Shown: positions 1-64,000 of the stretch, piece after piece | Position numbering within the stretch: the first letter of the stretch is position 1 | Layout of the letters: every line of letters starts with the position of its first letter | DNA from: an uncultured Desulfobacter sp. | Lineage (GTDB): Bacteria; Desulfobacterota; Desulfobacteria; Desulfobacterales; Desulfobacteraceae | Length of the DNA: 64,000 bases | NCBI GenBank assembly: GCA_963665095.1 | Contig: OY762069.1 | Coordinates: forward strand, 3,776,001 to 3,840,000 | Reading direction: 5' to 3' | The notes under the pieces: model-generated | Told to the model about the DNA's origin: nothing | Seen by the model: only the letters and a program-made list of their open reading frames with translations | Databases searched by the model: none | Translations under genes and position numbers: made by a program

Positions 1-1
1 A

Positions 2-301
2 TTGCCCCAACAGGCTGAAAATAAACAGGATTCAACGCAATTCATGGACAATGCGTTACAAGATTTCTTACGGGCGCAACCTCCTGTCATTATAGGGTTA
101 ATCGCCAACTTTACAGGCAGTGCGTTACAAGATGACATCGCTTCCACGCTCCTTCGTATGAAAAAATACGGGCAAGACATTTTATGTTCACAACCCCAAA
201 AAGAAGGAGAGCAAAATGATTGCAAAGGCCCCCATTTTACCATCCAGGGTTCGAAAAACACCCCAAAGCTTCAGTTGGATCGATCATCGCCTGGTGCGTG
301 A
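2..301 (+). CDS. Hypothetical protein, 5' partial, probably IS-associated
   Basis: ORF open from the window edge; overlaps the next ORF; lies inside the IS21-type unit. Confidence 0.45.
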   Translation: MPQQAENKQDSTQFMDNALQDFLRAQPPVIIGLIANFTGSALQDDIASTLLRMKKYGQDILCSQPQKEGEQNDCKGPHFTIQGSKNTPKLQLDRSSPGA

Positions 302-602
302 ACGGCACATTGACAGGTGTACACACTCCCAGTCCGCCCTATATCTGTTTCTGGTGTGTGTGGCCGACAGTCAAGGCATCAGCTACTATGGAGATAAGGC
401 GATCATGGATCGGCTGTGCATGGATTCTGATGGCCTGAAGACAGCACGTTCCGGGTTAATACAGAATGGGCTGATTGCCTGGCAGAGACCTATTTACCAG
501 GTGCTTGCCCTTGACCCTGCTCCTGGTAAATCAAAACGGCACGGCTCCATGCTGCGTCTTTCAGATATTCTAAAAGCAGCAGCGGAGGGCAACCATGATT
601 GA
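216..602 (+). CDS. Hypothetical, possibly HTH-like, accessory protein of the IS21 element
   Basis: AAGGAG RBS before the ATG; 3' end overlaps the istA start (translational coupling). Confidence 0.65.
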   Translation: MIAKAPILPSRVRKTPQSFSWIDHRLVRERHIDRCTHSQSALYLFLVCVADSQGISYYGDKAIMDRLCMDSDGLKTARSGLIQNGLIAWQRPIYQVLALDPAPGKSKRHGSMLRLSDILKAAAEGNHD

Positions 603-2070
603 TTACGAAACCTATGTTCAAATCAGAAATTACTTTACCCGAGACGGCCTGACATACAGCCAGATTGCCAATGCCCTTGATCTGGACCCCAGGACAGTTG
701 CCAGGTGGGCCAACCTGAAAAGGTACCAGCCCAGACAGTCAGCCCCCAGAGAAAGCAAGCTTGATCCGTATAAGAACGCCATCCTGCATATGCTTGAAAA
801 ACATCCCTACAGTTCCCGCCAGATATTTCAACGAATCACCCAGGATGGTTTTGCCGGGGGCATCACCATTGTTGAGGATTATGTCAGGAAGGTGCGGCCG
901 CCCAAAACAAAGGCGTATTTGAAACTGAGTTTTGCTCCGGGTGAAGCTGCCCAGGTGGACTGGGGTTCTTATAGTACAGTAAGGGTGGGCAACACGACCC
1001 GGCGGTTGAGCTTTTTTGTGATGGTGATGTGCCACAGCCGCATGATGTACGTTGAGTTCACGGTCTCCCAGACCATGGAGCATTTTTTAGGCTGCCACCA
1101 GAATGCATTTGAGTTTTTTGGAAAGGTGCCGGAAAAGGTCATGGTGGACAATCTCAAATCCGCTGTTCTAAAAAGACTGCTGGGGAAAGCCCCGGTCTTC
1201 AACCCCAGATACCTTGATTTTGCAGATTATTACGGATTTACAATTGTTCCCTGTAATGTGCGCAAGGGTAATGAAAAAGGCCGGGTTGAAAATGCTGTGG
1301 GCTATGTCAAAAAGAATCTGCTCAACGGTCTTGAAATCCCTGATTTTAAGATCATGGAGCCCACCTGCAAACACTGGCTTGATACTGTCGCCAATGTCAG
1401 AACCCACGGAGAGACCGGTCAAAAGCCCGCAGAGATGTATGCCCTGGAATTGCCCCACCTATACCCTCTGCCGTCAGAACCCTATGATATCGGTGTGGTA
1501 AAGCAGGTACGGGCTTCAAGACAGTACAGGGTAGTCATCGATACAAATGCTTACACAGTACCCGCCCAGCTGGCAGGGGTGGCTTTGACTGCCAAGCTTT
1601 ACCCTGATCGGATCTGCTTTTACCATGAAGACAAGTTGGTTGCCCGCCATGTCAGATCCTATGGCCGCAAAAACGACCTTGAAGATCCTGATCACTCTAA
1701 AATCCTTTTGAGCCAGCGCAAAAAGGCCAGAGACCAGGCAATTTATATGCGTTTTTTAAGCCTCTCTGACAAGGCCCGGGAGTATTACAGGCAATTGCAG
1801 AACAGGCGGCTTAACGCCTCCCATCATGTACGGCAAATCGTGGCCTTGAGTGAAATCTACTCCCGGGAACAAGTTGCCATGGCCATTGAAGATGCCTTTA
1901 AGTTCTCTGCATTCTCATGTGAATACATCGCCAACCTCCTTGAGCAGCGGGTTCGGTCTCCCCAGGAGCCCGGAGCCCTGCATGTTACACATAAAGCAGA
2001 TTTACTGAACCTGACAATCCAGGAGCCTGATCTTAATATTTATACCGCCATAGGAGATAAAAATGCCTGA
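595..2070 (+). CDS. istA: IS21 family transposase IstA
   Basis: N-terminal HTH; GEAAQVDWG, VDNLKSAV and EKGRVENAVGYVK DDE motifs. Confidence 0.95.
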   Translation: MIDYETYVQIRNYFTRDGLTYSQIANALDLDPRTVARWANLKRYQPRQSAPRESKLDPYKNAILHMLEKHPYSSRQIFQRITQDGFAGGITIVEDYVRKVRPPKTKAYLKLSFAPGEAAQVDWGSYSTVRVGNTTRRLSFFVMVMCHSRMMYVEFTVSQTMEHFLGCHQNAFEFFGKVPEKVMVDNLKSAVLKRLLGKAPVFNPRYLDFADYYGFTIVPCNVRKGNEKGRVENAVGYVKKNLLNGLEIPDFKIMEPTCKHWLDTVANVRTHGETGQKPAEMYALELPHLYPLPSEPYDIGVVKQVRASRQYRVVIDTNAYTVPAQLAGVALTAKLYPDRICFYHEDKLVARHVRSYGRKNDLEDPDHSKILLSQRKKARDQAIYMRFLSLSDKAREYYRQLQNRRLNASHHVRQIVALSEIYSREQVAMAIEDAFKFSAFSCEYIANLLEQRVRSPQEPGALHVTHKADLLNLTIQEPDLNIYTAIGDKNA

Positions 2071-2797
2071 TCTTGAGAAATGCCTGTCCCACTTAAAACT
2101 ACCTTATATCAGGGAAAACTATGAGTCAGTGGCTACCCTGGCTGCCCAGAAGCAATGGAGCCACGTTCAATATCTATCAGAGCTTGCCAGGCATGAATCA
2201 CTACTGCGCCATGATAAAACCATCCAGCGCCGTATCCGTATGGCCAAGTTCCCGGTAATCAAAACCCTGGACCAGTTCAACTGGTCATGGCCCAGAAAAA
2301 TCAATCAGGCTCAGATCCAGAATCTGTTCAGACTCAAGTTCATTGAAGAAAAGGGTAACATTATCGTGATCGGCCCGGTCGGTGTTGGGAAAACACATAT
2401 TGCGACTGCTTTAGGTTACCAGGCCTGCCTGAAAAACCATACGGTTCTGTTCTCTTCTGCCATTGATATCGTCAACAATCTGGTGGCAGCCCAGAAGGCG
2501 GGTCAGTTAAAGCAGGAACTGAGAAAATACCTCAAGCCAACTTTGTTGATCATGGATGAACTGGGCTACCTGCCCATTGACAAGATTGGGGCAGACCTGT
2601 TGTTCCAAATTATCAGTCAGCGCTATGAGCAAGGAGCCATCATAATAACCACAAACCGGGTGTTCAAAGATTGGCCGGAGATCTTCAACAATGACATGAC
2701 ATTAACATCAGCTTTGCTGGACAGGCTTCTTCACCACACCGAGCCTGTGGTCATTGAGGGTAAGAGTTTTAGAATGAAAGATGTGACGGAAGAATAA
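2063..2797 (+). CDS. istB: IS21 helper ATPase IstB
   Basis: Walker A GPVGVGKT, Walker B LLIMDELGY, LLDRLLHH, overlap with istA. Confidence 0.95.
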   Translation: MPDLEKCLSHLKLPYIRENYESVATLAAQKQWSHVQYLSELARHESLLRHDKTIQRRIRMAKFPVIKTLDQFNWSWPRKINQAQIQNLFRLKFIEEKGNIIVIGPVGVGKTHIATALGYQACLKNHTVLFSSAIDIVNNLVAAQKAGQLKQELRKYLKPTLLIMDELGYLPIDKIGADLLFQIISQRYEQGAIIITTNRVFKDWPEIFNNDMTLTSALLDRLLHHTEPVVIEGKSFRMKDVTEE

Positions 2798-2896
2798 CAA
2801 AGCCGAGGCCGGTCTACATGCATCTGGAGGCCGGCCCTTTAATCGCCTACATTTTTAAACCGGGAGATTTATGACATGTTCACGCCCCGCCTGACA

Positions 2897-5800
2897 ATCC
2901 GGAGCATGGGCCGGACCATTACCCTGCCCAAAATGTCCCTGGCACCGGCTGAAGATACGCAGATCAAACGCGGTATCATGAATGCCGTGTACTTTACCGT
3001 AGAAAATCAGTCCGGCAAAGCGTTATCCGGCATGAAAATCAAGGCGGACCTTGGCGGCCGCACCCACCAGTCCGCCGTCTTTGCCCTGGCAGCCAAAGAG
3101 TCCCAATCCATAGAGGTAATTATCGGCGGATATGACGAACTTGCCGATATAGAGCTTCTCACCACAAGCCTTGTGATCACGCCCAATGCCGGAGAAACCG
3201 TCACCATCACAAGAACGTCTCAGGTGGAGGTGTCAGACAGCCTGATGCCGCTGCAGATTAAAAACGAAGAATTCATCCGGGGCGGTGCCGGCAGGGTCTG
3301 GTTCACCCTGTCCAATACAGGGGCAGCCGTTGCCGAGATCGTCACCGCAGAAACCAGCAACGCCGCAGCCTCTTCAGAGATCCGGTACTATCTCATGGAT
3401 GAGGACGACAATGTCCTGTACGCCAAGGCGTTCAAGCAAAGCCTGGGCGACCACATCGTAACCCTGCCCAACAGGCGCACCGTGGCCAGGATACCGGCCG
3501 GCCAGATGTTTACCTCCGCCCCCATGGACCTGTTCGTCCCTGCCAATGCCCCGGACACGGTATACGTGCGCCTGGAGATTGACCATATATACAACAGCCT
3601 GGGCCAGGACAGCCAGGTTACCATGGCAGGCACCAGAACCCGGCAGCAGATCAGCCTGAAGGATACCTCCTATTACGGTGAGATCCTCTCCATAGCCCCG
3701 GAGGTCTCCAAGGGGGACCAGGACATTGTGATCACGGGCCGGGCCATTGACCGGGCCACTCAAGAGCCCCTGGCAGATGCGGCGTTGAACCTGTTTATCA
3801 CGGTCAGCGGTTTTGAGCGCAAAATCTCCGTGATGACCGGATCAGACGGTACCTTTACCCACACCTTTGAACCCCTTGAGAATGAAGCCGGCATTTTTTA
3901 TGTGCATGCGGTCCATCCGGATCTTCTGGACCGGCCAAACCAGGGCAGCTTTATCATCAACAAGGTCCAGGTTACCCCATCCAAGATCCAGGTATCTGTC
4001 CCCCGGAACTATGAGCAGAAGATCAGCCTCAAGGTAGTCACAGAAACAGGCACGGACCTGACCAACCTGACCGTGGCGGCCAATGCAGCGCTTCCCCAGG
4101 GGGTCCATCTGGACTGCGGTGAGCCCATCGCCATTGTTGAAGGCGGCAGAACCGTAACTTTAAGCCCGGTTCTCTGGGCAGACAACAGTGCCGAAGATAC
4201 ATCTTTGATTGAGCTTGTTGTCACCAGCGACGAGTCTGCGGGAGCCCCCTGGGCCACCATCCTGGTGGATGCCCTTTATTCTCAGAGCGAACCGGCCCTG
4301 TATTTTACTCCGGACCATATAGAAACCGGTGTGGCCCAGGGCGACATGGTCACCGAGACCATCACCCTGAGCAACAAGGGGCTTGCCGCCATGACCGGCG
4401 TGGCCCTGACCCTGATCAACTCCCAGGGCAATAGCGCCCCTGACTGGATACGGCTCAACACCCCGTCAGACATCGGCACCCTGGCTGTGGGGGATGAACG
4501 CAACGTCTCCATCAGCTTTCTTCCCGGGACTGATGAGCCCCAGGGCATGCAGGTCTTTTATCTGAAAGTTGAAAGCGACAACTACCCCGAAACCAAAATC
4601 GGCCTCTACCCCACCATCTCAAGCTCCGGCATCGGCAGTGTCCTGTTCAAGCTGTCTGATATCTACACCGGCACCTTCAATGCCAAAAACGAGCTGATCC
4701 GGGGCCTTGGCAATGCCAGAATCCGGATGCAGAACGAAGCCACATTAGCCGACCACACAGCCACCACAGACGACCTGGGCGAAGCCCTGTTCGAGGATCT
4801 GCCCTCAGGGGCCTACAAATGCAAAATCACCGCAAACAACCACCAGGAGTACACCGGCCGTGTCTGGGTCAAGCCCGGCATTACCGTGGCAAAGGAGGTG
4901 TTCCTGGAGTACAACCTGGTCACCGTGGAGTGGGAGGTCAACGAGATCACCATTGAAGATAAATACGAAATCCTGCTCTCAGCCACATTTGAGACCGATG
5001 TCCCTGCTGCCGTGGTCGTGGCCGAACCCTTGTCCGTCACCCTGCCGGACATGGAAAAAGGCGATGTCTACCTGGGCGAGTTCACCTTAACCAACCACGG
5101 CCTGATCCGGGCGGACGACCTTGACATCCCCGTGCCTGACAGCGACGACAACTTCCAGTACGAGATCCTCACCGGCATTCCCGAGTCTCTGGAAGCCAAA
5201 CAGCGGCTCACCATCCCCTACCGCATCACCTGCCTTAACTCCCTGGAAGCTGACGAGGAAGACCAGACCGGCGGGGGCTGCTATACCTACCAGAAGTGCA
5301 TCCCCATATCCTACGGGTATGAGTGCGCCAACGGCCGGAACACCAGCGGTGCCACCCGGCACTGTTTTTACAAGAGCTGCGGCACATGCGGCTCCGGCAG
5401 TTCCGGCGGCAGCACCAGCGGCGGGGGCTCTTCCGGCTACTATTACTCAGGGGACGGCGGAGCCTCATCTTCATCCTCAGCCCCGTCCTACACCCCCATG
5501 GAAACAGACGAACAAAAATGCCTGCCCTCACCAGACCCCAAAGAACCCGAGTGCGACAAATGCAAGGCCACCAGCCAGAACCAGAGCATCACCGTAGGCA
5601 GTGAAGTGAACACCCTTATGAGAGAATACAGGGACGAAGCCACGGACCTGGCCGTTAAAACAGCCGGGGGCTTGCTCTCCATCACCCGGCGGTACCGGTC
5701 CGGCACCTGGCAGTGGGATGACCTGAAGCAAATGGTTGACGGCCGTCCCGATGCCACCTCCCCGTACACCCCTTCCGCCTATGGCCCGGATTATGTGACC

Positions 5801-8153
5801 CGGGGGGATGTGCCCTATGAAAAAACCGCCTCAGGCATATACAAAAACGAGACATTCACCATAGAGCGCAAAACCGATACAGATCAATACCAGGCAGACA
5901 AGTACACGTTCAAAGACAAGCACGGCAACTGGATCATCTACGACACTTCGGGCCGGCCCATGTCATACGGCAGCCGCACCGGCACCACAGCCACATACCT
6001 GTATAACAGCCAGTACGATACCCGGCCCTCCGGCCTTGAGGACCGATACGGCGCACTGGTGTTCTCGTTTGATTTTGACGGAGACGGCAACCTGATCCGG
6101 GTCTATGATGCCGATGCCAGGGAGGTGCGCTACGATTACACTGACGGCCGCCTCACCCGGGTCACGGATGTACTTGACCATGAAACCGCTTACGAATACA
6201 GCAACGGCAACCTGATCAAAAAGACCAATGCCCTGGGCCATGAGACCCTGATCACCTACAACTCTTCCAATGATCCCGTCGAGGTCACCAACCCCGGCGG
6301 CGGGGCCTACACCTTTGAATACGACTATGACAAAAACAAAAAGCAGTACTATGCCATGGTCAAAACCCCGGGCGGCACAGTCAGGGAGATGTGGTACTCT
6401 GCCGACAGCGACACCATCCGGGTGGACATAAACGGAGAGACCATCCAAAAGGTTGATGTGGACAACAGGACCCACATCATCACAGACAGGGCCGGCAACG
6501 AGACAATCAAAACCTATGATGAAAACGACAACCTTAAATCCATTACCTATCCTGACGGCACCAAGGTGCTGTACCAGTATGACCTGTCCCTGAACAAGCC
6601 GGTGCAAAAGCAGGACCGGCGCAACAGCATCACCACCAATGAGTACGACAATGCCGGCAACCTGATCCAAAAGGTTGATGCCAAAGGCACCACCACGGAA
6701 CGTACCACCACCTATACCTATGATGCTGACGGAAACATCCTGTCTTCAACCATTGAGGCGGATACCAGCACGGAAGAAAGTACCACCACCTTTACCTATG
6801 ACACCACCGGTAACCTTGAATCCGTAACAGATCCCGAAGGCCACACCACCAGGTTCACAAGCTTTGACATCATGGGCAATGTGCTGGCAAAAACCGATGC
6901 CAGGGGTAAAGAGTGGTCCTACATCTACGATGCCAAAGGACGGCTGACGGCCACCACAGATCCTTTGGACCACACCACTACCTTTGAATATGATGCCCTG
7001 GACAACCGCACAGCTGTCATTGATCCCAACCTCAAACGGACAGAATACGAATATGACACCCTATCCAACCTGGTCAAGGTCAAAGATCCATTAGGCAATG
7101 GGACCCTGATGACTTACACTCCGGACCAAAAGCTGTCTTCACAAACCGATGCCACAGGCAGCACCACAGCCTACGAGTACGACAATGAAAACCGCCTGAC
7201 CCTGACCATGGACCCGGCCGGCAACGAAACCCGGCTCACCTATACAGACGGGTCCGGCTGCTCCTCCTGCGCATCCGGCTCCGGCAACCAGATCGACACG
7301 GTAACCTACCCGACCTTCAAAAAACAGTTCACCTACGACACCCAGGGAAGAAAGCTGACAGAAACCGATATCCTGTCTGACACGGAATCCCGGACCACGG
7401 CCTTTGAATACGACAATGCAGGCAACCTGATCCTGAAAACCGACGCACAGGACAACGACACCCTTTACGCCTATGACGCCCTGAACCGCCTGACGATTGT
7501 GGCAGATCCAGCCGGCGGCATGACCCGGTACGAATACGACGCCCGGGACAACCTGATCAGCCTCACCGACGCCAATGACAATACCACCCGGTTCGAGTAC
7601 GACCGTGCCAACCGCCTGACAAAAGAGATCCGCCCCATGGGCCAGACAACAGCCTATGTCTATGATGAAAGCGGAAACCTGGCCCAGAAGACAGATGCTA
7701 AGAACCAGCTTACCACCTATACCTACGACACAGCCAACCGCCTGACCCAAATCAAATACTATGCCGACGCATCAGATCCCGATTCCGCCAAAACCGTCAA
7801 GTTCACCTACGACAACGCCGGCAATCTGCTCACCTGGAACGATGGCTCTGCATCCGGCACATTTACCTATGACGACCTGAACCGCAAGCTCACTGATACA
7901 GTCAACTTCGGGCCGTTCACAAAAACCATTACCTACACCTGGGCTGCCAACAGCCAGAAAAACAGCTACACAGACCCATCCGGCAATGTTTACAATTACG
8001 CCTACGTCAACAACCAACTCGCAGGCATTGAACTGCCGGGCACCGGCACCATCCCCACCAGTGCCTACAAATGGAACCGGCCGGCCACCATCCAGTACCC
8101 GGGCGGTACTAAACAAACCCGGACCTATGACCCGCTCATGCGCCTGACCTCGG
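2897..8153 (+). pseudogene. Giant Ig-like/RHS-YD repeat protein copy 1, middle segment (cut by IS21 at the 5' side and by a transposon at the 3' side)
   Basis: YD repeats; colinear with copies 2 and 3. The called ORF 2876..8212 starts inside IS21 and reads into the next element. Confidence 0.9.
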
Positions 8154-8350
8154 TGAGAGGAAGCACGATAATCAATGGAGCGACAATCAGGATAAATCAG
8201 GGAAAGGCATAACTGTATTTTCAATGATTAGCAGATGTCGCTGCGCTCCGACTGATTTTATTGGGTTTTTTAAGGCATGAGCAGGAAAGCTTGAATAATA
8301 CAGAAAGGGGAAGCAGGTCAACCCCGCTTCCCCCGGCGCATTATTCAATG

Positions 8351-8593
8351 CTACCTGCTTTTGGCTATCCCTTGCCGGGTTTCCTCCCCAGGATGTCCCG
8401 GCTCCGTTTCACCAAAACCATAAAATTCATTTTCTCTTTGTTCCTCTTGTTTGATCTCCAGCAATTCTGTCAAAAGATGATTTTCCGAGTTTATTTTTTT
8501 TAAACTGACAAGGATCAACTCCATGACCAGATTGCCCAGCTCGTCGACAATTTCAGCCATTGTTTTTTCAAGTTGTGTTTCTTTGATTGTCAT
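8351..8593 (-). CDS. Small hypothetical protein in the transposon
   Basis: GAGGT RBS just after the ATPase stop; same strand as the other element genes. Confidence 0.5.
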   Translation of the reverse strand: MTIKETQLEKTMAEIVDELGNLVMELILVSLKKINSENHLLTELLEIKQEEQRENEFYGFGETEPGHPGEETRQGIAKSR

Positions 8594-8604
8594 TTTTATA
8601 CCTC

Positions 8605-9432
8605 TTATCTGGTTGGCGACGGTTTCAGTGAAAAAAGCTCTATGAAAAGTTTCTCATCCAGTTGCGGCAGCTCTCTTTGAACGCCCACTTCAAGCAGTTC
8701 TGCCGACATATTATTGAGAACCCGTAAGTTTCCTGTACAGTGCTCTACCAAAGCGGTAATTAAAGGTTTTGTCATGAGTTGAGGCGCTCCGGCCTGGTTT
8801 AGGCAATGCGCTATATAATCCAACAACTCTTCCCGGGTATAAGGCTCCAATTTTAACCGGAACCGGAGTCGACTGCCCAGGGCTACCAATGCACTGGTTC
8901 TGAACCGTTCCGGCAGCCGGGTATCACCACAGATAATGGTGGTCAATAAATTCTGGGAGTCAAAATCCATACTGTTGAGCAACCGAAGCTCATTCAGGCA
9001 TCCCGTAAGCATTTCCTGAGCCTCATCAATGAGCAGGACGGGCCTGAACAGGGTTGTTTTTATATGATTTTTCCATCGTTGCCGGAGATCTTTGAACCCT
9101 CCGTAACGGTTGGCCGGACTCAAATTGACACCAAACAATGTCCCCATTTCCCGATAAAAATCGGCTACACTGCTTTGGGGCCGCTCCATAACGCCGACAA
9201 CGACTTCATCAAGCTTGCCAAGCTGATGGGCAATCGCCTGCAGTATCTTGGATTTACCAAGACCGGGTTCTCCGGCAATCAATGCAAATCCACCGTTCAT
9301 GATCATATTTTCAAGGCGGATAATAAACGCGTCCATCCGGGGCGGATGCCATAATGAGTCCACAGGGATGTTTGGTAAAAAAGGATTGTACTTCAATCCA
9401 TAATAAGCCAGTAATCGTTTGCTGTTCATCAC
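8605..9432 (-). CDS. ExeA-family AAA ATPase (transposition helper)
   Basis: GEPGLGKS Walker A, LLIDEAQ Walker B; GGAGG RBS and overlap with the transposase stop. Confidence 0.88.
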   Translation of the reverse strand: MMNSKRLLAYYGLKYNPFLPNIPVDSLWHPPRMDAFIIRLENMIMNGGFALIAGEPGLGKSKILQAIAHQLGKLDEVVVGVMERPQSSVADFYREMGTLFGVNLSPANRYGGFKDLRQRWKNHIKTTLFRPVLLIDEAQEMLTGCLNELRLLNSMDFDSQNLLTTIICGDTRLPERFRTSALVALGSRLRFRLKLEPYTREELLDYIAHCLNQAGAPQLMTKPLITALVEHCTGNLRVLNNMSAELLEVGVQRELPQLDEKLFIELFSLKPSPTR

Positions 9433-10874
9433 CTTTCCTCCATTGGCAAGTAGGCACAAGGCATTCCGGTTGCTGCATAATCGGACAAGAGCTTTTTAAG
9501 CAGGGCCGGTTCTAATCCGGACAGGGTTTCATGGCCGGGGTTGATTTCATCCGGTGTGGATCTGATACGACGGATTGCTGAAGCATTCTTTGTCTTGTCC
9601 TGGGGATAAATTGCGGCAAGCTTATTTCCGGTTCGTTTGTCTATCAGCCAGGCAACCGATTTATCCCAGGAGCAGAAACAGACATGAAGGCGCTGGATAT
9701 GATTAAACCGTGAAGGGATTTCAAACCGGATGCCCATCAAAGAGATGGTACCATCGGATAGACGCTGTTTTCTGGATTCACAGGCTGTAAACGAAAATTG
9801 AAGCTGTTCAGGTTCCGGTGCAGGACGGGACACATCCTTGCCGTCAAGGGCGCATTGCAATGGCGACATATGAATTTCATCATGGGTTGACTTGTTGTAT
9901 TCCATCTCGATCCAGGCCTGGGAGACCTGGTTTAAATATACCAGGGTCAAGGAATCCATCCGGCTCAGCATGGCGATCAGCCGGCCTTCAAGTGTACCCC
10001 AAAAGGCTTCCTGTTTCCCATTTTGATAGGGCGAGTACGGCAACGTGGTCTCATGGCTGACGCCCAATCGTTTAAGTCCATTGACGGTTTCATGAGCAAT
10101 CATGGCAGAACCATTATCTGTCATCAAAGCTCTGGGAAGCCCTCTTTTGTAAAACGCCTGGGACAAGCCGTGGATCAACACCTCTGCCGTTTCATTCAAA
10201 TACCATTGAATATGACAACACAGACGGGAGCGGTCATCAAGAATGCACAATGCCTTGGGCGTATGCCACTGACCTTTTTCGTCCACCACGCGCCTGCTGC
10301 ATTCGTGAAAGTCCAGATGCCATAATTCATGGATATTTTCGGCTTCATAACCGCGGACTTCATACGTTTCAAATCGTTTAGACGCTGATTTCTGTCCGGA
10401 TGTTTGATTTTTGTTATTGGAAGCCTTTTTTCTCCAACCCCGTTCAACCATACGCCTTCTCACACTTGCATAGGACGGCGGATTCTCACACAGGCCCTGT
10501 TCAGCGATTTCAGCTGCCAGGTTGTCGCAATGAAGCTGATAGCTCCATTGCGGATAAGTGTTGTACTGGACACCAAGAAGGCGGATCAATTCAGCATTCA
10601 ATGCTGTGGATTTGCCCATATCTGAACGGACTTTACGGCCCAGTGCCAGAATTGGGTCCTGACAATTTTTTGCCCTGTAATACCAGGCCTCAATGGTGGA
10701 AAAATGAAAACAGGTCGGTTTGTTCGTCACAGGATGAGAATAGATTTGACCTGCGAGCCGGGTCAGTTCAATTTGCAATTCTCCCTTTGCCGGAGGGCGT
10801 GCCAGTAAACCACCGATAACCGAAAAGCGAAATAATGCCCACAGGTCTGCCGGGTGTTGTGTTTTACCACTCAT
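9429..10874 (-). CDS. DDE integrase/transposase (rve core, Mu/IS481-like)
   Basis: LWHLDF, ILDDRSR, TDNGSA and QNGKQEAFW motifs. Confidence 0.9.
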   Translation of the reverse strand: MSGKTQHPADLWALFRFSVIGGLLARPPAKGELQIELTRLAGQIYSHPVTNKPTCFHFSTIEAWYYRAKNCQDPILALGRKVRSDMGKSTALNAELIRLLGVQYNTYPQWSYQLHCDNLAAEIAEQGLCENPPSYASVRRRMVERGWRKKASNNKNQTSGQKSASKRFETYEVRGYEAENIHELWHLDFHECSRRVVDEKGQWHTPKALCILDDRSRLCCHIQWYLNETAEVLIHGLSQAFYKRGLPRALMTDNGSAMIAHETVNGLKRLGVSHETTLPYSPYQNGKQEAFWGTLEGRLIAMLSRMDSLTLVYLNQVSQAWIEMEYNKSTHDEIHMSPLQCALDGKDVSRPAPEPEQLQFSFTACESRKQRLSDGTISLMGIRFEIPSRFNHIQRLHVCFCSWDKSVAWLIDKRTGNKLAAIYPQDKTKNASAIRRIRSTPDEINPGHETLSGLEPALLKKLLSDYAATGMPCAYLPMEER

Positions 10875-10980
10875 AAATCAGGCTCCTTTTTAATTTCAGG
10901 TTAAAATTTCGGATCAACGCCTGGGATCAGGTGGTAAAACAACCTGCATGTATTTGTCTATGTTCATCCTCTGCGCGAAA

Positions 10981-11556
10981 TTATCCGGCCCTGATTTTGG
11001 ACCCGCCTGATAAGATTATCAGGCTTGATACAAGCGCGTCTCCGGCGTTGGATTTCACCGTCCGGCAATAATTGATGAAACTTGACGGCAGACGGCTGTT
11101 ACTGACACCGGCGGATATTTGCCCCCGAATCTTGCGCCAGGTTCGGCTCGCTGGAAACGTATCCTGAAAAAAGCCAAGCCAGCGGTTTAATGTGTTCCGG
11201 CAAATGCCTGTTCGTATGGACCAGTCAGACACGTTGACTTTTTCATTGGTATTTTGCCAGTCCGTTAAAACACACAGAATAACTGCAAACCAGTAGACTT
11301 TTCTTCCCAGAAAACGGCAGGACGGCGGCATCAGTCTTTTGCGACACCCTTCGTTTCCACAACACAGGCTGAACTGAATAAAGAACTCCTCCGGCACGCC
11401 CTCAGGCTCTCCCCGGGGCTTGCGCATGTAATTGCTGAAATATAAGGGGCCGCCACAATAGGGGCAAGGCAACTGTCTGTACTGTTCTGCTGTACTTTTG
11501 TCGATTTCGTAAAGACGGGAAAAAAGATTTTTATTTTTAATAAGTTCTGATAGCAT
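10981..11556 (-). CDS. Cys-rich putative Zn-binding/HTH accessory protein of the transposon
   Basis: CPYCGG...CCGNEGC motif; first gene inside the element end. Confidence 0.7.
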   Translation of the reverse strand: MLSELIKNKNLFSRLYEIDKSTAEQYRQLPCPYCGGPLYFSNYMRKPRGEPEGVPEEFFIQFSLCCGNEGCRKRLMPPSCRFLGRKVYWFAVILCVLTDWQNTNEKVNVSDWSIRTGICRNTLNRWLGFFQDTFPASRTWRKIRGQISAGVSNSRLPSSFINYCRTVKSNAGDALVSSLIILSGGSKIRAG

Positions 11557-11695
11557 ATCTCCTGCCCTGTTGGGGGTAATAGGGGCAGAAGTTCCATTGA
11601 TTATTTGCGAGATAAACGGGGGAGCTTCTGCCTCATCCCTGACATATCTTGCAAATTATCTTTAATTTTTCCATGATTTTTTGTGATCATTCTCA

Positions 11696-12975
11696 CCTCG
11701 GTAATAGACCAGGACCCGGGCAGCAACAATGTCATGGTCTACACCTACACCCACGATCCCCTGGACAACGTCACCCAAAAATCCACGGAACACGGAGACT
11801 ATAATTACGATTACGACACCCTCCAGCGCCTGACATCTGCCGACAACCCGGAAACCCGGACGGACGAGGCCTTTACCTACGACGCCGTAGGCAACCGCCT
11901 CACAGACGCCAAAAATACCGACACATGGACTTACAACCAAAACAACGAACTTGAAACCCACAGCAATACAAGTTATGAATACGATAACAACGGAAACACG
12001 GTCAAAAAGACAATCAACGGTGTAACCACCCTGTTCTTTTACAACCTGGAAGACCGCCTGGAGCGGGTAGAGGATGAATCCGGAAACATCATAACCAAAT
12101 ACGGCTACGATCCATTCGGCCGCAGGCTGTGGAAGGAGACCTCCGGCACCAAAACATACTTCATGTATGCCGACGAAGGCCTGATCGGGGAATACACAGC
12201 CACAGGCACAGAAATCAAAACCTACGGCTGGAAACCCGGATCTACCTGGGGCACAGACCCATTGTTCATGAAGATCGGAAGCCAATACTATTTTTACCAC
12301 AACGACCATCTTGGCACGCCCCAAAAAATGACCACTGTCAATGGATCTGTGGTTTGGTCAGCTACATACAGTTCGTTTGGAAAAGCTGAGGTTGATGCTG
12401 ATTCTACTGTTGAAAATAACTTTAGGTTCCCGGGACAGTATTTTGATGGGGAGACTGAGCTATATTATAATGGGTACAGATTGTACGATCCGGGGACTGG
12501 CCGGTATGTCTCGGCTGATCCTCTTAAGGTTAAAGGTGGAATTAACTTCTTTCTTTATTCTGAAAATAACCCAATTAAGCGAATTGACCCATATGGTTTA
12601 TTGTCATTTAAATGGCATGGGAATTGGGGCGGTCCTGGTTGGGCGGCAGGACAATATATTGCGGAGTCGGACCTTTCATATCAAGACTTTTTTCAAGTTC
12701 CAGCTCTGGATGAAAGAGATCGTTGTTATAGATATCATGATATGTGTATCTGGGCCGCTATCAAAAATAGCAAAAAAAATAACTGCTCTAACTCACAAGA
12801 CCTTAGCGATGCAATTGAAAGTTGCGACCATCGATTGGCTGATTGCCTTCGATATATAAGTCCGTTTAAACTATGCTTTTGGTATAGGCATGTTGGAGAT
12901 GATACATCAGGCCTTTTACCTGCTACGGTAGAAGCTGAACTGATTTTTGACGGTGTGGCACCAATTATTCATTAG
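11696..12975 (+). pseudogene. Rhs copy 1 3' segment: RHS core plus PLA2-like toxin tip
   Basis: DHLGTP, RFPGQYFD and DPYGL core motifs; the tip HGNWGGPG...DRCYRYHDMC is AT-rich. Confidence 0.88.
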
Positions 12976-13030
12976 CACGCTCAGAACATAATGGATTTAA
13001 CCTATTATAAAATCTTACTACAGGAGCTTA

Positions 13031-13369
13031 ATGAGTTTTAGCCATATTACTTTACTGTCATTTTTAATATTGGGCGGCCTATTATTTCTTATAGTATTTA
13101 TTTTTCGTAAAAATAATTATTTTAATTTAAGTTGGCCATTTGGAATAGCATTTTTTATTTTTGGAATAGGTTATCATTTTATTCTTTGGGATACTTATAT
13201 GATGCCTCAAGGCAAACTCGCCTTACTTATCCCAATAGGTTTGTCTTTACCGATTTCCATTTTAAGTTTTATGTTTAAACCTTTTGGCTTTTGTCCTTTT
13301 TTATGTTCGATGACTATTCTGGGAAGCCTTCAATATTACTATATTGGTTCTTTTTTCACTAAAAAGTGA
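13031..13369 (+). CDS. Putative membrane immunity protein 1
   Basis: Small, AT-rich, several hydrophobic segments, AGGAG RBS, directly after the toxin tip. Confidence 0.7.
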   Translation: MSFSHITLLSFLILGGLLFLIVFIFRKNNYFNLSWPFGIAFFIFGIGYHFILWDTYMMPQGKLALLIPIGLSLPISILSFMFKPFGFCPFLCSMTILGSLQYYYIGSFFTKK

Positions 13370-13375
13370 CGTTTA

Positions 13376-13440
13376 AGTCGAGGAGAAGCAGGCATTGAAT
13401 TATCAACTTTTTAAACCAAGCCCTGTATGATCTTTGAAAT
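13376..13440 (+). repeat. REP-like ~60-bp repeat, copy A (similar to 15617-15679)
   Basis: TTGAATTATCAxxTTTTAAxCCAAGCCCTGTATxxTCTTTGAA shared by both copies. Confidence 0.7.
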
Positions 13441-13589
13441 AGGGGTCCTGGGGTCACCCATTAAAGGCCGGGTCAAGAGAAAAAACACCTCCCCGTGAAA
13501 AAAATTCCTTTTTTTCTTGACCCTCGCACTATTTGTAATTTTTCAAAATCGACAGCTTTTTTCCCTGTCCGCGCCTGTTATTTCGTCGT

Positions 13590-13871
13590 GTGGTTCACGG
13601 AAATGATCCGCACCAGTCACCCATCAGGTTCAAGGCAGATGTGTACCAGGCAAAATGCGTGGTACACGGCCCCTGGTCCGTTCGGACCCCAGAAAATCTT
13701 CAGTGCCGTACCGTGGCTAATTGTTTGTTTTCAAATCTTATGGTTGTTAACCAACCCCTTACAGGCTCACGGCACAGGCGAATCAGGATATAAAAAACTG
13801 TGTGGCTGCAGCAGTTGCCAATCAAACCTAATGGTTCATACCAACCCCTGAAATGGTTCGCTGCTGCAGCC
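13590..13871 (-). ncRNA. Putative IS110 bridge/seekRNA with two target-binding loops and one donor-binding loop
   Basis: Stem-enclosed loops contain guides matching the reconstructed target (GGGGT / TCAAACCT) and the donor junction (TCACCCAT); boundaries are approximate. Confidence 0.75.
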
Positions 13872-13876
13872 TTAAT

Positions 13877-14893
13877 TTACCGGCAAAAAAGACCTACCTC
13901 ATCAAAGGGGATCTGATCCCGCATGATATAGTAGGATGCACGGCAAATTTTGTTGCTCAACGCTTTGGTGGCTACAATCCCGTTTCGTTTGGCATTTTTG
14001 CGCTGGAAAAATTTTCTTGCTTCCGGGCAATACCTTTTTGCAAAATTTGCAGCTTCTACATATGCCCAGGCAAGATACTTGTTTCCGTTTTTTGTATTAT
14101 TTCTTCCTTTCTTCTTCCCATTGGATATTTTTTCACTTTTAACACAACGGCAATAGGAAGAATAGCATCCTACCTTGGCAAACCGTTTGATCTCGCCAAC
14201 CTCAAGCATGATAGTCAGTGCCAGAATATTGCCGACACCCGGTATTGTTTTAAGCATTTCAAAGGCTTTTTTCATTTTAACCTGGGAAAGCGCCTGTCGT
14301 TCAATCGCTTTGATGGAATTACTCAGGTCCTTGATGGTCCTGATCTGAAGTGCTGCCATGAACCCCTGATTTGAATCAAACATTTGATGAACCTCAGGTT
14401 CCTTCAATTTTTTGATCGCATTACCTGACATTTTTATGCCAAGTTGCCTTGTTACCATGCTTTGTAAACTCAAAATTTGAGTTGTTCTTTGCTGCACAAA
14501 CAAAAGTCTTCGGCGTAAAATATCCCGGACAGCTCTTTCTTCCCGAGGATAAATGTAGCCTTCCGGCAGAATGTTTAACCGCCTCATGTGTGCGAGCCAG
14601 AAGGAGTCCCACTTGTCGTCGGTATACTTGAGCCCTTCGTACTGTTGAATGGCTGACGGGTTGGCCAGATGAACTCTATAGCCGTTTTCCTCAAGGCCAT
14701 CAACCAGCCAGTACCAGTTGTAGGTTGATTCTACCACGATACCTTCCAGATTTTGTCTGAACGGTTCCAGAATTTGAAGTACATCCGGCAAATTATTGTC
14801 AAGCCGTTTTCCAAATAACCGTTTGTCATTTTCATCAATGATTCCTACGTAATTATTGCTTGAATGCAAATCAATTCCAGCGTAGAGTTTCAT
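13877..14893 (-). CDS. IS110 family DEDD recombinase/transposase
   Basis: YAGIDLH, VVESTYNW, KYTDDKWDS, TIPGVG and SNGKKKG motifs; GGAGG RBS. Confidence 0.95.
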   Translation of the reverse strand: MKLYAGIDLHSSNNYVGIIDENDKRLFGKRLDNNLPDVLQILEPFRQNLEGIVVESTYNWYWLVDGLEENGYRVHLANPSAIQQYEGLKYTDDKWDSFWLAHMRRLNILPEGYIYPREERAVRDILRRRLLFVQQRTTQILSLQSMVTRQLGIKMSGNAIKKLKEPEVHQMFDSNQGFMAALQIRTIKDLSNSIKAIERQALSQVKMKKAFEMLKTIPGVGNILALTIMLEVGEIKRFAKVGCYSSYCRCVKSEKISNGKKKGRNNTKNGNKYLAWAYVEAANFAKRYCPEARKFFQRKNAKRNGIVATKALSNKICRASYYIMRDQIPFDEVGLFCR

Positions 14894-15134
14894 TTGGCAC
14901 CTCCTAAATCCAAAGTGTTCTTGTTGAACTGGTACTATAGCAATCGTTGCTATAGTTAGGGAGGTGTCACTTTTTTTTCTAATTTGCGAGGACCTGCCAT
15001 CATACGATTCTATGAAAAATATCTGTGATGACAGGTAGCTTTCGTTCCTGCTTTCGCCTGGCCTTTATATGATTATCAAACCTTGATTATTGATTACGCA
15101 AGATAAGTGTTACTGGCCAAAATCCTGTCATGCT

Positions 15135-15460
15135 TTTGTTGAAAATAACTTTAAGTTCCCAGGACAGTATTGGGATGCGGAAATTGGACTGCATTATAAT
15201 TTTTATCGTTATTATGATTCTGGGATGGGGAGATATCTGACACCTGATCCTCTTGGGTTAGCTGGAGGGGGGAATACTTATATTTATGTGGAAAATAATT
15301 CTATAAATTGGATTGATCCTTTTGGCTTATATCAAAGCTTAGGAGGCGGATTTGGCTTACTGCAGGCATTATAGCAGTGTCATACTCGGTTAATACTGAT
15401 ACTTGTTGTGATGAACAAGGGAATAAACATGTACGTACAATTCAAACTATTTCATTTGGA
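15135..15460 (+). pseudogene. Orphan RHS core fragment with frameshifted, truncated tip
   Basis: ENNFKFPGQYWDAEIGLHYNFYRYYD...DPFGL. Confidence 0.8.
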
Positions 15461-15617
15461 TCTCCAAGGGGGACCAGGACATTGTAATCACGGGCCGGGC
15501 CATTGACCGGGCCACGGAAGAGCCCCTGGCTGATGCGGCGTTAAACCTGTTTATCACGGTCAGCGGTTTTGAGCGCAAAATCTCCGTGATGACCGGATCG
15601 AACGGCACCTTTACCCA
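15460..15617 (+). pseudogene. Fragment of the giant Rhs protein Ig-like region
   Basis: Nearly identical to ~3705-3860 (SKGDQDIVITGRAIDRATEEP...). Confidence 0.85.
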
Positions 15618-15679
15618 AGCCGAGGGGTCAGGTCTTGAATTATCAGTTTTTAAGCCAAGCCCTGTATAGTCTTTGAATT
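15617..15679 (+). repeat. REP-like repeat, copy B, beginning GGGGTCAGGTCTTGAATTATCA
   Basis: Similar to 13376-13440 and to the reconstructed IS110 target GGGGTCAAACCTTGATTATTGA. Confidence 0.7.
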
Positions 15680-15750
15680 AAACTCTATAAGGGGACACCG
15701 CTCTGGAACAAAAAACAGCTTCCCGGGAGGGGAAGGTGCATCGGACCAAT

Positions 15751-15862
15751 CCGGGACAGTATTTTGATAATGAAACCGGCCTGCACTACAATTGGCACCG
15801 GCATTATGATCCTGATACCGGTCGGTACCTAACACCAGACCCTATTGGGTTTGAAGGCGGGG
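15751..15862 (+). pseudogene. Second orphan RHS core fragment
   Basis: Translates [37 protein letters not shown]. Confidence 0.8.
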
Positions 15863-16310
15863 GAAACAAGTAGCACAACGCTGGACATTGAAAGTTGGTA
15901 TTGGCAAAATGCTTTATATCCGGATAAAACTACCTGTGTTCACGGCACAATAATAGGTCGGGGGGGAGTGGGGTGTTTAACTTGCCAAGAAGAAGCCCCA
16001 AAAAGAAGGATAGAAGAACAAGAAGCCTTTATGGAACGGGCTAAAAAATTAGCAAAGCCGCTAAATGATACCCAAGTTCGGTATCTTAGAGCTTTGGACG
16101 TCAGACCGGAATGCTTTTTTGTGCCGTAATGGTCCGTGCAGCCATCGAATAAATTATCAAAGAACCATAAAATTGAGTGCGGAATGTACAACAGATCATA
16201 AGATTTTGCCTTTTTTCAGGCCCTTTCCCCAATTAATATGATCTTTTGGAGAAGGATATTGTGTCAAAATGATAAAAGCCTTGATCCACCTTTCCGATCG
16301 CACGGCAATT

Positions 16311-16550
16311 TCAATTTTCGATAGATTTCATTAATTCAGGGACCGTTTTAGCGGATAGAATTTTTCCCTTCAAAGCCTTCAAGAGGTTGATATCCTGGAT
16401 GGTTTTAATCTTTGTTATAATTGTTTTACAGTCATCACTGTCACCAAACTTGATGCTGACAGCCAACTCAATGCTTTCCTGGGCCAATTCAAGTCCCTGT
16501 TCAAGTCCTTGAGCATGTCCTTCTTTCCTTAATTTTTCAGCCAATGTCAT
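16311..16550 (-). CDS. Putative intragenic small protein (RpnS-like antitoxin), in frame with Rpn
   Basis: AGGAGG-7nt-ATG (MTLAEKLRKEG...) inside the rpn gene. Confidence 0.65.
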   Translation of the reverse strand: MTLAEKLRKEGHAQGLEQGLELAQESIELAVSIKFGDSDDCKTIITKIKTIQDINLLKALKGKILSAKTVPELMKSIEN

Positions 16551-17294
16551 GATGATACCTCCTTTTTCCTCAGACAACGTATTTGACACGATGGTGTGGA
16601 TTTTTTCTGTTGTAATATCCTCAACGTTGCTGAATAAATATTTTATCAGGGATTCAAAATATTGCAATCCTGTTTCCTGTTCGGACAGGTCCTTTAACAG
16701 CGCAAAAATATTTGGCAATTTGTCTTCGATGTCCGGGTCAAATATATGTTTGAACAGCAGCAGGACAACTCTTGCCGTAATTGTTCCCTTGATCTGATCA
16801 TCAGTATATCTGGATAAATCATACAGAATAAACTCAAAATTCGGGATGTAATCTGCAAGCTTGTTAACCGGTCCGTCAAAGAGCGAAGTAAAATGTTTAT
16901 CCACTGTCCATTTATCCTTGCCGTGATATAGAACCAGAGGGATTACAATGGGCAGTTTCCTGCTTCTGGATTGTTTGAACCCAAGCCGCCAAATTTTAAC
17001 CATATACTCAACAAGCTGGAGATGGATCACACTGTCCGAATAGCTTTTATGCTCAAAAAGAAAGTATACAAACCCTGTGGCATCTCCGATCCTGACTTTG
17101 TAAAGCATGTCTGAATAATAATCTTTCAGGTCCTTTTCAATAAAGGAGTCTTTGCATATTTCAAGGGTATCCAGCCGAACAAGTTCAATGACTGATGGCG
17201 GCAGGTAATTTTCCAGGAAGGATCTGGCATTGCGCAGGTTGCTCCAGGTTTCCCGGAACAGCTTGTCATGGGAATGGTACAGTTTGTTTTCCAT
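16311..17294 (-). CDS. Rpn/YhgA-like PD-(D/E)XK nuclease
   Basis: HDKLF, SDMLY, LFEHKS and IPLVLYHG motifs; C-terminal EG..QGLEQG. Confidence 0.9.
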   Translation of the reverse strand: MENKLYHSHDKLFRETWSNLRNARSFLENYLPPSVIELVRLDTLEICKDSFIEKDLKDYYSDMLYKVRIGDATGFVYFLFEHKSYSDSVIHLQLVEYMVKIWRLGFKQSRSRKLPIVIPLVLYHGKDKWTVDKHFTSLFDGPVNKLADYIPNFEFILYDLSRYTDDQIKGTITARVVLLLFKHIFDPDIEDKLPNIFALLKDLSEQETGLQYFESLIKYLFSNVEDITTEKIHTIVSNTLSEEKGGIIMTLAEKLRKEGHAQGLEQGLELAQESIELAVSIKFGDSDDCKTIITKIKTIQDINLLKALKGKILSAKTVPELMKSIEN

Positions 17295-17350
17295 ATCGGC
17301 TTTGTATCATGGGGCCTTGTGGGCTGCAAGATTTTATCCCGTATCAGGTT

Positions 17351-20300
17351 TTGTAATCATGGGCCGGGCCATTGACCGGGCCACGGAAGAGCCCCTGGCA
17401 GACGCGGCGTTGAACCTGTTTATCACAGTCAGCGGTTTTGAGCGCAAAATCTCCGTGATGACCGGATCGGACGGCACCTTTACCCACACCTTTGAACCCC
17501 TTGAGAATGAAGCCGGCATTTTTTATGTGCATGCGGTCCATCCGGATCTTCTTGACCGGCCAAACCAGGGCAGCTTTATCATCAACAAGGTCCAGGTTAC
17601 CCCGTCCAAGATCCAGGTATCCGTACCAAGGAACTACGAGCAGAAGATCAGCCTCAAGGTGGTTACAGAAACAGGTACGGACCTGACCAACCTGACCGTG
17701 GCCCCGGGTGCAGAACTTCCCGCAGGTGTCCATCTGGACTGTGGTGACCCCATTGCCCTTGTACAGGGCGGCAGGACCGTAACCTTAAGCCCGGTTCTCT
17801 GGGCAGACAACAATGCCGAAGATGCCTCCCGGTTTGAACTGACAGTTACCAGCGACGAGTCAGCCGGCACACCATGGGCCACCATCCTTTTGGATGCCCT
17901 TTATTCTCAAAGCGAGCCGGCTCTCTACTTTACCCCGGACCATATAGAAACCGGCGTAGCCCAGGGCGACATGGTCACAGAGACCATCACCCTGAGCAAC
18001 AAGGGGCTTGCTACAATGACCGGCGTGGCCCTGACCCTGACCGACTCGCAGGGCAACGCCGCCCCGGACTGGGTACGGCTTAACACCCCGTCAGACATCG
18101 GCACTCTGGCCGTGGGGGACGAACGCAACGTCTCCATCAGCTTTCTTCCCGGGACTAACGAGCCCCAGGGCATGCAGATATTCTACCTGGCCATCACCAG
18201 CGACAACTATCCCGGGACAAAAATCGGCCTGTACCCCACCATCTCAAGTTCCGGCATCGGCAGTGTCCTGTTCAAGCTGTCCGATATCTACACAGGCACC
18301 TTCAATGCCAAAAACGAACTGATCCGGGGTCTTGGCAATGCCAGAATCCGGATGCAGAACGAAGCCACATTAGCCGACCACACAGCCACCACAGACGACC
18401 TGGGCGAATCCCTGTTCGAGGATCTGCCCTCAGGGGCATACAAATGCAAAATCACCGCAGACAACCACCAGGAGTACACCGGCCGTGTCTGGGTCAAGCC
18501 CGGCATTACCGTGGCAAAGGAGGTGTTCCTGGAGTACAACCTGATCACTGTGGAATGGGAGGTCAACGAGATCACCATTGAAGATAAATACGAAATCCTG
18601 CTCTCAGCCACATTTGAGACCGATGTCCCTGCTGCCGTGGTCGTAGCGGAACCCTTGTCCGTGACCCTGCCGGACATGGAAAAAGGCGATGTCTACCTGG
18701 GCGAGTTCACCTTAACCAACCACGGCCTGATCCGGGCGGACGACCTTGACATCCCCGTGCCTGACAGCGACGACAACTTCCAGTACGAGATCCTCACCGG
18801 CATCCCGGACTCCCTGGAAGCCAAGCAGCGGCTCACCATCCCCTACCGCATCACCTGCCTTAACTCCCTGGAAGCTGACGAGGAAGACCAGACCGGCGGG
18901 GGCTGCTACACCTACCAGAAGTGCATCCCCATATCTTACGGGTATGAGTGCGCCAACGGCCGGAACACCAGCGGTGCCACCCGGCACTGTTTTTACAAGA
19001 GCGGCGGCACATGCGGCTCCGGCAGTTCCGGCGGCAGCACCAGCGGCGGGGGCTCTTCCGGCTACTATTACTCAGGGGACGGCGGAGCCTCATCTTCATC
19101 CTCAGCCCCGTCCTATACCCCCATGGAAACAGACGAACAAAAATGCCTGCCCTCACCAGACCCCAAAGAACCCGAGTGCGACAAATGCAAGGCCACCAGC
19201 CAGAACCAGAGCATCACCGTAGGCAGTGAAGTGAACACCCTTATGAGAGAATACAGGGACGAAGCCACGGACCTGGCCGTTAAAACAGCCGGGGGCATGC
19301 TCTCCATCACCCGGCGGTACCGGTCCGGCACCTGGCAGTGGGATGACCTGAAGCAAATGGTTGACGGCCGTCCCGATGCCACCTCCCCGTACACCCCTTC
19401 CGCCTATGGCCCGGATTATGTAACCCGGGGGGATGTGCCCTATGCAAAAACCGCCTCAGGCATATACAAAAACGAGACATTCACCATAGAGCGCAAAACC
19501 GATACAGATCAATACCAGGCAGACAAGTACACGTTCAAAGACAAGCACGGCAACTGGATCATCTACGACGCTTCGGGCCGGCCCATGTCATACGGCAGCC
19601 GCACCGGCACCACAGCCACATACCTGTATAACAGCCAAAGCGATACCCGGCCGTACGGCCTTGAGGACCGGTACGGTTCCCTGGTGTTCTCGTTTGATTT
19701 TGACGGAGACGGCAACCTGATCCGGGTCTATGATGCCGATGCCAGGGAGGTGCGCTACGATTACACTGACGGCCGGCTCACCCGGGTCACGGATGTACTT
19801 GGCCATGAAACCTCTTACGAATACAGCAACGGCAACCTGATCAAAATAATAAACGCCCTGGGCCATGAACTCCAAATTACCTACAACTCTTCCAATGATC
19901 CCGTCAGGGTCACCAATCCCGGCGGCGGGGCCTACACCTTTGAATACGACTATGACAAGAACAAAAAGCAGTACTATGCCATGGTCAAAACCCCGGGAGG
20001 CACAGTCAGGGAGATGTGGTACTCTGCCGACAGCGACACCATCCGGGTGGACATAAACGGAGAGACCATCCAAAAGGTTGATGTGGACAGCAGGACCCAC
20101 ATCATCACAGACAGAGCCGGCAACCAAACAATCAAAACCTATGATGAAAACGACAACCTTAAATCCGTTACCTATCCTGACGGTACAAAGGTGCTGTACC
20201 AGTACGACCTGTCCCTGAACAAGCCGGTGCAAAAGCAGGACCGGCGCAACAGCATCACCACCTATGAGTACGATAATGCCGGCAACCTGATCCAAAAGGT

Positions 20301-23148
20301 TGATGCCAAAGGCACCACCACGGAACGTACCACCACCTATACCTATGATGCTGACGGAAACATCCTGTCTTCAACCATTGAGGCGGATACCAGCACGGAA
20401 GAAAGTACCACCACCTTTACCTACGATACTCAGGGCAACCTTGAATCCGTAACAAATCCCGAAGGCCACACCACCCGGTTCACAAACTTTGACATCATGG
20501 GCAATGTGCTTGCCAAAACCGATGCCAGGGGCAAAGAATGGTCCTACATCTACGATGCCAAAGGCCGGCTGACCTCCACCACAGATCCTTTGGACCACAC
20601 CACCACCTTTGAATACGATGCCCTGGACAACCGCATTGCAGTAATTGACCCCAATCTTAAACGAACTGAATACGAATACGACAACCTGTCTAACCTGGTC
20701 AGGGTCACAGACCCTCTGGGCAATGAGACCCTGATGACCTTCACCCCAGACAAAAAGCTGGCTTCCCAAACGGATGCCGCAGGCAGCGCCACAGCCTACG
20801 AGTACGACAATGAAAACCGCCTGACCCTGACCACAGATCCTGCCGGAAATGAAACTCAGCTCACCTATACGGACGGGTCCGGCTGTTCCTCCTGCGCCTC
20901 AGGCACCGGCAACCAGATCGACACGGTAACCTACCCAACCTTCAAGAAGCAATTCACCTACGACACCCAGGGAAGAAAGCTGACGGAAACGGACATCCTG
21001 TCTGATACGGAGTCCAGAACCACGGCATTTGAATACGACAATGCAGGCAACCTGATCCTGAAAACCGACGCACAGGACAACGACACCCTTTACGCCTATG
21101 ACGCCCTGAACCGCCTGACGCTCGTAGCAGATCCAGCCGGCGGCATAACCCGGTACGAATACGATGCCCGGGACAACCTGGTCAGCCTGACCGACGCCAA
21201 TGACAACACCACAAGATTTGAGTATGACAGGGCCAACCGCCTGACAAAAGAGATCCGCCCCATGGGCCAGACAACAGCTTATGTCTACGATGAAAACGGC
21301 AACCTGGCCCAGAAGACAGATGCCAGGAACCAGCTTATCACCTATACCTATGACGCCGCCAACCGCCTTACCCAAATCAACTACTACGCTGACGCATCAG
21401 ACGCAGACCCCGCCAAAACCGTCAAGTTCACCTACGACAACGCCGGCAATCTGCTCACCTGGAACGATGGCTCTGCATCCGGCACATTTACCTATGACGA
21501 CCTGAACCGCAAGCTCACTGATACAGTCAACTTCGGGCCGTTCACAAAAGCCATTGCCTGCACCTGGGCTGCCAACAGCCAGAAAAACAGCTACACAAAC
21601 CCGTCCGGCAATGTTTACAATTACGCCTACGTCAACAACCAGCTCGCAGGCATTGAGCTGCCGGGCACCGGCACCATCACCACCAGTGCCTACAAATGGA
21701 ACCGGCCGGCCACCATCCAGTACCCGGGCGGTACTAAACAAACCCGAACCTATGACCCGCTCATGCGCCTGACCTCGGTAACAGACCAGGACCCGGGCAG
21801 CAACAATGTCATGGTCTACACCTACACCCACGATCCCCTGGACAACATCACCCAAAAATCCACGGAACACGGAGACTATAATTACGATTACGACACCCTC
21901 CAGCGCCTGACATCTGCCGACAACCCGGAAACCCAGACCGACGAGGCCTTTACCTACGATGCCGTGGGCAACCGCCTCACAGATGCAGACAACGCTGCTA
22001 CCTGGACCTACAACCAAAACAACGAACTTGAAACCCACAGCAATACAAGCTATGAATACGATAACAACGGAAACACGGTCAAAAAGACGCTCAACGGTGT
22101 AACCACCCTGTTCTTTTACAACCTGGAAGACCGCCTGGAACGGGTAGAGAACGGCGCAGGCCAGGTCATCGCCCAATACGCCTACGACCCCTTTGGCCGC
22201 AGGCTGTGGAAAGAGACCTCCGGCACCAAAACATACTTCATGTATGCCGACGAAGGCCTGATCGGGGAATACACAGCCACAGGCACAGAAATCAGAACCT
22301 ACGGCTGGAAACTCGGATCAACCTGGGGCACTGATCCATTGTTCATGAAAATCGGAAGCCAGTACTATTTTTACCACAACGACCACCTCGGCACGCCTCA
22401 AAAAATGACATCCATCTCCGGAGCTGTTGTTTGGTCTGTTAAATATTCATCATTTGGTAAGGCCGAGGTTGATAGTTCCTCTACGATTGAGAATAACTTG
22501 AGATTCCCGGGACAGTATTTTGATGGGGAGGCTGGATTTCATTATAATTTGTGGAGATACTATAACCCTAATTCGGGCAGATATATAAAAGCTGATCCTG
22601 TAGGTTCTGAAGGTGGTATAAATTGGTTTCAATATGTCTCAAATAACCCCGTTAAGCTGACGGATCCTTGGGGACTTTTCCAATATTACCACAGATGGGG
22701 AGGCCCTGATTATACTGCTGGTATAAAAGGCAAATCATGGGAGACATTGTCTAAAGCTATCAGGAAAGATGTTTTAAGACAAATCCAAAATGGCTGGGAT
22801 CCCTACTCTCCGTACGAACCATACGATGAACAAGATACCTGTTATATGTATCATGATATCTGTTATGGGGAGAGGCGAATTGATTGTCGAAGTCAAAAAG
22901 GATGCTTCAATGATTGTGTCAGGGCTAAACTTAATAAATGTGATAATGAATTAATGCGCTGCCTAATTAAAATTGGAATGTCTGGGGATGCTTTATCCGA
23001 AGCTCATAGGCTATCAGCTATACCAGTATTTGTAATACAACCAAAGGTTAGAACGGGGTATCATAATTTTATCCAAGGAGGAAGAACACCTCCTACATCT
23101 GGGACGTGGGATCTTACAACATCGATGCATACTCTTGTAAATGAATAA
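17351..23148 (+). pseudogene. Giant Rhs copy 2, 5'-truncated but open; PLA2-like tip 2
   Basis: Homology to copies 1 and 3 starts abruptly at ~17351; DPWGL core end; tip HRWGGPDY...DTCYMYHDICY. Confidence 0.85.
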
Positions 23149-23425
23149 AGGCCCTATGTTTTGGAAAAATAACAAAGTCGTGCTGTTAATTACTTCATTA
23201 TTTTTATTAATACAGTTAGTTTTAATTATTGGATTCGATTCACCTCGAAAGAAAGAAGACAATATTTTACCCAAAGAAATAGTTTTAACCAAGGGCATGA
23301 AAATCTGTGCCGAAACAGAAAATGATTCCATTTGCATTTCGGCTATCGATGAGAACAAGCGTTCAATTTTTTGGGGTAGGGAACATATTATAATAACTCT
23401 TGTCCCAAGACAACAACGTTGGCAT

Positions 23426-25275
23426 CCCAAATCCACCGCCAATTTTTTACGTGGCATTCCGTGGCTGGATTTTTTGCTTTTTCTTAAAAAATTTCCAGCC
23501 GCGTGCGTGGCTTTTGGCATAACCGGCGTCCGCGCTACAATTCGGACAGAATTTTAGACGCACGTCCCCCTTTGTACTTCCATTCCTTTCAAAATTCCAA
23601 CAAATTATCCAGTTACCTCCTGAGAACCGTTATCCTGACGACAGCCCTTCCAGCAAGGCGATCCGTTTTCGGGCTCCTACTAAAACGTTAAAGCAAGGAT
23701 GACCTTTGGATAGCCTAAGGATCAACTCTCTGGACCTTTTTACTATTCGACCAGGGATATTGATAATTGAAAACCGGATGGCTTTCATCCTTCTGCCCAT
23801 CATTTGGGGCTCGAATGCCAAGCGTTTCAACATCTGGTTTAGATTAAGCGCCAGGATCATCATCCACCACCAGGCTGCATTTTCTCCAAAGTTACCCGAA
23901 GGCAATGTCCCCCCGGCCAGATCCTTTTTCATTATGGAGTGAACCTCCTCGCTTTTGCCGCATCTTTTGTGCAGCCAGTGGATAAGGTCCTCTCCATACA
24001 TATCCTGTTCCGGAATATTGGAGACAATACCAAACACTTTATACCGGAGCTCATCCATCTCCATGGTCGGAAACGGCAATTGCATTTGTTTGTCTTCCAT
24101 GCCTGGAAGAACCGGTTCAAGCACCTGACGTTTGGCAAGATAACGGTACTCAAGCCCTTTTTTGCTTTTCCCTATTCTTGAGGGGACAAAGCAGACTTCT
24201 GCCCATTCACTGCCGGTCTTCATTTTTTTACCGTTCATTTCTTTATAGATCGGCTTCCATTCAGAGGAAGGAACTTGGGCTACGGCAATTTTGAATGATT
24301 GAGTGACATCACACCCAACAGCAAATTCAATTCTCCCGAATCGATTGTTGTCTGCTGAATCACAATACTTTAAGAGGTCATGTTGGTAGCCGGCGGTATC
24401 TGATCTGAGCCGGACTTTTTCGACTCCCTGGGGTAAACAGGCCAGGGCTTCTTTGAAAACTCTTAATTGCTCGTGTCCTGCCGGAACATTCCCATCCCGA
24501 AATTCAGTGTGCAGGATCATATTCTGTTCAGCCCACCATGTATTGAAGGGCTGATAAGCCTTGAATCCTTTATAACAGAAGCTTGCTTCCTGTTTGCCTG
24601 TCTCAACCAGGGTCGCATCCTGATCCAGAGTGGCTGTTATGCATGGACGTGCCCCATTCATGGCATCACACATATCTTTGTTGATATGCGCGAAACCTTT
24701 AAGGTGGCGGTTAGAGGCCGGAATGAAAGCTTTGATTGAGGACTCTGAGCGTAACTGCTCTTGGGCGACATCATGAAAGGCCTTCAGGTATCTGAACATG
24801 GCTGAAGCAGAAGGAACAAATCGCTGTTTCTCTTTGCGCCATCTTCGTTCGATCTCACGCCTCTCTTTGCGTGGCAGCTTATAGTTCTCAGTTGAATGTA
24901 GTATCCTGCAAAATCCATGATCCGCATTTAAAATATTCAGATCGTCAACGCAGTTGCCGCCTGCAAGGTTCAACAGGATACCAGACAATACAAACTGGGA
25001 GTCTGTCCAGCCCTGGGAGCCCTTCTTTACGGTTAAATGCTTTTGAATCGATTTGGTCAGCCCAATCACTTTTGCCAAATCAAGATAAAGCGGCAGCCCA
25101 CCCAATGCAGTTGAGCCTCCGTCAGTTTTTTCCTGTTCGTACTTGAATGGTAAGATTCCCTGTGGCATAGTTTGTTGCACCCCGTTGGTGATAGTTTTTT
25201 GTTCGCACAAATACTCTATCTGCTTGAACCATCAAGCACAACGGGGTTTTTTATTTTTTTGATGGTGGATTAGGG
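23426..25275 (-). mobile_element. IS1380-family element
   Basis: IRs CCCAAATCCACCGCCAA / CCCTAATCCACCATCAA; flanking duplication (GG)CAT. Confidence 0.88.
23630..25210 (-). CDS. IS1380 family transposase
   Basis: LDQDAT, FRDGNVPA, RSDTAGY and RCGKSEEVHSIMKKDL motifs. Confidence 0.9.
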   Translation of the reverse strand: MCEQKTITNGVQQTMPQGILPFKYEQEKTDGGSTALGGLPLYLDLAKVIGLTKSIQKHLTVKKGSQGWTDSQFVLSGILLNLAGGNCVDDLNILNADHGFCRILHSTENYKLPRKERREIERRWRKEKQRFVPSASAMFRYLKAFHDVAQEQLRSESSIKAFIPASNRHLKGFAHINKDMCDAMNGARPCITATLDQDATLVETGKQEASFCYKGFKAYQPFNTWWAEQNMILHTEFRDGNVPAGHEQLRVFKEALACLPQGVEKVRLRSDTAGYQHDLLKYCDSADNNRFGRIEFAVGCDVTQSFKIAVAQVPSSEWKPIYKEMNGKKMKTGSEWAEVCFVPSRIGKSKKGLEYRYLAKRQVLEPVLPGMEDKQMQLPFPTMEMDELRYKVFGIVSNIPEQDMYGEDLIHWLHKRCGKSEEVHSIMKKDLAGGTLPSGNFGENAAWWWMMILALNLNQMLKRLAFEPQMMGRRMKAIRFSIINIPGRIVKRSRELILRLSKGHPCFNVLVGARKRIALLEGLSSG

Positions 25276-25862
25276 CATGGTAAATTGGGACTAATTTCTC
25301 CCAGACAGCCAAATAATCTTTGGAAAAGTCCAAATGGAGTAATAAGGCTACTTGTTCAAGAAGCAGAAATAAAATTCGATAGTACAGGTCACGCATTAAA
25401 AGGAATTAATTTTCCCGGGAAAGAGGACGGTTATAATGTGACATATAATGACAATGGACTCTTAATTATATGGCATAGCACTCAATCCGAGGAGGAAAAA
25501 ACGTTAGATTTGATGCTCTTTCAAATGATTATTAATGGGAAAAAACCAAGCACGTTACCGGGTAGTAACAACGACAAGATCAATGTTACCGGGGGCCGAA
25601 ATTAAGCGATAAATGGGGTAAGTGCCCGGTCGGGCCGAAAGTTCCGATTCTGGGTCGGGCCAAGCAAAATGATTTATAATCAAGCAGTTAACCTTGTTCA
25701 TTGCTGGCATTGCTGGGTCACGATAATAAGCTGTAATAATAGAACATAGCTTTTGATCACTTCTTCGAAAAGGGGCTATATTTGATTTTTCGAGAGCAAA
25801 AAAGTCATTTTAAAGATCGGCCACGATCAAAAGAGCTAACTTGTTCTTTGAAAATTTGTTTT

Positions 25863-28800
25863 ATTACCCCCGCCCACCAGTTCCAGGTCTACCAGGGCGG
25901 GCTGCCGCCCCTGGAACCGCCGTCATCTTTGACAGCCAAAGCCGCCGCCGGCGGCATCATCACCCTTGGCTGGGATGCCGTGGAAGATGCCGCAGGCTAC
26001 CAGGTTTACTGCAAAGCCTCGGGTGAGGCAGACCTGACACTGCTTACCACCATTGAAGCAACAACCACATACAGCCACCAGACAACCCTTGACGGCACCT
26101 ACACCTATGCCGTGGCCACCATCAGGGAAGAGAACCAGGAAGAGTCCGTTTCAGGCCTAAGCGACACCGTCACGGCCAGTGCCGATGCCACAGCCCCCAA
26201 TGCCCCGCGTAACCTGGCCCTGGAGATGACCTCCAAAGGCATTAAGCTGACCTGGGAGGCACCAGCCTACACCGAACCTGTCACTTACGCCATTTACAGG
26301 TCGGCCCGGACTCAGATTTTATCAGTGGAGGGGATGACACCCCTTGCAAAAGACATTAACCAGACCATGGTAATCGATCCCACGCCCTCCCCAACAGACC
26401 ATTGTTATGTGGTCACGGCCATGGATAAAACAGGCAATGAATCCGCCCCGTCAGACTCCCAATACCTGAACTTTGAACTTTTGCCCGTATCAACCCTTAA
26501 AGTTTCCCAGACCGACACGGACGCCCCGGTCCTGATCTGGACCCATGCCGATACCTCGGGCAAGATCCAGGGGTATTTCCTCTATCTTGGTGAAGATACC
26601 AGCGGGTTGCAGGTCAACTCCGTGCCCATGGCAGAGCAGGCCTTTACAGACCACGGGTATTCCTTTGACAACCGTTCGTACTTCGTCATAGCCGTAGATA
26701 CCAATGATGTCCAAAGCATGGGCCGGGCCATCACCCTGCCAAGAATCACCTTTACCCCGGCGGCTGATACCGGGATCAAACGCGGCATCATGAACGCGGT
26801 CTCCTTTACCATAGAAAACCAGTCCGGCAGGGCTTTATCCAACATGATCCTCAAGGCGGACCTTGGCGGCCGCACCCACCAGTCAGACACCTTTGCCCTG
26901 GCGGCCAAAGAATCCCGGGCCGTTGAAGTGATCATTGGCGGATATGATGAACTTGCCGATATAGAGACCCTTGCCGCAAGCCTTGTAATCACGCCCAACG
27001 CGGGAGAAACCGTTACCATCACAAGAAATTCACAGGTAGACGTATCAGATAGCCTGATGCCGCTGCAGATCAAAAACGAAGCGTTCATCCGGGGCGGAGC
27101 CGGCAAAGTCTGGTTCACCCTGTCCAACACAGGTGCCGCCGATGCACAGATCGTTACAGCAGAGCGAAGCAATACTCAAGACTCTTCAGAAATCCGCTAC
27201 TACCTCATGGATGAAGACGATAATGTTCTTTATTCAAAGGCGTTTAAACAAAGCCTGGGCGATCAAATCATCACCCTGTCCAACAAACGCACCGTAGCCC
27301 GGATACCCGGCGGGCAAATGTTTACATCAGCCCCCATGGACCTGTTCGTCCCTGCCAACGCCCCGGACACTGTATACGTACGCCTCGAGATTGACCACAT
27401 ATACAACAGCATGGGCAAAGACAACCAGGTCACCATGGCCGGTACCAGGACCCGGCAGGAGATCAGCCTCAAGGCCACCTCTTATTACGGTGAGATCCTT
27501 TCCATCGCCCCGGAGGTTTCCAAAGGGGACCAGAATATTACGATCACAGGCAGGGCCATTGACCGGCTGACGGATGAGCCCCTGGCAGATGCGGCGTTGA
27601 ACCTGTTTATCACGGTGAACGGATTTGAACGCAAGATTCCGGTGATGACCGGAGCCGACGGCACCTTTACCCACACCTTTGAACCCCTTGAGGGGGAAGC
27701 CGGCATCTTTTATGTCCATGCGGTCCACCCGGATCTTCTGGACCGGCCGGACCAGGGCAGCTTTATCATCAACAAGGTCCAGGTCACCCCGTCCAAGATC
27801 CAGGTATCTGTCCCCCGGAACTATGAGCAGAAGATCAGCCTCAAGGTAGTCACAGAAACAGGCACGGACCTGACCAACCTGACTGTGGCGGCCAATGCAG
27901 CGCTTCCCCAGGGGGTCCATCTGGACTGCGGTGAGCCCATCGCCATTGTTGAAGGCGGCAGAACCGTAACTTTAAGCCCGGTTCTCTGGGCAGACAACAG
28001 TGCCGAAGATACATCTTTGATTGAGCTTGTTGTCACCAGCGACGAGTCTGCGGGAGCCCCCTGGGCCACCATCCTGGTGGATGCCCTTTATTCTCAGAGC
28101 GAACCGGCCCTGTATTTTACTCCGGACCATATAGAAACCGGTGTGGCCCAGGGCGACATGGTCACCGAGACCATCACCCTGAGCAACAAGGGGCTTGCCG
28201 CCATGACCGGCGTGGCCCTGACCCTGATCAACTCCCAGGGCAATAGCGCCCCTGACTGGATACGGCTCAACACCCCGTCAGACATCGGCACCCTGGCTGT
28301 GGGGGATGAACGCAACGTCTCCATCAGCTTTCTTCCCGGGACTGATGAGCCCCAGGGCATGCAGGTCTTTTATCTGAAAGTTGAAAGCGACAACTACCCC
28401 GAAACCAAAATCGGCCTCTACCCCACCATCTCAAGCTCCGGCATCGGCCATGTCCTGTTCAAACTGTCTGATATCTACACCGGCACCTTCAATGCCAAAA
28501 ACGAGCTGATCCGGGGCCTTGGCAATGCCAGAATCCGGATGCAGAACGAAGCCACATTAGCCGACCACACAGCCACCACAGACGACCTGGGCGAAGCCCT
28601 GTTCGAGGATCTGCCCTCAGGGGCCTACAAATGCAAAATCACCGCAAACAACCACCAGGAGTACACCGGCCGTGTCTGGGTCAAGCCCGGCATTACCGTG
28701 GCAAAGGAGGTGTTCCTGGAGTACAACCTGATCACTGTGGAATGGGAGGTCAACGAGATCACCATTGAAGATAAATACGAAATCCTGCTCTCAGCCACAT

Positions 28801-31800
28801 TTGAGACCGATGTCCCTGCTGCCGTGGTCGTGGCCGAACCCTTGTCCGTCACCCTGCCGGACATGGAAAAAGGCGATGTCTACCTGGGCGAGTTCACCTT
28901 AACCAACCACGGCCTGATCCGGGCGGACGACCTTGACATCCCCGTGCCTGACAGCGACGACAACTTCCAGTACGAGATCCTCACCGGCATCCCGGACTCC
29001 CTGGAAGCCAAGCAGCGGCTCACCATCCCCTACCGCATCACCTGCCTTAACTCCCTGGAAGCTGACGAGGAAGACCAGACCGGCGGGGGCTGCTACACCT
29101 ACCAGAAGTGCATCCCCATATCTTACGGGTATGAGTGCGCCAACGGCCGGAACACCAGCGGTGCCACCCGGCACTGTTTTTACAAGAGCGGCGGCACATG
29201 CGGCTCCGGCAGTTCCGGCGGCAGCACCAGCGGCGGGGGCTCTTCCGGCTACTATTACTCAGGGGACGGCGGAGCCTCATCTTCATCCTCAGCCCCGTCC
29301 TACACCCCCATGGAAACAGACGAACGAAAATGCCTGCCCTCACCAGACCCCAAAGAACCCGAGTGCGACAAATGCAAGGCCACCAGCCAGAACCAGAGCA
29401 TCACCGTAGGCAGTGAGGTGAACACCCTTATGAGAGAATACAGGGACGAGGCCACGGACCTGACCGTTAAAACAGCCGGGGGCTTGCTCTCCATCACCCG
29501 TCGGTACCAGTCCGGCACCTGGCAGTGGGATGACCTGAAGCAAATGGTTGACGGCCGTCCCGATGCCACCTCCCCGTACACCCCTTCCGCCTATGGCCCG
29601 GATTATGTGACCCGGGGGGATGTGCCCTATGAAAAAACCGCCTCAGGCATATACAAAAACGAGACATTCACCATAGAGCGCAAAACCGATACAGATCAAT
29701 ACCAGGCAGACAAGTACACGTTCAAAGACAAGCACGGCAACTGGATCATCTACGACACTTCGGGCCGGCCCATGTCATACGGCAGCCGCACCGGCACCAC
29801 AGCCACATACCTGTATAACAGCCAGTACGATACCCGGCCCTCCGGCCTTGAGGACCGATACGGCGCACTGGTGTTCTCGTTTGATTTTGACGGAGACGGC
29901 AACCTGATCCGGGTCTATGATGCCGATGCCAGGGAGGTGCGCTACGATTACACTGACGGCCGCCTCACCCGGGTCACGGATGTACTTGACCATGAAACCG
30001 CTTACGAATACAGCAACGGCAACCTGATCAAAAAGACCAATGCCCTGGGCCATGAGACCCTGATCACCTACAACTCTTCCAATGATCCCGTCGAGGTCAC
30101 CAACCCCGGCGGCGGGGCCTACACCTTTGAATACGACTATGACAAAAACAAAAAGCAGTACTATGCCATGGTCAAAACCCCGGGCGGCACAGTCAGGGAG
30201 ATGTGGTACTCTGCCGACAGCGACACCATCCGGGTGGACATAAACGGAGAGACCATCCAAAAGGTTGATGTGGACAACAGGACCCACATCATCACAGACA
30301 GGGCCGGCAACGAGACAATCAAAACCTATGATGAAAACGACAACCTTAAATCCATTACCTATCCTGACGGCACCAAGGTGCTGTACCAGTATGACCTGTC
30401 CCTGAACAAGCCGGTGCAAAAGCAGGACCGGCGCAACAGCATCACCACCAATGAGTACGACAATGCCGGCAACCTGATCCAAAAGGTTGATGCCAAAGGC
30501 ACCACCACGGAACGTACCACCACCTATACCTATGATGCTGACGGAAACATCCTGTCTTCAACCATTGAGGCGGATACCAGCACGGAAGAAAGTACCACCA
30601 CCTTTACCTATGACACCACCGGTAACCTTGAATCCGTAACAGATCCCGAAGGCCACACCACCAGGTTCACAAGCTTTGACATCATGGGCAATGTGCTGGC
30701 AAAAACCGATGCCAGGGGTAAAGAGTGGTCCTACATCTACGATGCCAAAGGACGGCTGACGGCCACCACAGATCCTTTGGACCACACCACTACCTTTGAA
30801 TATGATGCCCTGGACAACCGCACAGCTGTCATTGATCCCAACCTCAAACGGACAGAATACGAATATGACACCCTATCCAACCTGGTCAAGGTCAAAGATC
30901 CATTAGGCAATGGGACCCTGATGACTTACACTCCGGACCAAAAGCTGTCTTCACAAACCGATGCCACAGGCAGCACCACAGCCTACGAGTACGACAATGA
31001 AAACCGCCTGACCCTGACCATGGACCCGGCCGGCAACGAAACCCGGCTCACCTATACAGACGGGTCCGGCTGCTCCTCCTGCGCATCCGGCTCCGGCAAC
31101 CAGATCGACACGGTAACCTACCCGACCTTCAAAAAACAGTTCACCTACGACACCCAGGGAAGAAAGCTGACAGAAACCGATATCCTGTCTGACACGGAAT
31201 CCCGGACCACGGCCTTTGAATACGACAATGCAGGCAACCTGATCCTGAAAACCGACGCACAGGACAACGACACCCTTTACGCCTATGACGCCCTGAACCG
31301 CCTGACGATTGTGGCAGATCCAGCCGGCGGCATGACCCGGTACGAATACGACGCCCGGGACAACCTGATCAGCCTCACCGACGCCAATGACAATACCACC
31401 CGGTTCGAGTACGACCGTGCCAACCGCCTGACAAAAGAGATCCGCCCCATGGGCCAGACAACAGCCTATGTCTATGATGAAAGCGGAAACCTGGCCCAGA
31501 AGACAGATGCTAAGAACCAGCTTACCACCTATACCTACGACACAGCCAACCGCCTGACCCAAATCAAATACTATGCCGACGCATCAGATCCCGATTCCGC
31601 CAAAACCGTCAAGTTCACCTACGACAACGCCGGCAATCTGCTCACCTGGAACGATGGCTCTGCATCCGGCACATTTACCTATGACGACCTGAACCGCAAG
31701 CTCACTGATACAGTCAACTTCGGGCCGTTCACAAAAACCATTACCTACACCTGGGCTGCCAACAGCCAGAAAAACAGCTACACAGACCCATCCGGCAATG

Positions 31801-33179
31801 TTTACAATTACGCCTACGTCAACAACCAACTCGCAGGCATTGAACTGCCGGGCACCGGCACCATCACCACCAGTGCCTACAAATGGAACCGGCCTGCCAC
31901 CATCCAGTACCCCGGCGGCAGCAAGCAACTCCGGACCTATGACCCGCTCATGCGCCTGGCCTCGGTAACAGACCAGGACCCCGGCAGCAACAATATCATG
32001 GCCTACACCTACACCCACGATCCCCTGGACAACATCACCCAGAAATCCACGGAACACGGGGACTATAATTACGATTACGACACCCTCCAGCGCCTGACAT
32101 CAGCAGAGAACCCGGAAACCCTGACGGATGAAGCCTTTACCTACGACGCCGTGGGCAACCGTCTCACAGATGCAGAAAACATCGACGCATGGACCTATAA
32201 CCAGAACAACGAACTTGAAACCCACACCAATACAAGTTATGAATACGATAACAACGGAAACACGGTCAAAAAGACGCTTAACGGGGCGACCACTCTGTTT
32301 TTTTACAACCTGGATGACCGCCTTGAACGGGTAGAGAACGGCGCAGGCCAGGTCATCGCCAAATACGGCTACGATCCCTATGGCCGCAGATTGTGGAAAG
32401 AAACCTCCGGCACCAAAACATACTTCATGTATGCCGACGAAGGCCTGATCGGAGAATATACAGCAACAGGCACAGAAACCAAAACCTACGGCTGGAAACC
32501 CGGCTCAACCTGGGGCACTGATCCCTTGTTCATGAAAATCGGAAGCCAATACTACTTCTACTACAATGACCACCTCGGCACGCCTCAAAAAATGACATCC
32601 ATCTCCGGAGCTGTTGTTTGGTCTGCTAAATACAGCTCTTTTGGAAAAGCTGAGGTTGATACGGATTCTACTGTTGAAAATAACTTTAGGTTCCCTGGCC
32701 AATACTTCGACTCTGAAACTGAACTGCATTACAATTGGCACCGTTATTATGATCCTAAGACTGGCAGATACCTGACATCTGACCCTATTGGGCTTGACGG
32801 TGGTATCAATTTATTTGCTTACGCCTCAAACAACCCACTAACCAATGTCGATTTCAATGGCCTTTTACGCATTAGTTATGGCAATTATTGTGGCCCTGGG
32901 ACGAATTTAACCCGAGATATGGCGCCTATCGATGCCGTTGATGCAGCTTGTAAGGCTCATGACCTGTGTTACCAGAAATATGATATAGCGTGGAATAAAT
33001 CCAGAAATGTTCAGTGTCATAAAAGGGAGTGCGATAAACAATTCTATCTTGATCTCGGAAAAGCTTTACGGACAAAAAAATTAAGCCACATAGCAACTAG
33101 TTACGCAAGAGAAGCAAAAGGTTTATTTATATCTGCTTTTCGTGAGCCTTCCATGTATGAACGAAAGTGTTGCCCCTAA
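25863..33179 (+). CDS. Giant FN3/Ig-like + RHS-YD protein copy 3 with PLA2-like tip 3 (probably 5'-truncated)
   Basis: Open frame of >2400 codons; FN3-like repeats; tip YGNYCGPG...DAACKAHDLCY; homology to 36110+ shows that upstream domains are missing. Confidence 0.85.
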   Translation: MTPAHQFQVYQGGLPPLEPPSSLTAKAAAGGIITLGWDAVEDAAGYQVYCKASGEADLTLLTTIEATTTYSHQTTLDGTYTYAVATIREENQEESVSGLSDTVTASADATAPNAPRNLALEMTSKGIKLTWEAPAYTEPVTYAIYRSARTQILSVEGMTPLAKDINQTMVIDPTPSPTDHCYVVTAMDKTGNESAPSDSQYLNFELLPVSTLKVSQTDTDAPVLIWTHADTSGKIQGYFLYLGEDTSGLQVNSVPMAEQAFTDHGYSFDNRSYFVIAVDTNDVQSMGRAITLPRITFTPAADTGIKRGIMNAVSFTIENQSGRALSNMILKADLGGRTHQSDTFALAAKESRAVEVIIGGYDELADIETLAASLVITPNAGETVTITRNSQVDVSDSLMPLQIKNEAFIRGGAGKVWFTLSNTGAADAQIVTAERSNTQDSSEIRYYLMDEDDNVLYSKAFKQSLGDQIITLSNKRTVARIPGGQMFTSAPMDLFVPANAPDTVYVRLEIDHIYNSMGKDNQVTMAGTRTRQEISLKATSYYGEILSIAPEVSKGDQNITITGRAIDRLTDEPLADAALNLFITVNGFERKIPVMTGADGTFTHTFEPLEGEAGIFYVHAVHPDLLDRPDQGSFIINKVQVTPSKIQVSVPRNYEQKISLKVVTETGTDLTNLTVAANAALPQGVHLDCGEPIAIVEGGRTVTLSPVLWADNSAEDTSLIELVVTSDESAGAPWATILVDALYSQSEPALYFTPDHIETGVAQGDMVTETITLSNKGLAAMTGVALTLINSQGNSAPDWIRLNTPSDIGTLAVGDERNVSISFLPGTDEPQGMQVFYLKVESDNYPETKIGLYPTISSSGIGHVLFKLSDIYTGTFNAKNELIRGLGNARIRMQNEATLADHTATTDDLGEALFEDLPSGAYKCKITANNHQEYTGRVWVKPGITVAKEVFLEYNLITVEWEVNEITIEDKYEILLSATFETDVPAAVVVAEPLSVTLPDMEKGDVYLGEFTLTNHGLIRADDLDIPVPDSDDNFQYEILTGIPDSLEAKQRLTIPYRITCLNSLEADEEDQTGGGCYTYQKCIPISYGYECANGRNTSGATRHCFYKSGGTCGSGSSGGSTSGGGSSGYYYSGDGGASSSSSAPSYTPMETDERKCLPSPDPKEPECDKCKATSQNQSITVGSEVNTLMREYRDEATDLTVKTAGGLLSITRRYQSGTWQWDDLKQMVDGRPDATSPYTPSAYGPDYVTRGDVPYEKTASGIYKNETFTIERKTDTDQYQADKYTFKDKHGNWIIYDTSGRPMSYGSRTGTTATYLYNSQYDTRPSGLEDRYGALVFSFDFDGDGNLIRVYDADAREVRYDYTDGRLTRVTDVLDHETAYEYSNGNLIKKTNALGHETLITYNSSNDPVEVTNPGGGAYTFEYDYDKNKKQYYAMVKTPGGTVREMWYSADSDTIRVDINGETIQKVDVDNRTHIITDRAGNETIKTYDENDNLKSITYPDGTKVLYQYDLSLNKPVQKQDRRNSITTNEYDNAGNLIQKVDAKGTTTERTTTYTYDADGNILSSTIEADTSTEESTTTFTYDTTGNLESVTDPEGHTTRFTSFDIMGNVLAKTDARGKEWSYIYDAKGRLTATTDPLDHTTTFEYDALDNRTAVIDPNLKRTEYEYDTLSNLVKVKDPLGNGTLMTYTPDQKLSSQTDATGSTTAYEYDNENRLTLTMDPAGNETRLTYTDGSGCSSCASGSGNQIDTVTYPTFKKQFTYDTQGRKLTETDILSDTESRTTAFEYDNAGNLILKTDAQDNDTLYAYDALNRLTIVADPAGGMTRYEYDARDNLISLTDANDNTTRFEYDRANRLTKEIRPMGQTTAYVYDESGNLAQKTDAKNQLTTYTYDTANRLTQIKYYADASDPDSAKTVKFTYDNAGNLLTWNDGSASGTFTYDDLNRKLTDTVNFGPFTKTITYTWAANSQKNSYTDPSGNVYNYAYVNNQLAGIELPGTGTITTSAYKWNRPATIQYPGGSKQLRTYDPLMRLASVTDQDPGSNNIMAYTYTHDPLDNITQKSTEHGDYNYDYDTLQRLTSAENPETLTDEAFTYDAVGNRLTDAENIDAWTYNQNNELETHTNTSYEYDNNGNTVKKTLNGATTLFFYNLDDRLERVENGAGQVIAKYGYDPYGRRLWKETSGTKTYFMYADEGLIGEYTATGTETKTYGWKPGSTWGTDPLFMKIGSQYYFYYNDHLGTPQKMTSISGAVVWSAKYSSFGKAEVDTDSTVENNFRFPGQYFDSETELHYNWHRYYDPKTGRYLTSDPIGLDGGINLFAYASNNPLTNVDFNGLLRISYGNYCGPGTNLTRDMAPIDAVDAACKAHDLCYQKYDIAWNKSRNVQCHKRECDKQFYLDLGKALRTKKLSHIATSYAREAKGLFISAFREPSMYERKCCP

Positions 33180-33193
33180 AGGAGCATTATAAT

Positions 33194-33508
33194 TTGGCAA
33201 AGTTAAACTCAAAAAATGGGATTACAATTTCTATGATTCTGGTTTTTCTTGCATTTATTGGATTTTATTTATTTAAAATTTTAGCCTTTGCAGCACAGGG
33301 TGGTTCTGGCTATAAAGTTAAAATTTTTTTTCAATTTTTGTTGTTTCTAATTGAATTCATAGGGGTTTACGGAGTAATGGTTCCTGTTATAGGAATAATA
33401 AATGATTTTTCCCAAAAACCAAAGATTAGTTGGACTATGCTTACGTCATTTTCTTTCATATTAGCACTTATTGTATTTTTAATAACGAGGCACCATATTG
33501 GGCTGTAA
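33194..33508 (+). CDS. Putative membrane immunity protein 3
   Basis: AAGGAG RBS then TTG; three hydrophobic segments; adjacent to the toxin tip. Confidence 0.7.
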   Translation: MAKLNSKNGITISMILVFLAFIGFYLFKILAFAAQGGSGYKVKIFFQFLLFLIEFIGVYGVMVPVIGIINDFSQKPKISWTMLTSFSFILALIVFLITRHHIGL

Positions 33509-33665
33509 ATGTTACCGTTAAAAATATAGTCTTACTTTTTGCCAAATTACATATTCATAAAAATAAATATAATGAATTGCTTTCTTTTTTCCAAAAATGA
33601 ATTCTGTGGCGTTCAGTTTCAGGAGGCAAACATTAAAAGGTCCATGTCCTTTTTTTATGAAGGGC

Positions 33666-34100
33666 TCAGGGTAATTTATCAACAAAAATTTTAGCAGTAA
33701 TAATCTGTATGCCCTGGTAGTGTTTCAGTTCAAGGAGATGATTATCTCCAGAAACGATAAAGTCGGCTTTGGCCTCCAAGGCACAGGCCAGGAACTTGTT
33801 GTCGTCAGGGTCGGTCTTGAGCCTGTCAGTTTTGTACCGGTCCCGGGTCACAACAAAGGCCCGCTCCCGGATTAGATCAATGATCTCATCCTCTTCGCCC
33901 TTATGAACAAACAGCTTTTCATGGAGGTAAGGCTTTTGGAGGGTGGCTTTGATTTCAGCCAGGATTTGGTCTGATACGGCCAGTTCAAAGGCCTGGGCAA
34001 GCCATAGCTGCTGAAGTTGATAGGCGTTGCCCTTTTGAGCGAACAGGCCAGAGACAAAGAGGTTGGTGTCGATAACAGCCCTAAGCGTTTTGTTCTTCAA
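33666..34100 (-). CDS. PIN-domain putative TA toxin
   Basis: VIDTNLFVS, DPDDNKFLACA, IVSGDNHLL. Confidence 0.9.
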   Translation of the reverse strand: MKNKTLRAVIDTNLFVSGLFAQKGNAYQLQQLWLAQAFELAVSDQILAEIKATLQKPYLHEKLFVHKGEEDEIIDLIRERAFVVTRDRYKTDRLKTDPDDNKFLACALEAKADFIVSGDNHLLELKHYQGIQIITAKIFVDKLP

Positions 34101-34578
34101 GCCTTACCGCCTGTACCGCCTGATCCACAACCTGCATGATCTGATCTTCAGAATAGCCTTTGGCACGCTTGCGCAGCTTAGACAGAGTCTGGCGCATCCG
34201 ATCTTCCCAGGGCTCCTCTTTTTTAGGCTTGATGACGTCCTGTACCTTGTTTTTGATGATAATGGCTTCGATCAGGATTTTGATTGTCCTCTTGCTCTCC
34301 GCGTCCATACGTTCTACTTCCTTAAACTTTTCAAACAGATCAAGATCCTCGATCTGGCTGAGGCCGTCCTTGGGGACATTGTCAAAAATCAGATAGTCCG
34401 CGCTGGTTTCAAGGCCTTCTGCGATTTTTCTCAATGTGTCTGCCGTGGGGATGATCCTGCCGTTCTCGTATTTGCTCAACAGCTTTGAATTTACCCCGGA
34501 TTTTTTCTCCAGCAGTACCTGGGACAACCCCTTCTCCTGCCGCAGCATTCTTATTTTTTCTCCCAGAGATGGTGTCAT
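34081..34578 (-). CDS. XRE-family HTH regulator / probable antitoxin
   Basis: LGEKIRMLRQEKGLSQ...SKYENG; AGGAGG RBS; overlaps the PIN gene. Confidence 0.85.
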   Translation of the reverse strand: MTPSLGEKIRMLRQEKGLSQVLLEKKSGVNSKLLSKYENGRIIPTADTLRKIAEGLETSADYLIFDNVPKDGLSQIEDLDLFEKFKEVERMDAESKRTIKILIEAIIIKNKVQDVIKPKKEEPWEDRMRQTLSKLRKRAKGYSEDQIMQVVDQAVQAVRLEEQNA

Positions 34579-34904
34579 ACACTGAACCTCCTGTAAGTGT
34601 GTTTCATCTATTATATCACACAATCCCAAAAAGTCTTTATCCCAATGAAAAATGATTTTATCTTAACAATAGAAAATATGCCTATATTTTGTAAATAGTA
34701 TCTTATATACCACCTTATATAGTGTTATATGTGCTATATTATCTCAATAAGAATTGCAAATACTTTTTAAAACGTACGAATTAAAAAAAAGGCCATCAAC
34801 TCCAACTCGCCAAAGTTTACCAGTTGATGGTCTTGAGAACAGTTTACAAAGGGGGCAAGTCCGTTTGCAACCGCTTTTCTTCTCTATTTCACCTCCTTCA
34901 AAGG

Positions 34905-36515
34905 TTATGATTCAGTCTCAGGCCGGGAATTCCGACATTCAATACATAGAATTGGGATCAGAGAACTGGTCCATGGACATAATCCTGAACCAGGGAAGCC
35001 TATTGTGCACTGGTTCTGAACGGTGAAAAAGTTGGGGAACATTCAAATCAGACTTCCTGGGCCCACACTGTAACGCTGGAGACAGGGCAGAACATATTTA
35101 CATTTGCTCTGGAAGACCGGGCAGGCAATATTTCTGATTCAGCCACGGCAGAGATCTTTTTTGGCAATACTCCGCCTCCTGCCGTTGACAACCTGTCCAT
35201 TAATCCTGACGGAGACGGCAGAACCGTTGCCCTGGACTGGCAGGGGTCTGATGAAAGTATCCATGGAGATGTGGAAGGCTACAGGATTTATGCGCAGCCC
35301 AATGCATTCACATCCGTTTCCAGCCTGACTGCCATTAAAACAATTGATGCCGGAACGTTTAAAACCTCAATCACCGGCCTGAACCGTAACACCCGGTACT
35401 GGATTGCAGTTGTCGCCTTTGATCATGCGGGCAACTGCCAAACCCAGGCAACGCCTGTTGAGACCAAACCTGTGGATATCATTCCACCGGAACCGCCCCA
35501 AGCGTTGACTGTCAAGTGTTTTGAAACCCACCTGCTTCTTGGCTTTTCCCCTTCGGCAAACACGAACGCAGATCTTGCCGGATACAACATTTTTTAACCA
35601 TTACCCCGAACAACGGCATCCCCATATCCGTCACCCTGAAACAGCAAAGCGACATGATTTATGAAGGCAGTTTCACCATTGCAAACACCACGCCCTCGGG
35701 CACGGCCTATGCCGTATTCTCCGCCAGGGATATGGCCGGCAAAAGGGGCACAGAGATCCTGTCCGGCGGCCAGATCCTGATCGACACCCGGGGGCCGGTT
35801 GTCTCCCGCCTTGAGATAGCCCCTGCCTCCCCGGTTAAAAACGATTATGACAATCCTGTGGCCATGACATTCATCCTCGGCCTGACCGAACAAGTTAAAA
35901 CAGGGACCACTCCGTCTGTCACCCTGACGCTTTCCGCCACAGGCGATGTGCCGGATACCGCCGTGATCACCCCGGCTGATCCTGAGACCGGCGAAGGCCA
36001 GGCCTGGCAGGCCGTTATCACCCTGCCCAAAGAAGCCGGACAGGCCGATGCAGAAACCGCCACCATTCAATTCTCGGGCCGGGACGATCTTGATAACCTC
36101 AGCACTGCCATTACGCCTGTCAACCAGTTCCAGGTCTACCAGGGCGGACTGCCGCCCCTGGCACCACCGTCGTCTCTGACAGCAAAAGCCGCGGCCGGCG
36201 GTATCATCACCCTCACCTGGGATGCCGTGGAAGATGCCGCAGGCTACCAGATTTACTGTAAAGCCCCGGGTGAGGCAGACCTGACACTGCTGGAAACAAT
36301 TGAAGCAACAACCACCCACACCCACCAGACAACCCTCGACGGTACCTACACCTATGCCGTGGCCACCATCAGGATAGAAAACCAGGAAGAGTCCGTCTCG
36401 GGCTTAAGCGACACTGTCACGGCCAGTGCCGATGCCACAGCCCCCAATGCCCGGAACACTGTATACGTGCGCCTGGAAATTGACCATATATACAACAGCC
36501 TGGGTCAGGACAGCC
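34905..36515 (+). pseudogene. Degraded N-terminal (Ig/FN3) fragments of the giant Rhs protein
   Basis: 36110-36452 matches the start of copy 3; stops, frameshifts and internal deletions are present. Confidence 0.8.
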
Positions 36516-36516
36516 G

Positions 36517-37118
36517 GCCCGGACATTTCACCTGTGCACCCCTGAAGATAAAGACAAGTTTCGATTTCTAATGATTTATATTGATCCGGAGTGGTTTTTC
36601 AATGAGTTCGGATTTAAAGCCCACAGGGCGCGCCCCTTAGCGGTGTAAAGTGGACCCCGTCCCAGGTGAAGATGAAACAACATTTTATTTCCCAGTTCAA
36701 TGACCCTTGCGATCCATTTATCCTGGAAAGCGAAACACTGATATTTATCGGTGCCATGCTGCTTGAGGTTTTTGGAATAAAAGAGTCCGCAAAAACCTTT
36801 CCCGGCACCGACAATGATCTTGCCGCTGTTAAAACCTTTCTTGATGAACATTTCCGCGACCCCATCCAGCTTGACACCCTTGCCGGACAATACCCGAAAA
36901 GCAAATTTGCCCTGTTGAGAAATTTTAAAAAAGCCTATGAACTGCCTCCCCATGCCTACCTTTTAAACCTGCGTGTCAATGAATCCAAACGGCTGTTACT
37001 TAAGGGACACAGTGTGGCGGATACGGCAGTGGCCTGCGGTTTTTTTGACCAGAGCCATTTTATCAAGACCTTTAAGCGGTATGTGGGGATGAATCCGACT
37101 AATTATCAGGGATCGTGA
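36517..37118 (+). pseudogene. AraC-family regulator, 5'-truncated and frameshifted
   Basis: C-terminal HTH ...ACGFFDQSHFIKTFKRYVG; upstream remnant in another frame is fused to the Rhs fragment. Confidence 0.75.
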
Positions 37119-37246
37119 ACAATCTTTAATTCTGCAATTTTTTACAATCCAGACATCTATATTTCCTCTTATAAAATTGACAAAAAACCGCATGGGTATC
37201 ACAAACCTTTGCATCATTAAACGGATAAAAGATAAGGAAAAACACC

Positions 37247-37651
37247 ATGGATAAAATTGTCATGATTGTGAATAAAGCACTGCCCACAGGGCTTGCGGCC
37301 AATACCGCCGCAGTGCTGGGCATCAGCCTGGGCACACAACGAAAAGATATTGTGGGCGCGGCCTGCGTGGATAAAACCGGGGTCTGCCACAAAGGGATCA
37401 CAGAACAAAATATCCCGGTACTGGCTGCACCCCCCGATGATTTAAATCACATTTACCGCAAATCCATAGACAATGACCAAATCAACGTGATTGATTTCAG
37501 CAAAACAGCCCAAGCCTGCCGTAACTATAAGGAGTATACATCAACGCTATCAACAATTGAAAACAAGGACCTTGAATTCTCAGGTCTCTGCCTTTCAGGA
37601 CCTGAAAAAGAGATTATATCACTTACCGGCTCACTGGCATTGTTCCGGTAG
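37247..37651 (+). CDS. DUF2000-like protein
   Basis: LPTGLAANTAAVLG...TGSLALFR pattern; typical neighbour of AraC genes. Confidence 0.75.
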   Translation: MDKIVMIVNKALPTGLAANTAAVLGISLGTQRKDIVGAACVDKTGVCHKGITEQNIPVLAAPPDDLNHIYRKSIDNDQINVIDFSKTAQACRNYKEYTSTLSTIENKDLEFSGLCLSGPEKEIISLTGSLALFR

Positions 37652-37669
37652 GCCTTAAAAGGAAGAGAT

Positions 37670-38211
37670 CATGGATTCAAGATATTGAACTGCAGAACAG
37701 GCAGCGCCCGGTTCCCGGATTCTTTGACCTGGTGGACACACCTGTTGAAATAGATACCTTTTTAGCCCATGGCCAGATCCTCCAGGCAGCCCCCAATATC
37801 ACAATGGAAATCATCCATGCCCCGGGACACTCTCCAGGCAGCCTGAACATCCTGTTTCAGGAGGCGGGTATCTTTTTTACGGCGGATTCCATCCCCGTGG
37901 TCAACGATATCCCCAACTATGACAGTTTTACAGATCTGAACCAGACCTTGAAAAAAATCAGAACAAAAAAAATGTTCAAACACTTCTCTCCTCCTGGAAA
38001 CATGCTGTAACCACCCCTGAAGAGATCCGATCATTTATAGAACAGGGAGCAACCTATATAAAGGATCTGGATGAAGTGGTAAAGCGTGTATATGTGGGAA
38101 AGGAGGCAGCGCCACTTGAGTTCTGCAAAAAAAACAATATCCATGCTGGGCCTTCCTCCCTTTTATGTCAATCCTCTGGTAGACAAGGCATTTAAAGGAT
38201 ATATCAAATGA
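37670..38211 (+). pseudogene. Metallo-beta-lactamase-fold hydrolase remnant
   Basis: HAPGHSPGS and FTADSIP motifs; the N-terminal HxHxDH is missing; frameshifts. Confidence 0.65.
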
Positions 38212-38498
38212 AAAGAGTTGTTTTTGTGGTGTTGATCCATAAAATCAGCAACCAACAAATGTACGAGCAGTACATCCAACTGGTGGTCGAAATTATAAAT
38301 GCCCACCATGGTGAATACCTTGCCAGGAGCAACAGAATCACCCCTTTTTGCGGCAAACAGCCCCAGCGGTCAATCATTATCGGCTTTGATACCATGGAAC
38401 AAGCCCTTAAATGTTTTTCATCCAAGGCTTACTCGGCAATAAAGCCCCTGCGTGAGAACAGCACCACTTCAACTGCTTTTTTTCTGGAAAATCCCTGA
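38208..38498 (+). CDS. DUF1330-like protein
   Basis: HHGEYLAR...IIGFDTMEQA...Y..IKPLR pattern. Confidence 0.7.
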   Translation: MKRVVFVVLIHKISNQQMYEQYIQLVVEIINAHHGEYLARSNRITPFCGKQPQRSIIIGFDTMEQALKCFSSKAYSAIKPLRENSTTSTAFFLENP

Positions 38499-38522
38499 AC
38501 CCTTGAAAAAAAATTATCCATC

Positions 38523-38536
38523 TTGATTCAGATCAA
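38523..38536. promoter_or_regulatory. FNR/Dnr/HcpR-type box upstream of hcp
   Basis: Perfect TTGAT-N4-ATCAA about 85 bp before the hcp start. Confidence 0.75.
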
Positions 38537-38621
38537 GGTTTTGCTTTTGTGCTCATGGTAGCCTGCTCCTGAAGTTAAGGAAAAAATAAAACCACCAACA
38601 TTCAGGACGAAAGGAGTCACC

Positions 38622-40265
38622 ATGTTTTGTTTTCAATGCCAGGAAGCAGCTAAAAACCAGGGCTGCACAATCAAGGGAATGTGCGGAAAGGAAAACACCA
38701 CAGCCAATCTGCAGGATCTTCTGATCTACAATCTCAAAGGGATTGCCGTGATTGCCGAAAGCTTAAAGGCTGCGGGTACTGATGTTCCGGATTCTGCCCC
38801 GGCGTTCATGGGCCAGGCACTTTTTACCACCATCACCAATGCCAATTTCAACGATGAAAACCTTATTGACTGGATCATGAGGGCACAAGCCGTTAAGAAC
38901 GAGCTGGCCGATGCCGCCGGAGAAAAGCTTACGCAAGGTCTTCACCACAGCGCCGGCTGGTACAGCGATGATCCGGCATCCTTCCAGGCCAAAGCGGAAA
39001 CCGTAGGGGTGATGGCCACGGAAGATGAAGATGTCCGCTCTCTGCGGGAACTTTTAATTCTGGGTCTTAAAGGGGTGGCAGCCTATGCCGACCACGCTGC
39101 TGTCCTGGGAGTGGAAAAACAGGAGATCTGGGATTTTCTCATCCAGGGAATGGCCAGCACCACCAAGGATCTGCCTTTAGATGACATGGTAGGACTGGTG
39201 CTGAAATGCGGCGAGGTGGCCGTAACCACCATGGCAGCGTTGGATGAAGCCAACACAAATGCATACGGCCATCCGGAACTCTCCGAGGTCAACATCGGGG
39301 TAGGCTCCAATCCCGGAATTCTCATCTCCGGCCATGATCTCAAGGATATGGAAGAGCTGCTGGAGCAGACCAGGGATACGGGCGTGGATATATACACCCA
39401 CGGGGAAATGCTGCCTGCCAACTACTATCCGGCCTTTAAAAAGTATGCCCATCTCAAGGGCAACTACGGCGGTTCCTGGTGGCACCAGAACACGGAATTC
39501 CAGGCCTTTAACGGCCCTATCCTTCTGACCACCAACTGCCTGGTTCCTTTGAAAAAAGAGAATACCTACCTGGACCGGCTCTATACCACAGGGGTACCGT
39601 CCTACCCCGGCGCCACCCACATTGCAGACCGGCCCAGAGGCGGGGCAAAAGATTTCTCCGCCCTCATTGCCCGGGCCAAAACCTGCGCACCACCCACGGA
39701 AATTGAAACAGGAAAAATTGTTGGCGGGTTTGCACGCAACCAGGTGCTGGCCCTTGCCGATAAAGTGGTGGATGCAGTCAAAACCGGGGCCATTAAACGC
39801 TTTGTGGTCATGGCAGGCTGCGACGGCCGCCAGAAAGGCAGAAACTATTTTACCGAAGTGGCCCAAACCCTGCCCGAGGATGCCGTGATCCTCACCGCAG
39901 GCTGCGCCAAGTACCGGTACAACAAGCTTGATTTAGGTGACATCGGCGGAATTCCAAGGCTATTGGATGCCGGCCAGTGCAACGACTGCTACTCTTTGGC
40001 CGTGATTGCCCTGAAACTTAAAGAGGTGTTCGGCCTGGAAGATATTAATGAGCTGCCGCTCTCCTTTGATATCGGCTGGTATGAACAAAAGGCCGTGGCC
40101 GTTCTTTTAGCCCTGCTCCACCTGGGTGTGAAAGGGATCCGTCTTGGGCCGACACTGCCGGCCTTTATCTCCCCTGCGGTACTCAATGTACTGGTGAAAA
40201 ATTTTGACATCAAACCCATTACCGAGCCGGAAGCCGATGTGGCTGCCATCATGGCCGGAAAATAA
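38622..40265 (+). CDS. hcp: Hybrid cluster protein (hydroxylamine reductase)
   Basis: MFCFQCQE...GCT..GMCGK, SGHDLKD, THGEM, GCDG, AGQCND, WYEQKA. Confidence 0.97.
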
Positions 40266-40346
40266 AAGAACGTTGTGCGCTGCCCGGAACACCTTTGCTC
40301 CGGGCAGCCATGCCTGAAATATAGGATAGAACACAGGAGGGATGCC

Positions 40347-40696
40347 ATGAAACAGATCCAGAAAAATGCGACGTCTGCGGTGCCTGCGTACCGTCATGCG
40401 CCGAAGGGGCCATCCGGATCGTAGATGGTAAGACAAAAGTTGTTGCCGACAAATATTGCGACGGATTAGGCGCCTGTTTAGGAGAGTGCCCCCAATTTGA
40501 TGATGCAGCGCTCTATGTGGAGAAACTGTCCCAGATCTTTGCCCGGGACGGCATCAAATCCGTCACCGTCGTGGTTATGGAAGTACCCTGCTGCTCGGGT
40601 ATGCCGAAAATCATTGAAAAGGCCATGGAGAAGGCAGGTGTTGAAATTCCTTTAAAAACTATAGTGGTCTCCGCAAAGGGAGAGGTTCTGTTATAA
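40347..40696 (+). pseudogene. hcp-associated 4Fe-4S protein remnant with internal deletions
   Basis: CDVCGACVPSCAEGAI, YCDGLGACLGECP joined directly to FDD...MEVPCCSG; the ATG after AGGAGG is out of frame. Confidence 0.75.
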
Positions 40697-40887
40697 TCCG
40701 GGACCAGAACAACTTGTAGCACTTTCCCACCCGGCCACAGCATAATAAATAAGAATCAAAATGGTACCAGGGATTAAATTCTCTGCCATTTTGATTCATT
40801 TTAAAGGGGAATCGCTGGCAGCTGAGGCCCGAAAGTGGGCCCGGCTAAATCGTGAACAGTGTAAAGACTTAAAAGGTGCCCCGGCCT

Positions 40888-43173
40888 TTAATGGGTGCCT
40901 GCAATTGAAGGAAACCGGATGACAAATAAGGCCCCGTTGTGCCGGCCGCAGGTTACGGTGATGGTGCCGCCGTAATCCTTGATGATGCCGTAACCAATGG
41001 AAAGTCCTAATCCGGTACCTTTACCGGCTTCCTTGGTAGTAAAAAAGGGATCAAAAATTTTATCGGCAATGGTCGGGGGGATGCCTGTGCCTGTATCTTC
41101 GATTTCAATGATCACCCACTGGCCTGATACCCGGCTGGTCAGAAATATCTGTTTGGATGGCTGATCTTTATCTCCGTTTTGCTCAAACCGGTCTTCAATG
41201 GCGTCCCTGGCGTTGATCAGAAGGTTGATAAACACCTGCTCCAGGCGGTTTTCGTCTGCCAGGATCATGGGCAGGTTTTCATCCAGGTCCTGGACCACCT
41301 CAATCTGCCGCAGCTTAAGCTGCTCCCGGAATATGTCAAAGGCCTTGATAAGCGCCCGGTTCACATCGGCCTTCTCCCTGACGGCATCGGATTTCCTGCC
41401 GAATTCGCGCATATGGTTGATGATCTTGGAAGCCCGGTTCACCTGGCCGTCAATCTCCTCGGTCATGGTGACCATGATATCCGGGGCTATGGGTTCACCC
41501 GCCTTGACCTTGCGCAGAATATAGTTGCCTGCACTTTTGATCACAGACAGCGGCTGGTTCAGTTCATGGGCAACCCCTGTGGCCATCTCGCCTAACGTGG
41601 CCATTTTACTTGCCTGGATCAGTTGCTGTTCGGCAATGAGCTGTTCCGTGATATCTGTGGCATTCACCAGCAGCACCTTGTCATCCAGGTACGCTGATTT
41701 GGAGACATGGATGTCCACAAAAATAATCTCTTTACCCTTTCCGATCTGGCGGACCTTTGAAATGGACTGGCACTGCCGGATCTTTTCTATATGTATCTGG
41801 CTGTATTCCGGATCAAAAAAGGTTTCAAAGGGTTTGCCGATAAGTTCTCCCCGACTGTACCCGTAAATAATTTCCGCACTGGCATTGCAGTCATTGATAA
41901 CAAGAGTGTCCTCGTCAAGGACAAACAAAGGATTGGGGATATGGTCAAAAATCACCCGGTATTTTTCTTCGGATTTTCGCACCTCTTTTTCCAGGGAGCG
42001 AATCCGGGTGATGTCCATGGAGATCTCCATGACTGCTGTGACATTGCCTTCGGAATCGGTAATGGGTGCGGTGCGAAGCGCCCAGTAGGTGGCCTTTCCC
42101 GTGCGGGTCACTCCGCTTTGCTCGCTGTTGTGGGGCAGTCCGTCTTTAAATGTTGCCAAGACCGGACACGCCTCGCAGGGCTCGGCCCTGTTTTTATAGA
42201 CCTGGTAGCAAAGATCCCCGATCTCCGGGTGGAACCGGTCCCCGAATTCGCGGTTATACTGCAGCAGTTTAAAATCTTTATTCTGGACCGTAATCAGGCA
42301 GGGCACGGATTCAAAGAGCTGCTGGTATTCCTTGCGCTGCTCGTTGAGCACCCGCTGCTTGGTGTCAATCTCCTCGGCCATCTGGTTGATGGCCCGGGCC
42401 AGCTGCTGCATCTCCCCGTCTAACAGCCCCTCGATCCGGCCGTAGGTGCCGCTGCTGATCTGGCGGGTCCCCTGGATCACCTTCTGGATGGGATCATGGA
42501 CAAAGCGCAGAACAAACACGATGATGATGAAGGAACAGGTCAGAAACAGGCACATGGTAAAAAAAATAAGGCCCTTTTCGTAAAACGCGATCTGCTGGTC
42601 CGTTTTCTTCAGGGAAACCACCACATCCAGGGCTCCCAGCACAGTTTTGTCTTCCGGATGAAAATGGCAGGACTGGGAACAGCCCGGCTCATTGTAAATA
42701 GGGCTGATGATCCCCATCATCCGGTATCCCTGGTCCGACGGGATAATCCGCTTGCGCTGATCCAGTGCCAGGTGCTCCAGGGGAGGCTCCACCTTATGAC
42801 AGACAAAGCAGGCCTCGTCCTTTATATTGGTCACCACGCCCACCTCTTTGGGCACATTGGAAAAATGGATCTCCCCTTCTTTATTGAAAATACGAATATT
42901 TTCAATATCTTCCTGCCTGGCAATATTTTTAATGATATGGTTGATGTCCTCACGGGCGTTGAGCATCATGGCATAGTGGGCGCCTAAAAGAATGGTGTTG
43001 CTCAGGCGGCTGGCTTCATTGGAAATACCGTCCATGGCCTTTTTCTTTTCATAGGTGAGAATAAAATATGAAAAGAGCATGACCGTAATAAAGATAGGCA
43101 CGCCCACAGCCAGGATCAGCCGGTAGGCCAGGCTTTTTTTAAACTGCTTGAAGCGTTTTACAAATGATCCCAT
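40888..43173 (-). CDS. Membrane histidine kinase (periplasmic CxxCH sensor, HAMP, two PAS, HisKA, HATPase)
   Basis: AHELNQPL, DPFFTTK..GKGTGLGL; CFVCH and CSQSCH lie between two TM helices. Confidence 0.92.
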   Translation of the reverse strand: MGSFVKRFKQFKKSLAYRLILAVGVPIFITVMLFSYFILTYEKKKAMDGISNEASRLSNTILLGAHYAMMLNAREDINHIIKNIARQEDIENIRIFNKEGEIHFSNVPKEVGVVTNIKDEACFVCHKVEPPLEHLALDQRKRIIPSDQGYRMMGIISPIYNEPGCSQSCHFHPEDKTVLGALDVVVSLKKTDQQIAFYEKGLIFFTMCLFLTCSFIIIVFVLRFVHDPIQKVIQGTRQISSGTYGRIEGLLDGEMQQLARAINQMAEEIDTKQRVLNEQRKEYQQLFESVPCLITVQNKDFKLLQYNREFGDRFHPEIGDLCYQVYKNRAEPCEACPVLATFKDGLPHNSEQSGVTRTGKATYWALRTAPITDSEGNVTAVMEISMDITRIRSLEKEVRKSEEKYRVIFDHIPNPLFVLDEDTLVINDCNASAEIIYGYSRGELIGKPFETFFDPEYSQIHIEKIRQCQSISKVRQIGKGKEIIFVDIHVSKSAYLDDKVLLVNATDITEQLIAEQQLIQASKMATLGEMATGVAHELNQPLSVIKSAGNYILRKVKAGEPIAPDIMVTMTEEIDGQVNRASKIINHMREFGRKSDAVREKADVNRALIKAFDIFREQLKLRQIEVVQDLDENLPMILADENRLEQVFINLLINARDAIEDRFEQNGDKDQPSKQIFLTSRVSGQWVIIEIEDTGTGIPPTIADKIFDPFFTTKEAGKGTGLGLSIGYGIIKDYGGTITVTCGRHNGALFVIRFPSIAGTH

Positions 43174-43197
43174 TTCCTTAAACCCGATGCCATAACG

Positions 43198-44748
43198 TTA
43201 GGCCAGCTTGTTAAACTCAAGGGCCAAATGGGTGCCTTGACCTGAGGTTTCAACCACACGGATGTTGCCGCCATGGCTGCGCATGATACCGTACACGGTG
43301 GAAAGGCCCAACCCCACCCCGTACCCTTCATCCTTTGTGGTAAAAAAAGGCTCAAAAATATGGGGCAGATCCTTCGGGTCGATCCCCTTGCCCGAATCCT
43401 TTACATGGATGGTCACCTGTTTGCCTTCAGGGTTAAAATTTGCAGAAAGCCGGACCTCACCGTTATCTGTCACGGCATCCAGGGCATTGATGATCAGGTT
43501 GATCAGGCATTGCTGGATCTGGTTGGCATCGGCCAGGATATCGGGAATATCAGAATCAATTTCCACATGAAGCTTGGTATTCTGCATTTCAGCCTTATGC
43601 TGGCTTAGCTGAACGCACCGCTCCACCAGCGCTTTGACCTGTACTGCCCCATAGACAATGGCTGATTTTCTGGAAAAAGCCAGAAGGTTGGAGATAATGC
43701 CCGAACACCGACTGATTTCGCTGATGGATATATCCAGATAGTTGGCAAACTTTTCTTTCTTCGCAACCATCTCCCCTTTTTCCACCTGCCTGGCCATAAG
43801 CCGCAGATAGTTGAGAATACCAGACAAAGGGTTGTTGATTTCATGGACTACGCTGGCGGCAAGCTTGCCTAAAGACATCATCTTATCCTGGTGCAACGTC
43901 TTTTCCTGGTCGGCCATCTCCCGCTCCATGCGCCGCAGCTCCCGCAGATCCCGCACCCATACCAGAAGGCCGTCGTCTTCCCCTGCATCAGACATGACAC
44001 TGGCAGACATGAGAACCGGTATGGCGGCGGATGCGACAGACTGCATCACAGCCTCCATCATGTTGATCCGGTCTTTTCCGCCAAACTGGTCACTTTTCAA
44101 GGCTAAGACAATCCGTTCCTCTTCGCCGTCCGGCAGCAGATCCTTTAATCTTTTTTTGCCCACCACCTGGCCGGCGGTCATCCCGAGCATGTTCAGGGCG
44201 CTGGGGTTGATAATCCGGACGTACTCATCCATGCCGAATGCGATGATCCCGTTGATGGAGCGGTTGATGATCTGCTCCTGAAAGGAATACTTTTTCATCA
44301 GGGCCTGGGTTGCAGACGACCAGCCGGTCTCAAGCTGAAGGGTATATTCCCGAAGCTGCCTGGCGGAAGTATACCGGTTTTTGGCCCGGTCAAGGGCCAG
44401 CACCAGGGCCTGGTCATTCACAGGTTTTGTGATAAAGTCGGAAGCATCCAGCTGCAGCGCCCGGATGGTGGTCTCAATATCGCCAAACGCGGTCATGACG
44501 ATCACTTCAATCTCAGGCAGATCCCGCCGGATGGTTTCCAGCACGGCAAGGCCATCCATGCCCGGCATCTTGACATCGGTGATCACAATATGAGGGGAGA
44601 AGGTTTTGCACGCGGCAAGGCCTGCCTCCCCGTTTTCGGCCGTCTCCACCTGGTATCCGAAATCTTCCAGAACTATCCGGGTGACCTTCCGGATACCAGC
44701 TTCATCATCAATCAGGACAATTTTCCACTCAGATTCATCAGGCGCCAT
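43198..44748 (-). CDS. REC-PAS histidine kinase
   Basis: IDDE...TDVKMPG...KP; VHEINNPL; EPFFTTK. Confidence 0.92.
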   Translation of the reverse strand: MAPDESEWKIVLIDDEAGIRKVTRIVLEDFGYQVETAENGEAGLAACKTFSPHIVITDVKMPGMDGLAVLETIRRDLPEIEVIVMTAFGDIETTIRALQLDASDFITKPVNDQALVLALDRAKNRYTSARQLREYTLQLETGWSSATQALMKKYSFQEQIINRSINGIIAFGMDEYVRIINPSALNMLGMTAGQVVGKKRLKDLLPDGEEERIVLALKSDQFGGKDRINMMEAVMQSVASAAIPVLMSASVMSDAGEDDGLLVWVRDLRELRRMEREMADQEKTLHQDKMMSLGKLAASVVHEINNPLSGILNYLRLMARQVEKGEMVAKKEKFANYLDISISEISRCSGIISNLLAFSRKSAIVYGAVQVKALVERCVQLSQHKAEMQNTKLHVEIDSDIPDILADANQIQQCLINLIINALDAVTDNGEVRLSANFNPEGKQVTIHVKDSGKGIDPKDLPHIFEPFFTTKDEGYGVGLGLSTVYGIMRSHGGNIRVVETSGQGTHLALEFNKLA

Positions 44749-44786
44749 CTCACATCCTCTCTAAACTATGTCCATCCAGGCGGAAG

Positions 44787-46100
44787 CTAAACAACGCATT
44801 TGGGAACAAAATCCCGGTTGATGCTCAATACCGGACATGCAGACCCGCCAGCCACCTTGATGACCGTGGAACCCAGCACGGCTTTTTCCGGATCTTTCTC
44901 CTTTGAATGGTGGGCCATGATGATCAGGTCTGCACGGGTCTTTCTGGCAAATTTCAAAATCTCCACGTGGGGCGCCCCTTCCCAGGACTCCATGGAATAA
45001 TCCACCACACCTGCCAGAAGGCCGGCAAACTGCTCCTTCATCCGGGCCATGGCCTCCTGGATATTGGCGTCAATTTCCGCAGGCGACGGATAGGCATCAT
45101 TTTCCGACAGCGGCAGGGCGTGGAAAATATGAAGACCTGCATTGTAAAATTTAGCGATCTCAAAGGCGAAATTAAAGGCGCACATGGCCTGTTCGCTGAA
45201 ATCCATGGCCAGGACAATATTGGAAAATGTCACCTTCAGCCGGCCCCGGGTCATCTCATAATCCTGGTGGATGCCCACCACCTTGGGAATCAGAAGCTCG
45301 GGATCAAAGGGCTTGACCAAATAATCCAGGGCACCTATTTTCATGGCGCTCAATGCCGTATCAATGGTGGCATAGGCTGTCATCATCACCACGGTGGTGT
45401 CAGGATATTTCTCTTTCACCTTCTTTAAAAGCGTCACCCCGTCCATCTCGGGCATCTTGATATCAGAAAGCACCAGGTGGTAAGGCTTTTTTCCCATCAT
45501 CTCCAGGGCCGCCGGACCGGATTCCGCCATATCCGCAGAAAAGCCCTCCTCCGCCAGCCACTCCCGAAGCGAATCCCGCAAAGAGAGTTCATCATCCACG
45601 ATAAGGATGGAAAAATTTTTGCGGTCCTCATCGGACAGTTCCACATCATCCTTGGGGAAAATCCGGGGTATATCAGGGGGCACGATCATGACCGGACACC
45701 TGGCCTTTAAGCTCACCTTTTGAAGGGTGCTGCCGGTCATCCCCCACATCCGGGGCTGGTTGCGGTCAATCCTGTGGGGACCCATTACAATGAGATCCAC
45801 ATTTTTCTTCCTGGCAAACCGCAGGATCTCATCATGGGGAATCCCGGGCACCACCTGGATTTCGTAATTTTCAACCTTTGACAGCTGGGGCTCAAAATAG
45901 GCTTCCAGCTCTTTTTTCACCTCATCCACCCGGCCGGACGGCAAAAGATACCGGATGGCGCTCCACCCCTCCTCGGGCAGGCCGTAGGCATTGAAAATAA
46001 ACAACTTTGACCGGCTGGGTCTTGCCAGGGCAAAAGATAAACTGGATGCGCCTTTGCTTTCATCTGCGGGTGTGGTCGCCAACATAATTTTACTGAACAT
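44787..46100 (-). CDS. USP-REC-USP fusion protein
   Basis: Two USP domains (DLIVMG..GST; DLIIMA..LGST..CPVL) flank an intact receiver domain. Confidence 0.9.
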   Translation of the reverse strand: MFSKIMLATTPADESKGASSLSFALARPSRSKLFIFNAYGLPEEGWSAIRYLLPSGRVDEVKKELEAYFEPQLSKVENYEIQVVPGIPHDEILRFARKKNVDLIVMGPHRIDRNQPRMWGMTGSTLQKVSLKARCPVMIVPPDIPRIFPKDDVELSDEDRKNFSILIVDDELSLRDSLREWLAEEGFSADMAESGPAALEMMGKKPYHLVLSDIKMPEMDGVTLLKKVKEKYPDTTVVMMTAYATIDTALSAMKIGALDYLVKPFDPELLIPKVVGIHQDYEMTRGRLKVTFSNIVLAMDFSEQAMCAFNFAFEIAKFYNAGLHIFHALPLSENDAYPSPAEIDANIQEAMARMKEQFAGLLAGVVDYSMESWEGAPHVEILKFARKTRADLIIMAHHSKEKDPEKAVLGSTVIKVAGGSACPVLSINRDFVPKCVV

Positions 46101-46144
46101 AGATCTCCTCCTTTTGCAAAGGACCTCCTGGAGCCGCTGACGGT

Positions 46145-47044
46145 TCAGGTAGGTGCATTAATTAATTTTTCCGACTTCTCCCTGAATTCACGGGTAATGC
46201 TTAAATTCAGCGCTGTTCCTGTCTGTGCCTGCGGCAGCCCTAAGGCCATGCCCAGAAACTGGGGCAGGTACAAAATCGTAATATCAAAATGCTGGTTTAA
46301 AGCCTGTCCGGTTTTTGCCTGGAACCCCTCAAGGTTCATCTGGCACATGGGGCAAACCGTTAAAATCACATCCGCATCCTTTGCCCGGCTTAAAATTTTT
46401 CCTGTCAGCTGCATGCCCACCGAGGGGCTGGTGGTCATGTGGGAGGCCCCGCAACAGGCAGGCCCCATATCCCATTGAAAAACTTCTGCGCCCACCGCCC
46501 GGATCAAAGGCTCCATGGAGACCGGCTTCTGCGGGTCATCAAACACAGCATAGGGGCGCAGACACTGGCAGCCGTAGTAAGGTGCCGCAACAATACCGGA
46601 TAGCGGGTACTTTACCTTATCGGCAATACGCTGAGCCGGGAAATCTTTGAACAGCACATCCAGTTCATGCCGGACCAAAAGCTGGTTGTGAAACTCAAGC
46701 CCCTCCTCTTTCAGGATCGCGTTGATCTTATCTTTCAGTTCAGGTTCGGTTTTAGCCCTCTCACTGACGGTCTTTAAATTCAGATAACAGGCTGAACATG
46801 GTACCAGGATATCCAGGGCGGTATTTTGCTCTATGCACATCTGTTCGGCCAGGGCAAGGTTCCGGGCTGCAAGGGTGAGAGCAAGAAGATCGGAAACATG
46901 GTGGGCAGCAGAAGCCCCGCAGCAGGTCCAGTCCCGGATCTCCACAAGGTCCGCCCCAAGCAGTTTCATCAGGGCAGCCGTGGATTGATGGTACTCCTTT
47001 GCCGTACCTTCCAGGGAGCATCCGGGATAGTATAAGTATTTCAT
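46145..47044 (-). CDS. hdrB: Heterodisulfide reductase subunit B-like
   Basis: YYPGCSL, WTCCG, YYGC, CCG, CPMCQMNL (CCG domains). Confidence 0.93.
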   Translation of the reverse strand: MKYLYYPGCSLEGTAKEYHQSTAALMKLLGADLVEIRDWTCCGASAAHHVSDLLALTLAARNLALAEQMCIEQNTALDILVPCSACYLNLKTVSERAKTEPELKDKINAILKEEGLEFHNQLLVRHELDVLFKDFPAQRIADKVKYPLSGIVAAPYYGCQCLRPYAVFDDPQKPVSMEPLIRAVGAEVFQWDMGPACCGASHMTTSPSVGMQLTGKILSRAKDADVILTVCPMCQMNLEGFQAKTGQALNQHFDITILYLPQFLGMALGLPQAQTGTALNLSITREFREKSEKLINAPT

Positions 47045-47583
47045 ATCTGCTGCTCCATTTCATCAACTTTATTAAACAGGTAAGCTAATTTTTGCGACCC
47101 GGCTGAGGCCCCGGCAAGTCCTGCCATGGAAATCTTCTTTTTTGACAGCAGCTTAAGCCCAAGCCCGGCAAATCCCAGCGGCAGGAGCGGATTTTTCATT
47201 TTCATAAAATAGGCGCTCATCAGCTCGGTTTCATTCACCCGGCCATGGGCTTTCACCGATGTCAGAAACGCATGATAAAAGGCATGGCTCTGCTTGAACC
47301 GGTCCGGGTGACACTTTGCCGACAGCTGGGCAAGGGCCGACATGGCCTGGGTAAGCGGCAGCCCCCTGGGACAGCGCAGGGTGCAGTAGTAACAGGAGGA
47401 ACATAAAACAAAGGTTTTTGAACTCAGCACCTCTTCGGTCTGGCCGGCCAGAACCATCCGCCACAACTTGCGCGGCACATGTTCCATGGCAAAGGCATTG
47501 GGGCAGGACCCGGAACAGGTGCCGCACTGAATGCATGCCTGCACCATTTCCCTTACCTTGTCCAGCGTTTTATCGGCTTCCAT
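47041..47583 (-). CDS. hdrC: Heterodisulfide reductase subunit C-like
   Basis: CIQCGTCSGSCP and CSSCYYCTLRCP. Confidence 0.92.
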   Translation of the reverse strand: MEADKTLDKVREMVQACIQCGTCSGSCPNAFAMEHVPRKLWRMVLAGQTEEVLSSKTFVLCSSCYYCTLRCPRGLPLTQAMSALAQLSAKCHPDRFKQSHAFYHAFLTSVKAHGRVNETELMSAYFMKMKNPLLPLGFAGLGLKLLSKKKISMAGLAGASAGSQKLAYLFNKVDEMEQQI

Positions 47584-47634
47584 ACGCCCTCCTTTATCTT
47601 CACTGCCTTAAAGTTTAAATAATTCTGTCTAAAA

Positions 47635-47688
47635 ACCATGAAGCGCATGAAGGACATGAAGGAAAGCCCCCTTCATGATCTTCATGGT
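47635..47688. repeat. Short palindromic repeat (CATGAAG x3 / CTTCATG x2)
   Basis: Read directly in the hdrA-hdrC intergenic region. Confidence 0.7.
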
Positions 47689-47697
47689 AAAATAGTT

Positions 47698-50600
47698 TCA
47701 ATTTACACCCAAGACAGCTGCGTCAATCCGTGCCAGCATCTGTGTCCCTGAGTATCCCTGCAGCATGCTGGCTCCGTTGGGACAGGCAGCTGCACATGCC
47801 CCGCACCCCTGGCACATGACCGGACTTACATAAATCGCTTCATTTTCCCCATCCAGGGAGCGTGCCCCATAGGGACAGACAGCAATACAGCGCTGACACA
47901 AACTGCACAGGCTGTGCCGCACCACTGCGGTCACATGGGAAGCCTCCAGTGCAGGCGCGGACAGAAGCGCCACAGCCCTGCAGGCAGCCGCCTGGGCCGT
48001 GGCAATGCTCTTTTCCACCGACCTCGGGGAGTGCAGCAGCCCGCAGGCAAACACCCCTGCCATTTTTGCATCCACCGGCCGCCATTTGCTGTCCGCCTCT
48101 TTGAAAAATCCGAATTCATCCTTTTCAACACCCAGGGACAGAGCCGTCTCTTCCGGCCAGACAGGTGCCACCCCTGTGGCCAGGACCGCCAGGTCCGCCT
48201 CAATCTCTATGGGCAGGCCCAGGACCGGCTCAAGGGTTTTCACCACCACCGGCGCAGCCTCTGCATCTTCACCAATAACAATGTCAGGCAGCTCCCCGGG
48301 TTTGTACGAGATAAAAATAATATTTTCACTTCTGGCTTTGGTAAAATGACTTTCGGCAAACCCGCAGGTCATCATGTCCCGGTACAAAATATAAATATCC
48401 AGATCCGGATTTTTTTCCTTCAGCATCCTGGCCTGTTTCAGGGCAGTCGGGCAGCACACCCTGGAGCAGTAATTTTTTGTATCATCCCTGGAATCCACGC
48501 AGAGAATCATCACAACGGAGTTCAGCTCTGAAGCGAAATCCAAATCCTCCCGGCAGCGCATCTCAAGCGCCTTCTGGGTGACAATGCAGTCATGGTCTGC
48601 GGCATAGGAGTGAACAGGTGCCTCAACGCCGCCGGTGGCAAGGATCACGGCCCCGTGTTCCCGGGCCACGGCATGATTGTCCTTATCTTCAATCACCGTG
48701 GAAAAACAGCCTGCCCGGCCGGTGACATCCAGTACCTGGCTCTGGGTAAACAGATCCACCTTCGAGTGCTGGTTCACCCGGGCAGTCACCGAGTCCAGCA
48801 GCGGTTTAAAATCTTCTTTATCCAGGGTCTGGGTCAGCCATTGCAGATTGCCGCCCAGCCGGTCTGATTTTTCCACCAGGTCCACCTCAAAGCCCTGATC
48901 GGCAAGCCCTAAGGCTGCCGTCATCCCGGCGATACCGCCCCCGATCACCAGGGCCCGCCGGGTAATCTCTTCTGAGACCGGCTGGCAGGGATCTGTATAT
49001 TTGAGCATGGCACACCCCTGGTACAGCTCCGGCAGGATGGCGGCACCGGACCCAAGGCCGGTTGCCCGCTCCGGGTGCCAGAACCCTTTGGCAATATCCA
49101 CGGCATGAAAGGAAAACAACGGCAGATCCATCTGCCTTGCCAGGTCTTTGACCTTGTTTAAAAACAGATAGGGATGACAGGCCCCGATCAGCACCCGGTT
49201 GGGTTGGGCCGCTGTCAGGGCGGCTGCGGCTTTTTCAAACCCCTGGGCAGTGCAGAGCCGGTCCGCCACGATCACCTGGGACACAACCGGATCATCCAGC
49301 AGCGCCTGTTTCAGCAACTCAGGCGCCATCACCTGATCCAGCCGCCGCCCGCAGGAACAGACCACGGCGCAGACCGAAACCTGCTCCCGGCCAATGTCCC
49401 TGGGGGTCCATGCCTGTTCCGGGTCCACAGGCTTTTTTCCGGCAGCCGCACTGAGGGCAGCCGCATTGAGCCCGGCGGCCGAGGCATGGATCACGGATTC
49501 GGCAATATCCTTAAGCCCGGTCACGGACCCTGCAGCCAGGACCCCTTCCCGGGATGTGTTCACCGGCGCAAAGGGCAGGGCCTTTGTAAACCCGGGGCCG
49601 TTAACCTCAATGCCGCACAGGTCAGCCATGCGCGCGGCCCGCCGGCCGGGGCGCTGGCCCGTGGAGAGCACCACCATGTCAAACTGTTCCCCAACCATCA
49701 TTCCATCCGGCCCCAGATAGGCCAGATCAAGGTTGCCGCTGGTGTTATCCATAGTGACTGAATGGATTCTGCACCGGATAAACCGGACATGTTTTTCATT
49801 TTCCGCATCCCGGCAATACTGGTAAAACGATTTACCAAAGGCCCGCATATCCATATAAAAGATGGCAGTCTCAATATTGTGGTCCGAGGCCAGCATGGCC
49901 TGCTTGACGGCGATCATGCAGCAGATGGCGGAACAGAAATCCGCGTTGGACTGGACATCCCTGGAGCCGATGCACTGCAGCCAGGCAATCCGCTTCACGG
50001 GCCGGCTGTTGTCCCGGCGCAGAATTTTTCCGGCAAAGGGACCGGTGCCGCTGACCAGGCGTTCAAATTCAAGATGGGTGAGCACATTGGGATAAACGCC
50101 GTAGCCAAAAAGGTTGCGCTCATCCGCCGGGTCAAAAAAGGTGGTGCCAAAACTTAACACCACAGAATCAGTGGCAAGCTCCATGTCCTTTGCCGCCTGC
50201 AGATCTTCGAAAATTTCCACCACCATGGGCATAAGGGTTTCAGGATCAAAGGGCTTGAGCAGGTAATCACGGGCCCCGTTTTTAAGGGCGGTCACCGCTG
50301 TCTCCACGGTGGCATAGGCGGTCATCATCACCACGACCAGGTCCGGGAACGCCTCCTTTGCCTGTTCAAGCAGCTGTGTGCCCTGCATCCCCGGCATCTT
50401 GATGTCCGTTAGCATCAGGTGGCAGGGATTTTTTTCCAGCATATCCAGGGCTTCCTTGCCAGAGGCCGCCATGTCCACGGAAAAGCCCTCCTCTTCCAGC
50501 CACTCTTTCAGGGAGTCGCGGATGCTCAGTTCATCATCCACCACCAGGATTCTGAACCCTTTTCGGTCCGGCCGGGACAACTGCACCGCATCAACCGGAC

Positions 50601-51123
50601 AAATTTTCTCACACTCTCCGCAACGGGTACAGGCAGCCGGATCTATCACAAAAGCATTGGGTATGGCATGGGGCACAGGAAGATAGATGGCCTTTCTGTT
50701 ACAAAGCCCCTCATTGAACTCATCCTTGATATCCACGGGGCAGACCTGCTCGCAGAGCCCGCAGCCCACACAACGATCCGGGTCCACCCAGGTGGCCTTT
50801 TCCCGCAGCCGGGCCGTAAAATCTCCCGGCTCCCCGGAAAGGCCCGTAAGTTCGCATCCCAGCTTCAGGGTGATATTTTCATGGAACAGGCCCTTTCTTA
50901 AGCAATGCTGTCCCCCTTTATCCCGGCTGGACAGCGGCAGCATCCGGCACATGCCGCAATGGTTGGAAGGAAACTGGGCATCAAGCTTTGACAGGATGCC
51001 CCCAATGGCAGGTGCCCGGTCAATCAGCGTGACCTTATACCCCTGCCCGGCCAGATCCAGGGCCGTTCTGATCCCGCTGATGCCGGCACCCACAACCAAC
51101 GTATTTGTATATTTTTCTTCCAT
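47698..51123 (-). CDS. hdrA: Tandem HdrA-like flavoprotein with an inserted receiver domain
   Basis: Two GxGxxG FAD modules, CIGSRD..CSAICC, CVDSRD..CSRVCC, ferredoxin motifs; REC at ~50200-50560. Confidence 0.9.
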   Translation of the reverse strand: MEEKYTNTLVVGAGISGIRTALDLAGQGYKVTLIDRAPAIGGILSKLDAQFPSNHCGMCRMLPLSSRDKGGQHCLRKGLFHENITLKLGCELTGLSGEPGDFTARLREKATWVDPDRCVGCGLCEQVCPVDIKDEFNEGLCNRKAIYLPVPHAIPNAFVIDPAACTRCGECEKICPVDAVQLSRPDRKGFRILVVDDELSIRDSLKEWLEEEGFSVDMAASGKEALDMLEKNPCHLMLTDIKMPGMQGTQLLEQAKEAFPDLVVVMMTAYATVETAVTALKNGARDYLLKPFDPETLMPMVVEIFEDLQAAKDMELATDSVVLSFGTTFFDPADERNLFGYGVYPNVLTHLEFERLVSGTGPFAGKILRRDNSRPVKRIAWLQCIGSRDVQSNADFCSAICCMIAVKQAMLASDHNIETAIFYMDMRAFGKSFYQYCRDAENEKHVRFIRCRIHSVTMDNTSGNLDLAYLGPDGMMVGEQFDMVVLSTGQRPGRRAARMADLCGIEVNGPGFTKALPFAPVNTSREGVLAAGSVTGLKDIAESVIHASAAGLNAAALSAAAGKKPVDPEQAWTPRDIGREQVSVCAVVCSCGRRLDQVMAPELLKQALLDDPVVSQVIVADRLCTAQGFEKAAAALTAAQPNRVLIGACHPYLFLNKVKDLARQMDLPLFSFHAVDIAKGFWHPERATGLGSGAAILPELYQGCAMLKYTDPCQPVSEEITRRALVIGGGIAGMTAALGLADQGFEVDLVEKSDRLGGNLQWLTQTLDKEDFKPLLDSVTARVNQHSKVDLFTQSQVLDVTGRAGCFSTVIEDKDNHAVAREHGAVILATGGVEAPVHSYAADHDCIVTQKALEMRCREDLDFASELNSVVMILCVDSRDDTKNYCSRVCCPTALKQARMLKEKNPDLDIYILYRDMMTCGFAESHFTKARSENIIFISYKPGELPDIVIGEDAEAAPVVVKTLEPVLGLPIEIEADLAVLATGVAPVWPEETALSLGVEKDEFGFFKEADSKWRPVDAKMAGVFACGLLHSPRSVEKSIATAQAAACRAVALLSAPALEASHVTAVVRHSLCSLCQRCIAVCPYGARSLDGENEAIYVSPVMCQGCGACAAACPNGASMLQGYSGTQMLARIDAAVLGVN

Positions 51124-51179
51124 TTAACACCTTTTTAATTCACAGGAATCAGAATAATCATTTTAACCACCCAGGCTTC

Positions 51180-51301
51180 GTTTGGACGGAAACTTGCCCA
51201 GGTGCAAGGCGCAAAAGAATTTGTAACCGGAGCATACTAAGGTATGTGAGGATTGCAAATTTTTGCAGCAACGCCGCAGATGGGTGAGTTTACGTTCAAA
51301 C
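51180..51301. repeat. 122-bp long-hairpin intergenic repeat, copy 1
   Basis: Ends GTTTGGACG...CGTTCAAAC; homologous to 52925-53046. Confidence 0.85.
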
Positions 51302-51305
51302 ATAA

Positions 51306-52430
51306 TTAAATTCCTACGACATCGGATAATTCATTTTCCTTGAACTCAGACAGAGGCAGTGCCTGGTTGGGATCAGCACCTGCCCGGTAGTTAAAGGCGG
51401 CCTGGGAATCCCCGGCCACCAGGGCAAACAGCTCCATCACAGGGATATCATTGGGACAGGCATTGGAACACTGGCCGCATCCCACACAGGACAGGCTCAT
51501 ATGCGCCAGCCGCGTGATATGAAAAAACAGGGTATCCACCGGCAGTTTCACCGCGCCTTTGCTCTGGGCCCAGGACACATACTGGTAAGGATCATGGTCA
51601 AACACATCCGTGTTAAAAACACACTCCTTGCAGTAGCATACCGGACAGGCCACCCGGCAGTTGTAGCAGTTGACGCACCGTTCAAAATAGAGATCCAGTT
51701 TGTCCAGGGAGTCTGTTTTTTCAGCGGTATCCTTTAATACCTGCGCCCTTGTCTCCCGCTGTTTTTCAAGAAAGGTTCTTATGCTCTCCTTCCGGCTGGC
51801 GGGTTCGTCAAAAACGCCCAGGGACAAGGTATCCAGCATTGCCCGGCCCTTTTCAGAACCAGATTCAATCAGCAGCCGGCCCTTGACATCCATGCCGAAC
51901 AGGCCGATGCGGATATCTGCCAGGGGGCTGATAAATTCATCGCAAATGGCGCAGGCAGAGGCCACGGGCGCATCTTTGCTTTCCATCTGCCTGGCAATAA
52001 ACTGTGCCGGATCTTCATACCCGGTACTGTTGACCCTCTCATTCCAGGTCTTGTTGGAATAAGCGCCCAGGCAGTCCACACTGATCAGCACAAGATCGGT
52101 AAGGTCCGCCTGCTTCAGCTTGCTCAGTTCCACCAGCGCCCTTATCTCACATGGCCTGAGCACCGCAGCGATCTTTTTCCCGGACGCTTTGCGGGTGAGC
52201 CGGGAAACCTGCCTGGCCGCATTGAGCGCAAAGGAAGGGCTGAAAGGATCGGCCCCTGAAAGCTGCCCCGGGTCCGTGACCAGCACCGGCATGATGGCGG
52301 CGCCATTCCCCTTTCGTTTCGGTACCAGGACAGCATTGATGTCGGTCTCTTCCAGGACCCGGGCCAGAAACCCCTCAAAGCCTGAGAGGAGCTGACCGTT
52401 GCCAGTGTCGATAGCTGCGAAATTTGTCAT
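51306..52430 (-). CDS. FdhB/FrhB-like Fe-S protein
   Basis: LRPCE, SVDCLG, CVNCYNCRVACPVCYC, CVGCGQCSNACP. Confidence 0.8.
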   Translation of the reverse strand: MTNFAAIDTGNGQLLSGFEGFLARVLEETDINAVLVPKRKGNGAAIMPVLVTDPGQLSGADPFSPSFALNAARQVSRLTRKASGKKIAAVLRPCEIRALVELSKLKQADLTDLVLISVDCLGAYSNKTWNERVNSTGYEDPAQFIARQMESKDAPVASACAICDEFISPLADIRIGLFGMDVKGRLLIESGSEKGRAMLDTLSLGVFDEPASRKESIRTFLEKQRETRAQVLKDTAEKTDSLDKLDLYFERCVNCYNCRVACPVCYCKECVFNTDVFDHDPYQYVSWAQSKGAVKLPVDTLFFHITRLAHMSLSCVGCGQCSNACPNDIPVMELFALVAGDSQAAFNYRAGADPNQALPLSEFKENELSDVVGI

Positions 52431-52876
52431 GATGCCTCCCCGTGTGCCAGGTCAGATGTTTTGGCAGTGCCGCCGGCCGGCCCCATCTGTTTTGCCTGGG
52501 CCACCAGTTCCTGCATGGTATGGGCAAACTCAATACCGTCGCTGGCCCCGATCCATGTCAGTTTCAGCCGTTCCCTTTCAATGCCGATGCGCGGCAGCAC
52601 CGCATGCAGCAGCCGTATCCTGCGCCGGGCCTTGTAATTGCCATTGATATAGTGGCAGTCACCGGGATGACAGCCGGAGACCAGCACCATGTCAGCGCCT
52701 TCAAGAAAGGCCTTGATCACGTACTGGGGGTCCACCATGCCCGTGCACATGACCCGGATCAGCCGGACATTGTCCGGATACCCGAGCCGCGAGGTGCCGG
52801 CCAGGTCAGCAGCAGTATAGGTACACCAGTTACAGACAAACGCAATTATGAGCGGTTGGTATTCATCATTCATCAT
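52427..52876 (-). CDS. mvhD: MvhD-like [2Fe-2S] subunit
   Basis: CNWCTYTAADLAG, RVMCTG, GCHPGDCHY. Confidence 0.93.
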   Translation of the reverse strand: MMNDEYQPLIIAFVCNWCTYTAADLAGTSRLGYPDNVRLIRVMCTGMVDPQYVIKAFLEGADMVLVSGCHPGDCHYINGNYKARRRIRLLHAVLPRIGIERERLKLTWIGASDGIEFAHTMQELVAQAKQMGPAGGTAKTSDLAHGEAS

Positions 52877-52924
52877 GAGACGCCTCATTTAATAAATTAG
52901 TTAATGCCCCAACTAAAACCCCAT

Positions 52925-53046
52925 GTTTGGACGTAAAGTTGCCCAGATGCAAGGCGCAAGCAAAGCTGGAACCGGAGCGTACTTCAGTACGTGAGGATTG
53001 CAGCTTTGTGCAGCAACGCAGCAGGTGGGTGACTTTACGTTCAAAC
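52925..53046. repeat. 122-bp long-hairpin intergenic repeat, copy 2
   Basis: GTTTGGACGTAAAGTTGCCCA...TGGGTGACTTTACGTTCAAAC. Confidence 0.85.
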
Positions 53047-56000
53047 ACTATTCACCCGCGTAATGCCATCCATAATGCCGCTGAACTCGGCAAAAATCTG
53101 TTCCTTCTGAAAATGCCGGACCTGGGCCGCACCGCTGGGGCATGCGCCGGAGCAGGAGCCACACCCCTTGCACACGGCTTCATTGACCACCGACACCATG
53201 CGGCGGCTGTCAAACTCAATGGCGGAATAGGGACACAGCCCGATGCAGGTCTGGCACCCGGAACAGATGTCCGGGTCGATCCAGGAAATGGTGGACGGCA
53301 CCCTTACCCGGCCACTGGTGGAAAGAGCCAGAGCCTTGGCTGCAGCCCCTGACGCCTGGGCCACGGTATCCGGGATATCCTTGGGCGACTGGCAGGCCCC
53401 GGCCACAAACACCCCGTCCGTAGCCGTATTCAAAGGCCCAAGCTTGGGGTGCTCCTCCAGGAAAAACCCGTCCATGCCCTGGTTGATCCCGAAAATCCGG
53501 CCGGTCTCCCTGGCATCGGCCCGGGCCTCCATGGCCACGCACAGCACCACCATATCCACAGGAATCCGGACAGTTGCCCCGAGCAAAGTATCCTCACCAA
53601 TCACTACCAGTTTTCCTTCCTCCTGGCTGGATTCGGCAATGTCCGTAATTTCCGAGGCCTTGCCTCTGATAAAATGGGTGCCCTCTTCCTGGCACCGGCG
53701 ATAAAATTCCTCATAGCCTTTGCCAAAACAACGCATGTCAATGTAAAAATCATACACTTGAGTATCATGGCCGGTTTTCTCCTTGATTAAGTGTGAATAT
53801 TTCAGGGCATACATGCAGCATACCCGGGAACAGTATTCATGGTAATTGACATCGCGGCTCCCGATACAGTGAAGCAGCGCCACACTTTTGGGAGGTTTGG
53901 TAAACGCTAAGGAATTATTGCGCAAAAGAATCTGGCCCCCGGTGGGCCCGGTGGCATTGCTGATCCGTTCAAACTCCAGGCTGGTAAAGACATTGGGATA
54001 GACACCGTACCCGAACTGGGACATGGATGAGGGGTCAAGGGCGTCATAGCCGGTTGCCACAATAATGCTGCCCACCTCAATCTGACTGTATGTGGGCTGC
54101 ATGGAGTGGTCAATGGCATTGGCCTCGCAGACCCGGACACACTCCATGCACTCGCAGCACTCCTGGCAGTTCAGGCAGCGATCCGCCTCTTTATGGGCCT
54201 GGTCCGGGTCAAGGCCCTGAGTCTCTTCCTGGAATCCTGTTTTCCGGGTGTCCGGGTCAAGGTGGGTGAGCGTCTGCCTGGGTGCTGCTGGGCAGTTTTC
54301 CGGAATATCTTTATAACTGGGAGTTGCCTCTTTATTCTGCCTGGATAACACCGCCTCCTTTTCCTTGGCTTCAACGCTTTTCCTGTCCATTCCGGACAAA
54401 AAGGCATCAATGCCTTTGGCAGCCCTGTGGCCGCCGGCAATGGCTTCCACCACGGTGGCAGGCCCCGTGACCACGTCACCGGCAGAAAAAATCCAGTCAT
54501 CCGATGTCTGCATCCAGGTGCTGTCCACCAGGGGATTCAGCCGGGCAGTCACCTCGATATTCTGGCTGTCCAGCCCCTGGGGCAAATCAATCTGCTGGCC
54601 AATGGCGGTGATCACGCAGTCGCAGGGGATCACAAACTGGGAGCCGTCAATGGGTTCCGGCCGCCGCCGCCCGCTCTGGTCCGGTTCCCCCAGCTTGTTT
54701 TCCAGACACCCCAGCCCGGCGATCCGGCCGTTCTCCTCAATCACCCGGATGGGGGTAACCAGCGATTTGATCACGATACCCTCTTCCCCGGCACCAGTGA
54801 TTTCATCCGCATAGGCCGGCATTTCCGCTTCACTGCGCCGGTAGGCCAGCGTTACCTCAGATGCCCCGAGCCGGGCTGCCACCCGGGCTGCGTCCACGGC
54901 CACATTTCCGCCGCCCACCACCACCACCTGCCGGCCCGGACAGGTGCGGTCCCCGTCATTGGCCCGGCGCAGAAAGGTGATGGCATCCATCACCCTGTCC
55001 ATCTTTTCACCGGGGATGCCCAGGGTCAAAGCGCTCTGGGCGCCAATGCCTAAAAACAGGGCATCATACCCGTCATTTTTCAACTCACCCGGGGTAAAAT
55101 CCCGCCCTAAATGCACCCCTGTGACAATCTCCACGCCCATGCGCCGGATATAATTAATCTCTTTTTCCAGCACCTCGGGCGGAAGCCGGTAATCGGGGAT
55201 GCCGGTGCGCATCATGCCGCCTGCTTTATCTGATGACTCAAACACCTTGACCTGGTATCCCTTGAGCCGAAGGTCATAGGCCACGGTGAGGCCGGCAGGA
55301 CCCGCCCCGATCACGGCCACCTTCCGGCCCTTTTCCTGAATGTGGGGAATGGCCAGGGTATCCATATCCACCTGGTCCGCGGCAAACCGCTTAAGATCCC
55401 GGATGGCCACGGCACTGTCCACGTCCGCCCTGCGGCAGGCTGCCTCACATGGATGGGGGCAGACCCGGCCCAGCACCCCGGGAAAGGGAATCTTTTCCAT
55501 GATCAGGCGAAGCGCCTTTTCATACTCGCCTTTCTTGATCAGCTGCACATAGCCCTGGACATTGGCATGGGCCGGACAGGTCTCAACACAGGGGGCCTTA
55601 TCCTTTTTCTCTATGCAGTAGGTGATGGGAACCGCCTGGGGGAAAGCCCGGTAAATGGCGTTTCGCGGGCCTAAACTCTCGTCCCACTCGCTGGGGGATG
55701 TCACCGGACACGCCTTGGCACACTCCCCACACCCGGTGCAAAGGTCGCTTTTGATAAACCGCGGTTTATGTTTGATCCTTACCTTGTAATTGCCAATGTA
55801 CCCCTCCACTTCCTGGACCTCGGAATAGGAAAAGAGCGTGATATTGTGGTTCTGGGCCACCTCCACCATTTTCGGGGTGCCGATACAGGCGGCACAGTCC
55901 AGGGTGGGAAAGGTCTTGTCAAACTGGAGCATGTGCCCGCCAATGGTGGTGGATTTCTCCACCAGCCAGGCTTTGCGGCCTGACGCCCCGATATCCAGGG

Positions 56001-56469
56001 CCGCCTGCATACCGGCAATGCCGCCGCCCACCACCAGCACATCCGGATGGACATTTACATGGCGGATACCCAGTTTATGGTGGTGTTTGACCCGGTTCAC
56101 AGCGCCGGCAATCAGGGTTTTCGCCTTTCGCGTCGCACAGTCTTTGTCCAGGGTGACCCAGGAGACCTGCTCCCGGATGGAGGCCATCTGGAATAAAAAT
56201 GGATTGAGTCCTGCCCTGCTGCAGGCGGACTGAAAAGTTTTTTCGTGGAGCCGTGGCGAACAGGAGGCCACCACCACCCGGTTCAGCCCATACTGTTTGA
56301 TATCGTTTTCAATCATCTCCTGACCGGGATCGGAACACATGAATTTATAGTCCCTGGCCACGCAAACATCTTCAAGGGTCCCGGCAAACTGCGCCACCTT
56401 GGCAACATCCACTTTATGGGCGATATTAATTCCGCAATGGCAGATATAGCAGCCGATTTTGAGTGACAT
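53041..56469 (-). CDS. hdrA: HdrA/HdrL-like protein with an inserted GltD-like NAD(P)H oxidoreductase module
   Basis: CHCGINI, KTFPTLDC, CIGSRD..CSRVCCMY; insert APCVETCP..GRVCPHPCE..GAGPAG..GGGNVA. Confidence 0.9.
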   Translation of the reverse strand: MSLKIGCYICHCGINIAHKVDVAKVAQFAGTLEDVCVARDYKFMCSDPGQEMIENDIKQYGLNRVVVASCSPRLHEKTFQSACSRAGLNPFLFQMASIREQVSWVTLDKDCATRKAKTLIAGAVNRVKHHHKLGIRHVNVHPDVLVVGGGIAGMQAALDIGASGRKAWLVEKSTTIGGHMLQFDKTFPTLDCAACIGTPKMVEVAQNHNITLFSYSEVQEVEGYIGNYKVRIKHKPRFIKSDLCTGCGECAKACPVTSPSEWDESLGPRNAIYRAFPQAVPITYCIEKKDKAPCVETCPAHANVQGYVQLIKKGEYEKALRLIMEKIPFPGVLGRVCPHPCEAACRRADVDSAVAIRDLKRFAADQVDMDTLAIPHIQEKGRKVAVIGAGPAGLTVAYDLRLKGYQVKVFESSDKAGGMMRTGIPDYRLPPEVLEKEINYIRRMGVEIVTGVHLGRDFTPGELKNDGYDALFLGIGAQSALTLGIPGEKMDRVMDAITFLRRANDGDRTCPGRQVVVVGGGNVAVDAARVAARLGASEVTLAYRRSEAEMPAYADEITGAGEEGIVIKSLVTPIRVIEENGRIAGLGCLENKLGEPDQSGRRRPEPIDGSQFVIPCDCVITAIGQQIDLPQGLDSQNIEVTARLNPLVDSTWMQTSDDWIFSAGDVVTGPATVVEAIAGGHRAAKGIDAFLSGMDRKSVEAKEKEAVLSRQNKEATPSYKDIPENCPAAPRQTLTHLDPDTRKTGFQEETQGLDPDQAHKEADRCLNCQECCECMECVRVCEANAIDHSMQPTYSQIEVGSIIVATGYDALDPSSMSQFGYGVYPNVFTSLEFERISNATGPTGGQILLRNNSLAFTKPPKSVALLHCIGSRDVNYHEYCSRVCCMYALKYSHLIKEKTGHDTQVYDFYIDMRCFGKGYEEFYRRCQEEGTHFIRGKASEITDIAESSQEEGKLVVIGEDTLLGATVRIPVDMVVLCVAMEARADARETGRIFGINQGMDGFFLEEHPKLGPLNTATDGVFVAGACQSPKDIPDTVAQASGAAAKALALSTSGRVRVPSTISWIDPDICSGCQTCIGLCPYSAIEFDSRRMVSVVNEAVCKGCGSCSGACPSGAAQVRHFQKEQIFAEFSGIMDGITRVNSV

Positions 56470-57018
56470 ATAATTTTCTCCCCGGCAAACTGTTTATTAA
56501 TCCTGAAATGAGTGCAACAAACCGTTTTTCAGACACAAATTTTCTGGATAAAAAGCTTTTTACAGCAGGTATTAATTTCAGGAGGGATTCTGGGGGAACA
56601 GAGAATTCAACACAGGAACTGCGAAAACAGGTGTCAGCCAGAGAAGACAGTGTACTTCTCTCCAGTATACTTTTAACCTTTTTAGGGTACTCAAACCTGC
56701 GACTCATCTTGATCCTCCGTGATTCGTTGGATTAAGATCTCGCTAAACCGCTCATTTAACTGGCGGCGAACTTTTTCTTTTTTTCACTATATCGGTTTAA
56801 GGAAAGATGTGTCAAGGCCATTTCCCGGGTTCCGGTCAAAGCCTTTGCCATCATCGTCTTCAGGCTACCTGATAATTGTGATCCTTATCTTTAACCAAGC
56901 TGCCTGAACTAGAATTTTTAATGAGTCGCTACTTTTTGTATTTTTTAAAAATTTGGTAATAATCCAATATTAAGATAGAAGCGACTCATTTCATCAAAAA
57001 AATATTGAGCTGCCGGTA

Positions 57019-58788
57019 TTAGCAGTCCTGTTTATTTTTTGAGCTTAGCTCGGGAAAATCCCAGTAGAAATATTCTTTCACCTCTTCCTCACTTCCTTCC
57101 CCCTTCCGGCTGACCTCAGCATCACGCAGTTCAATACGCCGGATTTTGCCGGAAATGGTTTTAGGAACCTCTGGAACAAACTCAATAATTCTGGGAATTT
57201 TAAATTTAGCAAGGATATTCATGGTGTGCTTGAACAGTTCCAGGGCCAGTTCCCTGGACCCGGTCTGACCGGGATTTAAAATCACATAGGCTTTGACCAG
57301 CTGATACCGGTTGGGATCCGGGGCACCCACCACCGCAGCTTCAGCCACGGCCGGATGCTCAAGCAGCGCACTTTCCACCTCAAAGGGGCCAATGCGGTAG
57401 TCACTGGATTTAATCACATCATCAGCCCGCCCCACAAACCACCAGTAACCGTCGGAATCAAAGGAGGCCCTGTCTCCGGTATAATAGTAGTTATCCACAA
57501 ACACGGATGACATTTTTTCCGGATTGCCGATATACTCCTTGAACAGGCCTGCGGGCTGCCAGTTCTCCAGCTTGACCACAATGTGACCAACCATATCCGG
57601 CTCAGTGATTTCATTGCCCTCATCATCGGCCAACGCCACGTCATACATGGGAGAGGGTGTGCCAAAGGAACCGGCACGCATTCTGTCTGATGCCCAGGGC
57701 GGGTTCCCGATCATGGCCGTGGACTCTGTCTGTCCGTAAAAATCCCTGATCAGCGTACCGGTATGTCCCTTCCAGCGGGTGATTACTTCCGGATTCAACG
57801 GCTCTCCTGCAGAAACAGACTGACGCAGACAGGAAAGATCAATACCCTCAAAATCCATATTCACAAACATGCGCCAGGCCGTGGGCGGTGCACAGAAGGT
57901 GGTCACCTGATACCTCGCCACTGCTTCCAGATACGCTTTTGCATCCAGGGAATCAAACCGGAAAGCCGTCACCGTCGCGCCCACATTAAAGGGGACAAAA
58001 AATGAAGACCAGGCCCACTTCCCCCACCCCGGGGCACTCAGGTTATGATGGATATCATCCGGTGTAAGCCCCATCATCACCGTGGTGGACAGATGGCCCA
58101 CAGGGTATGACGCAGCTGTATGCCCGACCCGTTTGGGAAGTCCGGTGGTACCCGAGGTAAAAAAGCAGAACAGAATATCATCCGATGCTGTGTCCGCGGC
58201 ATCTGCCCTATCTGAAGCTTCGGCCACCTCATCATAGGAGATCCAGCCTGAAGCCTCTCCCAGGACCAGTTTGACCCGGGGAACGATTCCGGTTTCCCTG
58301 ATGGCGTCCTCAATAAGTTCGACGTTGGCCTGATCCACCAGAATCACATCCGGCTTATAGGTTTCAAATCTGAATTCCAGCTCCCTGGCTGTCATGGTCG
58401 TGGCTGTGGGAACGGAAACAATACCTGCTTTGATGCAGGCAAGGCTTGCAAACCAGATTTCAGGGCACAGGGGCACCATCAGATACATATTGTCCTTAAG
58501 ACCCACCCCGCGATCTGCCAGAAAATTGATCAGCTGGTTGGCCTTCCGGGACATTTCAAGGTAGGAAAAACGACTGGATTCAAGGGTACGCAGATCTTCA
58601 TAAACCAGGGCGGTTTTATCCGGTGTCCGGGCCACATGAATTCCTTCAAACACCTGGGCAACCCAGTTGAATGAATCCGGCATTGCCATGCTATTCAAAG
58701 TATCAAAAAATGTCTTTGCCCGGGCCTGTTTGTCAGCGTCATCCGGCATCTGATTAATACCGATAATCTGTTCGTAAAGCGCTTTCAT
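57019..58788 (-). CDS. AMP-forming short/medium-chain acyl-CoA synthetase
   Basis: FTSGTTGLPK, FYGQTE, TGD, GRADD, PKTISGKIRR. Confidence 0.92.
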   Translation of the reverse strand: MKALYEQIIGINQMPDDADKQARAKTFFDTLNSMAMPDSFNWVAQVFEGIHVARTPDKTALVYEDLRTLESSRFSYLEMSRKANQLINFLADRGVGLKDNMYLMVPLCPEIWFASLACIKAGIVSVPTATTMTARELEFRFETYKPDVILVDQANVELIEDAIRETGIVPRVKLVLGEASGWISYDEVAEASDRADAADTASDDILFCFFTSGTTGLPKRVGHTAASYPVGHLSTTVMMGLTPDDIHHNLSAPGWGKWAWSSFFVPFNVGATVTAFRFDSLDAKAYLEAVARYQVTTFCAPPTAWRMFVNMDFEGIDLSCLRQSVSAGEPLNPEVITRWKGHTGTLIRDFYGQTESTAMIGNPPWASDRMRAGSFGTPSPMYDVALADDEGNEITEPDMVGHIVVKLENWQPAGLFKEYIGNPEKMSSVFVDNYYYTGDRASFDSDGYWWFVGRADDVIKSSDYRIGPFEVESALLEHPAVAEAAVVGAPDPNRYQLVKAYVILNPGQTGSRELALELFKHTMNILAKFKIPRIIEFVPEVPKTISGKIRRIELRDAEVSRKGEGSEEEVKEYFYWDFPELSSKNKQDC

Positions 58789-58927
58789 ACTTTGGGAAAC
58801 ACTCCTTGCAATCCAGTTTAATCTTAGGTATAGCTGGTCAAAAAATATTGATTGTATAATGGATCGCCCCTGTGTTTGTCAAAAGTTTTATTGCCCAAAG
58901 CCCGAAAATCAAGGAAAAAGACCTTTC

Positions 58928-59956
58928 ATGACAGAGAATTCCACAGAAAACCTGCCATTTTTAATGCTGGCACCGTTGCAGGGTTTCACCGATGTGGTGT
59001 TCAGGCAGGTATTTGCCCGGCATTTCACCGGCATTGACCAGGCCATGGCCCCGTTTATCTCCACCATGGGAGGCCGGCGCCTGAAACCGTCGAGAATCAG
59101 AGACGTGGACCCGCAGTTGAATAAGACCCTTTCCGTTATCCCCCAGATTCTGGGTAACAATCCGGAAGATTTTATCTATCTGGCGGACTATCTTTTTGAC
59201 ATGGGGTACAGGCAGGTGAACTGGAACCTGGGATGTCCCCACTCCAAAATTGCGAAAAAACAACGCGGTTCAGGACTGCTGTCTCACCCGGATAGAATTG
59301 ATGAATTTCTTTCCCGGGTCATCCCGGCCATGAAAGCATCCCTGAGTGTAAAAATCCGCCTGGGACGAAAAACAGCAGAAGAGATAAATGATCTCATGCC
59401 GGTATTTAATAACCACACTCTGGATGAGATTATTCTGCATCCGAGAACCGGTGATCAGATGTACACGGGCAACGCTGATCTTGACGCCTTTGAAAAAGCC
59501 ATGACGGACTGTACTCACCCCATGGTATACAACGGGGATATTGTGGATCTTTTATCCTGGGAACGGGTAAAAAACCGGTTGCCAGTAATACACCGGTTCA
59601 TGATCGGCAGGGGGATTCTCTCCAATCCCTTTCTGGCTGAACAGATCAAGGAAAGTGGCCTGGATTCTCCGGCCCCGGAAAAAGACCATGCACGCCTCAA
59701 GGCTTTTTACCAGGATTTGTTTGAAACCTATAAAGAGGTTTTCTCAGGGCCTGGGCATTTGATTGGTCGCATGAAGGGATTCTGGACCTATATGGGGCCC
59801 TGTTTCGCAGATTATAAAAAACCGCTGAAAAAAATTTTGAAGAGCCATTCCCTGCCGGAATATTGCGACCGGGTGGAAGAGTTCTGGAGGTTGAAGCTGA
59901 CATTCATCCCCGTCAGGAGAGATCAGGCAGATATCAAACAGGCCCGGACCGAATAA
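58928..59956 (+). CDS. tRNA-dihydrouridine synthase family protein
   Basis: LAPLQG, NLGCP, SVKIRLG, HPRT, NGDI, MIGRG. Confidence 0.9.
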   Translation: MTENSTENLPFLMLAPLQGFTDVVFRQVFARHFTGIDQAMAPFISTMGGRRLKPSRIRDVDPQLNKTLSVIPQILGNNPEDFIYLADYLFDMGYRQVNWNLGCPHSKIAKKQRGSGLLSHPDRIDEFLSRVIPAMKASLSVKIRLGRKTAEEINDLMPVFNNHTLDEIILHPRTGDQMYTGNADLDAFEKAMTDCTHPMVYNGDIVDLLSWERVKNRLPVIHRFMIGRGILSNPFLAEQIKESGLDSPAPEKDHARLKAFYQDLFETYKEVFSGPGHLIGRMKGFWTYMGPCFADYKKPLKKILKSHSLPEYCDRVEEFWRLKLTFIPVRRDQADIKQARTE

Positions 59957-60015
59957 ATCCGGTCCGGGCTGTTGGCCAACTGGCTGTGCTGCTTGGGGCA
60001 TGCGATTATCTGCGC

Positions 60016-62016
60016 TTATACGGCAGCGCCTGCCTCATATCCGGAATGGACAGCATCAAAGGCCATCCCCACCTTTGAAGCATCCCCGATGACTTTGCAC
60101 GCAATGCCTAATTTTTCAGCGGTCTCTTCCAAAGGATTGTAGGGCATGGAGCCTGCGGCCACCACCACTGTATCAAAATCCATGGGGCGTATCTCACCGC
60201 CCTGGTCAATCTCAAGCCCGGTTTCAGTGATCTTCACAACCTTTGCCGCGGTTACGGTTTCCACATTAAAACGGCCAAGATCCTGCATCATTCCCCACTT
60301 GGTGGACTTTCCAATATCCTTGCCAATGCGATCCGTCATTTCAATCAGGCACACTTTTTTGGTGCCCCGGGTCGCCATCTGAAACAGGGCCTCGGGGGTT
60401 TCCGCCTTGTTTACAAGTAAAAACCGGATGGTTTCAGCCGGCATTGTCCCTTTTTCCGCCAGGAACAATGCGGTTTCAACGCCCACGGCACCCCCACCGA
60501 TAATGGCCACATGTTTTCCGGTATCCACTTTGTTTTCCAGCACATCCCAGGCACCGGCCACATGGGGCAGATCCCTTCCCGGAATGGGCGGCTCAAGGGG
60601 CAGGGCCCCTGTGGCCAGAATCAACGCGTCCGGCTTCTCTTTTAAAAGGAGGGCCTCATCCACCTCACAATTAAGTACCACGGGAATCTTTTCGGAAGTG
60701 AGCTGATTTTCAAGGTCAACAGAAAACTGGGCAAACTCCTCCCTGCCCGGAGGGGCGGCTGCCAGATGAAGCTGGCCCCCAAGGCGCCCGGACCGTTCGT
60801 ACAAGGTCACCTCATGTCCCCGCCTGGCACAGGTAAGCGCGGCGGTCATGCCGGCGGCGCCACCGCCCACCACCATTACTTTTCTGGCAACATCGGCTTT
60901 TCCTGCAAGCTCCAGCTGCTCGTGTCCTGCCAGGGGGTTACACAGGCATTCAACGGATTTCATTTTAAACAGGTTATCAAAACACCCCTGGGCACAGGCA
61001 ATGCAGTGCACGATCTCCTTTTCCCGGTTCTCACGGGTCTTGATCGGCAGATCAGGATCGGCAATCAGGCTGCGGCCCATGGCCACCATATCGCAGAATC
61101 CTTCATTAATCATATCCCGGGCCGTGGCAGGATCATTGATCCGGTGGCTGGCAATCACCGGCACCTCCACCGCAGACCGGATATCCCGGGCCAGATACCC
61201 GAAAGCGCCCCGGGGCACCTGGGCTACAATTTGAGGCACTCTGGCCTCATGCCATCCCACATTGATACACAGGGCATCCACAGGGCCCTGGGACAATTGC
61301 CTGGCATATTCAATCAGATCGGACCGGTCATTGCCACCCGGCATAAAATCGTTACCATTCATCCGCACGATCAACGGGTATTCAGGTCCCACCGAATCCC
61401 GCACGGCCTGGGCTACTTCCAGTCCAAACCGCATCCGGTTTTCAAGGCTGCCGCCATACTCATCTGTGCGCTGATTGGTCAGAGGGGAGAGAAATTCCGA
61501 AATCAGATATCCGGTACCGGAAAGGATTTCAACAGCATCAAATCCCGCCTTTTTCACCCGGCCGGCAGCGGCGGCAAAGGAGGCTATGGTTTCTTTGATC
61601 TCGCTGATTTCAAGGGCTTTGGGGACCTCCTTTGTCATGCGGGAGGCAACGGCCGACGGCGCAACAGGCTGTTTGCCGTTAAGGAAGAATGAAAAATTGT
61701 ACCGGCCGGCATGGTTGATCTGAACTGCAGACAAACTGCCGTTTTCTTTGATAGCGGCAGCCAGACGGCTTAATCCCGGGATAAATTTATCATCATGGGC
61801 GCCGATGTTCTGGGTATTTCCGGCCAGTTCATCCACCGTGGCATACCCCACACAGATCATACCGGGCCCGCCCCTGGCCCGCCTGGCATAAAAGTCAACG
61901 ATCTGGTCGGTCACCTCAAACTCATTTGCCATCCCCAGGTGCATTGCCGGCATATAAATCCTGTTGGGGACACTTAACTGGTTAATTTGAATGGGGTTGA
62001 ACAAAGGATCACTCAT
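60016..62016 (-). CDS. FadH-like 2,4-dienoyl-CoA reductase (old yellow enzyme + Fe-S + FAD)
   Basis: NQRTDEYGGSLENR, GWHEARVP, CIACAQGC, GGGAAG. Confidence 0.88.
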   Translation of the reverse strand: MSDPLFNPIQINQLSVPNRIYMPAMHLGMANEFEVTDQIVDFYARRARGGPGMICVGYATVDELAGNTQNIGAHDDKFIPGLSRLAAAIKENGSLSAVQINHAGRYNFSFFLNGKQPVAPSAVASRMTKEVPKALEISEIKETIASFAAAAGRVKKAGFDAVEILSGTGYLISEFLSPLTNQRTDEYGGSLENRMRFGLEVAQAVRDSVGPEYPLIVRMNGNDFMPGGNDRSDLIEYARQLSQGPVDALCINVGWHEARVPQIVAQVPRGAFGYLARDIRSAVEVPVIASHRINDPATARDMINEGFCDMVAMGRSLIADPDLPIKTRENREKEIVHCIACAQGCFDNLFKMKSVECLCNPLAGHEQLELAGKADVARKVMVVGGGAAGMTAALTCARRGHEVTLYERSGRLGGQLHLAAAPPGREEFAQFSVDLENQLTSEKIPVVLNCEVDEALLLKEKPDALILATGALPLEPPIPGRDLPHVAGAWDVLENKVDTGKHVAIIGGGAVGVETALFLAEKGTMPAETIRFLLVNKAETPEALFQMATRGTKKVCLIEMTDRIGKDIGKSTKWGMMQDLGRFNVETVTAAKVVKITETGLEIDQGGEIRPMDFDTVVVAAGSMPYNPLEETAEKLGIACKVIGDASKVGMAFDAVHSGYEAGAAV

Positions 62017-62046
62017 TGCGCCTCCTTAAATTAAATTGAGAATGAA

Positions 62047-62757
62047 TTAAACGTCAGGATTTTTAAGTCCTTTAAATGCAATCAGTCTTTTTTGAAGGAT
62101 ACGGTCTGTAACATAGGCTCGAAGGGAGCGGGCCACCCGGGTGATTTCAAGGGTAAGCGCTGCATTTTCCTGGAAATCCAGATCCCGGGTATGGGCATCT
62201 CTTAAGGCAATTTCAGCATCCACAATCTGTCTGGCAAACTTGGAATAAAAAGAAAAATCTTCCGGATGAAATCCCAACTCCATGCAGGTTTTCAACTGAC
62301 AGGCCAGATCCAGGTCCTGGCTGTCAAAAGAACTGTCTTCCAGGGGAATAATCAGCTCCAGCCGGCACAGGGTGTCAAGTTCATCCGGTGTTAACCCGGC
62401 CGCTCTGGCAAAGGACCTGGGTTTCATTTTATTGTCAGTTTCCCCGAATATGCTGGACTGAAGTTCCAGGAGCGGAGCAATGTCCCGGCCCCTGTCCATC
62501 TCTTTTAAAAGCCCCTTGATGGCTGCCAGGGGCAGGCGATGGCTGGCCTGAATATTTTTAATAAACTGGATGCGCGGAATACAGTCCGGATCATAATAGG
62601 CCATGTTTGGGCATGTTTTCAAAGGCGCTGGTAAAAGCCCTTTGGTCACATATAAAAGGATGGTGGATTTGGGCACGCCTGTGGCATCGGCAAGCTCCTT
62701 CATTTTGAGCATGGGAACATCCTGGGTATTTGTTGGCCGTCCCTTTGATTCGCCCAT
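62047..62757 (-). CDS. MerR-family transcriptional regulator
   Basis: KMKELADATGVPKSTILLY..GLLP wHTH. Confidence 0.85.
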   Translation of the reverse strand: MGESKGRPTNTQDVPMLKMKELADATGVPKSTILLYVTKGLLPAPLKTCPNMAYYDPDCIPRIQFIKNIQASHRLPLAAIKGLLKEMDRGRDIAPLLELQSSIFGETDNKMKPRSFARAAGLTPDELDTLCRLELIIPLEDSSFDSQDLDLACQLKTCMELGFHPEDFSFYSKFARQIVDAEIALRDAHTRDLDFQENAALTLEITRVARSLRAYVTDRILQKRLIAFKGLKNPDV

Positions 62758-62881
62758 TCAAACCTCCTCAGCCCTTGTTTATACATAAAAAGTAAAAACC
62801 AACACTTTACACTTTTCATGATCATAATAAAGTGGACAGGGAAATGTCAACAAAATAAAAACAGCGCGGAAAGAAGGTATG

Positions 62882-64000
62882 TTATGGGTTCTGAAGAGGG
62901 ATATCCCACTTTTTCATATATTTCCACACAAGGGTCCGGCTTTTGCCTAACTGCCGGGCGACTTCTGCCTTGTTCCAGCCGCAGGCGTCCAGAAGTGTCA
63001 CAAGACGGTCCCGGGTCAAAGGCGTACGGGACTGGGATGGGGAAGCAGGGGATACGGCAGAAGACCAGCCTGCTGCCGGTGATAGTCCCGCTTCCAGGCC
63101 GCAGACTTCAGGCGGCAGATCCGCCAGGGCTATCTCCTTCCTACGGCAAAGCACAAACCCATGGGCAATTGCATTTTCAAGTTCACGTACGTTTCCGGGC
63201 CATCGGTAGGCCATCAGCGCCTTCATAGCCTCGGGAGTGACACTGCTGATATTCATTCCCTCCTGCTTATTTCCCTTTTCAATAAAATGGCGGACCAGCA
63301 AGGGAATATCTTCAAGCCGCTCCCGCAGGGTCGGCAGCCTGATGGGGAACACTTTGAGGCGGTAATACAGATCCTCCCGGAACGTACCCTCCCGGACAAG
63401 GGTATTCAAATCCTTGTGGGTGGCGGCAATGATCCGTATATCGATTTTCTTTTTGCGGACATCCCCCACCCGTTCAATTTCTCTCTCCTGAAGTACCCTG
63501 AGAAGCTTCACCTGCATATAGGGGGTCAATTCACCGATTTCATCCAGAAATATAGTACCGGTATCTGCCTGCTCAAAACGCCCGATCCGGTCTTTATGGG
63601 CTCCGGTAAACGCCCCTTTGACGTGGCCGAACAACTCGCTCTCCAGCAGGGTTTCTGACAGGGCGGAACAGTTCACTGTCACCAGGGGCCTATGCGCACC
63701 TCCCGCTTCATAATGAATAGCCCGGGCCACAAGCTCCTTGCCGGTACCACTCTCTCCCTGGATCAGAATGGTGGCGCGACTGTCAGCAGCCGCCCGGATG
63801 GCATGGAAAACCGTTTCCATGGCTGATGATCGGCCAATGATATTGCCCAGGGAATATCGCTTCCCCAACTGCTTCTCCAGCTGCTGTTTCGCAGAGACTT
63901 CCCTGGCCTTAATGGCTTTGAGCTCAGTCAGATCGGTCAGGGTCTCCACAATCCCCAGGATATTATCATGGTGATCATGTACCAGCCGTGCATTTTTAAT
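62882..64000 (-). CDS. Sigma54-dependent Fis-family activator (5' end beyond window)
   Basis: [29 protein letters not shown]-terminal HTH. Confidence 0.93.

Follow-up and report, generated by a model that had tools for sequence, protein, structure and literature searches.

Why does a single predicted guide RNA carry two loops of the target-binding type, and which of them decides where the element inserts? The question is raised by an IS110-family insertion sequence in a 64,000-nucleotide stretch of an uncultured Desulfobacter genome (contig OY762069.1 of assembly GCA_963665095.1; this whole stretch is called the window, and its numbering is used throughout). A preliminary description of the locus read the noncoding end of the element as a guide in which a duplicated, reprogrammed target loop gives one recombinase two target specificities. 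By our comparison of homologous loci, it is a genuine and conserved variant, built of three modules, of a known system; the specificity proposed for the second loop is unsupported, and the finding is broader than the one first claimed.

The whole element occupies positions 13454 to 15075 on the minus strand (1,622 bp, including one copy of the shared TCA), as defined by an empty site and a second copy. A contig of run X14 omits exactly 13454 to 15075 (1,622 bases), joining 13453 to 15076, and the genome contains a second, identical 1,622-bp copy whose outer flanks are unrelated. Both comparisons revealed no target duplication on insertion and a short shared core. Read in the orientation of the element, AGGTT-TG-ACCCC is the insertion site of both full copies, and AGGTT is the site of all four copies in the Desulfobacter genome and a congener. 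The second copy interrupts a 371-codon open stretch, evidence that the 12 bp of the site are sufficient within an open frame. On the plus strand of the window, the right target half-site GGGG lies at 13450 to 13453 and the core plus left target half-site TCAAACCT at 15076 to 15083, both taken from the sequence and the empty-site contig. Sub-terminal inverted repeats were read from the sequence at 13460 to 13472 on the right (plus strand; outward, a 3-bp extension and then the core) and at 15057 to 15070 on the left (plus strand; outward, an extension of about 7 bp and then the core); they share a TAAAGGCC core with 10 of 11 positions matching. The right end measures about 420 bp versus about 180 bp for the left end and holds a long noncoding region downstream of the transposase gene. 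This downstream region and the sub-terminal inverted repeats make the layout IS1111-like.

The core is shorter than initially thought. The preliminary description had given it as TCA; in four homologs (L031, L032, L035, and L036), the left junction reads TGA and the right one TGT. The core therefore comprises no more than TG (CA on the plus strand), which rules out a 3-nt TCA core. Four others (L250, L251, L256, and L259) read GG at the left junction versus TG at the right, and loop 1 of L256 likewise reads GG; from these junctions, the strictly shared core may be a single G. No circle junction was present among the listed joints of run X14, which consists of contigs only. The same run contains, on contigs of another organism, a high-depth joint from window position 13474 to 15080 that connects the last 24 bp of the right end to the left flank. 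Five homologs (L010, L021, L038, L071, and L074) have the last 16 to 20 bp of the right end tandemly duplicated.

The transposase gene of the element encodes a 338-residue IS110-family RNA-guided recombinase (13877 to 14893, minus strand) with the PF01548 plus PF02371 architecture and an NF033542 score of 178 bits against a cut-off of 140. Alignment to the structures 8wt6 and 9t56 places D8, E55, D93, D96, and S257 at the catalytic positions of IS621, and these residues are invariant in all eight rows of alignment A1. The IS1111 C-terminal motif GL-P----S(t)G is absent, and the recombinase reads CRCVKSEKISNG there. None of the matches listed (60 of 168) was named IS1111, ISEc11, ISPa11, or ISKpn4. 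A plasmid homolog with 46% identity is annotated as ISGsu4 family, and the ISGsu4 protein given in a supplement has the same SSYCR...S.GKK motif as the enzyme here (PMC11208160 and PMC11187229). We classify the element as IS1111-like, in the ISGsu4 branch of IS110 elements.

Three modules on the minus strand make up the predicted guide RNA, and all follow a common design: a closing pair, a right guide, a UGG...CC hairpin (branched in the donor loop), a left guide, UG, two bases, and UGG. Loop 1 (module A, 13804 to 13871, minus strand) is a stand-alone target-binding loop and the likely insertion guide; it matches both real sites and covaries with the flanks. Its stem pairs 13804 to 13814 with 13861 to 13871 and encloses GGGGU (13844 to 13848), AGGUU-UG (13823 to 13829), and the donor handshake AU (13821 to 13822). 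Loop 2 (module B, 13705 to 13779, minus strand) is a second target-type loop with a relaxed guide and no handshake. It has a stem of 13705 to 13717 with 13764 to 13779, GGGGU at 13754 to 13758, AGAUU-UG at 13732 to 13738, and AA at 13730 to 13731; it is conserved, and its core-adjacent base tracks that of loop 1. The branched donor-binding loop (module D, 13605 to 13704, minus strand) contains GAUUUUC (13692 to 13698), AUGGGUGA (13617 to 13624), AUGGG-UG (13618 to 13624), and the target handshake AC (13616 to 13617); its guide and handshake covary with donor and target, and the same covariation is seen in a sister clade. A long-range helix, predicted by RNAalifold and by a single-sequence fold, pairs 13778 to 13784 with 13605 to 13611 and thereby closes loop 2 and the donor loop into a single folded domain (13605 to 13784, minus strand).

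Much of the preliminary description of this RNA held. Every motif that it named was found at its position, and the proposal of a bridge/seekRNA-type guide, with a target-programming loop 1 and a branched donor region, agrees with our comparisons. Loop 1 matches the actual insertion site on both strands, as well as the site of the second copy, and the left guide of the donor loop equals the donor end in 86 of 95 rows (in 87 of 95, its handshake pair is identical to the two leading bases of the target). The GAUUUUC stretch is present, although its proposed role as a donor guide is weakly supported: its one mismatch is constant (63 rows), and it is unchanged in 15 rows with a changed donor. Covariation of the noncoding end, which had been suggested as a check, was evident in the stems. 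Across 48 homologs, chosen from 67 within the length limit, the 46 proposed pairs were 96.6% paired and 27 had two-sided changes, levels reached in 0 of 500 shuffles; the counted structure was derived from the same alignment, so these statistics lean towards the structure, and related sequences inflate such tests. Two-sided changes were found in all 8 pairs of the loop 1 stem, in 9 of the 12 pairs of the loop 2 stem, and in 2 of the 5 pairs of the long-range helix, where 97.5% of cells were paired. RNAalifold also joined the two guides of loop 1, which are G-U rich; we treated these pairs as artefacts and excluded them from the counted structure. The loop motif occurs twice in the window compared to a mean of 0.00 in 100 shuffles, and fold z-scores were -2.70 for the region, -3.6 for loop 1, and -2.8 for loop 2. 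Among homologs, loop 1 is a separate hairpin 22 to 453 nt upstream of the domain formed by loop 2 and the donor loop. Rfam gave no meaningful match (one at E 0.25, inside the gene), and a scan for promoters and terminators returned chance-level counts (5 versus 3.0 and 3 versus 1.9). Four metatranscriptome runs contained only contigs of relatives (mostly 85 to 95% alike); because gene and end were covered alike, these contigs say nothing on an RNA.

The three-module layout is widespread. Modules were called with profile HMMs on 172 homolog loci with downstream DNA, the sources of which include 80 of about 6,100 matching metagenome stretches. Loop 1, loop 2, and the donor loop were all called at 119 of the 172 loci and two copies of loop 1 at 10; the others are cut at contig ends, distant, or deleted. 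Among the 112 loci that reach the right end, a set that includes four duplicate loci and several copies of one element and whose counts are thus not independent, 97 carry the layout (49 to 100% identity), 91 with three modules and 6 with four. The canonical architecture of one target loop plus one donor loop was therefore not what we encountered, as two target-type loops are present at 91 of these 112 loci and three at 6. Twelve of the remaining 15 were inspected: seven have both loops (L027, L030 to L033, L035, and L036), L040 to L042 and L094 have deletions, and L134 has both loops with a donor loop that could not be parsed. A sister clade at about 30% identity has two target-type loops and a donor loop in 17 of 17 whole-enzyme loci (19 examined); there, the right guide is NAAC and matches TG-TT flanks, and the donor loop follows the donor end. 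By eye, a second loop was not seen in four Rhizobiales/Sphingobium relatives (27 to 30% identity), and none of 60 candidate viral contigs encodes a relative.

This distribution bears on the origin of loop 2, which the preliminary description had taken for a duplicated target loop. Its scaffold is unlike that of loop 1 and persists in homologs with as little as about 30% protein identity, which excludes a recent tandem duplication of loop 1. From the spread among homologs and the 17 of 17 sister-clade loci, loop 2 is therefore an old feature of the branch. At seven Scalindua-type loci (L084, L086 to L090, and L096), a further, degenerate hairpin lies upstream of loop 1 and may be a decayed copy of it.

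To ask which loop picks the insertion site, we compared each guide with the DNA flanking the element at 96 single-loop-1 loci (four duplicates dropped). The left flank fit loop 1 better at 51 loci and loop 2 better at 4, with 41 ties. At the 62 loci with unlike left guides, the flank is identical to loop 1 in 30 cases and to loop 2 in 2. At the right flank (84 loci, three with interrupted ends dropped), loop 1 was the better match at 24 and loop 2 at 6; there were 5 ties, and the guides were identical at 49. Only 1 of the 22 loci that combine AGAUU in loop 2 with a different loop 1 sits at AGATT. On a transposase tree made with FastTree, whose starred branches are less dependable, changes in the flank go with loop 1 at position -2 (7.7 of 20 pairs, p 0.008) and at -3 (10.1 of 17, p 0.002) and do not go with loop 2 at -2 (1.3 of 20). 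We conclude from these flanks that insertion sites follow loop 1. The second specificity assigned to loop 2 and the second flank class predicted from it among homologs were not borne out by the same counts. Within the genome, GGGGTCAAATCT has 0 occurrences, and the one AGATT-TG-ACCC site is empty.

Pairing rules point in the same direction. At loop 2's site, the G of loop 1 can form a G·T wobble with the T, and the A of loop 2 faces C at the real site; because loop 1 wobbles onto loop 2's site, loop 2 would add no target range. Sites favoring loop 2 do occur: it fits better than loop 1 at L029, L079, L110, and L144 and is the sole exact fit at three AGATC sites of elements with two loop 1 copies, and it is exact where loop 1 guides are not at five sites (L079, L144, L131, and two G560 sites). 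Most such sites are within reach of loop 1 through one wobble (G·T or U·G). A single homolog, L027 (38% identity), has a right flank that matches the loop 1 guide at 8 of 8 positions and a left flank closer to loop 2.

What, then, is loop 2 retained for? Its base next to the core equals that of loop 1 at 112 of 121 loci, and on the transposase tree, this base changes with that of loop 1 (9.9 of 10 independent pairs, p 0.002); at -2, loop 2 tracks loop 1 in only 1.7 of 11 pairs, and covariation at -4, at -5, and for G at -1 was not significant. The right guide of loop 2 differs by clade, being GGGGU here, GAC-type in betaproteobacterial homologs, and NAAC in 17 of 17 sister-clade loci; loop 2 tracks mainly the right target half and the core-adjacent base. 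These patterns support the view that loop 2 is conserved and selected to pair with target-like DNA. The preliminary description had made its case depend on a conserved loop 2 whose guides covary with targets; loop 2 is indeed kept across homologs and the sister clade, and its core-adjacent base and right guide do change with the target. We also considered loop 2 as a donor guide, which is excluded by a donor that stays constant while loop 2 changes with the target.

The two target-type loops differ most clearly at the handshake. AU is present in loop 1 at 120 of 121 loci versus 5 of 121 for loop 2, and the donor starts with AT in 96 of 96. The corresponding positions of loop 2 read UA in 44, UG in 25, AA in 22, CA in 12, and UC in 10 of the 121 loci. 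By eye, the loop 1 pair changes along with the donor in L035 and L036 (AG and AA) and does not in L030 and L031. Loop 2 could be parsed at 15 sister-clade loci, 4 of which have AU; in this clade, it matches the left flank at little beyond -1. The handshake guides of loop 1 and of the donor loop correspond to those described for IS621 (PMC11208158).

To account for these data, we tentatively favor, at somewhat less than even confidence, a division of labor in which the choice of insertion site falls to loop 1, and loop 2 together with the donor loop reads the flanks of the element itself for circle formation. The three-module RNA would be made from the right end and bound by the recombinase. 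Loop 1 would act with the donor loop in insertion, where its AU handshake would pull in the donor strand as in IS621. Loop 2, folded with the donor loop, would likely read the element's own flanks and lead to copy-out as a circle, and its lack of a handshake would remove a brake on excision. Such a role fits loop 2 because it reads flanks loosely, has no donor handshake, and is tethered to the donor loop. For IS621, handshake pairing after strand exchange is reported to favor insertion and suppress excision (PMC13626964), and circle formation by ISEc11 (IS1111) requires target sequence on both flanks (PMC11187229). Counting against this role, the bases at the handshake positions of loop 2 are mostly neutral rather than matched to the post-excision target; the donor loop retains an insertion-type handshake, and the IS621 donor loop alone can drive excision (10.64898/2026.08.31.748434 and PMC13626964); and the sister clade is less clear, given the AU in 4 of 15 loci. 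Some of the same data, namely a separable loop 1 hairpin and a loop 2 joined with the donor loop as one unit, would also fit a second insertion step, in which the new target read by loop 1 is read again by loop 2, at the second junction or strand. Loop 2 retains its right-target guide better than its left, and a precedent exists in CazIS110-1, in which an RNA with only the target loop makes one junction and the full bridge RNA the other (10.1101/2025.10.25.684509). However, at loci with unlike right guides, the right flank agrees with loop 1 more often than with loop 2 (24 to 6), and loop 2 has no insertion-promoting donor handshake; we thus consider a second step unlikely.

Less likely still is the original model, in which loop 2 provides an independent insertion specificity of its own and so extends the target range over repeat variants. 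Its guide differs from that of loop 1 at 62 of 96 loci, the genome contains a 37-copy GGGGTC-type repeat, and loop 2 fits best at four loci (L029, L079, L110, and L144) and alone matches the three AGATC sites exactly. Yet exact matches number 30 for loop 1 and 2 for loop 2, with 1 of 22 loci at AGATT; the exceptions lie within the wobble reach of loop 1, and loop 2 mismatches the real site. With the genomic AGATT-TG-ACCC site empty and the sister-clade loop 2 fitting the left flank little beyond -1, this model appears improbable. We give slightly less credit still to a loop 2 that pairs with no DNA, whether as a structural or recombinase-binding arm or as a relic of gene conversion. Positions -2 and -3 are nearly fixed (U in 111 and A in 96 of 121), true mismatches to the flank are more common for loop 2 (47 of 96 loci) than for loop 1 (21 of 96), and the core of about 25 nt that is common to both loops could convert. 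Against conversion, tracking at -1 without -2 is unlike a conversion tract, the guides switch with the target across clades that have entirely different hairpins, and the two bases after the core remain different between the loops.

A second insertion specificity does seem to have arisen in relatives, by another route. Two copies of loop 1 with different guides were found at ten of the 172 profile-searched loci and in one more element (L228 to L231), and this state requires at least 5 changes on the transposase tree. G565 has four copies, two at AGGTT (exact for the first loop 1 copy) and two at AGACC (one wobble for the second copy and three for the first). Copies in G562 that share one left end, by which they were assigned, include some at AGGTT and AGATC, exact for the first and second loop 1 copies, respectively; L233 has no loop 1 match above 40 bits. 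L056 matches the second loop 1 copy only and L130 the first only. Scoring of 15 sites of such elements left two without a good fit to any loop, and loop 2 gave the best fit at four. In these 11 relatives, the duplication and reprogramming of loop 1 has probably produced a genuine second specificity for insertion. The multiplexed guide proposed in the preliminary description is thus likely in relatives through duplication of loop 1, and not here through loop 2. Multiplexed bridge editing could take these relatives as a template from nature, and they illustrate how a new target can be gained while the old one is kept. It is also possible, and we propose it with some reserve, that a deep IS110 branch uses a modular three-loop guide in which direction is set by separate loops and the insertion loop is an expandable, reprogrammable cassette that yields natural multiplexed arrays. 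G561 has, beside L060, three copies that lack both target loops (L040 to L042). One of the three occupies a site that matches the second loop 1 copy of L060 exactly, a hint of movement in trans within this genome.

Comparison with characterized elements sets the three-module guide in context. The element resembles IS621 and ISCro4 (8wt6 and 9t56) in its DEDD plus Tnp recombinase with aligned catalytic residues (PMC11208160, PMC11208158, and PMC13626964), in loops that pair with both target and donor strands around a 2-nt core, and in handshake dinucleotides, even to the same AU against donor AT. It differs in having the RNA downstream of the gene, two target-type loops rather than one, a branched donor loop joined to loop 2 in one domain, and a short left guide (5 nt plus the core). 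It also has SN at the catalytic serine, whereas IS621 and ISCro4 have SG. ISEc11, ISPa11, and ISKpn4 share with it a downstream noncoding region, sub-terminal inverted repeats, an enzyme of 330 to 350 residues, and a top-strand match located 5' of the bottom-strand match, and their short seekRNAs (82 to 96 nt) resemble loop 1 (68 nt); their long RNAs are 148 to 172 nt with one target loop described, in contrast to about 270 nt and two loops here (PMC11187229). Unlike in those elements, the enzyme has no GL-P----S(t)G and belongs to another branch. It groups with ISGsu4, ISGsu5, ISShfr7, and ISShwo5 through the 46%-identical ISGsu4-family homolog and the SSYCR...S.GKK motif, a grouping made at the protein level, and relatives in this branch at about 30% identity have the same three modules. 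Direct transfer by CazIS110-1 likewise involves a target-loop-only RNA that works beside a two-loop bridge RNA; that short RNA derives from the same loop by truncation (10.1101/2025.10.25.684509), whereas here the module is separately encoded and separately programmed.

The accessible text of the literature contained no description of two target loops in one natural guide, including in PMC13604230, PMC12288879, 10.1101/2025.05.14.653916, 10.64898/2026.09.15.751765, and 10.64898/2026.08.14.744561; the deviant structures in Fig. S12 of 10.64898/2026.10.21.760802 may bear on novelty. Nor did a search covering text, with figures and subscription papers outside its scope, find a guide RNA description for the ISGsu4 branch. 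How IS110/IS1111 elements with guides tuned for insertion exit is disputed, with cut-out, copy-out, half-match, and direct transfer all under discussion. Since a target loop with a handshake and one without it occur in the same RNA, each step should be separately switchable, making the question of exit directly testable.

The genomic surroundings suggest a repetitive target. AGRYY-TG-ACCCC occurs ten times in the genome and a related GGGGTC repeat 37 times, so the target resembles a small repeat family, and outer flanks are shared among homologs. These target repeats may be REP-type sequences. Several partial copies lie elsewhere in the genome. A relic at G000:C1:3402022-3402481 has lost both target loops and ends at the DNA of the left donor guide (ATGGGTG), after which comes ACCCC; it looks as though the DNA that codes for the guide took the role of the right end. 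A third copy (L012, G000:C1:4586877-4587783) is 5'-truncated with an intact right end, one change in the right guide of loop 2, and then ACCCC. A solo 30-bp right end, also followed by ACCCC, is found at G000:C1:6303841-6303870. The left end of a related element lies at TACTC-TG, within the 37-copy GGGGTCAGAGTAA repeat family (G000:C1:6041178-6041620). In the window, the element is hosted by an Rhs/YD-repeat region with other mobile genes (2876 to 23148); its neighbors include an IS481-like integrase (9429 to 10874) with an adjoining open reading frame (8605 to 9459) and an Rpn-type protein (16311 to 17294).
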